DNA from: a virus
Taxonomy: Duplodnaviria > Caudoviricetes
DNA: 64,000 bases
Direction: 5' to 3' (one strand)
Virus record (IMG/VR): IMGVR_UViG_3300042691_028918
Location: 1,338-65,337 of that record
A program made the translations under genes and the position numbers. The notes below the pieces were generated by a model. It worked only from the letters and a program-made list of their open reading frames with translations. It had not been told where the DNA came from and did not search any database. This document shows, one piece after another, positions 1-64,000 of this stretch (position 1 is its first letter; every line of letters starts with the position of its first letter).

Positions 1-4
1 TTCA

Positions 5-3000
5 TTGGGTGATTTTGAATTGTTGGAAGATATACAATTAGAAAGTAATGAATTATTAATTGTAGATGAGTTTAATAGTGAACTAAATGTAAGAACCGGA
101 TTATTTTCACAACAGATTTTAGATAATTTTTGGTTGACGGAAAATTTAGATACGGGAGTAAATGTTAGTTTAGATAATCAATTATTATTTCAATCTGCAA
201 AATTAGAACCAACATCCGATATATCATCATCTACTGGATTATTTAAATTTTATTCATCACAATCTATAGAATTTACTAAATTTACCGAATATCAATTGGA
301 TTTCACCCCACTATTGAGTTCATCTATTGGGTATGGTAAAATAGAAATATATGGAAGTGGTTCTGCATTTGTTGATACGGATGTTACTACAAATAATGGA
401 AAATTATTAGGAACAATTGAAACTACAAAATCTTTTACAAGATTTGATAAACAACAGATAAATTTTAATCCGGATGATAATGGATTTGGTAATTTGGTAT
501 TTTTAGTAAAAGGTGGGGATTGGCAAATATCAAATATAACATTAAGGGCCGCTCAAGAATCATCATTTTCACCAAATGAAATAACACTAATTGCAAATGT
601 TCCAACCAGAATAAACAATGAAACATTTGATTTTAAGATTGAAATCTATGATATTAATAACAATTACATTCCTGTAAAAATTGAAAAAACTTACACATTT
701 AGTGGTGGTAATGATGTTATTATCAATAGAGATTTAGAGGTAAGCGTATCTAATACATCTTTTAATTTTAATACATCATCTGCTTTTCCTAGTAGTATTC
801 TAATTGATTATTACAAAACGGCTTTGACGGGTTCGGTAACATTTTATTCATCTGCAATTGATACAACAGGAAATGAAATAACAGTTGGGGATTTAAATCC
901 ATCAACAAATTACCCCGGACTTCTTTACGATGTAGATTTTAATACAAAGCAACTGACCATTGAGAATTTCACCGCATCACTTTCAACAAAAACGGTTGGT
1001 GCTATATTTTATACGGCAAGTTGTGAAAATATAAATAGATATTTTACAATATTCAGAGTTGATCAGGGTGCACCATCATATTTGTTTTATGCTACTGCTG
1101 ATAAAAATAATTTTACCTTTAATCCCGATTATTATTACAAATCCGTTGTAGATGATGATTATATCGATATCCGATTAGTACAACAAAATTTACCGGCGAT
1201 TATACCGCCAAATAGTTTAACCATATATTCATCATCATTATACGGTCCGATTGTCGGTGGTAGCAGATATACCGCACCAATACACAATATTGGTGGTGTT
1301 GGAAACGCATCCATATATAGATTATATGTTACTGGATCTTCACACCAATCTTATCCAGATGGTGATGGTTTTTATTTTGATTTAGGACAATCTACCTATG
1401 ATTTTGAATTAGTAACAAGTGATGGTACGTTTACTTCATCCGTAACGATAGATGCGATTGAAAGAGGAGCAACTCCACCAACTATAAATTTTTCAAATGA
1501 AAATACATCTCTACCATCATTATCAACCGGATATGTAGAACCTGCTGCTTTTTTAGCAACTACAGGTTCAATCTCTGTTAGGGTTGTTGATAGAACAATT
1601 AATTATGCACATCCAATAATAAATAATTCATTTAGCGCATCTGTAAAATCTTATGAAGGTGTAACAGGAGCAAATATAAATTCAAACGCACAATATTCAA
1701 TAACAGGGTTGACAAATGATAGTGGTAGTGTTACTTTAGAAATTGAATATAGGAATATTAAGGGTAGTAGTAGTTTATTTCAAAAACAAATAAATTATAC
1801 AAAAGCAAAAAGAGCAGTACCTAATGTAGTAATCACTGCCACTCCACAAGCACAGACCGTTCTAGCAAATGCAACTGGCACTCAAACAGGAACACTATCA
1901 AACGTAACAGTCGATGCTATTGAAGGGAGTGTTAGTAGATTCACATCAATGACAGTTGCATCCTATTCAGGGTTTACTGCAGAACCATCCGTTAGTGGAC
2001 AAACTTTACAATTAAGTTCCGCAACTATGAATGCGGGTGAGGGTGTTGTAACATTGACCGTCGTTCATACAGATAGTGAAAATACTACCGGACAAACAAA
2101 AACGGTAGTAGTAAGAACTACAAAAGTTAATATAGGAAATGATGGTGATAATGGTTCAAATGGTATTGATGCAAAGGCGGTTGCATTGACGGCAGACCCT
2201 CAATATACAGTTATTTACGATGGTGATGGTACTAAAACTCCGGTATCTATTACTTTAACAGCAACGGCACAAAATTTTACCGTTCCATATTATCAATTTA
2301 CACAAAATGGTACAGAAAGACAGGCATACTCAACAACCGCAACCTATACTATTCCGGATGGGGAAGAGGCAGCGGCTGATAATGCTGATTTATGGCAAGT
2401 AAATGTTAAAGAAAACAATGCAGGATCAGTTCTTGCTTTTGATAATGTTGATATATTTGGTATAAAAGCGGGTACCAATGCTATTACTGCATTTCTTACA
2501 AATGAGGCACATACATTACCAACAACAAATACAGGAGTAGTAACTTACACAGGATCTGGTACATCCGTTGTTGTGTTTAAAGGTGCAACGGAACTTAATA
2601 GTGTTACAACAACTCCTGGGCTGGGTGAGTTTAAAGTAACAACTTCAGTTACAACAGGAACTATAACAGTTGGTACACAAACCATATCAGGAAATCCTGC
2701 AGTATTTGCTGATCATAGCGCAATGAGTGGTGATTTGGCCATTATTGAATATACTATAAATGTAGAAAATTTAGTAACTCTTAAAAAATATCAAACACTT
2801 TCTAAATCCACACAGGGTGCGGATGGTGTTAATGGTGCAAATGCGGTTACTATAAACATAAGTCCTGCATCGCAAATTATAACAAGAAGTAATACAGGTG
2901 CATACGGAACCCCGACAGCATTTACAATTACCGTAACCGAAGGAACAACATCTTATACATATGATGATTCATCTCCATATGCAAATTCTACATTCAGAAT

Positions 3001-4858
3001 AGCAAATGTATCAAATGGAACTAATAATAACGATGGAACTGTAACACCAAATACTCCATCTACGACTGCGGGTGTGACTGTTACTTTTGATGTAATTTAT
3101 GTAACTTCATTGGGGGCATCGGTAACATTAGCACAAACACATAAAGTATCCGTTACATTGGATGGTCAGACTGGACCTGGTGTTGTATTTACAGGACTTT
3201 GGGAATCAGGAAGAGCATATCAATTTAGTACAGGCGCGGGTACAGGTCGCAGGGATGTTGTTCTTTGGAGTACAAATGGAAACGCACCATATGATGTATA
3301 TTATGCAGCAATTAGACAGCACACATCTGCAGGGGGTGATGTGGCAGATGGTTCACCAAATCAACCAAGCCAAACAGGATGGGAATCGTTGGGTACTCAA
3401 GATTTTTTTGTTGCAGCTAAAATTGGTTTATTTGAAGAATCTTATGTACAAAACACCTTAAATGTTGGTACTAATAATAATGGTGGTGTTTCATCTGCAA
3501 ATATAACATTAGCCGGAGGAACTCAATATCCATATATTTCAATTGGACAATCATCGGTTGGTTATGGTAACACAGGAATATGGATTGGTAATGATAGTGG
3601 AAATTATAGAGCATCCTTTGTAAATGGGAGTACATCATTTTTAAAATGGAATGGAACATCTTTAGATATAAAAGGTGGATTAACCGCAACATCAGGTTCT
3701 ATACAAAATACATTAACAATTGGTGGGAATGGTTCTACAGGAACCGGTATAACTTTGGATGGAGTTAACCAAAAAATTTACATGGGAACGGGTGATTATG
3801 CAAATACCAATACAGCATTTTTTGTGAGTGGTTCTGGTGATTTTTCTCTAAAAAGAGCGGTAATTTGGAATGCACTACAAAGTTTATTTAGTATCAATGA
3901 TGGTATTTTAGAAATAGGAACTGAAAGTTATAGAACAACTATAAATCAATCAGGATTACTAACTACAAGAAACGCAGAAATTCAGGGAAAAATAAATGCA
4001 ACAGAGGGAAGTATTGGTGGTTGGACAATCGATAGTACAACATTATCAGCAGGACAGGCTAGTACAAAGAATATAAAAATAAATTCATCAAGGCCGTCCG
4101 TTGAGTTTTATGATTCTGCAAATCTAGTAGTAGATATAAGTGGAGATGCTACTCTATCGGGTACAGGAAGTACAAGTATTACAACAACTAGCCCATCACC
4201 ATTTGGACAGACAATAGTTGGAAGTAGTGGTGCACAAGATGGAACTAATATTGCATCTCACTACCCAGGAACCGTAGCATCGTATTTATCAGGATCTGGT
4301 ATATTTTTAACAGGTTCCGTTAGTTCAAGTTTTAGTATATCGGCAACGCAAAATAATTCATTAGTAACTATTACATGTGATTTAGGACAAACTGGAACAG
4401 ATTCCGCATCATTTGATGCTACTGTGGATCCTGGATACTATGTATCGAACGCAGCTTTTAGTTTAAGATATGGAGTTGCATTATATAGTTCATCCGAAGC
4501 GGGCGGAACCAGAACATTTGTTAGTTCATATTCAAAATCACAATTGGGTGAATCAACTTTTACTAATTCCAATGAAACCGTTAAAAGCCAAATAAACTAT
4601 ACTGGATCTGCAGTAATAACTACAATTTTAAGAGAAGGGTTTTATATATTATTACCATTTGTACAAACAATAAATGCATCAGCTACCGCAGAGGCCGATG
4701 CGGGTACTGGATGCAACTGTCCATCAGCAGGTACATTCTACGGATATGGTGATTGTGGCCCATCTGGACAAGAAATAATAAGATATACGGGCGTATGTGA
4801 TGAGTTTAGCAATTGTACTTTTTATATTGAATATTCTGGAAGAGGTGGTTGTGTATAA
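5..4858 (+). CDS. Large tail fibre/baseplate-associated virion protein (probably 5'-truncated by window edge)
   Basis: 1617 aa, Thr/Ser/Gly-rich and beta-rich. Repeated 'NENTSLPS/NEAHTLPT' Ig-like units, short collagen-like GNDGDNGSNG, 'GKINATEGSIGGW' fibre-shaft-type repeats and a Cys-rich C-terminus. No in-frame stop upstream of the TTG at 5. Confidence 0.7.
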   Translation: MGDFELLEDIQLESNELLIVDEFNSELNVRTGLFSQQILDNFWLTENLDTGVNVSLDNQLLFQSAKLEPTSDISSSTGLFKFYSSQSIEFTKFTEYQLDFTPLLSSSIGYGKIEIYGSGSAFVDTDVTTNNGKLLGTIETTKSFTRFDKQQINFNPDDNGFGNLVFLVKGGDWQISNITLRAAQESSFSPNEITLIANVPTRINNETFDFKIEIYDINNNYIPVKIEKTYTFSGGNDVIINRDLEVSVSNTSFNFNTSSAFPSSILIDYYKTALTGSVTFYSSAIDTTGNEITVGDLNPSTNYPGLLYDVDFNTKQLTIENFTASLSTKTVGAIFYTASCENINRYFTIFRVDQGAPSYLFYATADKNNFTFNPDYYYKSVVDDDYIDIRLVQQNLPAIIPPNSLTIYSSSLYGPIVGGSRYTAPIHNIGGVGNASIYRLYVTGSSHQSYPDGDGFYFDLGQSTYDFELVTSDGTFTSSVTIDAIERGATPPTINFSNENTSLPSLSTGYVEPAAFLATTGSISVRVVDRTINYAHPIINNSFSASVKSYEGVTGANINSNAQYSITGLTNDSGSVTLEIEYRNIKGSSSLFQKQINYTKAKRAVPNVVITATPQAQTVLANATGTQTGTLSNVTVDAIEGSVSRFTSMTVASYSGFTAEPSVSGQTLQLSSATMNAGEGVVTLTVVHTDSENTTGQTKTVVVRTTKVNIGNDGDNGSNGIDAKAVALTADPQYTVIYDGDGTKTPVSITLTATAQNFTVPYYQFTQNGTERQAYSTTATYTIPDGEEAAADNADLWQVNVKENNAGSVLAFDNVDIFGIKAGTNAITAFLTNEAHTLPTTNTGVVTYTGSGTSVVVFKGATELNSVTTTPGLGEFKVTTSVTTGTITVGTQTISGNPAVFADHSAMSGDLAIIEYTINVENLVTLKKYQTLSKSTQGADGVNGANAVTINISPASQIITRSNTGAYGTPTAFTITVTEGTTSYTYDDSSPYANSTFRIANVSNGTNNNDGTVTPNTPSTTAGVTVTFDVIYVTSLGASVTLAQTHKVSVTLDGQTGPGVVFTGLWESGRAYQFSTGAGTGRRDVVLWSTNGNAPYDVYYAAIRQHTSAGGDVADGSPNQPSQTGWESLGTQDFFVAAKIGLFEESYVQNTLNVGTNNNGGVSSANITLAGGTQYPYISIGQSSVGYGNTGIWIGNDSGNYRASFVNGSTSFLKWNGTSLDIKGGLTATSGSIQNTLTIGGNGSTGTGITLDGVNQKIYMGTGDYANTNTAFFVSGSGDFSLKRAVIWNALQSLFSINDGILEIGTESYRTTINQSGLLTTRNAEIQGKINATEGSIGGWTIDSTTLSAGQASTKNIKINSSRPSVEFYDSANLVVDISGDATLSGTGSTSITTTSPSPFGQTIVGSSGAQDGTNIASHYPGTVASYLSGSGIFLTGSVSSSFSISATQNNSLVTITCDLGQTGTDSASFDATVDPGYYVSNAAFSLRYGVALYSSSEAGGTRTFVSSYSKSQLGESTFTNSNETVKSQINYTGSAVITTILREGFYILLPFVQTINASATAEADAGTGCNCPSAGTFYGYGDCGPSGQEIIRYTGVCDEFSNCTFYIEYSGRGGCV

Positions 4859-4874
4859 AATAAATGAATAAATT

Positions 4875-5405
4875 ATGAGTATTTTTACAGATTTTAGAGT
4901 TAAAGTATATACACCAAAATTAACATCGGTTAATGTCACCATACCTGTCCAAAAAACCGAAATAAATGCAGGTGGATTTCAAGTTATATATTCGAATACA
5001 AGGTATGTAATAATTCCAAGGGTAAGTAATGGTGCCATGTTAAGAGTTGGTGGAGATATTACTGCTACTGGAAATATAACCGCATATTTTTCTTCGGATA
5101 AAAGATTGAAAGAAAATATTAAACCAATAGAAAACGCATTAGATAAAATTGAAAAAATTAATGGTGTAGAATTTGATTGGAAAGATTCTTTTATTGAAGA
5201 AGCTGGTGGGGAAGATGGTTATTTTATAAGAAAGCATGATGTGGGTGTTATTGCGCAAGAAATAAATGAAGTATTACCTGAAGTTGTTGCAGAACGGAAA
5301 GAAACGGGTATGTTAGCAGTAAAATACGATAGAATTGTACCACTATTAATACAATCTATAAAAGAACTTAAAAAAGAAATAGAAGAATTAAAACAAAATA
5401 AATAA
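4875..5405 (+). CDS. Tail fibre protein with intramolecular chaperone auto-processing (peptidase S74) domain
   Basis: 'GNITAYFSSDKRLKENIKPIENALDKIEKINGVEFDW...GVIAQEI...AVKYDRIVPLLIQSIKELKKEIEEL' is the typical S74 signature with a C-terminal coiled coil. Confidence 0.9.
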   Translation: MSIFTDFRVKVYTPKLTSVNVTIPVQKTEINAGGFQVIYSNTRYVIIPRVSNGAMLRVGGDITATGNITAYFSSDKRLKENIKPIENALDKIEKINGVEFDWKDSFIEEAGGEDGYFIRKHDVGVIAQEINEVLPEVVAERKETGMLAVKYDRIVPLLIQSIKELKKEIEELKQNK

Positions 5406-5923
5406 TGGCATTACCAAGTAGTGGTCAAATATCATTTTCCGATTTAAATGTAGAAAGAGGATTATCGGCAACTGCGGAAGCAGATATGGCAACTGCGGGA
5501 GATGATTTTGCAGTTTCGTATGCTACAGATGGAACCGATGTTTTATCGATGGATGAATTTTATGGTTTATCCTATGGTGGAGGATCAGGTCCTTCATTGA
5601 CTGTTTATATGAAGGATGTTGCAACCGTAAAAAAACATTTCATTCTTTATGCGGCAGTCAATGGGGGTTCTCCGGTGGATGTATATAATACAAATAGTAG
5701 TGGTCTTTTAGATGGTACCTGTACGCAAAGATTCACAATAAGTTCTGGTCTTGCAGCTGGCAATACCGTTACATTTTCAACAAGTACTACCATTACTATG
5801 GCAGGTTTGACTGCACCATCTTGTCCAAATGTGTTGGGCAGCGCAACTACATATACTACGGTGGGATTGGTAACAGGTGCAAATTCAGTTTATTTAACAG
5901 TAAAAAGTGATACCAACGTATGA
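5405..5923 (+). CDS. Small fibre-associated virion protein
   Basis: N-terminus 'MALPSSGQISFSDLNVE' is typical of small proteins encoded after S74-bearing fibres. Coupled by a TAATG overlap. Confidence 0.55.
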   Translation: MALPSSGQISFSDLNVERGLSATAEADMATAGDDFAVSYATDGTDVLSMDEFYGLSYGGGSGPSLTVYMKDVATVKKHFILYAAVNGGSPVDVYNTNSSGLLDGTCTQRFTISSGLAAGNTVTFSTSTTITMAGLTAPSCPNVLGSATTYTTVGLVTGANSVYLTVKSDTNV

Positions 5924-6900
5924 TTGTATTTATTACAACAGGTTATGGAAAAAATGTTATTGGAGGTGCCGATATATGGTGTAACAATTTCATTGAAAAT
6001 ATAATTCCACTTTTAAAAACGGAATATAAAATAATAGTAGATAACCGGCCCTTTGAAAAAAATCCGGATGTTATTTACACTTACGAAAACGATGAAGAAA
6101 TTGATGAGATTTTAGAACAATGTGATAAGATTATTTTTTTGCATCACTCTTATAGAGAAAATCTAACAATTAAAAAATGGTTACATAAAACGGATACTAC
6201 GTTTGTACATGCATTTATTCCTGATATGGTGGGGTTGAAAGATGAGTATGAAAATATAATGACACGATTGGATTGGCATTGGCAAAAAGATATATTGGAT
6301 AATTCCCAAAATATTGTTTGGATTGGGTACGAAAACGATTCAATACATACGTACTATCCAAAAACAAAAAATATTACAAACTATTATGAATGGAAAAATA
6401 ATAAACCATTTACAGAAATAGTTACAAATAGAATAGGTTATGCTGCGAGATGTGAGACCCGTAAAAATGCGGATTATTTGGATGGTTTACCTGCATTTGT
6501 TTTTTCAAATGAATATGATTATAAAAGAATGGTTGAAGCATCAAAAATAAATGCACAATCACATATGTTTCAAAAATTTGATTATAGATTTCATAATAGA
6601 TTTTTTGATAAAAATTTTCAAATATTTCATGGAGCTTATACAAAAGAACCATTTGGTTATGCAATATTTGATGCAATAGATAATGGAAAATTACCAATAC
6701 TACACTCCGATTGGATGCGAGGAATAAAATATAGATACCGTGCAATGAATAAACAACAATTTCATTACCAATGGTTGAGGATATTGGAAGATGGGTTTGA
6801 AAAAAATAAAAAACAATTTGATAGATTGAAGGCAGGACTTCAAAAATATACAGATAAACAAAAATGGGTTACCGAAATATGCAAAGTCTTATCAATTTAG
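5920..6900 (+). CDS. Glycosyltransferase, GT-B fold (GT4-like)
   Basis: N-terminal 'GGADIW', 'IGYAAR...KN' and 'EPFGYAIFDAIDNGKLPI' resemble the GT4 nucleotide-sugar binding motif. Confidence 0.7.
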   Translation: MIVFITTGYGKNVIGGADIWCNNFIENIIPLLKTEYKIIVDNRPFEKNPDVIYTYENDEEIDEILEQCDKIIFLHHSYRENLTIKKWLHKTDTTFVHAFIPDMVGLKDEYENIMTRLDWHWQKDILDNSQNIVWIGYENDSIHTYYPKTKNITNYYEWKNNKPFTEIVTNRIGYAARCETRKNADYLDGLPAFVFSNEYDYKRMVEASKINAQSHMFQKFDYRFHNRFFDKNFQIFHGAYTKEPFGYAIFDAIDNGKLPILHSDWMRGIKYRYRAMNKQQFHYQWLRILEDGFEKNKKQFDRLKAGLQKYTDKQKWVTEICKVLSI

Positions 6901-7640
6901 ATAGAGTAAAAGAATTTATTACCAACAATACACATTTGGATGAAAATGGTAATAAAATACATACACCTGTTAGTTACAGATGGACACATGGTGCAACTGA
7001 TTTACATATGGGTGATGGGTTATTAATTTATTCATTAATACAACTCAATAGGTCAAAAACCTGCGTTTGTATAGGAACAGGTGGAGGATATATTCCACGT
7101 ATTATGACGCAAGCTAGATATGATTTGTGGGAGCAAAAAATATTTGAAGGAAATCCACAAAATGAGTGGGGTGATATTGGAACTACCATCATCGTTGATG
7201 CTAATAATGGAATTGGTGGTAATACCGATTGGACTGAACCGGATTCTTTTTTACAATACAATTTTCAACCAAAAATAATTTTAGAAACATCAGAAAGAGC
7301 ATTTTATGATTACTTTGTTAGGCAGGATATTAAAATAGATTACTTACATATAGATGGTGACCATTCTTATGAAGGAGTAAAAAAAGATTTTGAATTGTAC
7401 TCAACAATAATGAGTGAAAGTGGTATTATTACAATACACGATACGGATCAAACATATCACGATACATTTATTGTAACAGAAAATGATAAAAAAGATTTTC
7501 AAAAATTTGATGGCCCTGCAAAATTTATTAAGGACTTACAAAACAATACCGCCTGGAATTTGGTAAATTTAAAAAATTTTTGTATGTTTGATTCAAAAAG
7601 ACCAACAACAACAGGAATAGCAATACTTACAAAAAAATAA
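6879..7640 (+). CDS. Class I SAM-dependent methyltransferase (Methyltransf_24-like)
   Basis: 'CIGTGGG' motif I and 'IDYLHIDGDHSYEGVKKDF...GIITIHD'. Start more likely at ATG 6879 (MQSLIN) than 6864. Confidence 0.8.
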   Translation: MQSLINLDRVKEFITNNTHLDENGNKIHTPVSYRWTHGATDLHMGDGLLIYSLIQLNRSKTCVCIGTGGGYIPRIMTQARYDLWEQKIFEGNPQNEWGDIGTTIIVDANNGIGGNTDWTEPDSFLQYNFQPKIILETSERAFYDYFVRQDIKIDYLHIDGDHSYEGVKKDFELYSTIMSESGIITIHDTDQTYHDTFIVTENDKKDFQKFDGPAKFIKDLQNNTAWNLVNLKNFCMFDSKRPTTTGIAILTKK

Positions 7641-8497
7641 TGAAAGATAAAAAAATAAGATTAGTTACAGTTACAGGAAGTAGAACAAACATACTACCAC
7701 ATATGTTAGATTACTATACATCTATTGTAGATGAAATTTATATTGTAGTTTATGAGTGGGAAGGTTTTTCTACATTCGATGCTGTCGAAGAAATTAGTGC
7801 TGTATTTGAAAATGTAAAAATAGTAAGAAGAGAAACAAAAGAAAAATATAATTGGGAATATGTAACACAGTTATATAATGAAATAAAAATGTTACATCCA
7901 GAAGATTGGTGGATAGTAGCAGATGATGATGAGTTTCATATATACTCAAAACAATTATCTGAAATTATACATGATTGTGAAGAAAATGGGTGGGATTTGG
8001 TAAGAGGTGGATTTATTGATAGAATAGGTGAAGATGGTACTTTTCCAGAAATTATAAATAATAAGAATATTTTCTTACAGTTTCCAATAGCAGGATTTTT
8101 TAGATATCCAATGAGTGAAGCATGTCCTAATAAAGTTTGTATAATGAAAGGATATGTGGAATTGACTCCAGGACAACATTACGCAAAAATAGATGGACAA
8201 ACAACTTGGCGTTGGCAAGGGTGGAATCACCCATTAATAGCACCTGTAAATGATTATAATGTTCAGGTACATCATTTTAAATGGGATAGTACTTGTGCTG
8301 ATAGGATTAGAGAAGTAGCTAATATAAATAAAGGATATGCATATTCAGAAGAATACAGAAAAATGTATAGAGAATTAGCAAAATGTAGATTTAAATTAGA
8401 TATTAATAATTCGGAATATATGTTTGAAAATATTGGTGATGATTATGATGGATATTCAAATTGGAAAAAACTATTTAAAAAAATTATATCAATATAA
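7640..8497 (+). CDS. Glycosyltransferase, GT-A fold (GT2-like)
   Basis: 'LPHMLDYY...VDEIYI', 'WWIVADDDEF' DxD motif, then 'GQH' and 'VHHFKW'. Confidence 0.75.
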   Translation: MKDKKIRLVTVTGSRTNILPHMLDYYTSIVDEIYIVVYEWEGFSTFDAVEEISAVFENVKIVRRETKEKYNWEYVTQLYNEIKMLHPEDWWIVADDDEFHIYSKQLSEIIHDCEENGWDLVRGGFIDRIGEDGTFPEIINNKNIFLQFPIAGFFRYPMSEACPNKVCIMKGYVELTPGQHYAKIDGQTTWRWQGWNHPLIAPVNDYNVQVHHFKWDSTCADRIREVANINKGYAYSEEYRKMYRELAKCRFKLDINNSEYMFENIGDDYDGYSNWKKLFKKIISI

Positions 8498-8529
8498 TTT
8501 GGAAATTAATAAAAAAAATACTATATTAG
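8498..8529 (+). promoter_or_regulatory. Bacteroidota-type housekeeping-sigma promoter-like motif
   Basis: TTTG (8498-8501), 20 nt spacer, TATATTAG (8522-8529). One mismatch to the -33 TTTG / -7 TAnnTTTG consensus. Confidence 0.5.
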
Positions 8530-8558
8530 TAAACAAGGTTAAATGTAAAAAATAATTT

Positions 8559-8774
8559 ATGGCAGCAACAACAACAACTAAAAGAAACGAAGAAAAAGAA
8601 CAAGAACTTTTACTTCTTGAAACAAGAAAAGTAAAAGCTTTAGAAAAAATTGCCAATTCATTAGATGCGCTAACAATTTGGTTTGAAGAAATCGAAAAAG
8701 ATGAGTGGTCTGAAAGACTACAATGGTATCTGTACGAATGGCATAGCAAAAAGATAGCAGATAAAGATAAATAA
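8559..8774 (+). CDS. Small hypothetical helical protein
   Basis: 71-aa ORF downstream of a promoter-like motif and coupled to the next gene (TAATG). Confidence 0.6.
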   Translation: MAATTTTKRNEEKEQELLLLETRKVKALEKIANSLDALTIWFEEIEKDEWSERLQWYLYEWHSKKIADKDK

Positions 8775-10207
8775 TGCAAAAACAAAAATTAGGAATAGTT
8801 GTACCATATAGAAATAGGAATCAACATTTATCTGAATTTTTACCTGCTATTAAAAAATACTTAAACAATTCACAAATTGTTTATGAAATCATTGTAGTTG
8901 AACAAGCCGATGAAAAACCTTTTAATAGAGGTAAATTATTAAATATCGGTACAAAAAAAGCCATAGAGTTAGGTTGTAATTATTTAGTACTACATGATGT
9001 AGATATGCTACCTGTTGATGTTGATTACTCATATTCAACACGACCAACACATCTTGCGTACAATTTTATATCGGAAAATACGGAAAAAAATATAGTTTTT
9101 GATGAATATTTTGGAGGAGTTACATTATTTCCTATAAGTGATTTTTTAAAAATAAACGGTTATTCAAATGAATACTGGGGGTGGGGGTATGAAGATGATG
9201 ATTTATTATTTAGATGTAAAGAAAATCTTATAGAATTAGATACAAAATATTATCCTGTAAAAACAAGAAACTCCGCAGGGTTATACTTTAATGGTAAAGA
9301 TTCCTATATCAAATGTCCAAAACCGTTTGCATTTGATAAAAATTATACAATATATGCATCCTTTGAACCGGATGAAATACAATGTGATTCTCAATATGAT
9401 TTTGATGAATACGTTGTTTTTTCTGTTCCTGGATATGATACGGTGATAACATATGATTCCTTTAAAAGATATAAATTTGAAACTTGGTCTAAAAATAAAA
9501 AATTATATACACTAAAATCGAGTATAACACCAAAATTAAGAACCGTAATTGCAATCACAGTTGACCAATATAACAGAATTATAAAAATGTATCAAGATGG
9601 TATTTTAGTTGATGAAACTCATATAGATGAAAAAGATCGATTGATGCCATACTATAATCAAGAATTTTTTTATTTAGGAAAAACAACAACATCCGAATAC
9701 AATAAAAAAAGACCATATAAAGGTGTAATAGATTATTTTGCAATATTTAATCACTCTTTAGAAGAAGGTCAAATACAAGAAATTTCAAATAATAAATATT
9801 TAGGATTAATTGAAAGTTATGGTAATTATACAACTCCGCATTGTTTAGAAGTTTGTTATGATATGAAAATAAGTAAAAAATCTAAACTAATAGATTTATC
9901 AACACAACAAAATGATGCAATAATAAATAATTGTAAAAGAGTACCAATAATTGATAATGAATCAATTCAAGAGGTAAAAATCCCATCTAGAAGAAAGTGT
10001 ACTTTTAAATTATTACCACATCCTGAAAATGGATTTTTTGAAAATAAATGGTTATATACCGAAACAAGAAAAAATCAAATTAGATTTTACAATGAAGTTT
10101 TAGGAGGAAAAACAAATTGGAGAAGGGATGGATATGATACTTTAGAATACAAAGAATTAAGTTATACAAATATGATTGATTACCATTTTATATCAGCCGA
10201 ATTATGA
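8774..10207 (+). CDS. GT7 (beta-1,4-galactosyltransferase-like) glycosyltransferase with inserted LamG/ConA-like domain
   Basis: GT7 motifs VVPYRNR, FNRGKLLNIG, HDVD, YFGGV and NGYSNEYWGWGYEDDD. LamG-like segment 'YFNGKDSYI...YKGVIDYFAIFNHSL'. Confidence 0.85.
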   Translation: MQKQKLGIVVPYRNRNQHLSEFLPAIKKYLNNSQIVYEIIVVEQADEKPFNRGKLLNIGTKKAIELGCNYLVLHDVDMLPVDVDYSYSTRPTHLAYNFISENTEKNIVFDEYFGGVTLFPISDFLKINGYSNEYWGWGYEDDDLLFRCKENLIELDTKYYPVKTRNSAGLYFNGKDSYIKCPKPFAFDKNYTIYASFEPDEIQCDSQYDFDEYVVFSVPGYDTVITYDSFKRYKFETWSKNKKLYTLKSSITPKLRTVIAITVDQYNRIIKMYQDGILVDETHIDEKDRLMPYYNQEFFYLGKTTTSEYNKKRPYKGVIDYFAIFNHSLEEGQIQEISNNKYLGLIESYGNYTTPHCLEVCYDMKISKKSKLIDLSTQQNDAIINNCKRVPIIDNESIQEVKIPSRRKCTFKLLPHPENGFFENKWLYTETRKNQIRFYNEVLGGKTNWRRDGYDTLEYKELSYTNMIDYHFISAEL

Positions 10208-11664
10208 AATTAGGAGTTTGCGTACCATACAGAAATAGAGAAGCACATTTAAAAAGATTTGTACCTGAAGTTACAAAGTTTTTAAAAGAGGCCGGAATAG
10301 AACATACCATCTATATAGCACATCAATGTGATGATAGGTTATTTAATAGAGGATTGATGAAAAATATAGCAGCAAAGTATGCATTCGAAGATGGATGTGA
10401 TTATATTGTTTGGCATGATATTGATATGATTCCTGAAGATAATAGTTGTGATTATTCATATCCTAAAAATAATCCCGTACACATAGCAGTTAATATATCT
10501 CAATCGGATTATATGTTAAAGTACGAAGAATACTTTGGTGGTGCCGTATTGTTTACAAAAAAACAAGTAGAAAAAACAAATGGATATTCAAATGATTATT
10601 GGGATTGGGGCATGGAGGATGATGATCTTTTTTGGAGATGTGTTAGAGAAGATATGGTAGATAGAACAACTCTTAATTATAATAGGAAAAAAATGGTTGG
10701 GGTTTTTGATGGTAAAGCATCTTATATGGAAATCCCAAACTCATTTGGGCATATATTAAATAACTCACATACCGTTTCGATTTTGGTAAAAGCGGACCAG
10801 CAAATTGAAAAAGTTCCTATTTGGTTAATAGGTGATAGTGAGAGAAGATTTGTAGAATATCCTATTTTGAGAAAACCTGGTTATGATTGGGGTATATCTT
10901 TTAATAATAGTAGAGCATATACTGCAATGTTGTGGAACAATAATAAAGAACAAATATACCAATGGTTTAAACGATATGAAAATGAGTGGACATGGGTCAC
11001 TATGGTAGTAGATACTATTGATAAAAAAATGCATTGGTATTTAAATGGAAGAGAGAGTTCTGCAAGAAACGGAACAGGTACCGAATCTCCAATAACATAT
11101 ACAGGATCGTTAAAGAGATATGGTTCTGAACCGTTTTATATAGGATATACGCCTAGTATTAATGCAGATGAACCAAATACATTTTTTAAAGGTCAGATTT
11201 CTGATATAAAAATTTGGGATAGAGCATTAACTTCAAATGAAGTTAAAAATTTACATGAAACACATCCATTGGATAGTTTAATAATTCACTACGATTTTGA
11301 AAATATAGATAGAATAAATAGACAAGTAGTGGATTGCGTAACAGGTAATCACGCATACATATCAAGAGTTTCTTTTAAAACGGAAGATATAAAAATACCA
11401 TATGTTGCATTACCTTATAGAAAAAACGGAAGATTTTATTGTTTACCACATAAGACGGAGGGTTTGATAAATGAAGGTGGAATGGAGAAGTGGGCAAAGG
11501 GTGAAACGACTGCAAGAAATGAAAGAAGATATGTGTTGGAAATGCAGCAAGGAAAAATAGATTATAAAAAGGATGGAATGTCAAATGTTGATGAAAAATT
11601 TGAATTAATCGATATAGAAACAATATATTCCGAACATAAAATGATAAATGTAAAAGTTAAATAA
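10204..11664 (+). CDS. GT7 glycosyltransferase with inserted LamG/ConA-like domain (paralog 2)
   Basis: VPYRNR, FNRGLMKN, HDID, YFGGA and NGYSNDYWDWGMEDDD. LamG-like 'FDGKASY...WTWVTMV...FKGQISDIKIWDRALT'. Confidence 0.85.
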   Translation: MKLGVCVPYRNREAHLKRFVPEVTKFLKEAGIEHTIYIAHQCDDRLFNRGLMKNIAAKYAFEDGCDYIVWHDIDMIPEDNSCDYSYPKNNPVHIAVNISQSDYMLKYEEYFGGAVLFTKKQVEKTNGYSNDYWDWGMEDDDLFWRCVREDMVDRTTLNYNRKKMVGVFDGKASYMEIPNSFGHILNNSHTVSILVKADQQIEKVPIWLIGDSERRFVEYPILRKPGYDWGISFNNSRAYTAMLWNNNKEQIYQWFKRYENEWTWVTMVVDTIDKKMHWYLNGRESSARNGTGTESPITYTGSLKRYGSEPFYIGYTPSINADEPNTFFKGQISDIKIWDRALTSNEVKNLHETHPLDSLIIHYDFENIDRINRQVVDCVTGNHAYISRVSFKTEDIKIPYVALPYRKNGRFYCLPHKTEGLINEGGMEKWAKGETTARNERRYVLEMQQGKIDYKKDGMSNVDEKFELIDIETIYSEHKMINVKVK

Positions 11665-11665
11665 T

Positions 11666-13057
11666 ATGTTAAACGAAGCCATTTATTTTGAAAAAACAAA
11701 AAATCAACTTAATTCAGTTGGGTGTGGTTTCTGTTTAGCAAAGTGGACGCAAGTTACTATGCATTTGGGTATTGGACTTACACATTCTTGTCACCATCCG
11801 GTCCAACATAAAATACCACTATCCGAAATAAAAAGAGATCCATCATCATTACATAATACGCGGTATAAAAAAACCCAAAGAAAAGAAATGCTTGAGGGTG
11901 GCAGGCCAAAGGAGTGTAATTATTGTTGGAACATAGAGGATAACTCAAATTCATTTTCAGATAGGATATTTAAATCTGCCGAACCGTGGTCTGCACCATA
12001 TTTTGAACAAATAAAAGATTCACATTGGAGAGAAGAATTTAATCCAAGATATGTTGAAGTAAGTTTTTCAAATACGTGTAACTTTAAATGTGCATACTGC
12101 GGCCCACAATACTCATCTAAATGGGTAGAAGAAATTGAAAAATTTGGTGGATACAAAACATCAACAAATTATAATAATATAGAAGAATTGTCCGCCAAAA
12201 ATGAAATGCCATATAAACATTCGGAAGAAAATCCATATGTAGATGCATTTTGGGAGTGGTGGCCAGATTTATACAAAGACCTACATACATTCCGAATTAC
12301 AGGTGGAGAACCCCTACTATCAAAAGATACTTTCAAAGTATTGGAATATATACAAACTCATTGGGAAGAAAATCCAAATTTATCATTAGCAATTAATAGT
12401 AATTTGGGAGTGCCTGATGCATTGGTAGATAAGTTTATTGAAATAGCAAAGGATTTATGTGAAAATAATAAAGTTAGAGAATTGATAATATTTACTTCCG
12501 TTGAAGCAAAAGGAAAACAAGCAGAGTATGTTAGATTTGGTTTGGATTATAATAGGTTTTGGAATAATGTAGATAAAATATTGACAGAATTACCAAAAGT
12601 AACTATAAACATAATGGCAACATTCAATGCATTATCTGTTTTCACTTATTCGGAATTGATAGATAAGATTTTTAAAATGAAAAAGAAACATGCCAATGAT
12701 TATAGATATTGGGTATCGGCAATACAATTGGATACCTCATATTTAAGGCATCCATCACACTTATCAGTAAAAATATTAGAAAAAGAACATAAAGAATTAA
12801 TATTAGATTGTGCAAAAAAAGCACTATATTATGGAATGACAGAATTCGTTAGAGGTGCATATGGATTCTCAAATACCGAAATACAAAAAATAAAAAGATT
12901 ATATGATTATGCAATATCTGAAGATAGTTTTGATATTGAAAAAAATAGAATAGATTTTATTAAATTTGTAGATGAATACGATGAAAGACGCGGAACGAAT
13001 TTTTTAGAAACCTTTCCAGAACTAAAAAATATATATGATACATATAGAAAAGGGTAA
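11666..13057 (+). CDS. Radical SAM protein with N-terminal twitch/SPASM-like domain (paralog 1)
   Basis: CxxxCxxC (CNFKCAYC) and GGEP. N-terminal Cys cluster 'CLAKW...SCHHP...CNYCW'. Confidence 0.9.
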   Translation: MLNEAIYFEKTKNQLNSVGCGFCLAKWTQVTMHLGIGLTHSCHHPVQHKIPLSEIKRDPSSLHNTRYKKTQRKEMLEGGRPKECNYCWNIEDNSNSFSDRIFKSAEPWSAPYFEQIKDSHWREEFNPRYVEVSFSNTCNFKCAYCGPQYSSKWVEEIEKFGGYKTSTNYNNIEELSAKNEMPYKHSEENPYVDAFWEWWPDLYKDLHTFRITGGEPLLSKDTFKVLEYIQTHWEENPNLSLAINSNLGVPDALVDKFIEIAKDLCENNKVRELIIFTSVEAKGKQAEYVRFGLDYNRFWNNVDKILTELPKVTINIMATFNALSVFTYSELIDKIFKMKKKHANDYRYWVSAIQLDTSYLRHPSHLSVKILEKEHKELILDCAKKALYYGMTEFVRGAYGFSNTEIQKIKRLYDYAISEDSFDIEKNRIDFIKFVDEYDERRGTNFLETFPELKNIYDTYRKG

Positions 13058-13634
13058 ACCATGGATGTTTCATCCAAAGTGTTTGTGTGAAACATTTCCA
13101 GAAAATGCAGCAACAAAAATATTAAGTGGAGAATATAATTTTCAAATTGAAATGAAAATGACTCTACTGGATACATCATCTGGAAACGGTACAATATTTT
13201 GCATACTACCAAAATACACAGGACTTGATATTCATAAAAACATGCTTTTTTTTACTGTAAAATATGAGGATGAATCATCAAAATTTTATCAATTTCCATT
13301 TACAATAAGTGATGGTATACATATTCATTTAAAGATGATACATGTAGCTAAAAAATATTTAAAAATACTTATAAATGAGGAAGAACAATTGAATTTAAAT
13401 TTAGAAAATTTGGGGTTATATAGTTGTGATAATTCGTGTATAGTATTCGGCGCAAACAGATATACTGAAATTGATGAAAATGCCAATTTAGCAGAATTTC
13501 ATTTGTATGAGTTTAAACTCTATGAGAAAACAAATCTATTAGCACATCATACTTTTGATGAATTTATTTTTAATAAATCCGTTGATAAGACCGGCAATTT
13601 GAACTTTATACATCATAAAATATTAGAATGTTAA
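13035..13634 (+). CDS. Stand-alone LamG/ConA-like beta-sandwich protein
   Basis: Beta-rich. The C-terminal 'LLAHHTFD...SVDKTGNLN' resembles LamG C-termini of neighbouring proteins. Confidence 0.5.
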   Translation: MIHIEKGKPWMFHPKCLCETFPENAATKILSGEYNFQIEMKMTLLDTSSGNGTIFCILPKYTGLDIHKNMLFFTVKYEDESSKFYQFPFTISDGIHIHLKMIHVAKKYLKILINEEEQLNLNLENLGLYSCDNSCIVFGANRYTEIDENANLAEFHLYEFKLYEKTNLLAHHTFDEFIFNKSVDKTGNLNFIHHKILEC

Positions 13635-15019
13635 ACGAGGTATTTGAAAAGACTAGGGATAAGTTAAATAATGTTGGTTGTGGTTTTTGTTTAGCTAAAT
13701 GGACACAAGTTACAATGCATTTACACAATGGAATGACGCACTCATGTCATCATCCAACTGCACATAAAATACCTTTAATTGAGATACTTGAAAATCCCAC
13801 CGCATTACATAATACAAACTTTAAGAAACAAGTTCGTAAAGAAATGTTGGAAGGAAAAAAGCCAAAAGAATGTGATTATTGTTGGAACATAGAAAATAAT
13901 TCAAATGCATTTTCCGATAGAACCTATAAATCATCTGAACCTTGGTCGGCACCATATTTTGGTGATGTTTTAAAATCTGGATGGCAAGGAAATTTTAATC
14001 CAAAATATGTTGAGGTTAGTTTTTCGAATACTTGTAATTTTAAGTGTTCTTATTGTGGCCCTCAATTTTCTTCTAAATGGGTAGAAGAGATTGAAAAATA
14101 TGGCGGATACAATACATCTACAAATTTTAACAATATAGATTATTTTAAAAAACAGGGAACAATGCCATATTTGGCATCCGAACATAATCCGTATGTAGAA
14201 GCGTTTTGGAAATGGTGGCCGGATTTATATAAAGATCTACATACATTCAGAATTACGGGTGGTGAACCTTTACTGAATAAAGATACTTTTAAAATATTAG
14301 ATTATATTATAGAAACCGATACACCCAATAAAAATTTAAGTTTGTGTATTAATAGTAATTTGGGAATACCTAAAAAATTATTTAATGAGTTTGTTTCAAA
14401 AATAGAAAAAATATTAGAAAAGGAATTGGTTTATGAATTTATAATATTTACATCATGTGATACTTACGGCAAGCAGGCGGAATATATACGAAATGGATTT
14501 GAATACAATTTGTTTAAAGAAAGGATTGATTTTCTTTTAGATAAATTTCCAACTTTGACCATTGATATAATGTCTACATATAATGCGTTATCCGTTCCAA
14601 ATTATAAATTACTAATGAATGATGTTATTGAGTTAAAAAAGAGATACCATAATCCGTATAGATATTGGGGATCATCTATCTTATTAGATTCATCTTATTT
14701 ACGTTGGCCGGATCATCAATCCGTTAAAATATTAGAAAAACAATGGGTTAATGAAATAGATGAACAAGCAAAATTAGCAGACTTTCACGAACAAGTTAGA
14801 ATAGGAGTTGATGATGGGTATGGGTTTACTGATATGGAAATAAATAAGATAAAAAGAATAAAAGATTGGTTTGAATCTGATGTTGATACGCAAGTACTTA
14901 ATAGAAATAGAAAAGATTTTTTCACATTTGTAGCCGAACATGATAAAAGACGTGGAACTGATTTTTGTAAAACTTTTCCTGAATTAGAAGAATTTTATTA
15001 TAAATGTAAATTGTTATGA
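13628..15019 (+). CDS. Radical SAM protein with N-terminal twitch/SPASM-like domain (paralog 2)
   Basis: CNFKCSYC and GGEP. Same length (463 aa) as paralog 1 with long identical stretches. Confidence 0.9.
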   Translation: MLNEVFEKTRDKLNNVGCGFCLAKWTQVTMHLHNGMTHSCHHPTAHKIPLIEILENPTALHNTNFKKQVRKEMLEGKKPKECDYCWNIENNSNAFSDRTYKSSEPWSAPYFGDVLKSGWQGNFNPKYVEVSFSNTCNFKCSYCGPQFSSKWVEEIEKYGGYNTSTNFNNIDYFKKQGTMPYLASEHNPYVEAFWKWWPDLYKDLHTFRITGGEPLLNKDTFKILDYIIETDTPNKNLSLCINSNLGIPKKLFNEFVSKIEKILEKELVYEFIIFTSCDTYGKQAEYIRNGFEYNLFKERIDFLLDKFPTLTIDIMSTYNALSVPNYKLLMNDVIELKKRYHNPYRYWGSSILLDSSYLRWPDHQSVKILEKQWVNEIDEQAKLADFHEQVRIGVDDGYGFTDMEINKIKRIKDWFESDVDTQVLNRNRKDFFTFVAEHDKRRGTDFCKTFPELEEFYYKCKLL

Positions 15020-15687
15020 TTTTTAAAAATAAACATGCATATTTTGTAAAAAATAATACTAATAATAATACAAATACTAAAAATTTTGAATTATTAAATA
15101 ATGATTTTATAATAGAAGCTACATTCAAATTTGAAGAAGATACGAATCTGATACAAAGAGAATATTGTGTGGTTGGCAGAGTTGGTTATACTATGGGAAT
15201 TTTTGTAGATTCTTATAAGAATATAAAATGGGAATGGTGGGAAACCAACGATGATGGTGAACAATTGTATCGTGATATTTATGTAACAAATGTGGATGTG
15301 TTTAACTATAATACGATAAAAGTAATAAAAGAAAAAAATAGTTTTACATTATATGTAAATGATAGAAAATACGAATCCGTTGAAGTAAATAATAAATTAT
15401 ACGATTATTCATCTAGTATAATATACATAGGAGCATCAAATCCATATTGCGAAAACAATGATGAAAATTGGTTCACAGGAGATATTTCAGATATTAAGAT
15501 ATATAATAGTAGTAATGAAACATTTGATGATTTATATTTGTGGTTCGATTTTAAAATAAATTCAAACTTTAAAACATTTGACAAATCAGGAAATGGAAAT
15601 CATGGAGAAATATTTGAATCAAATGAAATAAAAAAAGATAAAAATATAGAATATAATAAATTTGCAAGACCTCCAAAAATAGTATAA
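15016..15687 (+). CDS. Stand-alone LamG/ConA-like domain protein
   Basis: 'FTLYVND...IYIGAS...WFTGDISDIKIYN...LWFDF...DKSGNGNHG' is a typical LamG_3 pattern. Confidence 0.75.
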   Translation: MIFKNKHAYFVKNNTNNNTNTKNFELLNNDFIIEATFKFEEDTNLIQREYCVVGRVGYTMGIFVDSYKNIKWEWWETNDDGEQLYRDIYVTNVDVFNYNTIKVIKEKNSFTLYVNDRKYESVEVNNKLYDYSSSIIYIGASNPYCENNDENWFTGDISDIKIYNSSNETFDDLYLWFDFKINSNFKTFDKSGNGNHGEIFESNEIKKDKNIEYNKFARPPKIV

Positions 15688-15693
15688 TATATT

Positions 15694-16800
15694 ATGCAAA
15701 GTAGAAAAAAATGTATTTTGTGTGGGTCTAAAATTGTAAATAAATATACAACTAAAATGCCCGTATTTATGGGTACTATTCAGTATATTTCTGATTATAA
15801 AGTAAATTCATATACCATATGCGAATGTTCGAAATGTGGTGAAATATTAATCAAAGAATTATTGGATTTCAAAGATGTATATTTAAATAATCATAATGTT
15901 GATATTGTAGGAGATTTGTGGATTAATCATTATGAAAAATTTTCTAATTTTATTTCAAATGATATTGAAAATGGGGTAGTGTTGGAAATTGGTGATCCTT
16001 CTGCAAAAATTGCAAAAAAAGTAGATAAATTTAAAAAATGGTATATCGTAGAACCCAATGCATATAAAACAAATGATGGGAATATTATTTTTATAAATAG
16101 TTTTTTTGATGAATCATTTGTGGATATAAAAGATGTTGATGTTATTGTACATTCGCACTATTTTGAACATTCATATGAACCAAATCAATTTTTAAAAAAA
16201 TGTAATAAAATCTTAAAAAAGGGTGGAATTATGTTTATGAGTATTCCAAATATGGAGTATCTCTTAAATAGTAAAAAATCAATAGCATCTATACTTCATT
16301 TTGAACATACGTTTTATTTAAATGATGAAATTATTACTTATTTATTAAATAAAAATGGATTTTCAATTGAATTAAAAGAGAATTATAAAAATCATTCTAT
16401 TTTTTATAAAATTAAAAAATCTAAAAAATCAATAAAAGACATAAAATTAAAAATTTCAGACAAATTTAATTCCATTTGGGATAGAACGCTCACCAAAATC
16501 CAGAGTATAAATAACATATTAAAAAATACCAATCATACGGATATTTATATTTATGGTGCACATGTAAACACACAATTTTATTTATATAATGGAATTGATA
16601 ATAATAAAATAAAAGGAATTATAGATAATTCAAAAAACAAAAAAAATCAAATACTTTATGGAACTGATAAAGTAGTTAATACTCCCGATATAATTAGAAA
16701 TATGGATGAATGCATTGTTATTTGCAGTCATACTGGTGTATATTATAATGAAATATCAAAACAATTAAAAAAACTAAATAAAAAAATAGAAATATTATGA
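15694..16800 (+). CDS. SAM-dependent methyltransferase, NDP-sugar C-methyltransferase-like
   Basis: N-terminal CxxC...CxxC zinc site, 'VLEIGD', 'HSHYFEH', 'HFEHTFY' and a C-terminal 'YIYGA...IIDNS..K' domain. Confidence 0.7.
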   Translation: MQSRKKCILCGSKIVNKYTTKMPVFMGTIQYISDYKVNSYTICECSKCGEILIKELLDFKDVYLNNHNVDIVGDLWINHYEKFSNFISNDIENGVVLEIGDPSAKIAKKVDKFKKWYIVEPNAYKTNDGNIIFINSFFDESFVDIKDVDVIVHSHYFEHSYEPNQFLKKCNKILKKGGIMFMSIPNMEYLLNSKKSIASILHFEHTFYLNDEIITYLLNKNGFSIELKENYKNHSIFYKIKKSKKSIKDIKLKISDKFNSIWDRTLTKIQSINNILKNTNHTDIYIYGAHVNTQFYLYNGIDNNKIKGIIDNSKNKKNQILYGTDKVVNTPDIIRNMDECIVICSHTGVYYNEISKQLKKLNKKIEIL

Positions 16801-18245
16801 CAGAAGAATTAGCTAAATGGAGAGATGAAAATTTAAACAAAATAAGTTGTACTTTTTGTGCAGCAAAATGGTATAATGCAAGTTTGCATCTTGGGCATGG
16901 TTATACGAATTCGTGTCACTTACCACTTCCACATCCAATAGATCCTGAAGAAATAAAATCAAATCCTTCAGCATTACATAATACTAAATTAAAGAAAGAA
17001 GCAAGAAAACTTATGTTGGAAGGCAAAAGACCGGCCGAATGTTCGTATTGTTGGAAAGTTGAGGATATTGGCAGAAATAATATAGCTGATAGAGTTTTTA
17101 AAAGTAAGATTTATAAAGAAGAAGATATCGCAGCTTTAAAAAACTTACCATGGGATGCGGATGTTATGCTTAAAACTGTAGAAGTATCTTTTGATAGAAC
17201 TTGCAATTTTGCTTGTTCATATTGCAATGCCGGATACTCAACCACATGGGGGAAAGATATTAAACAAAACGGGCCATACCAAAGATTTAAATCTTCTTCG
17301 GCCGGAGCATACTATGCAGATGGTTCTTGGTCTGAAATATATGGTAAATACAATGAAAACAATCCATACGTCAATGCCTTTTTAGAATGGTGGCCTGAAT
17401 TATCTCAACATTTAGAAGAAATACGTGTTACCGGCGGCGAACCATCACAGAGTAGAAATTTCTGGCAGTTTATAGAGTTGATGAAGAAATATCCATCACC
17501 AAATTTAAGACTTGCCGTTAATTCTAATTTGGGAACTAGTGAAAAAACTTTACAAAAACTTATAGATGCTACCTATGATGTTGATATAAAAGAATTTGAT
17601 TTATATACATCAAATGAAGCTTTTGGAGCTGCAGCGGAATACATTAGAGATGGAATAGATTATAAACAATGGAGGGAAAATATGTGTACGTTCATCGAAA
17701 ACGCAAACCCCAAAACCTTCAGGGCTTTGACTATAATGATGACCATAAACAGTTTGTGTTTATATAGCATAGTTGATTTCTTTGAAGATATGAAAGAATT
17801 AAAAGCAAAGTACGGACATCATAGACCTAATTTGGATTTAAACTTGTTAAGATGGCCGGCGTTCATGTCACCACTTGCATTGCCTGATGATCAAAAAATA
17901 AAATTGAGAGGAGAGTTACAAGGTTGGTATGAAAAAAACAAAGATAGTAACTTATTTGTTGTAGGAGAAAAGGCACAAATAGAAAGATTAATTGATTATC
18001 TTGATGTTGTAGAAAAGGGACACAATTCTACTGAATCTGATAAATCTTTATTACATCATGATTTTAAATCTTTTTATGAACAATACGATGTTAGACGTCA
18101 TAAAGATTTTAGAAAAACTTTTCCTGATTTGGTAGAGTGGTATGATTCAATTGAAGTTGACAATACCATTCACAAAGTAAAGGTGAATGATGGTAGATTG
18201 AGTAATTGGGAGATGGGTGAATATGTTTCTGATAAAATTGATTAA
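16797..18245 (+). CDS. Radical SAM protein with N-terminal twitch/SPASM-like domain (paralog 3, divergent)
   Basis: CNFACSYC and GGEP, plus 'CAAKW...SCHLP...CSYCW'. Confidence 0.9.
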   Translation: MTEELAKWRDENLNKISCTFCAAKWYNASLHLGHGYTNSCHLPLPHPIDPEEIKSNPSALHNTKLKKEARKLMLEGKRPAECSYCWKVEDIGRNNIADRVFKSKIYKEEDIAALKNLPWDADVMLKTVEVSFDRTCNFACSYCNAGYSTTWGKDIKQNGPYQRFKSSSAGAYYADGSWSEIYGKYNENNPYVNAFLEWWPELSQHLEEIRVTGGEPSQSRNFWQFIELMKKYPSPNLRLAVNSNLGTSEKTLQKLIDATYDVDIKEFDLYTSNEAFGAAAEYIRDGIDYKQWRENMCTFIENANPKTFRALTIMMTINSLCLYSIVDFFEDMKELKAKYGHHRPNLDLNLLRWPAFMSPLALPDDQKIKLRGELQGWYEKNKDSNLFVVGEKAQIERLIDYLDVVEKGHNSTESDKSLLHHDFKSFYEQYDVRRHKDFRKTFPDLVEWYDSIEVDNTIHKVKVNDGRLSNWEMGEYVSDKID

Positions 18246-19000
18246 AAATTAGGATCTCCCAATCTGGAATCACTTAATCTTAAACATTTTATCGGATAAT
18301 CATTATACCAATCTCTATCACTAAAATCGGAATTAATTTCTTGTGAATGTATAATATAATTGTTTGTTATTTGATTTTGTTTTTTGCATAAAAGACTTAA
18401 CACAGATTGTTCATATCTGTGTGTAACAAATTCGGGATGTTCGGGATTATATGAGTTTTCCCAATTAACAGCATGATGTATACTGCATACATTGTACCAT
18501 TCTTGCATTAAATCTTTTGCAAATTGGTTATTTTTTATAATCCAAAGACCACACCATAATTGTGGAGTTTGTAAATATTCATCCGAATCACAACCTAATA
18601 GTATTAGTGTATCTCTTTTACTATATTGTATTTCTTTGGGCCCCTCCCCCCTAAATATTACAATTCCTGGACCCGAATCACATAGTTCAGCATATTGAAA
18701 AAATCTTTCTTTTGATTTTTCATTATTAATGATAGAATTTCCCGCATCTAAAAAAAATAAAATTGAGTCTTTTTCAATTTCATTAAGTATTTTTAATGCC
18801 AGAGCAGGCTTCCAAAACCAATAACCTATTCCTGGACAACGTTTATCATTTGGAAATTGTTCTATATCTGTTCTATCAAAACAAAAAAAATCATTAAACC
18901 AACCCGTATCTATTGCTTCTTTTTGTAATCTGAATTTAGTTTTTCTAAAATCACTAAATTGGCCTATATCACCAAAAGTAAATCCGTATATTTTTTTCAT
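18242..19000 (-). CDS. Putative glycosyltransferase-like protein (paralog A)
   Basis: 'GYWFWKP', 'FFLDAG' and 'HRYEQSVLSLL' motifs, resembling GT-A-like proteins of polysaccharide loci. Confidence 0.55.
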   Translation of the reverse strand: MKKIYGFTFGDIGQFSDFRKTKFRLQKEAIDTGWFNDFFCFDRTDIEQFPNDKRCPGIGYWFWKPALALKILNEIEKDSILFFLDAGNSIINNEKSKERFFQYAELCDSGPGIVIFRGEGPKEIQYSKRDTLILLGCDSDEYLQTPQLWCGLWIIKNNQFAKDLMQEWYNVCSIHHAVNWENSYNPEHPEFVTHRYEQSVLSLLCKKQNQITNNYIIHSQEINSDFSDRDWYNDYPIKCLRLSDSRLGDPNF

Positions 19001-19011
19001 CTCCCAACGTA

Positions 19012-19773
19012 TTATAACATTGAATCATCCAACCGCATTGCTTTTATAGGAAAGTTCAAATTTGGGTCTATATTGGTAATATCATGTGATATTTCATGTG
19101 CATTTAAAAAACAATTATTTAATAGATTTCTTCTTTTTTTACATAACACACTAAATACACCTTGATCGTGTTTGTGTGATATAAATTCTGGATGTTCCTC
19201 ATTATAGGATTTTTCCCAATTTATTAAATGATTTATTTGGCATGCGTTGAACCAATCTTCCATTAAATTTCTTCCAAATTGATTATTTTTTACAAACCAA
19301 ATTCCAGATGAAATTTGAGATGTATACCAATAATCCGAATTATCACATCCTAATAATAATAGAGTATCTCTTTTGGTATATTGTATTTCCAATGGAACAT
19401 TACTATCTCCTCCACCAAAACCAACAAATCCTGGTCCTTTATCACATAATTCTACATATTCAAAAAATCTTTTTTCGGAAGAATCCGTTTTATATATAGA
19501 ACATCCGGCATCCATATATACAATAATATCATCCGGGGAACTATTATTCATAGTTTCTAGTGCCAGAGCAGGCTTCCAAAACCAAAATCCAACCCCGGCA
19601 CCTTTTTGTGAATTATCAAACTTATTTATAAATTCTTGGTCATATGCAATAAAATTACCAAACCAACCGGTATCAATTGCTTCTTGTTTTAATCTTAATT
19701 TACTTTTTGTAAAATCTTTATGAATCCCCTTCCCACCAAAAGTAAAGCCAATTGGTTTTTTAATATTATTCAT
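19012..19773 (-). CDS. Putative glycosyltransferase-like protein (paralog B)
   Basis: 'GFWFWKP', 'VYMDAGC' and 'HKHDQGVFSVL'. Clear tandem paralog of 18242-19000. Confidence 0.55.
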   Translation of the reverse strand: MNNIKKPIGFTFGGKGIHKDFTKSKLRLKQEAIDTGWFGNFIAYDQEFINKFDNSQKGAGVGFWFWKPALALETMNNSSPDDIIVYMDAGCSIYKTDSSEKRFFEYVELCDKGPGFVGFGGGDSNVPLEIQYTKRDTLLLLGCDNSDYWYTSQISSGIWFVKNNQFGRNLMEDWFNACQINHLINWEKSYNEEHPEFISHKHDQGVFSVLCKKRRNLLNNCFLNAHEISHDITNIDPNLNFPIKAMRLDDSML

Positions 19774-20302
19774 TATATAATTCTGGATATTCGATGATAC
19801 AATTTATTCCACCATTATCTATTGCATATAGGTATGCAAGTTCTAAATCTATTTTATTTTTACAATCGTGAAAACTTATATTTTTACAAATTGATTTAAA
19901 TTCATCAAAATAGTTTCCTTTATGTTGATGACCTGGGTCTAGAGGTTTATCACTTCCTTTCCCTAAACGAATTATCATATTTGGAATCCACTCATCGTTA
20001 CTCATTAATTTTATTTTATCAATATGATTAACCAATTGATTTGTAGCACAAATAAGAAAATCCCATCTTGGATAAAAAGTAACTACAAACTTTCCGGCCA
20101 TGGCCATACCCAAAGATATTCCCATTTGAGATTCTTCCATAACAGGAAGTTCTATCATTTTTTCTTTTGGAACGTATTCTAAAGTTGTACTCATTGGATT
20201 TCCTCTCCAAATAATTTGTTGTCCTATAAAAATTGATTCATCTTTTTCCGCTAATAATTTCATAGAATCTATTAACACTTGTTTATACGATTTTTCTATC
20301 AT
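19766..20302 (-). CDS. ThDP-dependent enzyme, pyrimidine-binding (E1-beta/transketolase-like) subunit, lacking the C-terminal domain
   Basis: 'IELPVMEESQMGISLGMAMAG...DFLICATNQLVN...GHQH'. Only 178 aa. Confidence 0.8.
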   Translation of the reverse strand: MIEKSYKQVLIDSMKLLAEKDESIFIGQQIIWRGNPMSTTLEYVPKEKMIELPVMEESQMGISLGMAMAGKFVVTFYPRWDFLICATNQLVNHIDKIKLMSNDEWIPNMIIRLGKGSDKPLDPGHQHKGNYFDEFKSICKNISFHDCKNKIDLELAYLYAIDNGGINCIIEYPELYNE

Positions 20303-21140
20303 TTATTATTATTTTTTTATTTTTATCTTTATTGATTCTGTTTATAATATTGTTTGCTATTATTTCATGGCATTTTTTTGAAGGATGATGATCTTTTGGA
20401 GTTTCTATAAAATACTCATAATCAGAATTTATATGTAATTCTATATTTTCATTCATTAAATTTCTAATTGTATTGTACTGCACATTATTATACTCAATCG
20501 GAATAAACCTATCCATAAACCAATCATCATCTCCAAAAAATTTTAAATAATCATTTTCCCAACATAAAAGTAAAACTTTTATACCTTTAGATTCATAAAA
20601 TTGAAGTTCAGATTTTAATTTATTAAATACATTTGTATAATGCATTAATTCCCATTCCTCAAACAAAATATTATTTTCTAATAACCACTCATAAAACATT
20701 TTTGATTCTTCTTCTTCCCAAGGTAAAAATACCCACTTCCGTCCTTTGTGTTCAAACTGAAATTGATTTCTCACAATTTGAGATGTTTGTAAAACTATAT
20801 ATTCTATTTCATCATAAGAAAAAAAATCATCTATTAGATGTGTATGTGCGGTTTGTATACCAAAACATCTTTGCAAATAAACTATACTTGTATCTTCTGA
20901 TCCCCCATTTTGTTTTGAAACAACTTCAAATGTATTAAAGTGATTAGCAACCAATCTGGGATATCGTAGTGTAGCACCGTATCTTTTATGTGCATCGGTT
21001 AATAATGCCGGATTATACGCATCAGGAGGAGGTTCTTTTAGTGTAAATAAATTTGAATAATAATACAAACCCTGTCCCCATGTAAAAGAACATCCTGCAA
21101 AAATAATTCCTTTTGTTATATTATCGTTTATAAACTCCAT
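20283..21140 (-). CDS. SGNH/GDSL-like protein
   Basis: N-terminal 'FAGCSFTWG' and C-terminal 'DHHPSKKCH' (GxS...DxxHP). Confidence 0.55.
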   Translation of the reverse strand: MEFINDNITKGIIFAGCSFTWGQGLYYYSNLFTLKEPPPDAYNPALLTDAHKRYGATLRYPRLVANHFNTFEVVSKQNGGSEDTSIVYLQRCFGIQTAHTHLIDDFFSYDEIEYIVLQTSQIVRNQFQFEHKGRKWVFLPWEEEESKMFYEWLLENNILFEEWELMHYTNVFNKLKSELQFYESKGIKVLLLCWENDYLKFFGDDDWFMDRFIPIEYNNVQYNTIRNLMNENIELHINSDYEYFIETPKDHHPSKKCHEIIANNIINRINKDKNKKIIINDRKIV

Positions 21141-22117
21141 TATTTATTAAATTCCATTTTATGTTCTAAATACCATTCGTATGCTAATTTTAAACCATCT
21201 TCCAGAGAGGTAGATGATTTCCAACCCAACTTATCATAAATCTTATTTGAATCGATTCTACGTATCGGTATCATCGAAGGTTTACCTTTTATGAATTCTA
21301 TTGGAGCATCATAATTAGCAATCTGTTTCATTTTATCCAATACATCTAAAACCGAATACACATCATTGCAGCCAATATTATAAATCTCAAACATTTCAGT
21401 TTCCCTTTCCATTACAATTTGTAATGCTTCAACAAAATCTTCAATATAAAGTAAATCTCTCAATTCAGTACCATCACCCCAAATCGGAATAGGATTCATC
21501 TTATCGGCAACTTTACGAATTGTTGCAGGAGTAACGTGACATTTATCAAAATCGTATTTATCATGTGGACCAAATAAATTTGCCGGCCTGATTACCGTGC
21601 ATTTCATTTTTTCTGGTAAGTATTTTGCATATAATTCACATTGAACCTCTGCGTATCTTTTCATCCAACCAACTGGAAAATAAACAGGATATGGCGCATC
21701 AAATAAGAAATCTTCTTCAGATACAGCCACATCTCCCTTTGGTGGATATACGGTATTTGATGATAAGAAAATGTAATGTTGAACTTTATTTCTCCAACTG
21801 GCATCAATTAAGAAATTATTCATTGCTACATTTGGAGTAACATGTGCCAATGGGTCAACTACGGTATCTACTGCGTTTGATGTACTTGCAGCACAATGGT
21901 AAACTACATCTATTCCTTTGGTTGCTTCCAAACATCCATCATATGTTTTTAAATCAAAATTAACGTATTCTACATCATCGATTGGATTTCTTACACTTCT
22001 TTTATGCAAATTAACTCTAATGTGTTTATATCCTTCTTTATATAATCGGTTTGTTAAGTTTTGTCCTACTAATCCGGAACCACCTGTTATTAGTATTTTT
22101 GAATCTTTATTTATCAT
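21140..22117 (-). CDS. Extended SDR, GDP-fucose synthase-like epimerase/reductase
   Basis: TGGSGLVG, 'RPANLFGPHD', 'IWGDGTELRDLLYIED'. The YxxxK position reads VGWMK. Confidence 0.8.
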   Translation of the reverse strand: MINKDSKILITGGSGLVGQNLTNRLYKEGYKHIRVNLHKRSVRNPIDDVEYVNFDLKTYDGCLEATKGIDVVYHCAASTSNAVDTVVDPLAHVTPNVAMNNFLIDASWRNKVQHYIFLSSNTVYPPKGDVAVSEEDFLFDAPYPVYFPVGWMKRYAEVQCELYAKYLPEKMKCTVIRPANLFGPHDKYDFDKCHVTPATIRKVADKMNPIPIWGDGTELRDLLYIEDFVEALQIVMERETEMFEIYNIGCNDVYSVLDVLDKMKQIANYDAPIEFIKGKPSMIPIRRIDSNKIYDKLGWKSSTSLEDGLKLAYEWYLEHKMEFNK

Positions 22118-23049
22118 AAATTGTTTTTATAATGTTTATATGTTATTTTTAATGCATCTTTAAATCCTGTGTTTGGTAATAATCCTATTTGTTTTTGTTT
22201 CGTAGTATCCATCTGTCTACGAGTATCACCATTTGGTTTTGTACTATCCCATACTATTTCTAATTTTTTATCACTAATTTCAATTACATTTTCTATCATA
22301 GATTTTATTGTAATTTCTTCACCACTTCCAAAGTTAATTACATCGTGTATTTTATTTTCGTATAATTTTAATATCGCATCGGCAACATCGCCAGCATATA
22401 CAAAATCCCTAATTGGTGAACCATCACCCCATGCTTCTATAAAATCTTTATCGGATTCATATACCTTTTTAATAGTTGAAGCAATTACAGTACCATTTCC
22501 ACTAAAATCATCATATTCACCAAATATATTGGCAGGTCTTAATATAGCATAGTTTTTATAATTATATTGTATTTTAGATGCTTCTAACAATAGTTCACTC
22601 ATTCGTTTACTCCAACTAGGATACCAATCTGCATCAGAAGGTAAAGTTTTCCAAACACTATCCTCAATAAATTTTTCAGCTGGGGAGTATACTCCAACGG
22701 AACTAACAAATATCAACCAAATATTATTTTTTGCACACTCATTTATAATCTCCGTATTTATTTTAAAAGATGGATATAAAAAATCGTATGGTTCATTTTT
22801 TGCACGCATAGGTGAACCCTTTATACCAAATGCATTAAAAACTACATCGGGACTTTCAAAAAAGAATAAATTTTTTATATTATCCGATAAAGTCAAATCC
22901 ATTTCGTAGAATGTAAATTTTTCCGAAATGGGTAAATGCTTTGAATGCCTAATATCTGCACCAATCACTTCATAACCTTTTTCTAAACATTTTTTAACCA
23001 AATGAATACCAACTAATCCACTACATCCTGTTATTAAAACTTTTTTCAT
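22114..23049 (-). CDS. Extended SDR, GDP-fucose synthase-like epimerase/reductase
   Basis: TGCSGLVG, 'RPANIFGEYD', 'WGDGSPIRDFVYAGD', 'WDSTKPNG'. The YxxxK position reads PSWSK. Confidence 0.8.
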   Translation of the reverse strand: MKKVLITGCSGLVGIHLVKKCLEKGYEVIGADIRHSKHLPISEKFTFYEMDLTLSDNIKNLFFFESPDVVFNAFGIKGSPMRAKNEPYDFLYPSFKINTEIINECAKNNIWLIFVSSVGVYSPAEKFIEDSVWKTLPSDADWYPSWSKRMSELLLEASKIQYNYKNYAILRPANIFGEYDDFSGNGTVIASTIKKVYESDKDFIEAWGDGSPIRDFVYAGDVADAILKLYENKIHDVINFGSGEEITIKSMIENVIEISDKKLEIVWDSTKPNGDTRRQMDTTKQKQIGLLPNTGFKDALKITYKHYKNNL

Positions 23050-25601
23050 TATATTAATTTTATTTTATGAGGTGTTCCATTATCAAAATTCATAAGACTC
23101 AATATCCAATCTCTATCTGATGTATCTTTTGTAATATCAATTGAATATTGATGATTTTTTTGAAACCTATCTCTATTATTTTTATAAAAATCAATAAAGA
23201 ATTGTTTATTATCATTTATACGTTTTATTTCTTTTACAAATGCAATAAGCCTTTCTTTATGATCTTCTATTGAATCGTAACTGTGATCTATAACATCATC
23301 AAAAAAATCAAAATTGTAATGTTTTTTAATTTCTCTTATATGATGTGGTGATGCCAATATTAATGGAAATTGAAAAGCAACAAAGGGTTTAAAGGATTTT
23401 TCAGAAATATGTATTTCGGTTGTATCAAACTCCGTTTCTGTTGTTATATTTACATATGAGTTTTTATAACTCAATGATTCATATGTTTCTCCCCAATTGA
23501 CATAATTAACATTATCTTCTCTGAACCAATTTTTATCTTCTTCATAAAAACTTTTCTTTTGATTAATGTTTATAAAATACATCATATCATCCAACATATC
23601 AACCATATCTTCTTTGCTCAAACATGCACCATATAATCCTTCCGGATCATTTAAAAATCTTTCCTTTGCATCCCAACCATTTACTAAAGACCAATCCACA
23701 TTATCCAATATGTTATATTTTTTTAAAAATGCTAATAAAGAATATCTGTGTGGTCTTACTCTTCTATTGTGACATAAGAAAAATTTACCGTTTTTATTTG
23801 GTTCATATTTTAAATCTGGCATAACACCCATCATTGCCAATGCAATATGTGTTCTAACCTTTGATGTAGAAAAAACATTTATATCACTTTGTAATTCATT
23901 TTTATAATCATTCATTCTAATATTATTATTTGCCATGAATAATTGTTTTTGATTCAAATTATTAAATTGTGTCCAAAGATGAACAGTTCTAAAACATTTG
24001 AAACTTTCCCACTCTTGTTCGTTGGCAACTACTACATTAAAATTACGATTTGATTTCCACAAGTCTATAACCTGTTGTGGCATTGGTAAATTATGATCTC
24101 TAATTTTATCACCTATTTTGTTCGGAGTTAAAGTTATAAAATAATAAAACTTTCTATTAGGATAATTTACAACATCATTTAGATGGTAACGTTTTATTCT
24201 ATCTTCAGGAAACCCCAACGATCTAACAAATGAATCCAAATTCATAAGAAAAGAATCTGTATAAATTTCTTTACAATTCATGTGTGCAGGATATTGTAAC
24301 TCATCATCCCAATTATCATATACTAAATGTAAAAAATCAGATTCGGTTTGTGGATTTATTGATGCCAACGATTTGAAAAAATCATAATCATACTTATTAA
24401 AGTAATTTGAAAGTATTTCAAAATTTTTTACAAATCTATCTTTATTGTTTTTATAGAATTCAATAAAAAACTCTTTATTATCATTTATACTTTTTATTAA
24501 CTCTACAATTTTAAATAATCTGGTTCTATTATCTCGTATATCATCGTAACTGTGATCTATAACATCATCGAAAAAATCAAAATCTGGATAAGCTTCTCTA
24601 AAATATTTTATATGATTGTAAGAAGCAACAAATATTGGAAACTGATAATAAAAAAATGGTTTAAATGATTTTTCTGTTATATGAATATCCTCACTTTCAA
24701 AATTTGTTTCAGTTGTAATATTAAAATATGAATTTTCATATGTATTTGCTACAACGGGCAATCTTTGTACAACTCTATCATCCAATTCTTCATATTCCGT
24801 TTCGTATTTACTTTTTTTAATTTCTATTGATAGTAAATGATTTATTTCTTTTATATGATTTAAAATATCATCTACGTTAAAAATATTTTTGAGACTGTAT
24901 ATGTTGTTAAAATACCATCCGCCAATTAAAGACCAATTTATATCGGCATCTAATAATTTTTCTTTCATTAAAATACTTAATAAACAATATCTGTGACTTC
25001 TTGGTGTCCTATTATGGCATAAGAAAAATGGACCATTTTTATGTGATTTGTATCTTATTCTATCACTGGCTCTTAACGATACGGACATTGAACGACTTGT
25101 GTGAATGTTTATACTTGCATTCAATTCATTTTTATATTCTAATAATTTTTCGTTATTATTTATAAACCAAACTTGTTTTGGATTTATTCCTAAATTTTTA
25201 ACTATTTCATCCAAATATTGCAAAGAACGTTTTTCTTCAAATTCGCACTCATTCATTAATAGTAAATGAAAATTACTATTTGTTTTTAACAGATTGATTA
25301 TTTTTTTATCAATTGGTAAAATTCCGTTTGCAAAAAATCTATTTAATAAAGAATTTCTATTCCAAACATGGTAGTAAAATATTTCATTTGGATTATCTAT
25401 TACATCTTGTATTTTTCTTGGATTGATTACTACACCATCAAATACTCCCATTGGACTAGTCGATATCACCCAAGATGAATTTATATCATCATATGGTAAT
25501 TCATAATCCTTAAATCTATTTGGATTGGGAGTATTTGTTTCAATATCCCAATCATCAAATACGAAATTGATTTTAAAATTTTCTACTAAAATACTACCCA
25601 T
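23049..25601 (-). CDS. Tandem-duplicated putative glycosyltransferase-like protein
   Basis: Two homologous halves, each with 'FLCHNR..R.HRY', 'NITTET.F....IHI.EKSFKPF...QFP' and 'FDFFDDVIDHSYD'. Start probably at ATG 25601 rather than 25625. Confidence 0.55.
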   Translation of the reverse strand: MGSILVENFKINFVFDDWDIETNTPNPNRFKDYELPYDDINSSWVISTSPMGVFDGVVINPRKIQDVIDNPNEIFYYHVWNRNSLLNRFFANGILPIDKKIINLLKTNSNFHLLLMNECEFEEKRSLQYLDEIVKNLGINPKQVWFINNNEKLLEYKNELNASINIHTSRSMSVSLRASDRIRYKSHKNGPFFLCHNRTPRSHRYCLLSILMKEKLLDADINWSLIGGWYFNNIYSLKNIFNVDDILNHIKEINHLLSIEIKKSKYETEYEELDDRVVQRLPVVANTYENSYFNITTETNFESEDIHITEKSFKPFFYYQFPIFVASYNHIKYFREAYPDFDFFDDVIDHSYDDIRDNRTRLFKIVELIKSINDNKEFFIEFYKNNKDRFVKNFEILSNYFNKYDYDFFKSLASINPQTESDFLHLVYDNWDDELQYPAHMNCKEIYTDSFLMNLDSFVRSLGFPEDRIKRYHLNDVVNYPNRKFYYFITLTPNKIGDKIRDHNLPMPQQVIDLWKSNRNFNVVVANEQEWESFKCFRTVHLWTQFNNLNQKQLFMANNNIRMNDYKNELQSDINVFSTSKVRTHIALAMMGVMPDLKYEPNKNGKFFLCHNRRVRPHRYSLLAFLKKYNILDNVDWSLVNGWDAKERFLNDPEGLYGACLSKEDMVDMLDDMMYFININQKKSFYEEDKNWFREDNVNYVNWGETYESLSYKNSYVNITTETEFDTTEIHISEKSFKPFVAFQFPLILASPHHIREIKKHYNFDFFDDVIDHSYDSIEDHKERLIAFVKEIKRINDNKQFFIDFYKNNRDRFQKNHQYSIDITKDTSDRDWILSLMNFDNGTPHKIKLI

Positions 25602-26218
25602 TTTCCTGTTCCGTAATGCGGCCATTTGTTTGAATAATTATACCATATAACATCTCCCGGTACTTCTCTTTTTTTACCACCCCAAGTATCTATTGTTGGT
25701 GTATATGTTGATACTCCGTTATCTTCTACAACAAAAGTTATTGGCAAATTTAAATTAGAAACGTATTTATGCATTTCATAAAACCCACCCGTTTCAAATG
25801 CCATATCACCAATAAAACACCAAACCCTATCATCTTTACCATCTTTTTTATTTGCAATGGCAACACCAACTGCAATTGGAATAATTGCACCAACGATGGC
25901 ACTTGCATAAAATTTATCCGATTTATTAACAATTGTTATACTTCTACCAGCTAATATTTCATCTTCTAACCATTTTGGAGAAATACCTTTTAACAATGCA
26001 TGATAGTGGGATCTCCATGTAGAAAAAACCCAATCAGTCGATTTAACTCTTTTAAATATTTCAATTAACTGTTCTTCGTTTCCGTTTGATAAATGAACAG
26101 GTCCTTGTATTTTTCCACTTTCCCAATGTTCAGCTATTAGATTTTCAAAATCAATTAAATTTTGTTTTGTTAAATCTATATCTCTTACTATCGGATATTG
26201 TTCTAAATTTTTAATCAT
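25586..26218 (-). CDS. ThDP-dependent enzyme, diphosphate-binding (E1-alpha-like) subunit, short form
   Basis: 'GPVHLSNGNE', 'STWRSHYH' and the ThDP/Mg motif 'GDMAFETG...EDN'. 210 aa. Confidence 0.85.
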   Translation of the reverse strand: MIKNLEQYPIVRDIDLTKQNLIDFENLIAEHWESGKIQGPVHLSNGNEEQLIEIFKRVKSTDWVFSTWRSHYHALLKGISPKWLEDEILAGRSITIVNKSDKFYASAIVGAIIPIAVGVAIANKKDGKDDRVWCFIGDMAFETGGFYEMHKYVSNLNLPITFVVEDNGVSTYTPTIDTWGGKKREVPGDVIWYNYSNKWPHYGTGKWVVF

Positions 26219-26763
26219 TATCTATCTCTTTTTTGTAATATTGGTTTATTCGTCGGCCATTCTATTTGAAATTCTGGATCGTTCCATTTCACTACCTTTT
26301 GACCATCTACATCTATATATGTTCCATTATAAAATAAATTATAATGAAATACACAATCCGTTAGTGCATAGTGTCCATTTGCAAATCCCGGAGGAACTAT
26401 TACCTGGTTTCTCAATCTTTCCGATATTATGAAAGATTCCCATTCACCATATGTAGGCGAATCTAATCTCATATCTAGAACTACTAAATATATATCACCA
26501 ACTACTGCCTGTACTAGTTTCCACGTTTTATAATCGTAATGTAATCCTCTCAATACTCCTTTATATGAACGAGAAAATCTACCATGAATTGATAATTCTT
26601 CTTTACTGTGGTGAACTTGATTCATTACGGGATGTTCTTCGGATTGAAAAGTTGTCCATATTTCACCTCTATATTCTCTAAATACAGATGGTTGATATAT
26701 TGAAACTTCATATCCAAACTTTTTTGATGGAGTTATTTGAAACTCATTCCATTTATTACTCAT
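26218..26763 (-). CDS. rmlC: dTDP-4-dehydrorhamnose 3,5-epimerase family (RmlC-like cupin)
   Basis: 'SRSYKGVLRGLHY...KLVQAVVGDIYLVVLDMRLDSPTYGEW...VPPGFANGH...WNDP...IEWP'. Confidence 0.85.
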   Translation of the reverse strand: MSNKWNEFQITPSKKFGYEVSIYQPSVFREYRGEIWTTFQSEEHPVMNQVHHSKEELSIHGRFSRSYKGVLRGLHYDYKTWKLVQAVVGDIYLVVLDMRLDSPTYGEWESFIISERLRNQVIVPPGFANGHYALTDCVFHYNLFYNGTYIDVDGQKVVKWNDPEFQIEWPTNKPILQKRDR

Positions 26764-27371
26764 ATAAAAGATTTTTCTTTTTTTGAATTAAAAAAATTAG
26801 AATTTTTACATATTTCTTCACATATTAAATTTGCAAAGTGATTATATTTTTCTAAATTTATATGTGGAATATTATATGGATTCCAATTTATACCTTCCGA
26901 TATAAAATTCCATTCCGCCAACATTCTATTCCCATTATCGGATATTTTATGCTTTATTGTTTTTAAATAATTAGCAGCTGCCCACCAAAAATTTCCACCA
27001 TAAATATATTCACTCCAAAATGGTATACCCATAAGACATCCTGATGTATTAAATCCGTTTTTTAGAATTTTTAAATGAAATTTATAATTATCAATAACTT
27101 CCGTTTCCATCACTTCTCTCCATTCGGTTTTTCCTATTCTAGTATCAGATGCACCTTTTGTGTGAATATATAATATTGTATCATTATCATCAAAACTTTT
27201 TACTTTACTTTGTAATAATTTAAGAGTTGTTAATTCATTTTGGCTTTGTAAAACTTGAGATTTTATGTAAATAAATTCATCATTTATTTTATTATAAATT
27301 CTATTTTTTTGCTCCTTTGCAATTTTTATTCCAGCTGAAGAAGGCCATATGTGATGAAATATATAAATCAT
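26760..27371 (-). CDS. Hypothetical glycan-related protein (YxHTKG...GNFWWA family)
   Basis: 'ILYIHTKGA' and 'YGGNFWWAAANYL...RMLAEW'. ATG at 27371 avoids the long overlap with the upstream SDR. Confidence 0.5.
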   Translation of the reverse strand: MIYIFHHIWPSSAGIKIAKEQKNRIYNKINDEFIYIKSQVLQSQNELTTLKLLQSKVKSFDDNDTILYIHTKGASDTRIGKTEWREVMETEVIDNYKFHLKILKNGFNTSGCLMGIPFWSEYIYGGNFWWAAANYLKTIKHKISDNGNRMLAEWNFISEGINWNPYNIPHINLEKYNHFANLICEEICKNSNFFNSKKEKSFI

Positions 27372-27375
27372 TATT

Positions 27376-28347
27376 TTAAAAATTTTGCGCATAACCCAGA
27401 GGAAATCCATTTCTAAATTCTGCTCCCATTTTTGGAACAATCATTTGATATCCTTGGATTAATTGTTTAATACCTTTATCTAAATCCCACATAGGCATCC
27501 ACCCAGTTGCTTCTATTTTCTCATTAGAAACAATATAGTTGCGTTTATCCGGGTCTTCATAATAATCGTTATAAGATATTGCGAAATCTTTCACATGTGT
27601 TTGTATCTTCTCTAATAACTCCTGCTTTGAAAGATTTGCGGAACTCAACCCCACATTAAACACTTCGCACTTATATTTTTGATAATTTTCTAACATAAAA
27701 AGAAATGCAGATGCCACATCTTCGACGTGAATAAAATTTCTTTTAAAATTCTTTTCAAAAACAACAATGTATTTATCGGTGATTGCTTTATAAGTAAAAT
27801 CATTAACCAATAAATCCGTTCTCATTCTTGGTGAAACGCCGAACACGGTTGCTAAACGGAATATGATTGCATCGGTTGTTGTTCTCAAAAAGTTTTCAGC
27901 ATCGCATTTTGTTTGCCCATAAACGGATATCGGTGTTAGTGGTGATTCTTCGGTACATTCAGTTTGCCCTTCTGCAATTCCATACCCGCTATTTGTATTT
28001 GGGTATAATATTTTTTTATTTTTACCGTTTGTAAACTTAACTATATTTACGATTTGGTCAAAGTTTATTTCCTTTGCTAATTTTGGATCAGATGCACATG
28101 CTGGAAATCCAACAATTGCTGCAAGTGGAATTATTACATCACACTCATTACATAATTTTTCTAATAAATGCGAATCACGCACATCACCATAAATAAAAGT
28201 AAAATTAGGATTTGATGTGTATTGTAAAAGGGATGTTTGATTAAATAAAAGTTTATCTAGTACTACGACTTCATAACCTTCATTTAACATTTTACCAACA
28301 ATAACAGAACCCAAATATCCGGCCCCACCTGTAATTAAAATTTTCAT
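27376..28347 (-). CDS. NAD-dependent nucleotide-sugar epimerase/dehydratase (extended SDR)
   Basis: TGGAGYLG, 'LAAIVG', catalytic YGQTK and 'RLATVFGVSPRMRTDLLVN'. Confidence 0.9.
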   Translation of the reverse strand: MKILITGGAGYLGSVIVGKMLNEGYEVVVLDKLLFNQTSLLQYTSNPNFTFIYGDVRDSHLLEKLCNECDVIIPLAAIVGFPACASDPKLAKEINFDQIVNIVKFTNGKNKKILYPNTNSGYGIAEGQTECTEESPLTPISVYGQTKCDAENFLRTTTDAIIFRLATVFGVSPRMRTDLLVNDFTYKAITDKYIVVFEKNFKRNFIHVEDVASAFLFMLENYQKYKCEVFNVGLSSANLSKQELLEKIQTHVKDFAISYNDYYEDPDKRNYIVSNEKIEATGWMPMWDLDKGIKQLIQGYQMIVPKMGAEFRNGFPLGYAQNF

Positions 28348-28364
28348 AACCTATTAAAATACTT

Positions 28365-28394
28365 TTTGTACTATAATATAATTATATATATTAG
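28365..28394 (+). promoter_or_regulatory. Bacteroidota-type promoter-like motif in the divergent intergenic region
   Basis: TTTG (28365-28368), 18 nt spacer, TATATTAG (28387-28394), upstream of ATG 28422. Confidence 0.35.
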
Positions 28395-28421
28395 TTATTA
28401 AGTAAATAAATGTAAAAAAGT

Positions 28422-29162
28422 ATGAACAAAAAAAAGGTTTTGGTAGCTAGTGGATGTAGTTTTACAGCATACCCCGATTGCTGGCCATCCCAAATAAAAG
28501 AAAAATATAATTTAGAATTGGTAAATGGTGGAGCCGGGTCACAAGGAAATGCATTGATTGCTAGAAAAGTAATTGCATATGTGCAAGATTTAATAAATAT
28601 AAAAGGATATCATCCGGATGAAATTATAGTAGGTGTAATGTGGTCTGGAATAGATAGAGCAGATAGATATGTTGATGGTGGTGATATGTTTATAGGTCCA
28701 CCATTTACCCCCGAAAGTCCAACCGCAATAATCGATAATAGGAGAAATTGGAGAATTATGAATGTACATTGGCAAACATCGGAAGATTGTAAACAATGGT
28801 ATAGGATATTTAATCATGGCGTATCATCAATGGTATATACATTAGAACACATATTAAGAGTACAGATGTATTTGGATAAATTGGGTATAAAATATTTTAT
28901 GACAACGTATATGGATATGTGGATACATGATTTTATTAGACATGCTGAAGTGGCCTATTTGTGGGATATGGTGGATTGGAAAAAGTTTTTACCTGTAAAA
29001 GGGTGTTATGAGTGGGTAGATGAAAATTATCCAATTGATGGATTTAAACCTGCGGAACCAAATGGTTGGAGAGATCAACATCCAACTCCGTTTGGACAAG
29101 AAAGATTTGCACATGAAGTTATAGTACCATTTATTGAAGAAAATAAATTAATAAACAACTAA
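28422..29162 (+). CDS. SGNH/GDSL-like protein
   Basis: 'VASGCSFTA', 'GAGSQGN', 'VMWSGIDR' and C-terminal 'DQHPTPFGQ'. Confidence 0.55.
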   Translation: MNKKKVLVASGCSFTAYPDCWPSQIKEKYNLELVNGGAGSQGNALIARKVIAYVQDLINIKGYHPDEIIVGVMWSGIDRADRYVDGGDMFIGPPFTPESPTAIIDNRRNWRIMNVHWQTSEDCKQWYRIFNHGVSSMVYTLEHILRVQMYLDKLGIKYFMTTYMDMWIHDFIRHAEVAYLWDMVDWKKFLPVKGCYEWVDENYPIDGFKPAEPNGWRDQHPTPFGQERFAHEVIVPFIEENKLINN

Positions 29163-29163
29163 T

Positions 29164-29289
29164 ATGAAGAAAATTTTTATAGTTTCTTTTTTTATAAATT
29201 TATACAAAAAGTATAAATTAAAACAAGAGTTTAAAAAAAAGTTAAAAGAATTAAAAAAAAGAGACCCATTCGTTTATAAAAATTTCTAA
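29164..29289 (+). CDS. Small basic hypothetical protein (41 aa, not in ORF track)
   Basis: Translates as MKKIFIVSFFINLYKKYKLKQEFKKKLKELKKRDPFVYKNF*. Starts 1 nt after the previous stop and fills the gap. Confidence 0.65.
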   Translation: MKKIFIVSFFINLYKKYKLKQEFKKKLKELKKRDPFVYKNF

Positions 29290-29299
29290 AATTTTAGGA

Positions 29300-29307
29300 T
29301 ATTTATA
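29300..29307 (+). promoter_or_regulatory. Putative late promoter TATTTATA
   Basis: The same motif recurs upstream of 36561, 39513, 46982, 47994, 52162, 55237 and 61616. Confidence 0.55.
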
Positions 29308-29310
29308 TGT

Positions 29311-32300
29311 ATGAATTTAATAAACGAAATAGATAAACCAGAAGTAAAGAAAACTGTTGTAGTATTTTCAGGCAGATTTCAACCATTTCACAGAGGACAT
29401 TACGCAACCTACTCCCATTTAGTTTCTAAATTTGGAGAAGGAAATGTCTATATAGGAACATCAAACGACCAGTCTGGTCCCAAATCTCCATTTTCATTTA
29501 AAGAAAAGAAGGAAATAGCAACAAAAATGTTTGGTATTCCTTCTAATAAATTTATACAAGTTCGTAATCCATACCAGCCTGTAGAAATACTTAAAAAATT
29601 TGATGGAGAAACCACACAATACATTGCTGCGGTTGGAGAAAAAGATGCAACTAGATTGCAAGGTAAATATTTTAAACCATATAAAGGAAAAGCCGGATAT
29701 GGATACGATGAAATCGGTTATGTTTACCCAGTTCCTGCGGAACAAAATCCAATAAGTGGTACGGATGTTCGTAATAATTTGGGAGGTGGTGATTCTGAAA
29801 AAGCAAAAAAGTTTTTCCTAAAAGCATACCCTAAATTTGATAAAGAAATTTTTAAAATGATAACAAGCAAACTTAATGAGAATTTTATAAAGGGGTATCC
29901 ATCGAAAGAAGATGTAACAAAAATACAAAAGAAAAATGATGATATACGTGCTGCAGCAACGACAGATGATTCCTATGTATATGACCCTATAAATGAATTA
30001 ATAGGTAGAATCGCAGCAGAAGAAATATTTAATGAATTTATAGAAAATTATTTAGGAGAAGCACCAAATACCGCATTGGATAGAGATATTACATATACAA
30101 ATGCAAAAGGTAAACAAAAGAAAATAAAAGCAAGAGATGCTTTGAGATTACCGAAAGATCATCCAGCACATATTCAGGCAGCAAAATTAGCAGCAACGGA
30201 TAAAACGGCAGCTATGGCAAAAGGACCATCAGATGCACCTGCAAACGAACCAAATAAAAAACCGGATGTAACTATTCCTGGTCAAAAACCCGGAACAGTT
30301 GTTAAAAAAAGTGATGGTAAGCCTGATTTGGCAATACCATCCAATTCAAAACAAAAAACATCAAAAGAACCATCTGCAGCACCTCCACTTCCTGAACCAC
30401 AAAAATTAAGTGGTGCAGAATTAAAATCAACTGCAGAAACCGGCCCAAAAGACGAAAAAGCTGAAAAAGTAAAACAGGCATTAGATAATGCAAGAAAAGG
30501 TTTATCCGATGAAGATAATCAAACTATTGATAAAGTAAATAATCCAGATTCGCCTGAAAGAAAAGGCATGATGAATAGTGTTAAAAGTGGTTTAAAAAAG
30601 TTTGGTAAAGGTATTCTAAATTGGGGAAAACATCAGGCAGAGATGGTTGGTGGAAGCATATCGGCCGTCAAAGATTTGGCAACAACTGGTAAATTAGGGG
30701 CAGTTAAAGATAAAGAAGGAAAAAATAGACATTGGAGTGAATTTGCACAAGTTGGAAGAGGAGGCGGCCCGGATTATGAAGAAGTTGAAGTTGATGTAAC
30801 AGACAATCATGGACATCCAACCGGAAAAAAGAAAACCGAAAAAAGACCAAAGATATCGGAATATGCTTCCGATGAAGAAAAAGAATTGTTTAATCAATCT
30901 TGGGAAAAAAGCAAAAAGCAAAAGAAAGATTGTAAAAACTTTGCAATAAATGCCGGATTATTATTAGGTTCTCTGGCAGTAGGTGCTGCGGGAGTAGGAG
31001 CTGTAAAAGCAGCCATGGCCGGTGCATCGACAGCTAGTGCAATTGGATCAGCTGCAGCAAGTGGTGTATCGGGTGCTTTTACACATGGAGCAGTTGGGTT
31101 TGGTGCTCACCTTGCTAAAGATATAGGAAAACATGCAGCATTGGAAGCAATGGGAATGGGTGGTGTATCCGCAGCAAGTACTGGAGCAGCTTTGTCAACT
31201 GCCACATTGGGTATTTTAGAAAATATTGATGATAACGGTGAAAATAATAAATTTCTTATTAATGTAATTAAGAAGGCCGTAGAAAAAATGGAAAAATATA
31301 AACTTTCCGATGAACAACTTCTTAAATCAATTGAAAATTATAAAAAAAATAAACCAAAACAAGATGCTGCCGATTTATTAAAAGAAAACCTAACAGAAAC
31401 AAAACAAAAATCAATTGGACATTTTGTAGAGTGGGCAACGCAAAGATTAAAATTAAAAGAAGCACCAAAAGTAAATCTAGTAGGTGGTGGAGAGTTTGCA
31501 GAAATAAAAACATCACTTGGAGGATTTGACCCTGAAACGAAGGAAATATATGTTGCAACCGAAGGTAGATTAACTGCGGATATATTGAGAACTCTTGCAC
31601 ATGAGATGGTTCACAGGAAGCAAGATGAGATGGGATTGGTCAGAAACTCAATGCAGGATGGTGCAGATGGTTCACCGATAGAAAACCAAGCACATGCAGT
31701 AGCAGGAATCCTAATGAGAGAATATGGTAGAATAAATAAACAAATTTTCAAAGAAGATATTAATATAGATGTTGATAAAGGTGATACCGTATTGATGGGT
31801 AAATTTAAAAACAAAAAAGTTGATGTAAAAGATATTGGAAAAGATACTCATGGTATGCCGACTATAAATGGAAAACAAGCAACAACATTTAGAACGATTG
31901 GAGAAATGGGTGTTAAAGACATCCATTTCAAAAATATTATAAAATTATACAGAGACTCAAAATTTAGAAAAAGAATAAACGCATATTTGTTTGGAAGAGT
32001 AAATATGCCACCAAACCCTTCCGCAGTTGTAAAAGCATTACGTGGAATGGATTACGATGAAATTACGCAAATGGAAAAGGATTTAAATATCCAATCAAAT
32101 ATAGCTGAAGTAAGTACGGTAACGGTATCTAACACAGCCGATATACCAGATGGTTCTTTTATTGCAAAGGGAAAAAAGAGAAAACTTAATTCCGATAAAG
32201 GTGAAGATTGGTATGTTAATGGTGGATATACTCAAACTGATTTTCCAAAAGCGGATCCAATATTTGGTGATGAAGATGCAGATGAAAGAATTGTAAAATA

Positions 32301-33561
32301 TACAATAGATAATTTACCAAGAGTTGCATTTACTCCTACAAAATTTATTAAAGAAGAATTACTATTGGAGGGTGGTGCGTATGGACATATGTCACATCCG
32401 TTTGATGATATGGATTTAACATTTGGAGACCTTAAAAACATAATTACAGGAGCACTTAATGGTGATTTAGGAGTAGTTAGAGAAAAAACCGATGGACAGG
32501 CATTGGCAATTAGTTGGAAAAATGGTAGATTAATTGCAGCTAGAAACAAAGGACATTTGGCAAATGCAGGAGCAAACGCAATGGGAATTGAAGGTGTTGC
32601 ATCTAAATTTTCCGGCAGAGGTGGATTAACAGATGCATATAACTTTGCAATGAGAGATTTAACCGCAGCAATTTCATCTTTATCACAAAAGCAAAGGGAT
32701 AAGATATTCAATGAAGGTAAGTGTTTTATGAACATAGAAGTAATATGGCCAGAATCCGTAAATGTCATACCATATGGGCAGGCTCTATTAGTTTTTCATA
32801 ATACAACTTGTTATGATGAAAGTGGAAATGCCGTAGGCGCTGACCAAAGTGCAGCAAGAGTATTGGCCGGGATGATTAAACAAGTAAACGCAGATATCCA
32901 ATCAAAATATACAATACAGGGACCACCAATAACATCAATCCCAAAAAATGAAAATCTTTCTGCAAAGCAAGGAAAATATTTATCAAAATTAAATAGATTA
33001 CAATCGCAATTTGGATTAGGAGATGGTGATACGGTTGCACTATATCATCAAAGCTGGTGGGAAAACTTCATAGATACTAAAGCGCCTGTTAAGGTTGATA
33101 AAATTACAAAAGAAGCATTGGTGAGAAGATGGGCATTTGGTGATAAATCTTTTAGATTAAATACAATATCAAATCCTGATTTACAAAGTTGGGCAATGGA
33201 TAACGATAAAGTAAATGTTGTAAAACAACAAAAAGATAACATTAAACCATTTGAAGAAATATTTTTGGGAGTAGGTGCGGATGTATTAGATTTTGTTAGC
33301 TCTGTTTTGACCGTTCATCCTGATAAGGCTATTAGGTCTATGAAAGATAAGTTAAAACAAGTTGCATCACAAATAAAAACATCTGGTGATGCAACAAAAA
33401 TACAAAAATTTAAAACAGAATTAGCAAGGTTAAACTCTTTAGGTGGTATCAATAGAATTGTTGCAGCTGAGGGACTTGTATTTTTTTATAATGGTAAAAC
33501 GTACAAATTAACCGGAACATTTGCACCATTGAATCAGCTGCTTGGTATTTTTTACGAATAA
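29311..33561 (+). CDS. Multi-domain protein: HxGH nucleotidyltransferase-like + low-complexity/hydrophobic region + HExxH domain + C-terminal KxDG (ligase-like/DUF6267-like) domain
   Basis: 'FSGRFQPFHRGH', 'TLAHEMVHRKQ...IENQA' and 'GHMSHPFDD...EKTDG...EGLVF...YKLTG'. Confidence 0.7.
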   Translation: MNLINEIDKPEVKKTVVVFSGRFQPFHRGHYATYSHLVSKFGEGNVYIGTSNDQSGPKSPFSFKEKKEIATKMFGIPSNKFIQVRNPYQPVEILKKFDGETTQYIAAVGEKDATRLQGKYFKPYKGKAGYGYDEIGYVYPVPAEQNPISGTDVRNNLGGGDSEKAKKFFLKAYPKFDKEIFKMITSKLNENFIKGYPSKEDVTKIQKKNDDIRAAATTDDSYVYDPINELIGRIAAEEIFNEFIENYLGEAPNTALDRDITYTNAKGKQKKIKARDALRLPKDHPAHIQAAKLAATDKTAAMAKGPSDAPANEPNKKPDVTIPGQKPGTVVKKSDGKPDLAIPSNSKQKTSKEPSAAPPLPEPQKLSGAELKSTAETGPKDEKAEKVKQALDNARKGLSDEDNQTIDKVNNPDSPERKGMMNSVKSGLKKFGKGILNWGKHQAEMVGGSISAVKDLATTGKLGAVKDKEGKNRHWSEFAQVGRGGGPDYEEVEVDVTDNHGHPTGKKKTEKRPKISEYASDEEKELFNQSWEKSKKQKKDCKNFAINAGLLLGSLAVGAAGVGAVKAAMAGASTASAIGSAAASGVSGAFTHGAVGFGAHLAKDIGKHAALEAMGMGGVSAASTGAALSTATLGILENIDDNGENNKFLINVIKKAVEKMEKYKLSDEQLLKSIENYKKNKPKQDAADLLKENLTETKQKSIGHFVEWATQRLKLKEAPKVNLVGGGEFAEIKTSLGGFDPETKEIYVATEGRLTADILRTLAHEMVHRKQDEMGLVRNSMQDGADGSPIENQAHAVAGILMREYGRINKQIFKEDINIDVDKGDTVLMGKFKNKKVDVKDIGKDTHGMPTINGKQATTFRTIGEMGVKDIHFKNIIKLYRDSKFRKRINAYLFGRVNMPPNPSAVVKALRGMDYDEITQMEKDLNIQSNIAEVSTVTVSNTADIPDGSFIAKGKKRKLNSDKGEDWYVNGGYTQTDFPKADPIFGDEDADERIVKYTIDNLPRVAFTPTKFIKEELLLEGGAYGHMSHPFDDMDLTFGDLKNIITGALNGDLGVVREKTDGQALAISWKNGRLIAARNKGHLANAGANAMGIEGVASKFSGRGGLTDAYNFAMRDLTAAISSLSQKQRDKIFNEGKCFMNIEVIWPESVNVIPYGQALLVFHNTTCYDESGNAVGADQSAARVLAGMIKQVNADIQSKYTIQGPPITSIPKNENLSAKQGKYLSKLNRLQSQFGLGDGDTVALYHQSWWENFIDTKAPVKVDKITKEALVRRWAFGDKSFRLNTISNPDLQSWAMDNDKVNVVKQQKDNIKPFEEIFLGVGADVLDFVSSVLTVHPDKAIRSMKDKLKQVASQIKTSGDATKIQKFKTELARLNSLGGINRIVAAEGLVFFYNGKTYKLTGTFAPLNQLLGIFYE

Positions 33562-33606
33562 TTTTGATATATATTAAGAAACAATTAGTTACATAAATAA
33601 ATTAGT

Positions 33607-34278
33607 ATGGCAAAAAGAAAAAGCTTTGATGAAAAATCAAAAGGGATGCATAAATCCCGTAAACTTATCATAGATACCGTATTTGGTAGAGAAGATAATA
33701 CGCAGAGAGTTTTTGGTTATGAAAAATCAGAAGATACAACAAAAAGAGAAGTTGGTGATAGGTGGGTAGATGGTGATGGTAAGGAGTGGGAACAAAAAGA
33801 TGGATTTAAAGTATCCGTTAGTCAAATGGATGATGTCAGACAGTTTTTACAAAAATTAAGTACATGTCATTCCGAAAATTGTGAGACCAAACAATATAGT
33901 AGAGCCGATAAAAAATTGATAGTAAAAACGGGATATTGTATAGTTTGTTTAGCAAAACTAGAAGCAAAATTAAAAGCAGATGGAACTTATCCATTTTATG
34001 AAGATTATAAAATAACTTTGAATAAATTAGGATTTATAAGAGATTTCAAACAAAAATGCGAAGATAGTTTGAATTCTTTAAAAAAGGATTTCCAAATGGT
34101 AACAGAAGATGGTAGGATAGAAAACTGGACTTGGGAAGTAGATATTGATCAGGTTAAAAAAGATTTACAATCAGATATAGATAACTCTTATGAATCTATA
34201 GAATTACTATTGGAAAGAAGAAAAGTATTAGAAGAAAAATTATTAGAATTGAATCATCCAGAACTGATTAAAAAATAA
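33607..34278 (+). CDS. Hypothetical protein with Cys pairs and coiled coil
   Basis: 223 aa. 'REVGDRW.D.DGKEWEQKDG', CxxxxC and CxxC. Confidence 0.6.
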   Translation: MAKRKSFDEKSKGMHKSRKLIIDTVFGREDNTQRVFGYEKSEDTTKREVGDRWVDGDGKEWEQKDGFKVSVSQMDDVRQFLQKLSTCHSENCETKQYSRADKKLIVKTGYCIVCLAKLEAKLKADGTYPFYEDYKITLNKLGFIRDFKQKCEDSLNSLKKDFQMVTEDGRIENWTWEVDIDQVKKDLQSDIDNSYESIELLLERRKVLEEKLLELNHPELIKK

Positions 34279-34281
34279 ATT

Positions 34282-34920
34282 ATGAAAAAATTTTTAAATG
34301 TAAAAAATATTATAATAGCAATACTTTGTATTGTACTTTTATTTAACTACCTAAAGGGATGTGTAGGAAAAAAAGAAGAAAAACCAACCGAAACCATAAA
34401 AATAGATGGTAAAAAGTATGAAGTTATAAAAAAAGAAATAGATACATTCTATTTAGAAAAAACAAAGGTAGTAAAGAAACCAGGGAAAGATATATACCAT
34501 GACACAACGATATATGTATCAGTTCCGCAAAACGTAGATACTGCAAAAATTTTATCACAATACTATGCTAAAAATGTATATAAAGATACATTGAAATTGG
34601 ATGATAGTCTTGGTTTTGTTTCGGTAATAGATACTATAAAAGAAAATACAATTCATTATAGAACTTTTAATGCAAAGGTTAGAGAAAAAATTGTTGAACA
34701 AAAAATATATTTAAAAGAACCACCAAAAAGACAATTGTATTTTGGATTTGAAGGCACTTTTGATAAAGCAGAAGTATTTAGAGGTGTTGGAACCGGTGTT
34801 GTTTATAAAACAAAATCTGATAAATTATATAAAGCAAATATTGGCGTTTTGAATTTACAAAATGATTTATCACCATATCTGAATGTGGGTATGTATTGGA
34901 AAATCAAATTAAAAAAATAA
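34282..34920 (+). CDS. Membrane/lipoprotein, possible spanin-like lysis accessory
   Basis: Basic N-terminus, hydrophobic helix and 'LKGC'. Repeated 'DT' strands and a C-terminal amphipathic beta strand 'YLNVGMYWKI'. Confidence 0.4.
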   Translation: MKKFLNVKNIIIAILCIVLLFNYLKGCVGKKEEKPTETIKIDGKKYEVIKKEIDTFYLEKTKVVKKPGKDIYHDTTIYVSVPQNVDTAKILSQYYAKNVYKDTLKLDDSLGFVSVIDTIKENTIHYRTFNAKVREKIVEQKIYLKEPPKRQLYFGFEGTFDKAEVFRGVGTGVVYKTKSDKLYKANIGVLNLQNDLSPYLNVGMYWKIKLKK

Positions 34921-36530
34921 TGGCGGTACAAGGTGCACCAAAAAAAAATTTAAAAGAACTAATATCGGATGAATATCGTAAATGTGCGGGAGACCCCATT
35001 TACTTTATGAAAAAATATTGTATAATTCAACATCCGACTAGAGGAAAAATCCCATTTCATTTATACCAATTTCAGCAAGAATGCCTAACTGATTTTAAAG
35101 AAAATCGTTTTAATATTATTCTTAAAAGTAGGCAGCTTGGATTATCTACACTTTCAGCTGGATTTATTCTTTGGAAAATGTTATTCAATCAGGATTTTAA
35201 TGCATTGGTTATTGCAACTAAAGTAACGGTAGCAAAAAATCTTGTAGAAAAAGTTAGAGTAATGCATGATTTACTTCCTGTTTGGTTAAGAGATGGTGGT
35301 AATTCTTCTGTTGAGGATAACAAACTTTCTCTTAAATTAAAAAACGGTTCGCAAGTAAAAGCAATCGCATCTTCTCCAGATGCAGGACGTTCTGAAGCAC
35401 TATCACTATTGGTAGTAGATGAGGCGGCATTCATTAGAGATATTGATGAAATTTGGTTATCAGCACAATCAACTCTATCAACGGGTGGTTCGGCAATCGT
35501 ATTATCTACACCAAATGGTGTTGGTAATTGGTTTCATAAAATGTGGGTAGAAGGAGAAAATGGTTCAAATGGATTTAATACCATAAAATTACATTGGACT
35601 GTACATCCTGAAAGAAATCAAGAGTGGAGAAACGAACAGACACGTATATTAGGAATTAAAGGTGCATCGCAAGAGTGTGATTGTGATTTCGTTGGATCCG
35701 GTGATACTGTGATTGATCCACAACTATTAATGTGGTATAAGGATACATACGTTATGGAGCCAGTAGAGAAGAGAGGATTCGATGGCAATCTTTGGATATG
35801 GGAACATCCAAATTATAATAGGCAATATATGGTTGTTGCAGACGTAGCGAGAGGTGATGGATCCGATTATTCAACGGCGCAAATAATTGATATAGAAGAT
35901 TGTTCACAAGTTGGAGAATATAGAGGCAAAATTGATACAAAAGATTTTGGAAACTTCCTAACCGCATTAGCAACGGAATATAACAACGCATTACTTGTAG
36001 TAGAAAACTCAAACGTAGGTTGGGCAGCAATACAGCAAGTTATAGATAGGGGGTATCCTAATTTATTCTATATGAGTAATGATCTTAAATATGTTGATGT
36101 TGAAAAACAAATGTCTAACAAATATTATAGAGATGAAAGGCAAATGGTAGCCGGATTTTCTACCACAACAAAGACACGACCTCTTATCATTTCTGCATTG
36201 GACACTTACTTAAATGAAAAGGAAATATTAGTTAGATCATCAAGATTAATAGAAGAATTATTTACATTCATATGGAATGGTGGTAGAGCGGAAGCAATGA
36301 AAGGGTATAATGATGACCTTACGATGGCATTGGCAATTGGATTGTGGGTAAGAAACACCGCGTTAAGATTAAAGCAAGAGGGAATTGACTTAACGAAAGC
36401 AATGTTAGGATCTTCACAAATAAAAAAATACGAAGGAGTATATACTCCCGCATCTCATTTAAAACAAAATCCATATGAAATGGATATGGGTAAAGGAGAA
36501 AAGGAAAATTTACATTGGTTATTGGGATAA
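34920..36530 (+). CDS. terL: Terminase large subunit (T4 gp17-like)
   Basis: 'KSRQLGLST' Walker A, 'LLVVDEAAF' Walker B, 'STPNG' coupling motif and nuclease 'ADVARGDGSDYS...DDLTMALA'. Start likely ATG 34920. Confidence 0.95.
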   Translation: MAVQGAPKKNLKELISDEYRKCAGDPIYFMKKYCIIQHPTRGKIPFHLYQFQQECLTDFKENRFNIILKSRQLGLSTLSAGFILWKMLFNQDFNALVIATKVTVAKNLVEKVRVMHDLLPVWLRDGGNSSVEDNKLSLKLKNGSQVKAIASSPDAGRSEALSLLVVDEAAFIRDIDEIWLSAQSTLSTGGSAIVLSTPNGVGNWFHKMWVEGENGSNGFNTIKLHWTVHPERNQEWRNEQTRILGIKGASQECDCDFVGSGDTVIDPQLLMWYKDTYVMEPVEKRGFDGNLWIWEHPNYNRQYMVVADVARGDGSDYSTAQIIDIEDCSQVGEYRGKIDTKDFGNFLTALATEYNNALLVVENSNVGWAAIQQVIDRGYPNLFYMSNDLKYVDVEKQMSNKYYRDERQMVAGFSTTTKTRPLIISALDTYLNEKEILVRSSRLIEELFTFIWNGGRAEAMKGYNDDLTMALAIGLWVRNTALRLKQEGIDLTKAMLGSSQIKKYEGVYTPASHLKQNPYEMDMGKGEKENLHWLLG

Positions 36531-36560
36531 TCTTATATTTATATGTTGAAAGTATAACAA

Positions 36561-37676
36561 ATGAACGAAGATTTGAATAAATGGTTTAAAGAAAAATGGG
36601 TAAACATTGGCAAAAAAGTCGATGGTAAGCACCCACCATGTGGAACTTCGGGAGAAAAAAGTGGTTATGCTAAATGTGTTCCTGCAGCAAAAGCAGCGGG
36701 GATGAGTAAGAAGGAAAAAGAAAGTGCAACTCGTAGAAAGAGAGCGGCACAAAATGATGCAGATAGGGGTGGTAAGAATAGTAGTGGACAAGGCAAAACA
36801 CCTATATATGTTTCTACTAAACCAAAAAATGAAGATTGGAGTCAGAAATATAAAAATAGTATAGATTGTAATAACCCAAAAGGGTTCTCTCAAAAAGCAC
36901 ATTGTGCTAAAAAAAAGAAAAATGAAATTATGACTATAGAAGAAAAAATGGAATTATTTTTGGAAAAGAATTGCCCAACTGATCCAGGTAAATGGTCGGC
37001 ATCTAAAGCGGCAGCAAAATCTAAATTTGATGTATACCCATCAGCTTACGCAAATGGTTGGGCTGCAAAAAATTATAAATCAAAAGGTGGTGGTTGGAGA
37101 ACTTGTAAAGAAAGTGTTCAATTAGATGAAGGTTGTTGGGATGGGTATCAACAGGTCGGAATGAAAGAAAAAAATGGTAAAATGGTTCCTAATTGTGTAC
37201 CAATAAACGAAAATATAAATGAAATGAAACTTATTAACTTATTACCTGTAAATTTACATAAAGAAGATAACCATATGCCAAATCATCCTGAAAGAAGAGA
37301 TGATGATAGTGAAATAAACTATGGTACAGTTGAACCTGATGAATATGATGTAGAAGATGAAGATATGGAAGATTTCATATCCTTTATGCGTACATACTCA
37401 AAGGAATTAAACGAAGCAACTTGTCCTTGTTTATTAGAAGCAGAATATCAAGGTAGAGATGTTCCATTGGGAAAACCAATGAGAGGAGATGTTAAAAAAT
37501 TTAAAGTATACGTAAAAAACCCAGCTGGTAATGTGGTTAAGGTAAACTTTGGTGACCCTAATATGAGGATTAAAAAATCAAATCCTGATAGAAGGAGAAG
37601 TTTTAGAGCAAGACACAATTGTGATAATCCTGGCCCAAGAACTAAAGCAAGATACTGGAGTTGCCGTAAGTGGTAA
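36561..37676 (+). CDS. Modular head-associated protein made of small Cys-containing domains (DUF5872/DUF6321-like)
   Basis: Modules 'KWFKEKWVNIG..CG..KCVP', 'IDCNNPKGFSQKAHC', 'KFDVYPSAYANGW', 'CWDGY..G.K...VPNCVP' and 'KKFKVYV...FGDPNM...SFRARHNCD...YWSC'. Confidence 0.65.
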   Translation: MNEDLNKWFKEKWVNIGKKVDGKHPPCGTSGEKSGYAKCVPAAKAAGMSKKEKESATRRKRAAQNDADRGGKNSSGQGKTPIYVSTKPKNEDWSQKYKNSIDCNNPKGFSQKAHCAKKKKNEIMTIEEKMELFLEKNCPTDPGKWSASKAAAKSKFDVYPSAYANGWAAKNYKSKGGGWRTCKESVQLDEGCWDGYQQVGMKEKNGKMVPNCVPINENINEMKLINLLPVNLHKEDNHMPNHPERRDDDSEINYGTVEPDEYDVEDEDMEDFISFMRTYSKELNEATCPCLLEAEYQGRDVPLGKPMRGDVKKFKVYVKNPAGNVVKVNFGDPNMRIKKSNPDRRRSFRARHNCDNPGPRTKARYWSCRKW

Positions 37677-37708
37677 TTTGGTAAACCCAAAAAAATTTCG
37701 TATATTAA
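37677..37708 (+). promoter_or_regulatory. Bacteroidota-type promoter-like motif upstream of portal
   Basis: TTTG (37677-37680), 20 nt spacer, TATATTAA (37701-37708). Same architecture as 8498-8529. Confidence 0.4.
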
Positions 37709-37725
37709 AAAAAATTTTACACTAA

Positions 37726-39468
37726 ATGGCAGATAAATCTATATTCGGCAGGTTACAAAAACTATTTTCAACAAACACTATAATTCGTAAAACTCCAGAT
37801 GGGGTAAAGGTTGTAGATACGGATGAGTATCAATCTATGACAACCAATCTTGTTGATCGTTTTATGAAATTAAAGGTTAGTAATTATGCAGGCGGAGTAG
37901 AATCCGGATTGGCATATCAACAAGTCCGTATTGATCTTTTTAGAGATTATGATTCAATGGATATGGATCCAATCATTAGTGCCGCACTTAATGTATATGC
38001 GGATGAGTGTACTGCTAGAAATGAATTTGGAAATGTTTTAAAAATTCATCATGAAGATGATAATATAAAACAAATTTTAGAAAACTTATTTTACGATATT
38101 CTAAATATAGAACATAATTTGTGGATGTGGAGCCGTAATTTGGTAAAATACGGTGATTTTTATTTACAATTGGAGATGGCAGAAGGATTGGGTATTGTAA
38201 ATGTTTTACCATTATCAACGTATGAAATGAGTAGAATTGAAGGATTTGATCCACAAAATCCACAAAGAGTTAAATTTGTTTACGCTCCATATCAAAATCC
38301 ATATAATGCAGTTGGACAAAGTGCAAAAAAAGAATACGAAAATTACGAGATTGCACACTTTCGTTTGAATGGTGATGCAAACTTTTTACCATATGGTAAA
38401 TCAATGATAGAGGGCGGCCGCCGAGTTTGGAAACAATTATCACTTATGGAAGATGCAATGCTAATTCATAGAGTGATGCGTGCACCGGAAAAAAGAATAT
38501 TCAAAGTTGATGTAGGTAATATTCCCCCAAATGAGGTTGATAATTACATGCAGAAAATTATAAACAACTCCAAAAAAGTACCATTTGTTGATGAGAGAAC
38601 AGGCGAATATAACTTAAAGTATAATATTCAAAACCTTATCGAAGATTATTATATGCCAGTTCGTGGTAATGATAGTGGAACATCAATTGATACCCTAAAG
38701 GGGTTGGAATATAATATGATTGATGATATCAACTATTTAAAAGGAAAAATGTTAGCCGCACTTCAAATTCCAAAAGCATTTATAGGATATGAAGAAGAAA
38801 CAAATGGTAAAGCTACTTTAGCGGGAATGGATGTTCGTTTTGCAAAAACGATTGAGAGAATCCAAAGAACTATGATTTCCGAATTGACAAAAATAGCTAT
38901 AATTCATTTATATGCACAAGGAATAAACGATGAGAGATTGACTAATTTTTCTTTAGAATTAACCATTCCTTCAAAAATATATGAGCAAGAAAAAGTTGAA
39001 TTGTATACTGCAAAAGTACAACTAATAACATCCATGCAACAAACAAAGATGTTCTCTAAAGAATGGATGTATGAAGCAATTATGGGAATGGCCAAAGATG
39101 AACAAGATCAACAAACATTGGCCGTATTGGAAGATACAAAACAACAATTCCGTTTAACATCTATCGAAACGCAAGGTGTAGATCCTGCGAAAGAAACAGG
39201 AACAGAAGCACCTACAAACGTTGAAGAAGAAATTGCAAAAATAAAAGCTGAATTGGAAGAAGATGGTGTTGGTAGACCTAAAGATTCTGTTAGATATGGT
39301 AAAGATGACCATCCGGAGGGAAGAGACCCATTAGGAATTAAAACTCTTAAACAAAAGGAAGGATCGGTAAAATATAAACCAAGAAAAACACCATATTTAG
39401 AAATATTCAAAGATATGAATGGAAATAAAAAGAGAATTTTGACAGAGGATATAACAAAAGAGCAATAA
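37726..39468 (+). CDS. gp20: Portal protein (T4 gp20-like)
   Basis: 'LMEDAMLIHRVMRAPEKRIFKVDVGNIP...EDYYMPVRG...GTSIDTLKG...DDINYL' are hallmark gp20 motifs. Confidence 0.95.
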   Translation: MADKSIFGRLQKLFSTNTIIRKTPDGVKVVDTDEYQSMTTNLVDRFMKLKVSNYAGGVESGLAYQQVRIDLFRDYDSMDMDPIISAALNVYADECTARNEFGNVLKIHHEDDNIKQILENLFYDILNIEHNLWMWSRNLVKYGDFYLQLEMAEGLGIVNVLPLSTYEMSRIEGFDPQNPQRVKFVYAPYQNPYNAVGQSAKKEYENYEIAHFRLNGDANFLPYGKSMIEGGRRVWKQLSLMEDAMLIHRVMRAPEKRIFKVDVGNIPPNEVDNYMQKIINNSKKVPFVDERTGEYNLKYNIQNLIEDYYMPVRGNDSGTSIDTLKGLEYNMIDDINYLKGKMLAALQIPKAFIGYEEETNGKATLAGMDVRFAKTIERIQRTMISELTKIAIIHLYAQGINDERLTNFSLELTIPSKIYEQEKVELYTAKVQLITSMQQTKMFSKEWMYEAIMGMAKDEQDQQTLAVLEDTKQQFRLTSIETQGVDPAKETGTEAPTNVEEEIAKIKAELEEDGVGRPKDSVRYGKDDHPEGRDPLGIKTLKQKEGSVKYKPRKTPYLEIFKDMNGNKKRILTEDITKEQ

Positions 39469-39512
39469 ACTAATACAAAAGTATATTTATATCTGATTAA
39501 TTGTACAAATTG

Positions 39513-40385
39513 ATGAAAAAAATAAAACATTCAAAATTTAAAAATACAGGATTCATTTTTGAATTGCTTGTAAGGCAGGTTACATCCGAAATACTTTCGT
39601 CCAACAAATCAATAGCAGAAATTATTTTAAAAGAATTTTTTAATTCTAAAAAAGAATTATCAAAGGAATTGAAGTTATATCAATACCTTATAAATGAAAA
39701 GTATAATTCAGAAGCAAAGGCTGAAAAGTTTATTGATACAATATGCGAAGCTAGAAAAAGATTGGATGAAAAAAAATTAATAAAAGAAAAATATTCTTTA
39801 ATTAAAAAAATAAAAGAAAACTATAATATAGATGATTTTATAAAATCACCAATATCAAACTATAAATCGTTGGCATCAATATATAAGATATTTGAAGTTG
39901 TTACAACAAACGAACAATACGATCCAACTGATATAGTAAGTTCTAGATTTACAATTACGGAAAATATAATAAACACATCTATTCAAAATAAAGATGCAAA
40001 AATAAAAGATGCTGTTTTAGAAGAATATAAAAAACAAGATGAAGATTTAAGAGCGGTTTCTTATAAACTGCTTGTAGAATCCTTCAATAACAAATATAAA
40101 AATTTATCATCTGAACAAAAATTATTATTGAAAGAATATATTAATAATATTAATAACACAGGTAAATTAAACGATTTCGTTGCAACCGAAGTTACAAAAT
40201 TATTAGAATCTTTGAAAGAAGTTGGATCTAAAATTTCCGATAAAGTTACAAAGATAAAATTGGCAGAAACAATATCAAATATTAAAAAGATAAAATCTGT
40301 TAAAAAAATAAAAGAACAACATCTATCAGCCATGATGATGACATATGAACTATTAACCGAATTAAAAAATAGTTTAAATAAGTGA
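39513..40385 (+). CDS. Hypothetical helical head-module protein
   Basis: Lys/Glu-rich ORF between portal and protease ('KHSKFKNTGFIFELLVR'). Preceded by TATTTATA at 39484-39491. Confidence 0.6.
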   Translation: MKKIKHSKFKNTGFIFELLVRQVTSEILSSNKSIAEIILKEFFNSKKELSKELKLYQYLINEKYNSEAKAEKFIDTICEARKRLDEKKLIKEKYSLIKKIKENYNIDDFIKSPISNYKSLASIYKIFEVVTTNEQYDPTDIVSSRFTITENIINTSIQNKDAKIKDAVLEEYKKQDEDLRAVSYKLLVESFNNKYKNLSSEQKLLLKEYINNINNTGKLNDFVATEVTKLLESLKEVGSKISDKVTKIKLAETISNIKKIKSVKKIKEQHLSAMMMTYELLTELKNSLNK

Positions 40386-40813
40386 AAAATATAGATATCA
40401 ATAGTATAAAAGAAATCATAAGACAAATCATCAGAGAAAAGATGATTGATGAAATGAATAGTACTGCGAATGCACAGGGGTATAATACACCAAAAGCATT
40501 TGGTAAGCCTGGAAATGAAAAAAAGAAAGGAAAAAGATTAGCAGATTTAACCGGATATTCGGTTGTTAGTGAAAATCGTTGGCTAGAGTTAAAAAGAGAT
40601 GAATCAACCGCACAGGCAAAAATAGGTAGAGGAATTTCCAATATCAACAAACAATTAAAAGAAATGGAAAGGTTTCTTAATTGGTATGGTAAGATTAAAA
40701 ACGAAAGTGGTGTAGATAACAAATCTTATTGGAAAAGAACAAATAATCATATTTATGCTATAAAAGAAAGATTATTAAAATTAGACCAAAAAATAAGACA
40801 AATATCCGAATAA
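40382..40813 (+). CDS. Hypothetical head-module protein
   Basis: 143 aa. N-terminal 'IKEIIRQIIRE...IDE', then 'YNTPKAF'. Confidence 0.6.
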   Translation: MKNIDINSIKEIIRQIIREKMIDEMNSTANAQGYNTPKAFGKPGNEKKKGKRLADLTGYSVVSENRWLELKRDESTAQAKIGRGISNINKQLKEMERFLNWYGKIKNESGVDNKSYWKRTNNHIYAIKERLLKLDQKIRQISE

Positions 40814-40814
40814 A

Positions 40815-41117
40815 ATGAATATAAATCAATTAAAAGAACTTATTAAGGAAGTCATTAAAGAGGAGCAAGATTATCAACAATTATTTAAAACTATGTTAGA
40901 TAAAAGTGGTAAATCTATAGAATCCATGTCCGATGAGGAAAAAAAGAAATTTTTCAATGCAGTTGATAAGGCATATAAAGCAAAGCAAGAGGGAAAGTTG
41001 AGAGGATATAATGAATTGACTGATAAGCAAAAACAAATTGATGTTGATAAGGATGGTGAAATTGAAGGATCAGACTTAGCAACATTGAGAGCAAAAAACG
41101 AAGAAAAAAAAAAGTAA
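40815..41117 (+). CDS. Small head-module protein with EF-hand-like loop, ending in a slippery A-run
   Basis: 'DVDKDGEIEGSDL' fits DxDxDGxIxxxD. The ORF ends GAA AAA AAA AAG TAA. Confidence 0.65.
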   Translation: MNINQLKELIKEVIKEEQDYQQLFKTMLDKSGKSIESMSDEEKKKFFNAVDKAYKAKQEGKLRGYNELTDKQKQIDVDKDGEIEGSDLATLRAKNEEKKK

Positions 41118-41527
41118 ATGAGAACTTTGCCGTAGGATTATTATCCGTTTTGGGTAGTATCATTATTGGTAAAGTTGTTTTTTATTATTTATATGATTTA
41201 GTTAGAAGGGGAATGAGTTATTTCTCCGGAAAACCAAATTACAAAGATGCGGTTAAAAAAGTTTTAGATTCAATGGCAAACAATAAAAGAGTTGCGGATG
41301 ATATATCTAAAATAATTGACCCAGAAAGAGGAATGGATAATGGAACGACTGATAAAATTGTGAAGATGGGGTACGTTCAAAATAGTATTCAAAAAGTTAT
41401 AGATAAAAATAAAGATGGATTGGATAAGACGGAATTGGAAAATCAATTAAAAATTATAATTTCCAAGTCTTGGGATGATTTAGGTGATAAGGCGGTAGAT
41501 AAAGTAAAAAATGATTTAAAAAAATGA
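41114..41527 (+). CDS. Hydrophobic-helix protein, probably the -1 frameshift extension of 40815-41117
   Basis: The frame is open from the A-run (VNENFAVGLLSVLGSIIIGK...). There is no ATG before the weak TTG at 41150. Confidence 0.55.
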   Translation, partial: VNENFAVGLLSVLGSIIIGKVVFYYLYDLVRRGMSYFSGKPNYKDAVKKVLDSMANNKRVADDISKIIDPERGMDNGTTDKIVKMGYVQNSIQKVIDKNKDGLDKTELENQLKIIISKSWDDLGDKAVDKVKNDLKK

Positions 41528-42114
41528 ATAAGAATCTTCTGATAGAAACACACCTTTTTGAAGCAAAGCTTGTAAAAGAAGAGAATGGAACTTATTTAGT
41601 TTCTGGTATCTTACAAAGAGCCGGTGCTCCAAATCAAAATAATAGAAGATATCCAAAAGAAATTCTTGAAAGAGAGTGTAAAAAGTATAATCAACTAATT
41701 AAAGAAAGAAGAGCATTGGGTGAATTGGATCATCCAGATTCCCCAGTAATAAATTTAAAAAACGTATCACACAATATCAGAGAAATTTGGTGGGAGGGTG
41801 ATGATGTTATGGGAAAAGTTGAAATATTATCAACACCATCCGGCAATATCCTAAAAGAACTATTAAAGAATAATATTCGTTTGGGAATTTCATCAAGAGG
41901 ATTGGGTTCTGTAAAAGAACTTAATGATGGAACTGTTATGGTACAAGAAGATTTTGAATTGGTAGGGTGGGATTTTGTTTCAAACCCATCAACACATGGA
42001 GCATTTATGGCACCATTACAGGAGAGTAAGCAGTGGGCAAAAATAGCAGAAGAATGTGGAAAATGGTGTAGAGCACAAGACCTTATGAGAGAAATTATAA
42101 TTGAATTAAATTAA
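41524..42114 (+). CDS. gp21: Prohead core protease (T4 gp21-like)
   Basis: 'NQNNRRYP', 'ALGELDHP', 'VSH', 'LGISSRGLGS' and 'DFVSNPSTHGA'. Confidence 0.95.
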   Translation: MNKNLLIETHLFEAKLVKEENGTYLVSGILQRAGAPNQNNRRYPKEILERECKKYNQLIKERRALGELDHPDSPVINLKNVSHNIREIWWEGDDVMGKVEILSTPSGNILKELLKNNIRLGISSRGLGSVKELNDGTVMVQEDFELVGWDFVSNPSTHGAFMAPLQESKQWAKIAEECGKWCRAQDLMREIIIELN

Positions 42115-42119
42115 TATAA

Positions 42120-42650
42120 ATGGCAAAGTTAGTAAATTTTATACCTGGTAGACAAATCCAAAAAGAAGCATTGGATGATATGGATGCTCCATTACCGGCC
42201 CAAATGGAACGGTTTTTGGATAGAGCCATAAGAGTAATTAGAGGATATAATTTATCTAGAAAAAAAGAACAATTTGTGATAGCAAAGATTATTGATGCAT
42301 TGGGATTAAGCCCGGCTGAATTATCGCAAGCAGTTCAAAAATTGAAAAAAAATAAAGTAGTAAGTAGATTAAATGAAGCTTCTGATATGGATATTTCATC
42401 GTTGGTTAAAAAAATAGAAAAACATACCGATAGAAATGCACATACCGATGCAGTAATTGAATTGGCAAAGTTTTTAAAACAAAAAAAGTTTGAAAATATT
42501 TTAAATTCAATTATGGATATTCATCTTGAAATGGGTAGTATGCCAGCAGAACTTTCAAAATTAAGAGGACAAATATTGGATGAACTTATGAAGATGGTAA
42601 GAAATAAGTACGGAAACGATATTTATAAACAAATAAATTCGGTATACTAA
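42120..42650 (+). CDS. Hypothetical head-module protein
   Basis: 176-aa helical ORF with two segments separated by 'RLNEA'. Confidence 0.55.
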   Translation: MAKLVNFIPGRQIQKEALDDMDAPLPAQMERFLDRAIRVIRGYNLSRKKEQFVIAKIIDALGLSPAELSQAVQKLKKNKVVSRLNEASDMDISSLVKKIEKHTDRNAHTDAVIELAKFLKQKKFENILNSIMDIHLEMGSMPAELSKLRGQILDELMKMVRNKYGNDIYKQINSVY

Positions 42651-43180
42651 TGATAAAATTAAAACATATATTAAGAGAAACTGAAGAGTTTCAACAATTA
42701 CCATCGGAAGTTAAAAAACACTTTTTAGAAATAATTTCAACGTATGGTCAGCATAGAGAAAGTATGCAAAGAAAATCTGATATTAGACAGATTGCAGAAA
42801 CTTTGGGAGCAATTGCAGATGCCGCACAAGAATACACTTTAAGAGAAGGCGGTGATTGGTTTGATAGAGTGACCATTAAGAGAAATATGAATGAACTTAA
42901 AAAATTACAATCTGCATTCGAAAAGGAATCGGTAGAAGCAAAAGCACAAGAACAAAGATTGGAAGCTCTTTACGAAGATATGGGGCATGTGTTAGGTAGA
43001 TACTTTGAAATAGCAGAAATAACTGAAGAGCAAATGCACCAAAGATTGGGATTACAGGAAAAAGCACCTGAAGGGTGGGAAAAAACAGTAAAGGCAATGA
43101 AAGATGAGCCAGAAGTAGATAACCCATGGGCATTGGCACATTGGATGAAAGGACAAGGATATAAATCTCACAAAAAATAA
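42650..43180 (+). CDS. Hypothetical head-module protein
   Basis: N-terminal 'MIKLKHILRE', a coiled coil, and a C-terminal micro-module after 'LQE' ('KAPEGWEKTVKAMK...DNPWALAHWMK'). Confidence 0.6.
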   Translation: MIKLKHILRETEEFQQLPSEVKKHFLEIISTYGQHRESMQRKSDIRQIAETLGAIADAAQEYTLREGGDWFDRVTIKRNMNELKKLQSAFEKESVEAKAQEQRLEALYEDMGHVLGRYFEIAEITEEQMHQRLGLQEKAPEGWEKTVKAMKDEPEVDNPWALAHWMKGQGYKSHKK

Positions 43181-43182
43181 TT

Positions 43183-43554
43183 ATGGAACAATTAGCATCA
43201 CTTTTATTACATAGTAGAACACAGGCACACACATTTCATTTAGGTGTGAAGGGTGTAGGTGCATTATCTGCACATTTGGCATTAGGTCACTACTATGATA
43301 CAATTGGTGGTATGGTTGATGGGTTAGTAGAGGTTTATCAAGGTAAAGAAGGATTGATTAAATTACAACCTATAAGTGGGTTGGATACAAATTGTGATAT
43401 AAAAAATATCATTTCATATTTTGATAAACTATGCAAAATTGTTGCAAAGTTACGTCAGGATGAAAAACTACAAGATAGTTGGATTCAGAATGATATTGAT
43501 ACGGTAGTTTCGTTACTTTATTCTACAAAGTACAAACTAACCTATCTTCAATAA
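43183..43554 (+). CDS. Ferritin/Dps-like four-helix-bundle protein (DUF5856-like)
   Basis: 'QAHTFHL...AHLALGHYYD...DGLVEVYQGK...IQNDID...STKYKL'. Confidence 0.65.
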   Translation: MEQLASLLLHSRTQAHTFHLGVKGVGALSAHLALGHYYDTIGGMVDGLVEVYQGKEGLIKLQPISGLDTNCDIKNIISYFDKLCKIVAKLRQDEKLQDSWIQNDIDTVVSLLYSTKYKLTYLQ

Positions 43555-43826
43555 TGCCCCTATCAGAAAAGCAATCTAGTTTTATATCTAATAATTGGAG
43601 TATCATTGTAGGTATTCTCACAGTAGCATTTGCTGCGGGTGGTATATTTAGCGAATTTCGTTTGATGCATAAGGAAATTGATGAAATAAAAAAAGAAACC
43701 GATTCAAAGGTGCAACAAATTATAGAAGAAAGAGAAAGAAAGAATAATTGGTTACAAGAACAAGAAGAAAGAATTGATGAATTAGAAGAGTGGAAATCAT
43801 TTGAAGATGGCAGAAAATCAAAATAA
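43554..43826 (+). CDS. Small single-TM protein with coiled coil
   Basis: 'WSIIVGILTVAFAAGGIF' followed by a charged coiled coil. Confidence 0.55.
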   Translation: MPLSEKQSSFISNNWSIIVGILTVAFAAGGIFSEFRLMHKEIDEIKKETDSKVQQIIEERERKNNWLQEQEERIDELEEWKSFEDGRKSK

Positions 43827-44030
43827 TTTCTAAAAATTAGTATTTTCTTTAGTTTTCTAAAAAATTTTTATATATATTATCAAATATCCCATTACATATG
43901 GGATTTCTACATTTAGACATAGTTGATTAATGAATACCCTTCTCTTATAAGGTGTGACCGAACAATCAGCATAATTACATTGGAGTTTCCTACGAAATAA
44001 CTTCACTAACAAAATTAAGGAGAAAACAAA

Positions 44031-45242
44031 ATGGCAAATTCAAAATTGTTAAAAGAAGCAATTGCCGATGCTAAAGCCGTAAAAGAAACCGCATTAGCAA
44101 ACGCAAAACTCGCTCTTGAAGAAGCATTCACTCCAAGACTTCAATCTATCTTATCTCAAAAATTGAGAGCAGAAGCTGAAGAAGAAAAGGATAATGAAGC
44201 TAAACCAGTAGACGAGGAATTGGATTCTACAGGCATTGGTTCTTCTACTTCTAATCCTAAATTAGATGCTCATACTGAATTTGAGGCTGGCTCTACTGAA
44301 ACATCTTCCGCTGCACCAGGTGCAGAAGTTGATGATTACAAAAAGGTAGCAGACATCAACGAAGAAGAAGGTATGGAAATGGGTGATGACGAAGCTGAAA
44401 AGCAAAACGAAATCGCACAATTAAAAGCTAGATTAGCAGAATTAGAAGCTGGAGAAGGTGATGATGAAGAAAATCCAATGGGAATGGATGATATGGGTTC
44501 AGAAGATGAATTCAATTTCGATTCCGAAGAAGGTGGTGGTGAAGAATTCGATGCATTGGGTTCCGAAGAAGGTTCGGATGAAGATGACTTGGATTTGGAA
44601 GCTATTATCAGAGAACTTGAAGCACAATTAGGTGATGAAGAAGGTTCTGAAGAAGTACCTGCAGAAGAAGATCCAATGGCTGAGAATTTAGCAGATGGTT
44701 CAGAAGCTGGTACTGATAAAGGTGAAGATCCTAAAGTGGTTGTAACCAACGAAGAAGAAATGAAAGATGACGAAGAGAAAAACGAAGTTATCGATTTAGA
44801 AGAAATTCTTCGTGAAATGGAAGCAGATATGAAAGGTGATGAAGAAGAAATGAAAGATGAAGCTATTAAAGCTGAATTGAATGAAGCTTACAAAACCATC
44901 AAATCTCTTCAAAAAACAATCAACGAAGTGAACTTATTGAACGCTAAGTTGTTGTTTGCAAACAAATTATTCAGAGCTCATAACATGACCAACGAACAGA
45001 AGGTTAAAGTTATCGAAACTTTGGATAGAACAAAATCAGTTAGAGAAGTTAAATTGGTATACTCTACATTAGCAGAGAATTTCAAATACTCTACTTCTAA
45101 CAAATCTACTAAAAAATCTATTTCCGAAGGAATCGCTAGTAAAGTGGTTAAATCAACCGCTCCTAAAGCAGCTAAGCAAGTAATTGCAGAATCTGCAGAT
45201 TTCGCAGACAGATTTAGAAAGTTGGCAGGTATTATTAAGTAA
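44031..45242 (+). CDS. Prohead core scaffolding protein (gp22-like)
   Basis: Very acidic, with coiled coils. Lies between protease and MCP. C-terminal 'RFRKLAGI'. Preceded by AAGGAG. Confidence 0.8.
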   Translation: MANSKLLKEAIADAKAVKETALANAKLALEEAFTPRLQSILSQKLRAEAEEEKDNEAKPVDEELDSTGIGSSTSNPKLDAHTEFEAGSTETSSAAPGAEVDDYKKVADINEEEGMEMGDDEAEKQNEIAQLKARLAELEAGEGDDEENPMGMDDMGSEDEFNFDSEEGGGEEFDALGSEEGSDEDDLDLEAIIRELEAQLGDEEGSEEVPAEEDPMAENLADGSEAGTDKGEDPKVVVTNEEEMKDDEEKNEVIDLEEILREMEADMKGDEEEMKDEAIKAELNEAYKTIKSLQKTINEVNLLNAKLLFANKLFRAHNMTNEQKVKVIETLDRTKSVREVKLVYSTLAENFKYSTSNKSTKKSISEGIASKVVKSTAPKAAKQVIAESADFADRFRKLAGIIK

Positions 45243-45270
45243 TTAACAAAATAATTAAAAATTAATTAAA

Positions 45271-46878
45271 ATGGATTTAAAACAAATTATGCAAGGGAAA
45301 AACCCACAAAACATAATGCTTGAGCAAACCAGAGGTTTGAAAAGCAAGTGGGAAAAAACAGGATTACTCGAAGGAGTTGGTTCTGAAACGCAAAAGCATG
45401 GTATGGCAGTAATGCTTGAAAACCAGGCAAAGCAATTACTTGATGAAGCTACTAGAACAGGTACTTCAGCAGGTTCAGAAGAGTGGGCAGGTGTAGCTCT
45501 TCCATTGGTTAGACGTATCTTTGGTTCAATCGCAGCTAAAGAGTTCGTTTCTGTACAACCAATGAACTTACCATCAGGTCTTATTTTCTATATGGATTTC
45601 AAATATGGTACTAACACTACATTAGGTAGACCAGCTTCTGGTTCTTCTATGTTCGGTAACGGTGGCGGATTTGGTAAAGATAATTTAGCTCCTTCTGGAA
45701 ACAAACTTGGTTCTACTCAAGAAACTGAAGGTGGTCTTTACGGTGCAGGTAGATTCGGATATACAATCAACGATACTACTGCAACAGTAACCGCAACTGT
45801 AACTACAGCTTCTTGGTCTGATGTAAATTTTGATAATGATTTATCAGCATCTATTGCATCTGCTAATTCAAGAGTAATGAAAGTTAAAGTTGGTTTACCA
45901 GCTGATGCTGATTGGCAAGGTGTTAGAGCATTCAAAATTTCAGGTTCTGCAACTACAACGTTGTTCCCAGAATATACTATCGTTGATAGTTATGGTTCTG
46001 CATCATTCGTACTTTCTGGATCTGCAGTTACCGATACAAACGTTGCAACGCAAGTATTGACTTATCATTTACAACCAACAGATTACAACAGAGGTGATTT
46101 CGAAGATAAAGGTTCTGACCTTCCAATTCCTGAAATCGAACTTGAATTGAAATCTGAACCAATCGTTGCAAAAACTCGTAAGTTAAAGGCTATCTGGACT
46201 CCAGAATTGGCACAAGACTTGAACGCATACCATTCAGTAGATGCGGAAGCTGAATTAACTCAAATGCTTTCTGAATATATCTCTCTTGAGATTGATTTGG
46301 AAATCCTTGAAATGCTTCAGCAAAATGCATTCACTACTGATTACTGGTCTGCAAGAGTTGGATATGATTGGAACGGTTCTGGTTTCGCAATCGATGCAAA
46401 CGCAGCAGCAGCATCTGCTTACACAAAGAGCACTTGGTATCAAACTTTGGGTATCAAATTGCAGAAAGTTTCTAACAAAATTCACCAATTGACTATGAGA
46501 GGTGGTGCAAACTTCTTGGTTGTATCTCCAAACGTAGCAACAATTCTTGAATCTATGAACGGATTCTCTGCAAACCCAGGTAAAGATGCTTTACAGTTCG
46601 CAGCAGGTGTTACTAACATTGGTTCAATCTCTAACAGATATGATGTGTATAAGAATCCTTATATGACTGAAAACGTAATCTTGTTAGGTTTCAAAGGTTC
46701 TAACTTCTTCGAAACAGGAGCAGTTTACGCACCTTATGTACCATTGATTATGACTCCGTTAGTTTATGACCCAACCAACTTCACTCCAAGAAGAGGTGTG
46801 ATGACTAGATACGCTAAGAAAATCGTAAGACCAGAGTTTTACGGTAAGATTATCGTTGAAGGTTTACACTCTCTCTAA
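45271..46878 (+). CDS. gp23: Major capsid protein (T4 gp23-like)
   Basis: 'KWEKTGLLEG...MLENQ', 'VSVQPMNLPSGLIF', 'AKTRKLKAIWTPELAQDLNAYHSVDAEAEL', 'YAPYVPL' and 'GVMTRYA'. Confidence 0.97.
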   Translation: MDLKQIMQGKNPQNIMLEQTRGLKSKWEKTGLLEGVGSETQKHGMAVMLENQAKQLLDEATRTGTSAGSEEWAGVALPLVRRIFGSIAAKEFVSVQPMNLPSGLIFYMDFKYGTNTTLGRPASGSSMFGNGGGFGKDNLAPSGNKLGSTQETEGGLYGAGRFGYTINDTTATVTATVTTASWSDVNFDNDLSASIASANSRVMKVKVGLPADADWQGVRAFKISGSATTTLFPEYTIVDSYGSASFVLSGSAVTDTNVATQVLTYHLQPTDYNRGDFEDKGSDLPIPEIELELKSEPIVAKTRKLKAIWTPELAQDLNAYHSVDAEAELTQMLSEYISLEIDLEILEMLQQNAFTTDYWSARVGYDWNGSGFAIDANAAAASAYTKSTWYQTLGIKLQKVSNKIHQLTMRGGANFLVVSPNVATILESMNGFSANPGKDALQFAAGVTNIGSISNRYDVYKNPYMTENVILLGFKGSNFFETGAVYAPYVPLIMTPLVYDPTNFTPRRGVMTRYAKKIVRPEFYGKIIVEGLHSL

Positions 46879-46920
46879 TCTTTGAGAAGATTGGATAAGT
46901 AATAAACTTACAATAAACTA

Positions 46921-46949
46921 AAAGGGGGAAGTATTTACTTCCCCTTTTT
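46921..46949 (+). terminator. Intrinsic terminator after major capsid gene
   Basis: Inverted repeat GGGGAAGTA / TACTTCCCC followed by a T-run and preceded by an A-run. Confidence 0.85.
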
Positions 46950-46981
46950 ATTTTATATTGATATTTATTTAAAAAGATAGA

Positions 46982-47926
46982 ATGCCAAATCCCGGAGATA
47001 TTATAATATTTAAAGCGTGGGAACTTAATAAATCAACTGTATTAGATAGTTCCGATGTACTTGTCAAAAAAAATGACGGGGATTTTGGTTATGTAAATAT
47101 GTTGGATGTTGTAAATACAACTGCAACAACAGGTTCAATCTATATGACAGGAAGTATAGAAACCGTTGACCACATTGATTTTTCTTTAACAGCAACACCA
47201 CCACACAAAGAGGGTAGAATACATTGGGATGCTGATAGAAAAACTTTAGAAATTGATACGGAGATAAATAATTTTATGATTTCCGCAGGACACGTTAATG
47301 TTGTTCGTGGAAAAAATACTACAACAGGAACGTTAACAAAAGGAACGGTTGTTTATATAACAGGCAATTCCGGTCAATTCGCAACATTTGGAACTGCAAG
47401 TTGGGATAGTGAAACAAGGTCTGCAATTACATTTGGAATACTTCCACAAGATATAGCACAAAATAATAGTGGGTATGCTGTAACTTTAGGAGAAGTAACG
47501 GGCATAAACACAAATGGGTTTACACCGGGTACTTTATTATATTTAGGAGCAAACGGTACATATACGGCAACAAAACCACAAGCACCTTTACACCAAGTTC
47601 GTTTAGGGCAAGTTGTTGTAGCATCTACAAATGGTATCCTACAAGTAAAAATCGATAACGGCTGGGAATTGGATGAATTGCACGACGTTAGAATTAATAC
47701 AGGTTCACTAAAAGATGCCGAAACAAATAATGGTGGAAGTACCTTATATCGCACAGGTTCATTGTGGAAAAATAACGATGAAGTCCGATTAGTACAATCT
47801 ACTATGATACTTGCAACGGTTTCCCAATCATTAAATTTTGCAGATGATAATTCCGCAGCATTAGGAGGTGTTCCAGCCGGAGGATTGTATCATACAAATG
47901 GTACAATCAAAATTAGATTAGTTTAG
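46982..47926 (+). CDS. Virion decoration/fibre-like protein
   Basis: 'KNTTTGTLTKGTVVYI...GYAVTLGEVTGINT...GTLLYL...YTATKP' is a capsid-cement/fibre-type module. C-terminal 'FADDNSAALGGVPAGGLYH'. Confidence 0.55.
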   Translation: MPNPGDIIIFKAWELNKSTVLDSSDVLVKKNDGDFGYVNMLDVVNTTATTGSIYMTGSIETVDHIDFSLTATPPHKEGRIHWDADRKTLEIDTEINNFMISAGHVNVVRGKNTTTGTLTKGTVVYITGNSGQFATFGTASWDSETRSAITFGILPQDIAQNNSGYAVTLGEVTGINTNGFTPGTLLYLGANGTYTATKPQAPLHQVRLGQVVVASTNGILQVKIDNGWELDELHDVRINTGSLKDAETNNGGSTLYRTGSLWKNNDEVRLVQSTMILATVSQSLNFADDNSAALGGVPAGGLYHTNGTIKIRLV

Positions 47927-47993
47927 TAAAAAATTTACCCCTATTTTTTATTCTTATATTTATAGTAGTATAACTCTATAAAATAAAATAATA

Positions 47994-49202
47994 ATGTCTG
48001 TAAATACGTATTGGTCAGGCTCAACCGCAAGTGCATTTTTAATAGCATCGGCATCCGGTGAGGCAACTCCATTTGGAATATATGATAATGATTCCGATTT
48101 TAAATCCGATGCACCGAAAACAGCAGTTTGGGTTGCAAAAAGATTAGGATATCCAATTATTAATATAGAATTGGATAATCCACAAATATGGGCATGTTTT
48201 GAAGAAGCAACCTCTGAATATTCTGCACAAATAAATCAATTCAATTTAAGAAATAACCTCGATATATTGAGAGGTCAACCGAAAGGAAAAGTTTCAAGTT
48301 ATTCACAAACATTGGTTGATGGTTCATTTTTACCAACTGCAATCCGTATGTCACAACAATACGGAACACTTGCAGGAGTTGGAGGAACGACTAGAATAAA
48401 GAGGGCATATGTAAATTTAACATCTTCGGTACAAACTTATGGTTTGATGCAAGCGGCCATCGATGTTGAAAGTTCACAATCATTTCAAAGTTTATATACG
48501 GGCAGCTCAACTATTGATGTTGTTCGTGTTTATCACGAAGCAGTTCCGGCAATTACAAGATTTTTTGACCCATATTCGGTGGGTGCACAGGGAACTTTGA
48601 ATTTAATGAGCGAATTGGGATTTGGTAATTATTCACCGGCCGCACAATTTTTAATGATGCCTATATATGAGGATTTATTAAGAATGCAGCATATTGAATT
48701 TAATGATACTATTAGAAAATCTGCGCACACATTTAACATTGTAGATAATCATTTAGAAATATTTCCTGTTCCAACGGCAAGGGGCCCGCAAAAAATATAC
48801 TTTGATTATATGAGTAGGGATGAATTTGAGCATGATTCGCAAACGATTCAGGCAGATTCCCTTTCCGATTATTCTGATATACCATATGATTTTATCCAAT
48901 ATTCAAACATAAATGATGTTGGTAAGCAATGGATAAGGAAATATACTTTAGCATTGGCAAAAGAACTATTGGGAGCAATTAGAGAAAAATATAATTCAGT
49001 TCCAATTCCAGATGGTGAGGTAACATTGGATGGTGCAGCATTAAGAGCAGAGGCACAAGTTGAAAAAGATGCATTGATAACTCAATTGAGAGAAAATTTG
49101 GAAGAATTGAGTAGAAAAAATGTAATGGAAAATAAAGCACATGAGGCGGATCACCATCAACAAATGTTACAAAAAGTACCTTTAAAAATATATGTAGGAT
49201 AA
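47994..49202 (+). CDS. Neck/head-tail adaptor (gp13-like)
   Basis: 'RLGYPIINIELD..QI' and 'WIRKYTLALAKELLG.IR.KY...P.G.VTLDG..L..EA' match gp13-like proteins. Confidence 0.8.
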   Translation: MSVNTYWSGSTASAFLIASASGEATPFGIYDNDSDFKSDAPKTAVWVAKRLGYPIINIELDNPQIWACFEEATSEYSAQINQFNLRNNLDILRGQPKGKVSSYSQTLVDGSFLPTAIRMSQQYGTLAGVGGTTRIKRAYVNLTSSVQTYGLMQAAIDVESSQSFQSLYTGSSTIDVVRVYHEAVPAITRFFDPYSVGAQGTLNLMSELGFGNYSPAAQFLMMPIYEDLLRMQHIEFNDTIRKSAHTFNIVDNHLEIFPVPTARGPQKIYFDYMSRDEFEHDSQTIQADSLSDYSDIPYDFIQYSNINDVGKQWIRKYTLALAKELLGAIREKYNSVPIPDGEVTLDGAALRAEAQVEKDALITQLRENLEELSRKNVMENKAHEADHHQQMLQKVPLKIYVG

Positions 49203-49203
49203 T

Positions 49204-49671
49204 ATGCCAAAGTTTATGCTAGATAGGGACTTGCAACTTTTTAGAAGTGTAGCAAGAGAGTTGGTAGATACGGTGATACAAAATACTTGCGTTTTATTTA
49301 AAATAAATTTAAATGAAACAAAAGTAAATATCTATGGTGAATCTGTAAATAAAACTTGGTATCCTGGAGTTGAGTTATATGTTTTAATTGATAAGGAGCC
49401 TGAAACTGCCGTATATGAGGGGTTTGGTTCTGACAACCAACAGAATATAACTTTTAAATTTGATAGATTATTATGTGAAGAACGAAATGTTTATCCTGAA
49501 ATAGGCGATGTTATTTATTTCGATAATTCTTATTATGAAATAGATAATACAAATGAGGTACAATTTATTGGTGGATTACCTGGAGAAAATAGTGATAGAA
49601 ATTGGAGTATTGTATGTTCTACTTTTATGGTAAACAAAGCAACATTAAATATAGAAGAAAGAATTAATTAA
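49204..49671 (+). CDS. Neck/head-closure protein (gp14-like)
   Basis: 'NIYGES' and 'PEIGDVIYF...YYEI'. Follows the gp13-like gene. Confidence 0.65.
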   Translation: MPKFMLDRDLQLFRSVARELVDTVIQNTCVLFKINLNETKVNIYGESVNKTWYPGVELYVLIDKEPETAVYEGFGSDNQQNITFKFDRLLCEERNVYPEIGDVIYFDNSYYEIDNTNEVQFIGGLPGENSDRNWSIVCSTFMVNKATLNIEERIN

Positions 49672-49676
49672 AAAAG

Positions 49677-50795
49677 ATGTCTACAAATCCATTAAGAAAT
49701 AATACAAGAATAAATCAAATCAAAGTAAATAAGCAAGATTTGAAACAAAGTGTAACTCTATTTGATATAGATTATGCAATGATGTCTTATTTGGAAGATA
49801 CAGTTTTACCTAATTTGGATGAAAACGGAACGGTTTTAAAAATACCTGTAATATATGGTAACTCGGAAAGATGGAATGGTGCAAGGAGACAGGGCGTATA
49901 TAGGGATGCAAAAGGAAAAATACAACTTCCTTTAATGATGATTAGGAGAACAAGTGTTGCTAAAAACGAAGCAATGTCTATGTTAAATAGGCATGTTTCA
50001 TATGCAACAATACGAAAATATTCACCTGAAAACAGATATGATAGATTTAGTTTATTAGGATCAAATACGAAACCGAAATACGAATTATATAACGTAACTA
50101 TGCCGGATTATGTAGAAATAAACTATGATTGCATGGTTTGGACAAACTTTACAGAACACTTAAATACGGTTATTGAGCAACTACAATTTGCAGGATCATA
50201 TTGGGGTGATAAAGATAAGTTCAAATTTAACACATCGGTTGGGGAATTCAATGTTGTTAATGAGGTTGGAGAAGGAACGGAGAGAATTAATAGAGTTGAG
50301 TTTTCATTAAATGTAAAGGCATATTTACTTCCTGAAACATTTGATGGAGAAGCAACTACTAAAAAATCAATATCAGTAAATAGATTTGTAGTATCAACGG
50401 AAACCGATATGACCGGAAATGGTAGACTTGAAGGATTACTCACAACACCTTCACCATACTATGATAACAAAGACCTTATAGATTTCTTATCATTGAATAA
50501 TAGTAGAGTTGAGACTCCCGTAGCAAATAATACAATAACATTTGCAGGCATCAAACCAATAAAGGCCCCACCACTATTATCATCGGTAATATCGGGTACA
50601 ATAACATTAAGTGGTGAACCGTATGATATTAAAGTTTATATAAATGGTGTTAGATACTATTATGGTACTCACTTTGGAGTATCCTATGCAACTGCGCCGG
50701 GAAACTTAACTATAACATTTTTACCATTGATTTTAGGATTCGATGTTGATACGGAAGATGAAATAACTATAACAGGTAAATTTATTGATATATAA
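49677..50795 (+). CDS. Tail terminator/sheath stabiliser-like protein (gp15-like) with C-terminal extension
   Basis: 'IPVIYGNSERW...LPLMMIRRT...PDYVEINY...HLNTVIEQ'. Position in the neck cluster. Confidence 0.6.
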   Translation: MSTNPLRNNTRINQIKVNKQDLKQSVTLFDIDYAMMSYLEDTVLPNLDENGTVLKIPVIYGNSERWNGARRQGVYRDAKGKIQLPLMMIRRTSVAKNEAMSMLNRHVSYATIRKYSPENRYDRFSLLGSNTKPKYELYNVTMPDYVEINYDCMVWTNFTEHLNTVIEQLQFAGSYWGDKDKFKFNTSVGEFNVVNEVGEGTERINRVEFSLNVKAYLLPETFDGEATTKKSISVNRFVVSTETDMTGNGRLEGLLTTPSPYYDNKDLIDFLSLNNSRVETPVANNTITFAGIKPIKAPPLLSSVISGTITLSGEPYDIKVYINGVRYYYGTHFGVSYATAPGNLTITFLPLILGFDVDTEDEITITGKFIDI

Positions 50796-51124
50796 TGAAA
50801 AGAACTTTACTTGATATAACTCAAAAAATATCTAGAAAAATAACGGGAGTATATTTAACACCCAAAAATTTAAATGATTCAAACTATTATATATTTGAAG
50901 CCAAAAATTATAGATTTGTAGAAATTTTAAGAGAAGTTGAATATAGAAAGGTGCAAGATAGAGTTACCATTCGTATAAATACACAAAATATTTCTAATAG
51001 AGATTTTTTGATAGAAGATGGTGTAGATGGGATTGTTGTGAAGTTTATAAAAAATAATTTCCAATATGAGTTGGATACAAATGATGAAATTTATTTAAAA
51101 GGAGATATAGAACAATATGCTTAA
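50795..51124 (+). CDS. Hypothetical virion protein
   Basis: 109 aa. C-terminal 'YELDTNDEIYLKG' resembles the end of the upstream ORF ('FDVDTEDEITITG'). Confidence 0.5.
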   Translation: MKRTLLDITQKISRKITGVYLTPKNLNDSNYYIFEAKNYRFVEILREVEYRKVQDRVTIRINTQNISNRDFLIEDGVDGIVVKFIKNNFQYELDTNDEIYLKGDIEQYA

Positions 51125-51605
51125 TAGATTTAATTCAAATGCCAGAAAACTCAATAGAGTTTTACCGAAAATAAATACAAATAATTTAAATGATGATTTG
51201 TATTTAACGGGTAGTTTATTGAATATAGATATACCATCCACACAATCATATCAATCAAACGTAAGAGTACAAACTACTACAACAAAAATAACAAATAATA
51301 AAAATACTATAAATGAATTTCATAATGAAATTTTACAATATAGTGGTAGGTTGATTAAAAAATCGGTTGATTCGTATAGTAATGATGGATTTGGAAAACT
51401 TATTTTAAATAATACTGTACTTGATTACGGCACAGAGGGTGCATCTCCTGATAATTTCGAAATAATAGTTGGCGGATTGCATATTCCTGGAAACTATACA
51501 ATTAAAGAAGTTGGAACAGATGTTGTTATAACATTGAACGATTCGTATATAGATTTTGATTCACAACACATAAATGATATTTATGTTATAGGTAAATTTA
51601 AATAA
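51117..51605 (+). CDS. Hypothetical virion protein
   Basis: 162 aa. C-terminal beta domain ending 'DIYVIGKF', similar to the two upstream ORFs. Confidence 0.5.
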   Translation: MLNRFNSNARKLNRVLPKINTNNLNDDLYLTGSLLNIDIPSTQSYQSNVRVQTTTTKITNNKNTINEFHNEILQYSGRLIKKSVDSYSNDGFGKLILNNTVLDYGTEGASPDNFEIIVGGLHIPGNYTIKEVGTDVVITLNDSYIDFDSQHINDIYVIGKFK

Positions 51606-52091
51606 ATGGCAACACTAATACAAATAAAACAAATAGAGAGTAGTTCGTTCTTAATACAGGCAGCAGTACTTGCACAAACATTTACCGAATCTGTAACGGC
51701 TGTAGTTGATTATATTGGAGTGGTATCCGCATCATCGCAATTGACCGGTGCATATGATTTAAGATATGCGCTTAGTGGAACAGTTGGAGGTGGGGCATCC
51801 GATTGGAATAATCTAACAGGAATACCACAAGGATTGATATCATCATCAGCTCAATTGGATGGAACAACTCTTAAAAATATCACAATATCTACTGCTGATG
51901 CTGATTCTTACTCATTAATAGTGAGTGGTGCTATGGGTGTCGTGGATGCAAATAACTTACCAGAAGGACCTAATGCGGATGATACAAATGTTCCTGCACA
52001 GATTTATTTAGCAGGAGGAACTGTTCTTCCGGCAGACCCATCGGCTAGTGGAAGTGCGGATGCAAATATTATAGATCAAGGAGAGTGGTAA
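51606..52091 (+). CDS. Small virion protein
   Basis: 'MATLIQIKQI', 'GVVSASSQ/GLISSSAQ' repeats and C-terminal 'IDQGEW'. Confidence 0.5.
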   Translation: MATLIQIKQIESSSFLIQAAVLAQTFTESVTAVVDYIGVVSASSQLTGAYDLRYALSGTVGGGASDWNNLTGIPQGLISSSAQLDGTTLKNITISTADADSYSLIVSGAMGVVDANNLPEGPNADDTNVPAQIYLAGGTVLPADPSASGSADANIIDQGEW

Positions 52092-52161
52092 TCAAAAAAA
52101 AAATGATATTTATATATTGAATAACCATAATTAATTAATTTTAACGGAGAATAACTAAAAT

Positions 52162-55113
52162 ATGGCACAAATAATTAAGCACAGGCGTGGTAGTTTAGAA
52201 GCACTATCAAACGTAACCGCATCACTATCAAAGGGTGAAATAGTAATAGCATCGGGTTCATCCAATATATCACCTACTAATGGATCATCCATTGTATTTG
52301 CAGCAGTTGAAAATGGACAAGTACAGGCTGTAAACAGAGTATTGCGTGGAACAACCGTACCCAATACATTTTCAAACGCAGCTTATAATGGATTAGTTAA
52401 TGGTGTTCCATATTATGTTAGTGCATCAAACGTTACACCAACTTTATATTTGTTGGGAACCGATGCAAATGAAGCCATAAATTTAATAGGTAACATACAA
52501 CCATTCTCCCAATCGGTTGATACAAGATTGGATGCATTGGAACAATCAATTGGAGCAGGCGATGTTGGAACAAGTATAAATTTCTTAAACGCATATACTG
52601 GATCTAATAATGCTAGACTTAATGCAATTGAAGTATCTACAGGATCTATAAACAATTTTACCGCATCGACTGCAGCAAGCTTAACTAACTTAAACGTATC
52701 ATCCGCATCACAGCAGACCAGTATTAACGCAATAAATGTTAGTACGGGTTCATTAAATACATTTACCGCATCCGCTGCAAGTAGATTAACTAATTTAGAA
52801 TTAGATTCGGCAAGTAACGATGCAAGTGTTGCAAGTTTAAATTCATACACTGCATCGGTGAGCGCCAGCTTGTGGAATTTGAATACATATACTAACTCCG
52901 TAAGTGCGAGTATATTGAATTTAAACATCAGTTCGGGTTCACAACAGGCATCTCTAAACGCATTGAGTGTAAGTACCGGATCGTTAAACACATATACGGC
53001 ATCCGCAACTAGCAGATTTAATAATTTAGAATTAACTTCAGCAAGCGTAAATGCAAGTGTTGCGGCATTAAATATCAGTACATCATCTTTGAATGGTTTT
53101 ACTGCATCAACTGCTGCAAGTTTGACTAACTTAAACGTATCATCCGCATCGCAGCAGGCTTCAATAAATGCGATAAATGTTAGTACAAGCTCATTAAATA
53201 CATTCACAGGATCTGCAGCAAATAGATTGAGCAGTTTGGAATCCAAAACTGGATCATACGCAACTACCGGATCAAATACATTTAACGGTACACAGGTCAT
53301 TAGTGGATCTGTATATATAACGCAAGATTTAATAGTAATAGGTTCATCATCTATTTCAAATATTAGTGCTAGTGTTCTTAACATTGGTGATAATCAAATA
53401 ACATTAAATACATTCACACCTGCAATTAGGTTTGGTGGTATAAGTGTTATTGATTCGGGATCAACGGGTGGAACGGGTTCATTGTGGTGGGATAGTGTGA
53501 ATAATCACTGGATATATGAACATCCAGCTGATTCGGAAGATCCTTATAATTCTGCAATGCTTATCTCCGGCCCTAAAAACACCGGAACATTAGGAAATGA
53601 AGTTGGATTGACAAGTGGTTCGTTCCCAATGGCAATTGGTGATGACCATATATCAAGTTCAATAATGTCACAGGCTACTGATAATACAAAAGTTATTATA
53701 GCAGGTGGTTTGGATGTTCTGGCTGAATTAAGTGCATCCACTATTACGGGTATTGGAAATGTTACATCATTCTCCCAATCAGTTGATAGTAGGTTGGATG
53801 CAGTTGAGGCATCAATTGGTGGTGGTTCTGTAACATCTGCAATCAATGCATTGAATGCAAGTACCGCATCATTAAATGCATCCAGCGCATCCCAACAGAC
53901 TAGCATAAACGCATTAAATGCAAGTTCCGCATCGCTCAATACATTTACAGCATCTGCAGCGAGTAGATTAAGTAATCTTGAAACAAAATCGGGAAGTGTA
54001 GATAGTAGTGTAAGTAATTTAAACTTATACACTGCATCTGTAAGTGCTAGTTTGTGGAATATTAATACCTACACAAATTCAGTTAGTGCAAGTGTATTAA
54101 ACCTCAACATCAGTTCTGGTTCACAACAAGCTTCAATTACTGCATTGAGTGTGAGTACGGGATCCATAAACACATTCACATCATCCACAACTAGTAGATT
54201 AAACAATTTAGAATCTACATCTGCAAGTTCAACTGCGGGATTAACGGCAATAAACGCATCGACAGCATCACTAAACTCATATACAGCATCTGTAAGTGCT
54301 AGTTTGTGGAATATAAACACTTATACCAACTCTGTAAGTGCAAGTGTATTAAACCTCAATATAAGTTCTGGTTCACAACAGGCAAGTATTAGTGCATTGA
54401 GTGTGAGTACAGGTTCTTTAAATACATTTAGTGCATCAACCGCTGCATCATTAACAAACTTAAACACATATACGGCGGCGGTAAGTGTAAGTGTATTGAA
54501 TTTAAATATCAGTTCGGGTTCGCAACAGACAAGCATTAATGCATTGAATGTCAGTACAGGATCTATTAATACATTTACTGCATCGGCATCTAGTAGATTA
54601 AATAATTTGGAATTAGATTCCGCAAGTGCAGATGCAAGTATCGCTGCTTTAAACGTATCTACGAGTTCAATAAACTCATATACATCATCATTAAAATCTG
54701 CAATATCTGTAAATGGAACCAACCTTACAGTTATAGGAGATTTGACTGTACAAGGTAGTACCGTAACATTAAATACAACCGAACTTGTTGTAGAAGATAA
54801 GTTAATAGTATTGGCATCGGGATCAACGACATCATTGCAATCCGATGGTGCAGGTATATACATATCTGGATCTGGAGCAACATTTACCTACGCAAATACA
54901 GGCGACGCGTGGACAGCAAATAGACCTTTTAGCGGTTCAGCATTTACCGGATCATTCAATTTACCAACGGGTGGTTCAAGTAAAAGAATTGTTTTTAGAG
55001 AAACAACGGGTAATTTGGATTTGGTCATTGCACCTACCGTTGATGGTGATTTCTTACAATGGAACGGAAGTGCATTTACAATGAGTAATGTTATAGATGG
55101 TGGTTCGTTTTAA
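52162..55113 (+). CDS. Long repetitive fibre protein (coiled-coil shaft)
   Basis: 'MAQIIKHRRG' N-terminus, heptad-based 'LNTFTAS/LNVSTGS' repeats and C-terminal 'IDGGSF'. Confidence 0.75.
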   Translation: MAQIIKHRRGSLEALSNVTASLSKGEIVIASGSSNISPTNGSSIVFAAVENGQVQAVNRVLRGTTVPNTFSNAAYNGLVNGVPYYVSASNVTPTLYLLGTDANEAINLIGNIQPFSQSVDTRLDALEQSIGAGDVGTSINFLNAYTGSNNARLNAIEVSTGSINNFTASTAASLTNLNVSSASQQTSINAINVSTGSLNTFTASAASRLTNLELDSASNDASVASLNSYTASVSASLWNLNTYTNSVSASILNLNISSGSQQASLNALSVSTGSLNTYTASATSRFNNLELTSASVNASVAALNISTSSLNGFTASTAASLTNLNVSSASQQASINAINVSTSSLNTFTGSAANRLSSLESKTGSYATTGSNTFNGTQVISGSVYITQDLIVIGSSSISNISASVLNIGDNQITLNTFTPAIRFGGISVIDSGSTGGTGSLWWDSVNNHWIYEHPADSEDPYNSAMLISGPKNTGTLGNEVGLTSGSFPMAIGDDHISSSIMSQATDNTKVIIAGGLDVLAELSASTITGIGNVTSFSQSVDSRLDAVEASIGGGSVTSAINALNASTASLNASSASQQTSINALNASSASLNTFTASAASRLSNLETKSGSVDSSVSNLNLYTASVSASLWNINTYTNSVSASVLNLNISSGSQQASITALSVSTGSINTFTSSTTSRLNNLESTSASSTAGLTAINASTASLNSYTASVSASLWNINTYTNSVSASVLNLNISSGSQQASISALSVSTGSLNTFSASTAASLTNLNTYTAAVSVSVLNLNISSGSQQTSINALNVSTGSINTFTASASSRLNNLELDSASADASIAALNVSTSSINSYTSSLKSAISVNGTNLTVIGDLTVQGSTVTLNTTELVVEDKLIVLASGSTTSLQSDGAGIYISGSGATFTYANTGDAWTANRPFSGSAFTGSFNLPTGGSSKRIVFRETTGNLDLVIAPTVDGDFLQWNGSAFTMSNVIDGGSF

Positions 55114-55133
55114 TCAATAAATAATATAAAAAT

Positions 55134-55161
55134 AAAAACCCTTCTTCGGATGGGTTTTTTT
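55134..55161 (+). terminator. Intrinsic terminator with C(UUCG)G tetraloop
   Basis: AAAAACCC-T-TC-TTCG-GA-T-GGGTTTTTT. Confidence 0.8.
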
Positions 55162-55236
55162 ATTTAAATAAATTATATTTATTCTGGTAGTATATACTAC
55201 TCTGTTGTTATATAACTTTTAAAGGATACCATAGAT

Positions 55237-58200
55237 ATGGCTCAAAGTATTATTCTGAAACGCTCGGCGTTGTCGGGCAAAGTTCCTACTACATCTTCTC
55301 TTGCTATTGGTGAAATTGCAATCAATACATTTGATGGTAGGGTATTTTTGCACGTCTCTTCATCAACAACGCAATCCATTCAACACATTGTAACAACAAA
55401 TAGTATAACAACGGGATCAATTACGTTGACAAGAACGGGATCCTTTGGAGAAATAGTAGTAACACAGGATGGTAATTTCCAACGAGATATTTTTGTAACA
55501 AGAGATATAGTTGGAAACGGTGATTTGGATATTGGTGGGTCAATAACGGCATCTTTACAAAATGGATATATTTGGGTAGGAAACGCATCGAATGTAACCA
55601 AATTATTAGCAACATCATCTCTTGTACCTGGAAACATATACATAACATCATCAGCAAATGCACCATCTACCACATATGATAATATGATATGGTATGATAG
55701 TGATACTGGAAAATCATATATAAGATATAATGATGGGATATCCACACAATGGATACTACAATCTGATCCAACGGTAAATACAGGCCCAACTCTATTATCA
55801 CTACAAGATGTAACGGATATTGGATATACAACCGATAATCCAATTATAATAACAAATACTACAAACGCAACCTCATCGGGTTCAGGTGCACTCATCATAA
55901 GTGGTGGTGCAGGATTTATGATGGATGTGTGGGCTAGAAAGTTCTATGGTGACGGTAGCGGACTTACGGGAGTAGTGGCAAGTTATACGGAAACTGATAC
56001 TTTAGATTCTGTATTGGGAAGAGGAAATTCATCTGCAAATTCGATAGTATTAACGGGTACTACAAACGCAACATCAAAAGCAACGGGAGTAATCAGAGTT
56101 GCGGGTGGTATTGGAGTACAAAAAGATATATGGGCAGAAAATTTAATATTAGTCGGTACTTTAACTGCATCCTTACAGAGTGGATATGCTTGGGTTGGTA
56201 ACTCCGTTGGTAGTGCTAGTGCGGTTGCAACATCAAGTTTCTCCACACTATTACCATCCGGAATACTATCTTCATCAAACGCAACATTTAGTAGTTATAC
56301 ATCATCAATAAACACATTTACAGCATCTACTACAAGTAGGCTTAATAATATAGAATTAGAAACTGCGAGTGCGGATGTGAGTATTTTTGCATTGAATGTT
56401 AGTACGGGATCGTTAAATACATTCACAGGATCAACAAATAATAGATTAAATAATATAGAACTTACATCCGCAAGTTTAAATGCAAGTAGGTTGGCTATAA
56501 ATGCAAGTACGGGTGCACTTAATACGTACACTGCATCTGTTAGTGCAAGTTTATGGAATTTGAACACTTACACTAATTCTGTAAGTGCTAGTATATTCAA
56601 TCACAATATAAGTTCTGGTTCACAACAGGCAGCAATTGCAGCATTAAGTGTAAGTACGGGATCAATAAACACATTTACAGCATCTACAAATAGTAGATTA
56701 AATAATTTAGAATTAACATCGGCAAGTACTAATGTTAGTTTGGTAGCACTAAATACTTCAAGTGGTTCATTAAATACGTATACTTCATCGGTTAGCGCTA
56801 GTTTATGGAACTTAAATACATACACAAATTCTGTTAGCGCTAGTATATTGAATCATAATATTAGCTCTGGTTCACAACAGGCAGCAATTGCGGCATTAAG
56901 TGTAAGTACGGGATCACTAAATACCTTCAGTGCATCAGCAACTAGCAGATTTAATAATTTAGAATTAACATCGGCAAGTACAAACGCAAGTTTGGCAGCA
57001 CTAAATGCAAGTACAGGGGCACTTAATACATATACTGCATCTACAAATAGTAGGTTAAATAATTTAGAATTAACTTCAGCAAGCGTAAATGCAAGTTTAA
57101 CAAACCACAATATATCATCAGCATCACAACAAGTCAGTATAACTGCTATTAATGTATCTACAAATTCATTAAATACTTTTACATCATCCGTAAATAACGC
57201 AGTAATATTTAATGGTTCTGATTTGATAGTTAAAGGTAATTTTTATGTTAGTGGATCAACTACATATATAAGTTCATCCGTTTTAAATATTGGTGATAAC
57301 ATAATTGAATTGAATTATGGTGGTACGCAGACAATTGCCGGTATATATGTTAAAGATGCAACGGTATCATCCTTAATTTCAGGATCACTTTTATGGGATG
57401 GAACAAACGATTATTGGATAGCTGGAAAATCCGGATCAGAAAGTAGGATATTATTAGCAAATTCTGATAATGTTTTATCAAGTTCAATAAGTTTCAACAC
57501 ATATACAGGATCAGTTGATTCTAGGCTAAATAATTTAGAACTAACATCTGCTAGTGTAAATGTTAGTAGATTGGCATTAAACGTTAGTACATCTTCTATA
57601 AATGTAAGTACATCATCGCTTAATACCTATACCGCATCGGCAACAAGTAGGTTTAATAATTTAGAATTAAATTCAGCTAGTGTAAATGTAAGCGTATCTG
57701 CATTGAATGTTAGTACAGGATCACTTAATATATTTACCGCATCAACAACGAGTAGATTAAATAATATAGAACTTACATCAGCAAGTACAAACGCAAGTTT
57801 ATCAACACTCAATGCAAGTACAGCATCACTAAATTCTAAAACGGGGTCATACGCAACAACGGGATCAAATACTTTTGTTGCAAATCAAATAGTATCAGGT
57901 AATTTGGATTTATCTGGATCATTTACTGCATCTCTACAAAAAGGATATGTGTGGGTAGGTGATGCAAATAATAGAACAATACTTACTGCAACATCATCTT
58001 TTGGTGGTGGAGGTGCAATTTCTTATGAAAATACATTTGATTTTAATTTAGATCCATCGGTTGGTGTAATTGGATATATAGAAAGCGCTAATTTACAAAA
58101 TAGAGTATACGCAAATAATACGAATATAGTATTCCAAAGTACTAATACAGATTTTGCAACATTTACAACACAATCATCATATATATCATCATCATTCACT

Positions 58201-60552
58201 GCATCGTTGCAACAAGGATACGTTTGGGTGGGAGATGGAGTAGGAAAATCAATAGCATTCTCCACGTCATCATTAGTTGCGGGGGGTAATTCATTTGGAA
58301 CAATTGCAGTATCGGGTCAATCGAACGTGATTGCAAACGGAGCGGGTTCTACCTTAACTTTAGTGGCGGGATCTAATATATCAATAACAACGGATGCTAC
58401 GGGAGATACGGTAACGATAAATTCAACGGCAGGAGGTTCAGGAGATACATCGGCATTGAATGTAAGTACGGCATCCTTGAACACATTTACGGCATCTGCA
58501 AACAGTAGATTAAATAATTTAGAACTGACAAGTGGGAGTACAAATAATAGTATTTCCGCACTAAATGTGAGTACGGGTTCATTGAATAGTTACACCGCAT
58601 CGGTGAGTGCAAGTTTATGGAACATTAATACATATACAAACTCCGTAAGTGCAAGTGTACTTAATCTAAATATTAGTTCTGGTTCGCAGCAGGTAGCAAT
58701 TGTAGCATTGAGTGTGAGTACGGGATCAATAAACACATACACCGCATCGGCAACAAGTAGATTAAACAATTTAGAATTAGATAGTGCAAGTGCCGATGTG
58801 AGTATTGCTGCATTAAATGTTAGTACATCATCTTTAAATTCATATACAGCATCAGCAACAAGTAGGTTAAACAATTTGGAACTCACATCTGCGAGTGTAA
58901 ATGCAAGTGTTGTGGCATTAAATAATTATACCACATCCACAAGTGCAAGTTTATGGAACATCAATACTTATACCAATTCTGTTAGCGCAAGTGTACTAAA
59001 CTTAAATGTTAGTTCGGGATCTCAACAGGCATCCATTGTAGCATTAAGTGTAAGTACAGGATCACTTAATACATTTACGGCATCTGCAACAAGTAGACTC
59101 AATAATTTAGAATTAGATAGTGCAAGTACCGATGTGAGTATTGTGGCAATTAATGTGAGTACAGGTTCATTGAATACGTATACTGCATCGGCAACAAGTA
59201 GATTTAATAATTTGGAATTAACTTCGGCGAGTGTAAATGTGGGATTATCGGCATTAAATGCAAGTACTGCATCATTAAATTCCAAAACAGGATCTTACGC
59301 AACTACCGGATCAAATATATTCTTTGGGCTACAAACCATATCAGGAGCATTAGATGTTTCACAATCAATAAGCTCATCTATACCACAAGGACACGTATTG
59401 GTTGGTAATGGTATTAATAGAACCGTAGTTGTAGCAACATCATCTTTCGGAGGTGGACAAACCACAGATATAGGTGCATTAAATGCAAGTACTGCATCAT
59501 TGAATACGTTCACATCATCAACCGCAGTTAGTTTAACTAACTTAAACTTATCATCGGCATCGCAACAAACCGCTATTAATGCAATAAACATCGGTACGGG
59601 TTCATTAAATGCCTATACTGCATCTGCAAATAGTAGATTTGGTAATTTAGAACTAGAAAGTGCAAGTATTGATGTGAGTATTGCGGCAATCAATGCAAGT
59701 ACTGCATCATTAAATTCTAAAACAGGATCATATGCTATAACGGCATCCAATACGTTTGTTGGATTACAAACTATTTCTGGTTCATTAGATGTTTCACAAT
59801 CGATAAGTTCATCTATACCGCAAGGACATGTATTGGTCGGTAATGGTATTAATAGAACGGTGGTTGTGGCTACATCATCTTTTGGCGGAGGACAAACGAC
59901 AGATATAAGTGCATTAAATGCAAGTACTGCATCATTGAATACTTTTACGGCATCTGCTGGAATTAGATTAAATCATTTAGAAATAGATTCCGCAAGCCAA
60001 GATGCATCGGTTTTGGCAATCAATGTTAGTACAGGATCACTTAATACATTCACCGCATCCGCTGCAAGTAGATTAACTAATTTAGAAACAACATCAGCAT
60101 CGGTAAATGTTAGTATAGATAATTTAGAATTATTCAGTTCATCGGTAAATACCAAATTTGCAACTATAGGAACGCAATCTGGATCTTGGGGTGGCGGAGG
60201 AGGTAGTTCTAATCCAAATAACTATATAAAGGGAATATCAATATACGATCCAACCAACGCAGAAGATGTTACTATTATGTATACATCCGCAAGTTTGGAA
60301 ATACAAGGAGTACAGGCGGTTTTAAGGGGTACTGCCGGACAATCGGTAACCGTAACATTAAGATATAATGCCGATAGAAGTGCAGCAGGAACGACAATAG
60401 TGAGTGCACAGGCAGTAACATCCACAACTACTGCAACTGCGGTAACATTGGCGGGAAATAATTCTGTACCTGCAAACAACTTTATATGGTTAGAAACAAC
60501 TGCAACCGCAGGAACGGTAAACGAATTATACATACAATTTGAATACGCATAA
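55237..60552 (+). CDS. Very long repetitive tail fibre/whisker-like protein
   Basis: N-terminal 'IILKRS..GKVPTTSSLAIGEIAINTFDGRVF' fibre-attachment-type domain. Same heptad repeats as 52162-55113. Six 'SLQxGYxWVG/IPQGHVLVG...ATSS' knuckle modules. Confidence 0.8.
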   Translation: MAQSIILKRSALSGKVPTTSSLAIGEIAINTFDGRVFLHVSSSTTQSIQHIVTTNSITTGSITLTRTGSFGEIVVTQDGNFQRDIFVTRDIVGNGDLDIGGSITASLQNGYIWVGNASNVTKLLATSSLVPGNIYITSSANAPSTTYDNMIWYDSDTGKSYIRYNDGISTQWILQSDPTVNTGPTLLSLQDVTDIGYTTDNPIIITNTTNATSSGSGALIISGGAGFMMDVWARKFYGDGSGLTGVVASYTETDTLDSVLGRGNSSANSIVLTGTTNATSKATGVIRVAGGIGVQKDIWAENLILVGTLTASLQSGYAWVGNSVGSASAVATSSFSTLLPSGILSSSNATFSSYTSSINTFTASTTSRLNNIELETASADVSIFALNVSTGSLNTFTGSTNNRLNNIELTSASLNASRLAINASTGALNTYTASVSASLWNLNTYTNSVSASIFNHNISSGSQQAAIAALSVSTGSINTFTASTNSRLNNLELTSASTNVSLVALNTSSGSLNTYTSSVSASLWNLNTYTNSVSASILNHNISSGSQQAAIAALSVSTGSLNTFSASATSRFNNLELTSASTNASLAALNASTGALNTYTASTNSRLNNLELTSASVNASLTNHNISSASQQVSITAINVSTNSLNTFTSSVNNAVIFNGSDLIVKGNFYVSGSTTYISSSVLNIGDNIIELNYGGTQTIAGIYVKDATVSSLISGSLLWDGTNDYWIAGKSGSESRILLANSDNVLSSSISFNTYTGSVDSRLNNLELTSASVNVSRLALNVSTSSINVSTSSLNTYTASATSRFNNLELNSASVNVSVSALNVSTGSLNIFTASTTSRLNNIELTSASTNASLSTLNASTASLNSKTGSYATTGSNTFVANQIVSGNLDLSGSFTASLQKGYVWVGDANNRTILTATSSFGGGGAISYENTFDFNLDPSVGVIGYIESANLQNRVYANNTNIVFQSTNTDFATFTTQSSYISSSFTASLQQGYVWVGDGVGKSIAFSTSSLVAGGNSFGTIAVSGQSNVIANGAGSTLTLVAGSNISITTDATGDTVTINSTAGGSGDTSALNVSTASLNTFTASANSRLNNLELTSGSTNNSISALNVSTGSLNSYTASVSASLWNINTYTNSVSASVLNLNISSGSQQVAIVALSVSTGSINTYTASATSRLNNLELDSASADVSIAALNVSTSSLNSYTASATSRLNNLELTSASVNASVVALNNYTTSTSASLWNINTYTNSVSASVLNLNVSSGSQQASIVALSVSTGSLNTFTASATSRLNNLELDSASTDVSIVAINVSTGSLNTYTASATSRFNNLELTSASVNVGLSALNASTASLNSKTGSYATTGSNIFFGLQTISGALDVSQSISSSIPQGHVLVGNGINRTVVVATSSFGGGQTTDIGALNASTASLNTFTSSTAVSLTNLNLSSASQQTAINAINIGTGSLNAYTASANSRFGNLELESASIDVSIAAINASTASLNSKTGSYAITASNTFVGLQTISGSLDVSQSISSSIPQGHVLVGNGINRTVVVATSSFGGGQTTDISALNASTASLNTFTASAGIRLNHLEIDSASQDASVLAINVSTGSLNTFTASAASRLTNLETTSASVNVSIDNLELFSSSVNTKFATIGTQSGSWGGGGGSSNPNNYIKGISIYDPTNAEDVTIMYTSASLEIQGVQAVLRGTAGQSVTVTLRYNADRSAAGTTIVSAQAVTSTTTATAVTLAGNNSVPANNFIWLETTATAGTVNELYIQFEYA
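59351..59942 (+). repeat. Intragenic duplicated module (~59351-59507 and ~59787-59942)
   Basis: Both copies encode DVSQSISSSIPQGHVLVGNGINRTVVVATSSFGGGQTTDI(G/S)ALNASTASLNT and differ almost only at synonymous positions. Confidence 0.9.
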
Positions 60553-60563
60553 AAATAATTAAA

Positions 60564-60911
60564 ATGCCAGAATTGACATACATAGAAGATGAAACAATAT
60601 ACTGGGTAGATCCAATTAATGGTGATATATGGGAAAGAACAGGGGGATGTTCACAATGTGGTGATTGTTGTGATGATGATCCAGTAGATCATTTATTTAA
60701 AAACCAAGATGGTAACTGGGTACAAGGTCAAGGATTAAATCCTGTTGTACATGGTAAATGTGCATATTTTAGATTGACGGAAGATGGTAAGGGATTATGC
60801 ACAGGTAGAGATACCACATATTATTTAACAGGTTGTAAATTTCAACCATCAAAACCCAATCATATTACTAATTGGCCAAATTGTACATATAAGTTTACGA
60901 AGATTAATTAA
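60564..60911 (+). CDS. CxxCxxCC (YkgJ/FliB-like) metal-cluster protein
   Basis: 'CSQCGDCC...CAYF....GLC......GCKFQP.......NC'. Confidence 0.75.
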   Translation: MPELTYIEDETIYWVDPINGDIWERTGGCSQCGDCCDDDPVDHLFKNQDGNWVQGQGLNPVVHGKCAYFRLTEDGKGLCTGRDTTYYLTGCKFQPSKPNHITNWPNCTYKFTKIN

Positions 60912-60913
60912 GT

Positions 60914-61600
60914 ATGGCGGTAAAAACATGGTCATTAAGACAAGTAACAACAAATGGAACACCTGCGAGTGTTTTGTGGTGGGATGAAGCTGCAGCCGCA
61001 ACCGCCGCAACATCCGTAACGGGATGGACAGTCGCAAAAACTGCAGCCGGTAACTATCGTGATTTATCAAACGGGTCGGAAGTTGCAGGTTTTTCTGCAA
61101 CAATATCTCCCGCAGCTGCAGTACCAACATCGGATGCAAACTATCCATCGGCAACAACTTATGCACCACCAACGTTAATTAACAGTACCGATAGTATTTC
61201 TACTCTATATGAATATAATGGTGTATTTCCTGCTGGTACATGGACATTTAGCTTTCCTGTTATTGCAGTAGGTGCAGGTGGTACGCAGGATGGAAGGATT
61301 GGTATACGTGTTTATAGAGGATTAAGAAGTGGTACTGCATTTGCGAGTGTAACGCAAATAACCTCTGCACGTTTGGTTGGTACTACTGTAACAAACCTAG
61401 CAACCGCAACTGCACAAACAAGTACGGTAACATGGGCAGCACCCGCATTTGATTTACAAAATGAATTCCTAATTGTTAAAATTGGTTGGGAAATAACAGG
61501 TGCAACTAATAATAATGCTAGTGACGTATTGTTGAGATGGGGAGCAGGTGCAACTATTGTATCACCAACTTTTAAAAAATTCAGACATATAATTACATAA
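60914..61600 (+). CDS. Hypothetical virion protein
   Basis: Ala/Thr-rich beta protein within the fibre cluster. Confidence 0.5.
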   Translation: MAVKTWSLRQVTTNGTPASVLWWDEAAAATAATSVTGWTVAKTAAGNYRDLSNGSEVAGFSATISPAAAVPTSDANYPSATTYAPPTLINSTDSISTLYEYNGVFPAGTWTFSFPVIAVGAGGTQDGRIGIRVYRGLRSGTAFASVTQITSARLVGTTVTNLATATAQTSTVTWAAPAFDLQNEFLIVKIGWEITGATNNNASDVLLRWGAGATIVSPTFKKFRHIIT

Positions 61601-61615
61601 TTTATATTTATACAT

Positions 61616-62578
61616 ATGGCATTGAATTTTCCAACATCACCGACAAATGGACAACAATACACAGATGGAAATGGTATTGTATGGGAATACTCGTCTACAA
61701 AAGGAGTATGGAATAAAAAAAGTGATGTTAACATTAAAGAATTTTCAGGAGCAAAACTATCATTATCTGCAAATTTGGGATTAACTTCAACTACTACTCA
61801 AGTAGCATTTGATACGGTTGATTTTGATACGGATTCATATTCAAATATAGGAACGAATTCATCGAGACTCACAATATCTATAAATGGATATTATCGAATA
61901 AGTGCATTGTTTGAATCCGGCCCATTAGGTGCAGGTTCCACTTATAATTTTATTATAAAAAAGAATGGTATAACTGAACTTGCAAATTCAACGGCATCAC
62001 CAAATCAATTCATAGCATATGATGAGGTATTACAATTGGTTTCTGGAGACTACATAGAATGTTATATCCACGAAGATGATGGTATAGGTACTATATTGAC
62101 AACTTCATTTTTTGAAATATATAGAGTAGGATATTCAATAGGTTCATCATTTTTACCATTAGATTCTTTTAGTGGAGTAAAACTGAATTTATCTGCAAAC
62201 GAAAGTATGACATCCACTCCAACTGCAATTCCATGGGATTCCGCAGATTATAATATAAATGCTGATATAAATGGTAATGTTTATTGGTCGGCAGGAACTG
62301 CACAAAAGGTATCCATATATACTGATGGGTATTATAGATTAAAATCATCTTTTGTTGCAAATACCATAGGTGGTGCAAATTCGTATAATATTAATATAAA
62401 AGCAACCGGAAGTGCAACAATAGAAAGTGCATCTTTTGGTGCATTGGAAAATATAGAATTGGATGAAACGTATTATTTCGCATCTGGAACCTATTTGGAA
62501 GCATATGCAAGTAATACAGGAAGTGTTGGACAATTAACAACGGATACGTATTTACAATTAATAAGAATAGGAGTATAA
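61616..62578 (+). CDS. Virion protein with two C1q/TNF-like domains
   Basis: 'MALNFPTSPTNGQQYT' N-terminal module. Two repeats of 'FSG.KL.LSAN...T.....D..D......I..(N/D)GYYR......L.SG.Y.E'. Confidence 0.65.
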   Translation: MALNFPTSPTNGQQYTDGNGIVWEYSSTKGVWNKKSDVNIKEFSGAKLSLSANLGLTSTTTQVAFDTVDFDTDSYSNIGTNSSRLTISINGYYRISALFESGPLGAGSTYNFIIKKNGITELANSTASPNQFIAYDEVLQLVSGDYIECYIHEDDGIGTILTTSFFEIYRVGYSIGSSFLPLDSFSGVKLNLSANESMTSTPTAIPWDSADYNINADINGNVYWSAGTAQKVSIYTDGYYRLKSSFVANTIGGANSYNINIKATGSATIESASFGALENIELDETYYFASGTYLEAYASNTGSVGQLTTDTYLQLIRIGV

Positions 62579-62589
62579 AATATAAAATT

Positions 62590-62955
62590 ATGGCATTTAT
62601 AAAATCTACAAGTATAGTAACTGATACTGCAATCACAGTACCTGGATTATCGGGAGGAACCGATGGAAGGGTGGTTAGAATTAGTGGAATAAATACTGCA
62701 ACGGATGCAAGTAGTGCGGATACGACTACGGAATTAAACTGTGTATTGTTTAAACAAAATGGTGTATATTATGCAAGTGGTGTTATAGGAGGATTAACAT
62801 CTCTATCAGCTGGATCACCATATTTTTTAACGACAGCTGGTAATATAACATCCACTCCACCAACACCAACAACAACTACGAGGTGTTTGTATTTGGGATT
62901 TGCATTAAATACAACGGATTTATTATTTAGACCAGGAATACCAATATCAGGATAA
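62590..62955 (+). CDS. Small capsid-cement/fibre-like protein
   Basis: 'SLSAGSPYFLTTAGNITSTPP...LGFALNTTDL' is the same module type as in 46982-47926. Confidence 0.5.
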   Translation: MAFIKSTSIVTDTAITVPGLSGGTDGRVVRISGINTATDASSADTTTELNCVLFKQNGVYYASGVIGGLTSLSAGSPYFLTTAGNITSTPPTPTTTTRCLYLGFALNTTDLLFRPGIPISG

Positions 62956-62956
62956 T

Positions 62957-63637
62957 ATGAAATTATATACTTGGGATTTAAACGGATTCGAAAATGCATA
63001 TAGTAAGTATTATTATATGCCCCATCTAAATAGTTGTGTAGATGGTGTAGATGATGATGGACATTTTCATGCAACAATGGGAGAATGTGGAAGAGCATCG
63101 TGTATTTGTGCATTTGAAGATGAACACATTACATACTCAAGACTTTTTTTTGAAGGTGATGATATTTTTAAAATAAGAGCAGAAAATATAGTTGCTGGAT
63201 TAAATATGCCAATTGGTAGTAAGGTATTGGTAATAGGATGTGCATTTGGTTACTTGATGGAAGAGTTGGGAAATAAAAGAATGAATGTTTGGGGATGTGA
63301 TACATCGCCATATATACATTTAAATACGGATACGGAATCTACATACCCAATATACAATGTGGATGTTACATCGGAAACCTTTGTTCAAGAAATAAGAGAG
63401 CAAACCGGAATACAATATTTTGATTATATAATAACAGAGGATGTATTAACATCATATGATTATTACAATGATATATTTTCAAACGTAGAATCCGTTTTGA
63501 ATGTAAATAAATCTTTAAAAAATATCATACATATAGTCGATACAAAGTGTGGTTCACCATTTATAGGACAATCTTTAGTTGAATGGAATACTGTAAATGA
63601 AAATCATAGTTGGTTAGATGGTAATGGTAAAAAATAA
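62957..63637 (+). CDS. Class I SAM-dependent methyltransferase-like protein
   Basis: 'KVLVIGCAFGYL...VWGCDTS...FDYIITEDVL'. Cys/His-rich N-terminal extension. Confidence 0.7.
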   Translation: MKLYTWDLNGFENAYSKYYYMPHLNSCVDGVDDDGHFHATMGECGRASCICAFEDEHITYSRLFFEGDDIFKIRAENIVAGLNMPIGSKVLVIGCAFGYLMEELGNKRMNVWGCDTSPYIHLNTDTESTYPIYNVDVTSETFVQEIREQTGIQYFDYIITEDVLTSYDYYNDIFSNVESVLNVNKSLKNIIHIVDTKCGSPFIGQSLVEWNTVNENHSWLDGNGKK

Positions 63638-63645
63638 AATATAAT

Positions 63646-63810
63646 ATGTGTCCAATTTGTATAATATCAACAATCTTTTATTTTTTAATCTGGGTAGTTG
63701 GTTTGTTCGGGTTTAAAAGATTTGTGAAATGGGCAAAATTTAAATATTATAGTTGGTCTAAATGTAAATGCGAAAAGTGCAAAAACAGAGAAATAAATGG
63801 CGATAAGTAG
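63646..63810 (+). CDS. Small Cys-rich membrane peptide (54 aa, not in ORF track)
   Basis: MCPICIISTIFYFLIWVVGLFGFKRFVKWAKFKYYSWSKCKCEKCKNREINGDK*. Fills the gap and overlaps the next start. Confidence 0.55.
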   Translation: MCPICIISTIFYFLIWVVGLFGFKRFVKWAKFKYYSWSKCKCEKCKNREINGDK

Positions 63811-64000
63811 TATAGTTAGAGAGTATAATTTATCAGGTTCAACCGCAAACCTATATCTGAACCATCCTGCAAATGCGGGTATGAGTGATGGATATTGGTA
63901 TTACTATTCTTCTAGTACTACAAACAATACATTAACTGCCAAAATAAAACCGTTTAGATGGGGAGCTCCCCTTTCAATAGTAAACGGTGGGAATCATTTG
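63797..64000 (+). CDS. Hypothetical protein, 3'-truncated by window edge
   Basis: Open frame from ATG 63797 (MAISSIVREYNLSGSTANLYL...) to the end of the window. Confidence 0.55.
   Translation, partial: MAISSIVREYNLSGSTANLYLNHPANAGMSDGYWYYYSSSTTNNTLTAKIKPFRWGAPLSIVNGGNHL

Follow-up and report, generated by a model that had tools for sequence, protein, structure and literature searches.

The window, the 64,000-nt stretch of DNA analyzed here, represents nearly the whole of a 65,337-base virus record whose completeness was judged to be about 30%, and it has a G+C content of 31.9%. Profile matches indicated that its head module is of the T4 type, with gp20-, gp21- and gp23-like genes. The large terminase is encoded at 34896-36530, and a gp20-like portal protein is encoded at 37726-39468 (PF07230, E = 8.7e-70). 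Four small ORFs separate the portal gene from that of a gp21-like prohead protease of the S77 type (41524..42114, + strand; PF03420, E = 3.4e-33; phrog_207, E = 4.2e-57). More small ORFs and an acidic scaffold-like ORF lie between the protease gene and that of a gp23-like capsid protein (45271-46878). The interval from the protease gene to the scaffold-like ORF also holds a small DUF5856 or Dps-like (ferritin-like) protein (43183-43554). No tRNA genes were found in the window. When phage records were searched by blastn, the protease gene alone was matched (6 records), and tblastn of the -1 frame part described below against phage records gave no match. The nearest isolate at the DNA level was Flavobacterium phage immuto; the match was confined to the protease gene, and at the position of the two ORFs studied here this phage has an unrelated 360-aa gene.

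Two ORFs between the portal and the prohead protease genes, ORF1 and ORF2, occupy the position of T4 genes 67 and 68. ORF1 (40815..41117, + strand) encodes a protein of 100 aa with a 66-aa N-terminal domain, an EF-hand-like loop at residues 76-87 and a KKK end. An earlier note on this DNA had proposed that a -1 frameshift at the end of ORF1 fuses the two ORFs. It gave the last codons correctly as AAA AAA AAG TAA but omitted one GAA before them; the actual end is GAA GAA AAA AAA AAG TAA. Its coordinates for a run of 10 A's (41104..41113, + strand) and for the heptamer A AAA AAG (41108..41114, + strand) agreed with the sequence. The heptamer is in phase with ORF1, and the 0-frame stop TAA (41115..41117, + strand) abuts it. 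The -1 frame is open from 41066, after a TGA at 41063-41065, to a stop at 41525-41527, which is overlapped by the ATG of the protease gene at 41524. Across the junction, this frame reads KKK-VNENFAVGLLSVLG..., and it displays a coding pattern from the run onward. The -1 frame part (41114..41527, + strand) comprises 137 aa plus the stop, so that the predicted long form has 237 aa. As the note had also pointed out, no ATG occurs between the stop at 41063 and a TTG at 41150. This TTG is the first ATG, GTG or TTG codon, and the first ATG is found at 41213.

Long A runs are scarce in the window. Five A9 words were seen, versus 16.4 expected from shuffles, and there are three runs of at least 9 A's in all. 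A second A10 run (52094-52103) is intergenic, just past the stop of the ORF at 51606-52091 and 58 nt before a 983-aa ORF starting at 52162. An A9 run (CCA AAA AAA AAT, 34940-34948) falls within the opening codons of the ORF for the large terminase, which is called from TTG 34896 or ATG 34920. In window ORFs of at least 120 aa, all six KKK triplets are interrupted by AAG, despite an AAA:AAG ratio of 1233:206.

The length of the run was checked with Logan contigs of four DNA runs aligned to 40382-42114. Three contigs span the run with 0 gaps, namely those of X2 (41021-41512, 1 mismatch), X10 (40870-41241, 14 mismatches) and X3 (41013-41160, 13 mismatches); that of X1 begins at 41096 and was left out of the bridging count. 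No indel at 41104-41113 was found in the contigs of any of the 4 runs, which as contigs cannot reveal rare variants. A search for RNA runs containing the sequence gave none. The independent contigs thus give A10, and neither the A11 nor the A8 that would contradict the proposed shift.

Conservation of the junction among relatives

Related loci were collected in sets of 10 from IMG/VR, 53 from metagenomes and three further sets from IMG/VR, with many contigs repeated between sets. The run was present in all 10 of the first IMG/VR loci and in 49 of the 49 metagenome loci that reach the junction, the other 4 being two cut loci and two partial matches. With HMMs for ORF2 and for the N-domain of ORF1, we obtained an N-domain match in 138 of 144 sources, representing 70 distinct junction contexts. 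ORF2 is in the -1 frame without a start of its own in 48 of these, with a run of A9-A11. In one context (L130 type), ORF2 starts at an ATG of its own, which overlaps the stop of ORF1, and an A10 run lies in frame further downstream. Two contexts are single in-frame fused ORFs, one without a long run (L065) and one with A9 in frame (L067). ORF2 is absent from 18 contexts. Four of these are truncated where the locus ends; in the remaining 14, which are complete, the protease gene directly follows ORF1 and the run is only A3-A7. In the last context, an A11 run is followed by ORF2 in the +1 frame; this context comes from one contig (L084, L150 and L268) with a 46-nt deletion, relative to L085, in the EF-hand region.

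The complete shifted loci number 97, of which 71 are distinct, with A9 in 3, A10 in 47 and A11 in 21. Grouping by ORF2 identity gave 34 clusters at 90%, 16 at 80% and 11 at 70%, and pairwise identity is as low as 35%. When all loci were counted again, 80 distinct tails were obtained, with A9 in 2, A10 in 54, A11 in 23 and A12 in 1. In every one of these 80, a heptamer is in phase, either A AAA AAG or the variants A AAA AAA and A AAA AAC. A 0-frame stop is found 0-2 codons past the run in 71 of the 71 distinct loci, and the third frame is stopped 2-3 codons past the run, again in 71 of 71. The variation in run length is due to substitutions in the flanks, and the -1 register is therefore constant. 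In 11 of the 71, the first two A's of the run are part of a -1 frame stop, and the shift must therefore occur inside the run. An internal KKKFF motif never exceeds A7 (51 sequences), and the other conserved Lys columns of both genes are encoded by AAA 820 times and by AAG 279 times. According to these comparisons, the slippery run, the stop, the -1 register and the lack of an independent start, which the earlier note wanted to see in homologs, are kept in the great majority of them.

The conservation also bears on translation of the -1 frame. The residues just after the run are [LIV]-x-E, with the Glu invariant in 71 of 71 sequences while the third base of its codon varies. The hydrophobic residues that follow are conserved at second codon positions and free at third positions. 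The first ATG, GTG or TTG of the -1 frame occurs anywhere from codon 6 to codon 62, at a position that is not conserved and never ahead of [LIV]-x-E. In the AlphaFold model of the 137-aa part (pLDDT 87.7), residues 3-36, encoded at 41120..41221 (+ strand), form one long hydrophobic helix. A start at the TTG, which is residue 13, would therefore cut this helix, in line with the earlier suggestion that it would be divided in half.

Fused forms of the two ORFs exist as predicted proteins. When 1.84 billion representatives were searched with a profile, 60 matches were obtained. Eight fused representatives of 208-217 aa have the ORF1 N-domain joined in frame to the ORF2 domain via [LIM]-[ND]-E, and the ORF2 domain was found in 26 of 100 longer ORF1 homologs. 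Six full-length in-frame fusions of the shifted type have the junction ...AQKKKVNEN... or ...GAQKKKVDEN..., which is exactly that of the predicted trans-frame product and supports the fusion as a real protein. One full-length fusion form was present on 8 contigs from three sources. In addition, one 90% cluster held 340-aa fused proteins together with 129-aa ORF2-only calls, so the run length may also vary at the DNA level. Neither IMG/VR nor GTDB genomes yielded the DNA that encodes the full-length in-frame fusions. The fused L067, with A9 in frame and AGG TAA in the -1 frame, is arranged in mirror image, so that a shift would yield the short form. The L067 and L130 lineages, which need no shift, still have A9 or A10 in frame. 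Another phage gene family (L220-L262; e.g., L222:901-918) has a conserved in-frame A11 (...LSAQKKKVVAKK...) within an ORF of more than 500 codons. All 30 complete loci of that family keep a continuous frame, with the two other frames shut within 0-10 codons.

An RNA hairpin 3' of the run

Folding of the 97 nt from the run predicted a hairpin at 41113..41186 (+ strand) with a minimum free energy (MFE) of -25.5 kcal/mol and a z-score of -5.12; none of 200 shuffles was as stable. It consists, on the + strand, of outer pairs (41113-41118 with 41181-41186), a core helix (41123-41131 with 41168-41176) and an apical helix (41139-41146 with 41152-41159). The spacing from the heptamer to the core helix is 8 nt, or 5 nt if two further pairs are counted. 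As a background, 194 windows of the same size over the 64 kb had a mean z of -0.56 (sd 1.21) and a minimum of -3.75, none being at or below -4. Among the 80 distinct tails, z was at or below -2 in 72 and at or below -3 in 52. The four tested relatives that need no shift lack the hairpin (z of -0.28 for L065, +0.15 for L066, -1.47 for L067 and -0.85 for L130).

The structure differs between two subgroups of sequences. In subgroup 1 (VNEN/VDEN type, 40 sequences), the consensus has an outer helix beginning at the last A of the run and a core helix 8 nt past the heptamer. Helix 1 was 90% paired, and the whole structure was 80.7% paired, versus 41-55% with slid partners. In subgroup 2 (32 sequences), a different hairpin was 86.9% paired versus 34-59% with slid partners, and no compensatory change was seen. 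The percent-paired values of both subgroups are inflated because each tested structure was taken from a single member. The covariation score of subgroup 1 exceeded that of 500 of 500 shuffles. Two pairs alternate between U:A and C:G, namely 21:70 (UA 29, CG 7), with the switch in 7 sequences, and 22:69 (CG 19, UA 16), with the switch in 16. In one of these two, the first base of a Leu or Phe codon faces the third base, a synonymous one, of a Lys codon; this combination was C:G 25 times, U:A 17 times and of other types 6 times (Fisher p = 3e-8, a value that ignores phylogeny). When 27 junctions from both structural subgroups were given to RNAalifold as one mixed set, 0 pairs were returned.

Another hairpin, upstream of the run (41038-41088), lies in the part encoding the EF-hand-like loop and ends 15 nt before the run. 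It has a z of -4.3 to -4.4 and was the most extreme of the 194 background windows, and it is not positionally conserved, being displaced in relatives by a 70-aa insert. A Shine-Dalgarno-like GAAGGGG upstream was considered and rejected; some relatives have it but the window does not, and such sites are little used by this phage. An Rfam scan of 40600-41700 gave no match, and no terminator-like sites were found in 39400-42300.

Origin of the long form

The site, its conservation, the 3' hairpin and the fused homologs, all observed in silico, support the earlier proposal of a -1 frameshift that joins two head-module ORFs, and from them we conclude that recoding of some kind very probably occurs at the A10 run. 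The split does fall at a homopolymer, and in-frame versions are present in some databases, as would be seen if a sequencing or assembly error had divided a single true ORF. Against such an error, the 97 complete loci, from many assemblies, share one register, and the X2, X3 and X10 contigs cross the run with 0 gaps; its probability is negligible. A related possibility is that the gene is phase variable and that subpopulations of DNA with A10 and A11 make the long form, with no recoding involved. Fused and split calls inside one 90% identity cluster, as well as full-length in-frame fusions in several assemblies, are what this would predict. On the other hand, all the A10/A11/A12 differences among loci are base substitutions that preserve the -1 register, in-frame length variants were absent among the IMG/VR loci, and none of the 43 matches in a scan for the motif GCTC-A11-GTA came from the ORF1/ORF2 family. 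The contigs of the 4 runs were also without indel, and the hairpin would be left unexplained. Variation in the DNA is thus an improbable source of the long form. Even less credit can be given to two separate genes, with ORF2 beginning at TTG 41150 or ATG 41213 and the upstream -1 frame untranslated. It is true that gene callers give products of 125 and 104 aa and that some distant relatives (L130, P0052, P0039 and P0050) have their own ATG and a short leader, but coding-pattern conservation of amino acids begins directly after the run, start-codon positions vary among relatives, and the helix would be truncated or lost with a start at 41150 or 41213. Moreover, Shine-Dalgarno sites are mostly missing from the window genes, a match of even 4 bases being found for 8 of 45 ORFs.

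If recoding takes place, either the ribosome or RNA polymerase could slip on the run. In the latter case (programmed transcriptional realignment), the polymerase would add an extra A, and ordinary translation of the altered mRNA would give the long form. The run has at least 9 A's in all 71 and all 80 distinct junctions of the two counts, while a heptamer needs 7; this length is a better fit to polymerase slippage, which may therefore add to or replace ribosomal slippage. Runs of about 8-9 or more are in the range described for transcriptional realignment sites in passages of PMC3711429. According to passages of PMC4256274, the A11 tract of tssM1 gives 20-25% frameshifting, and a relative has a mirror arrangement; the fused L067, with A9 in frame and AGG TAA in the -1 frame, is of this kind. 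The rest of the window avoids long A runs, and both other frames are shut within 0-3 codons of the run, so that any off-length mRNA would give the short form. Three features do not fit the polymerase as the main route. The downstream hairpin is conserved, covaries and is missing where no shift is needed, and it points to the ribosome because a polymerase copying the run cannot sense a downstream hairpin that is still untranscribed. In every sequence the run is abutted by the 0-frame stop, as would suit slippage by the ribosome. The upstream hairpin (41038-41088), for its part, ends 15 nt short of the run, and in relatives the 70-aa insert displaces it. Weighing these points, we think that a mainly transcriptional route is unlikely, though still worth considering. 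We favor, with modest confidence, a programmed -1 shift that is mainly ribosomal, given the heptamer in phase, the stop that abuts it and the conserved hairpin at canonical spacing. Most of the probability left by these two estimates goes to ribosome and polymerase contributing about equally.

With the ribosome as the main route, events could proceed as follows. Most ribosomes would stop at the TAA of ORF1 and yield a 100-aa head-core protein. A fraction would slip back one base on A AAA AAG, held by the adjoining stop and by the hairpin 5-8 nt downstream, and would continue in the -1 frame to produce the 237-aa fusion ...EEKKK-VNE-NFAVGLL.... Polymerase slippage, changing A10 to A11 in the mRNA, would lead to the same protein and may play a part. 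The frequency of the shift would then set how much cargo is made.

Protein products and comparison with known systems

The 66-aa N-domain of ORF1 is conserved over hundreds of loci. Residues 76-87 (DVDKDGEIEGSD, 41040-41075) resemble an EF-hand or dockerin-type calcium-loop motif, with matches to PDB CaBP1 (E = 3e-4 over 25 residues) and, below the cut-off of 22.9 bits, to Dockerin_1 (E = 0.0091, 16.6 bits). In some relatives, e.g., P0108, the EF-hand-like motif is found twice. No Pfam or PHROG family was found for ORF1 or ORF2, and profile comparison revealed no similarity to T4 gp67 or gp68 (hhalign probability 0.04-0.25%).

At the junction, V-N-E (41114..41122, + strand) is a putative prohead-protease site. 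The earlier note had likened it to protease-site linkers of neighboring proteins, and we found such linkers within the ORF1 family itself, in which SVNE, SINE or VVNE parts unrelated modules of longer proteins (P0116, P0125, P0140, P0151 and P0164). Passages of PMC9026906 give the motif of the T4 protease gp21 as L/I-X-E, cut after Glu. According to passages of PMC9026906 and PMC9958956, gp21 degrades gp67 and gp68 and trims short targeting peptides off internal proteins. Judging from the sequence motifs, the long form looks like a polyprotein cut by the prohead protease at VNE. The ORF1 part would act as a carrier that enters the prohead core and brings the -1 frame part along, and the protease encoded downstream would cut after V-N-E and free a helix-bearing part of 134 aa. 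Both the carrier role and the release are inferred from the SVNE-type linkers in family polyproteins and the specificity of gp21. The products would probably be located in the head, with short and long forms presumably made at a set ratio as the earlier note had suggested. Taken as a whole, the explanation comprising recoding with the ribosome as the main route, a polyprotein and its cleavage appears reasonably probable.

The part that would be freed was modeled as all-helical, starting with the 34-residue hydrophobic helix. Foldseek against the PDB returned nothing at E ≤ 0.001 for this part, a sequence search of the PDB returned nothing below E = 0.07, and the BFVD match was to one uncharacterized 204-aa homolog only. 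Our guess is that it might be a membrane-active internal protein. Stand-alone ORF2 homologs have, in place of ORF1, a short leader (MIKLKSILIEVMKKKSVNE-) that resembles the N terminus of the window ORF at 42650. The leader MIKLKHILRE of this ORF (42650-42680) is similar to MIKLKSILIE of stand-alone ORF2 homologs (L130:2746-2800). From this likeness in sequence, the common leader may be a shared capsid-targeting peptide.

In tailed phages, most known programmed frameshifts are those of tail chaperone genes, with a few in capsid genes. The case described here is similar to the G/GT tail assembly chaperone of lambda, as presented in passages of PMC5009743, in having a conserved -1 shift in a virion assembly gene and a minor long form that shares its N-terminal part; unlike G/GT, it belongs to the head and not the tail module, involves an unrelated protein family and has a protease motif at the junction. 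With T4 gp67, gp68 and the internal proteins, whose processing by gp21 is described in passages of PMC9958956 and PMC9026906, it shares the position from portal to protease, the small size and the L/I-X-E-type sites, which here are putative. It differs from gp67 and gp68 in that there is no detectable sequence similarity, and T4 has no annotated frameshift at that place. The mechanism is textbook, and its use in T4-like head-core genes was not found described in the literature searched.

Elements of the IS3 family (IS911 and IS150) have -1 cassettes on A AAA AAG, with a 3' stem-loop and two products of common N terminus. The same heptamer is that of the E. coli dnaX -1 cassette, on which passages of PMC3711429 and PMC4066793 were consulted; there, too, a 3' stem-loop lies a few bases downstream and two products with a common N terminus are made at a fixed ratio, but the dnaX shift truncates the protein, whereas the shift here would lengthen it. 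The present site also departs from both the dnaX and the IS3-family cassettes in lacking a conserved Shine-Dalgarno-like element, in having the stop abut the heptamer and a run that always has at least 9 A's, and in lying in a phage head-core gene. An A run just before a stop, giving short and long variants, is likewise found in poly-A transcriptional frameshifting, as in C. rodentium tssM1 (A11), Y. pseudotuberculosis tssM3 and Thermus thermophilus dnaX (A9). The mirror arrangement of L067 has its counterpart in relatives of tssM1, which passages of PMC4256274 describe as in frame, with slippage giving the short form. In contrast to the present case with its conserved 3' hairpin, slippage in tssM and Thermus dnaX was demonstrated in mRNA and occurs without a 3' hairpin.

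With the junction, a well-conserved case of probable recoding is added for the prohead core, in a T4-like group that is widespread in freshwater. Its product is mis-annotated everywhere as two genes, the second of them truncated. It also suggests a route by which a minor protein could be dosed, loaded into the capsid and released by the maturation protease. Since the family occurs in shifted, fused, own-leader and absent forms, it offers a natural series that could separate ribosomal from transcriptional poly-A slippage.

In retroviruses and Ty elements, a -1 shift produces a minor Gag-Pol fusion that enters the capsid via the part it shares with the major protein, Gag, and is then freed by the viral protease. 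A comparable system of loading can be imagined here, although we regard it as speculative and rather unlikely in its full extent. The 66-aa domain would be a carrier for variable cargo released at SVNE-type sites, and the frameshift would dose a membrane-active helix cargo, harmful in excess, that leaves the capsid with the DNA and acts at the host membrane; the run, read by both ribosome and RNA polymerase, would serve as an evolutionary switch, a change from A10 to A11 inverting the ratio of short to long form. The likeness to Gag/Gag-Pol is one of logic only, a functional analogy between unrelated proteins of unrelated hosts.
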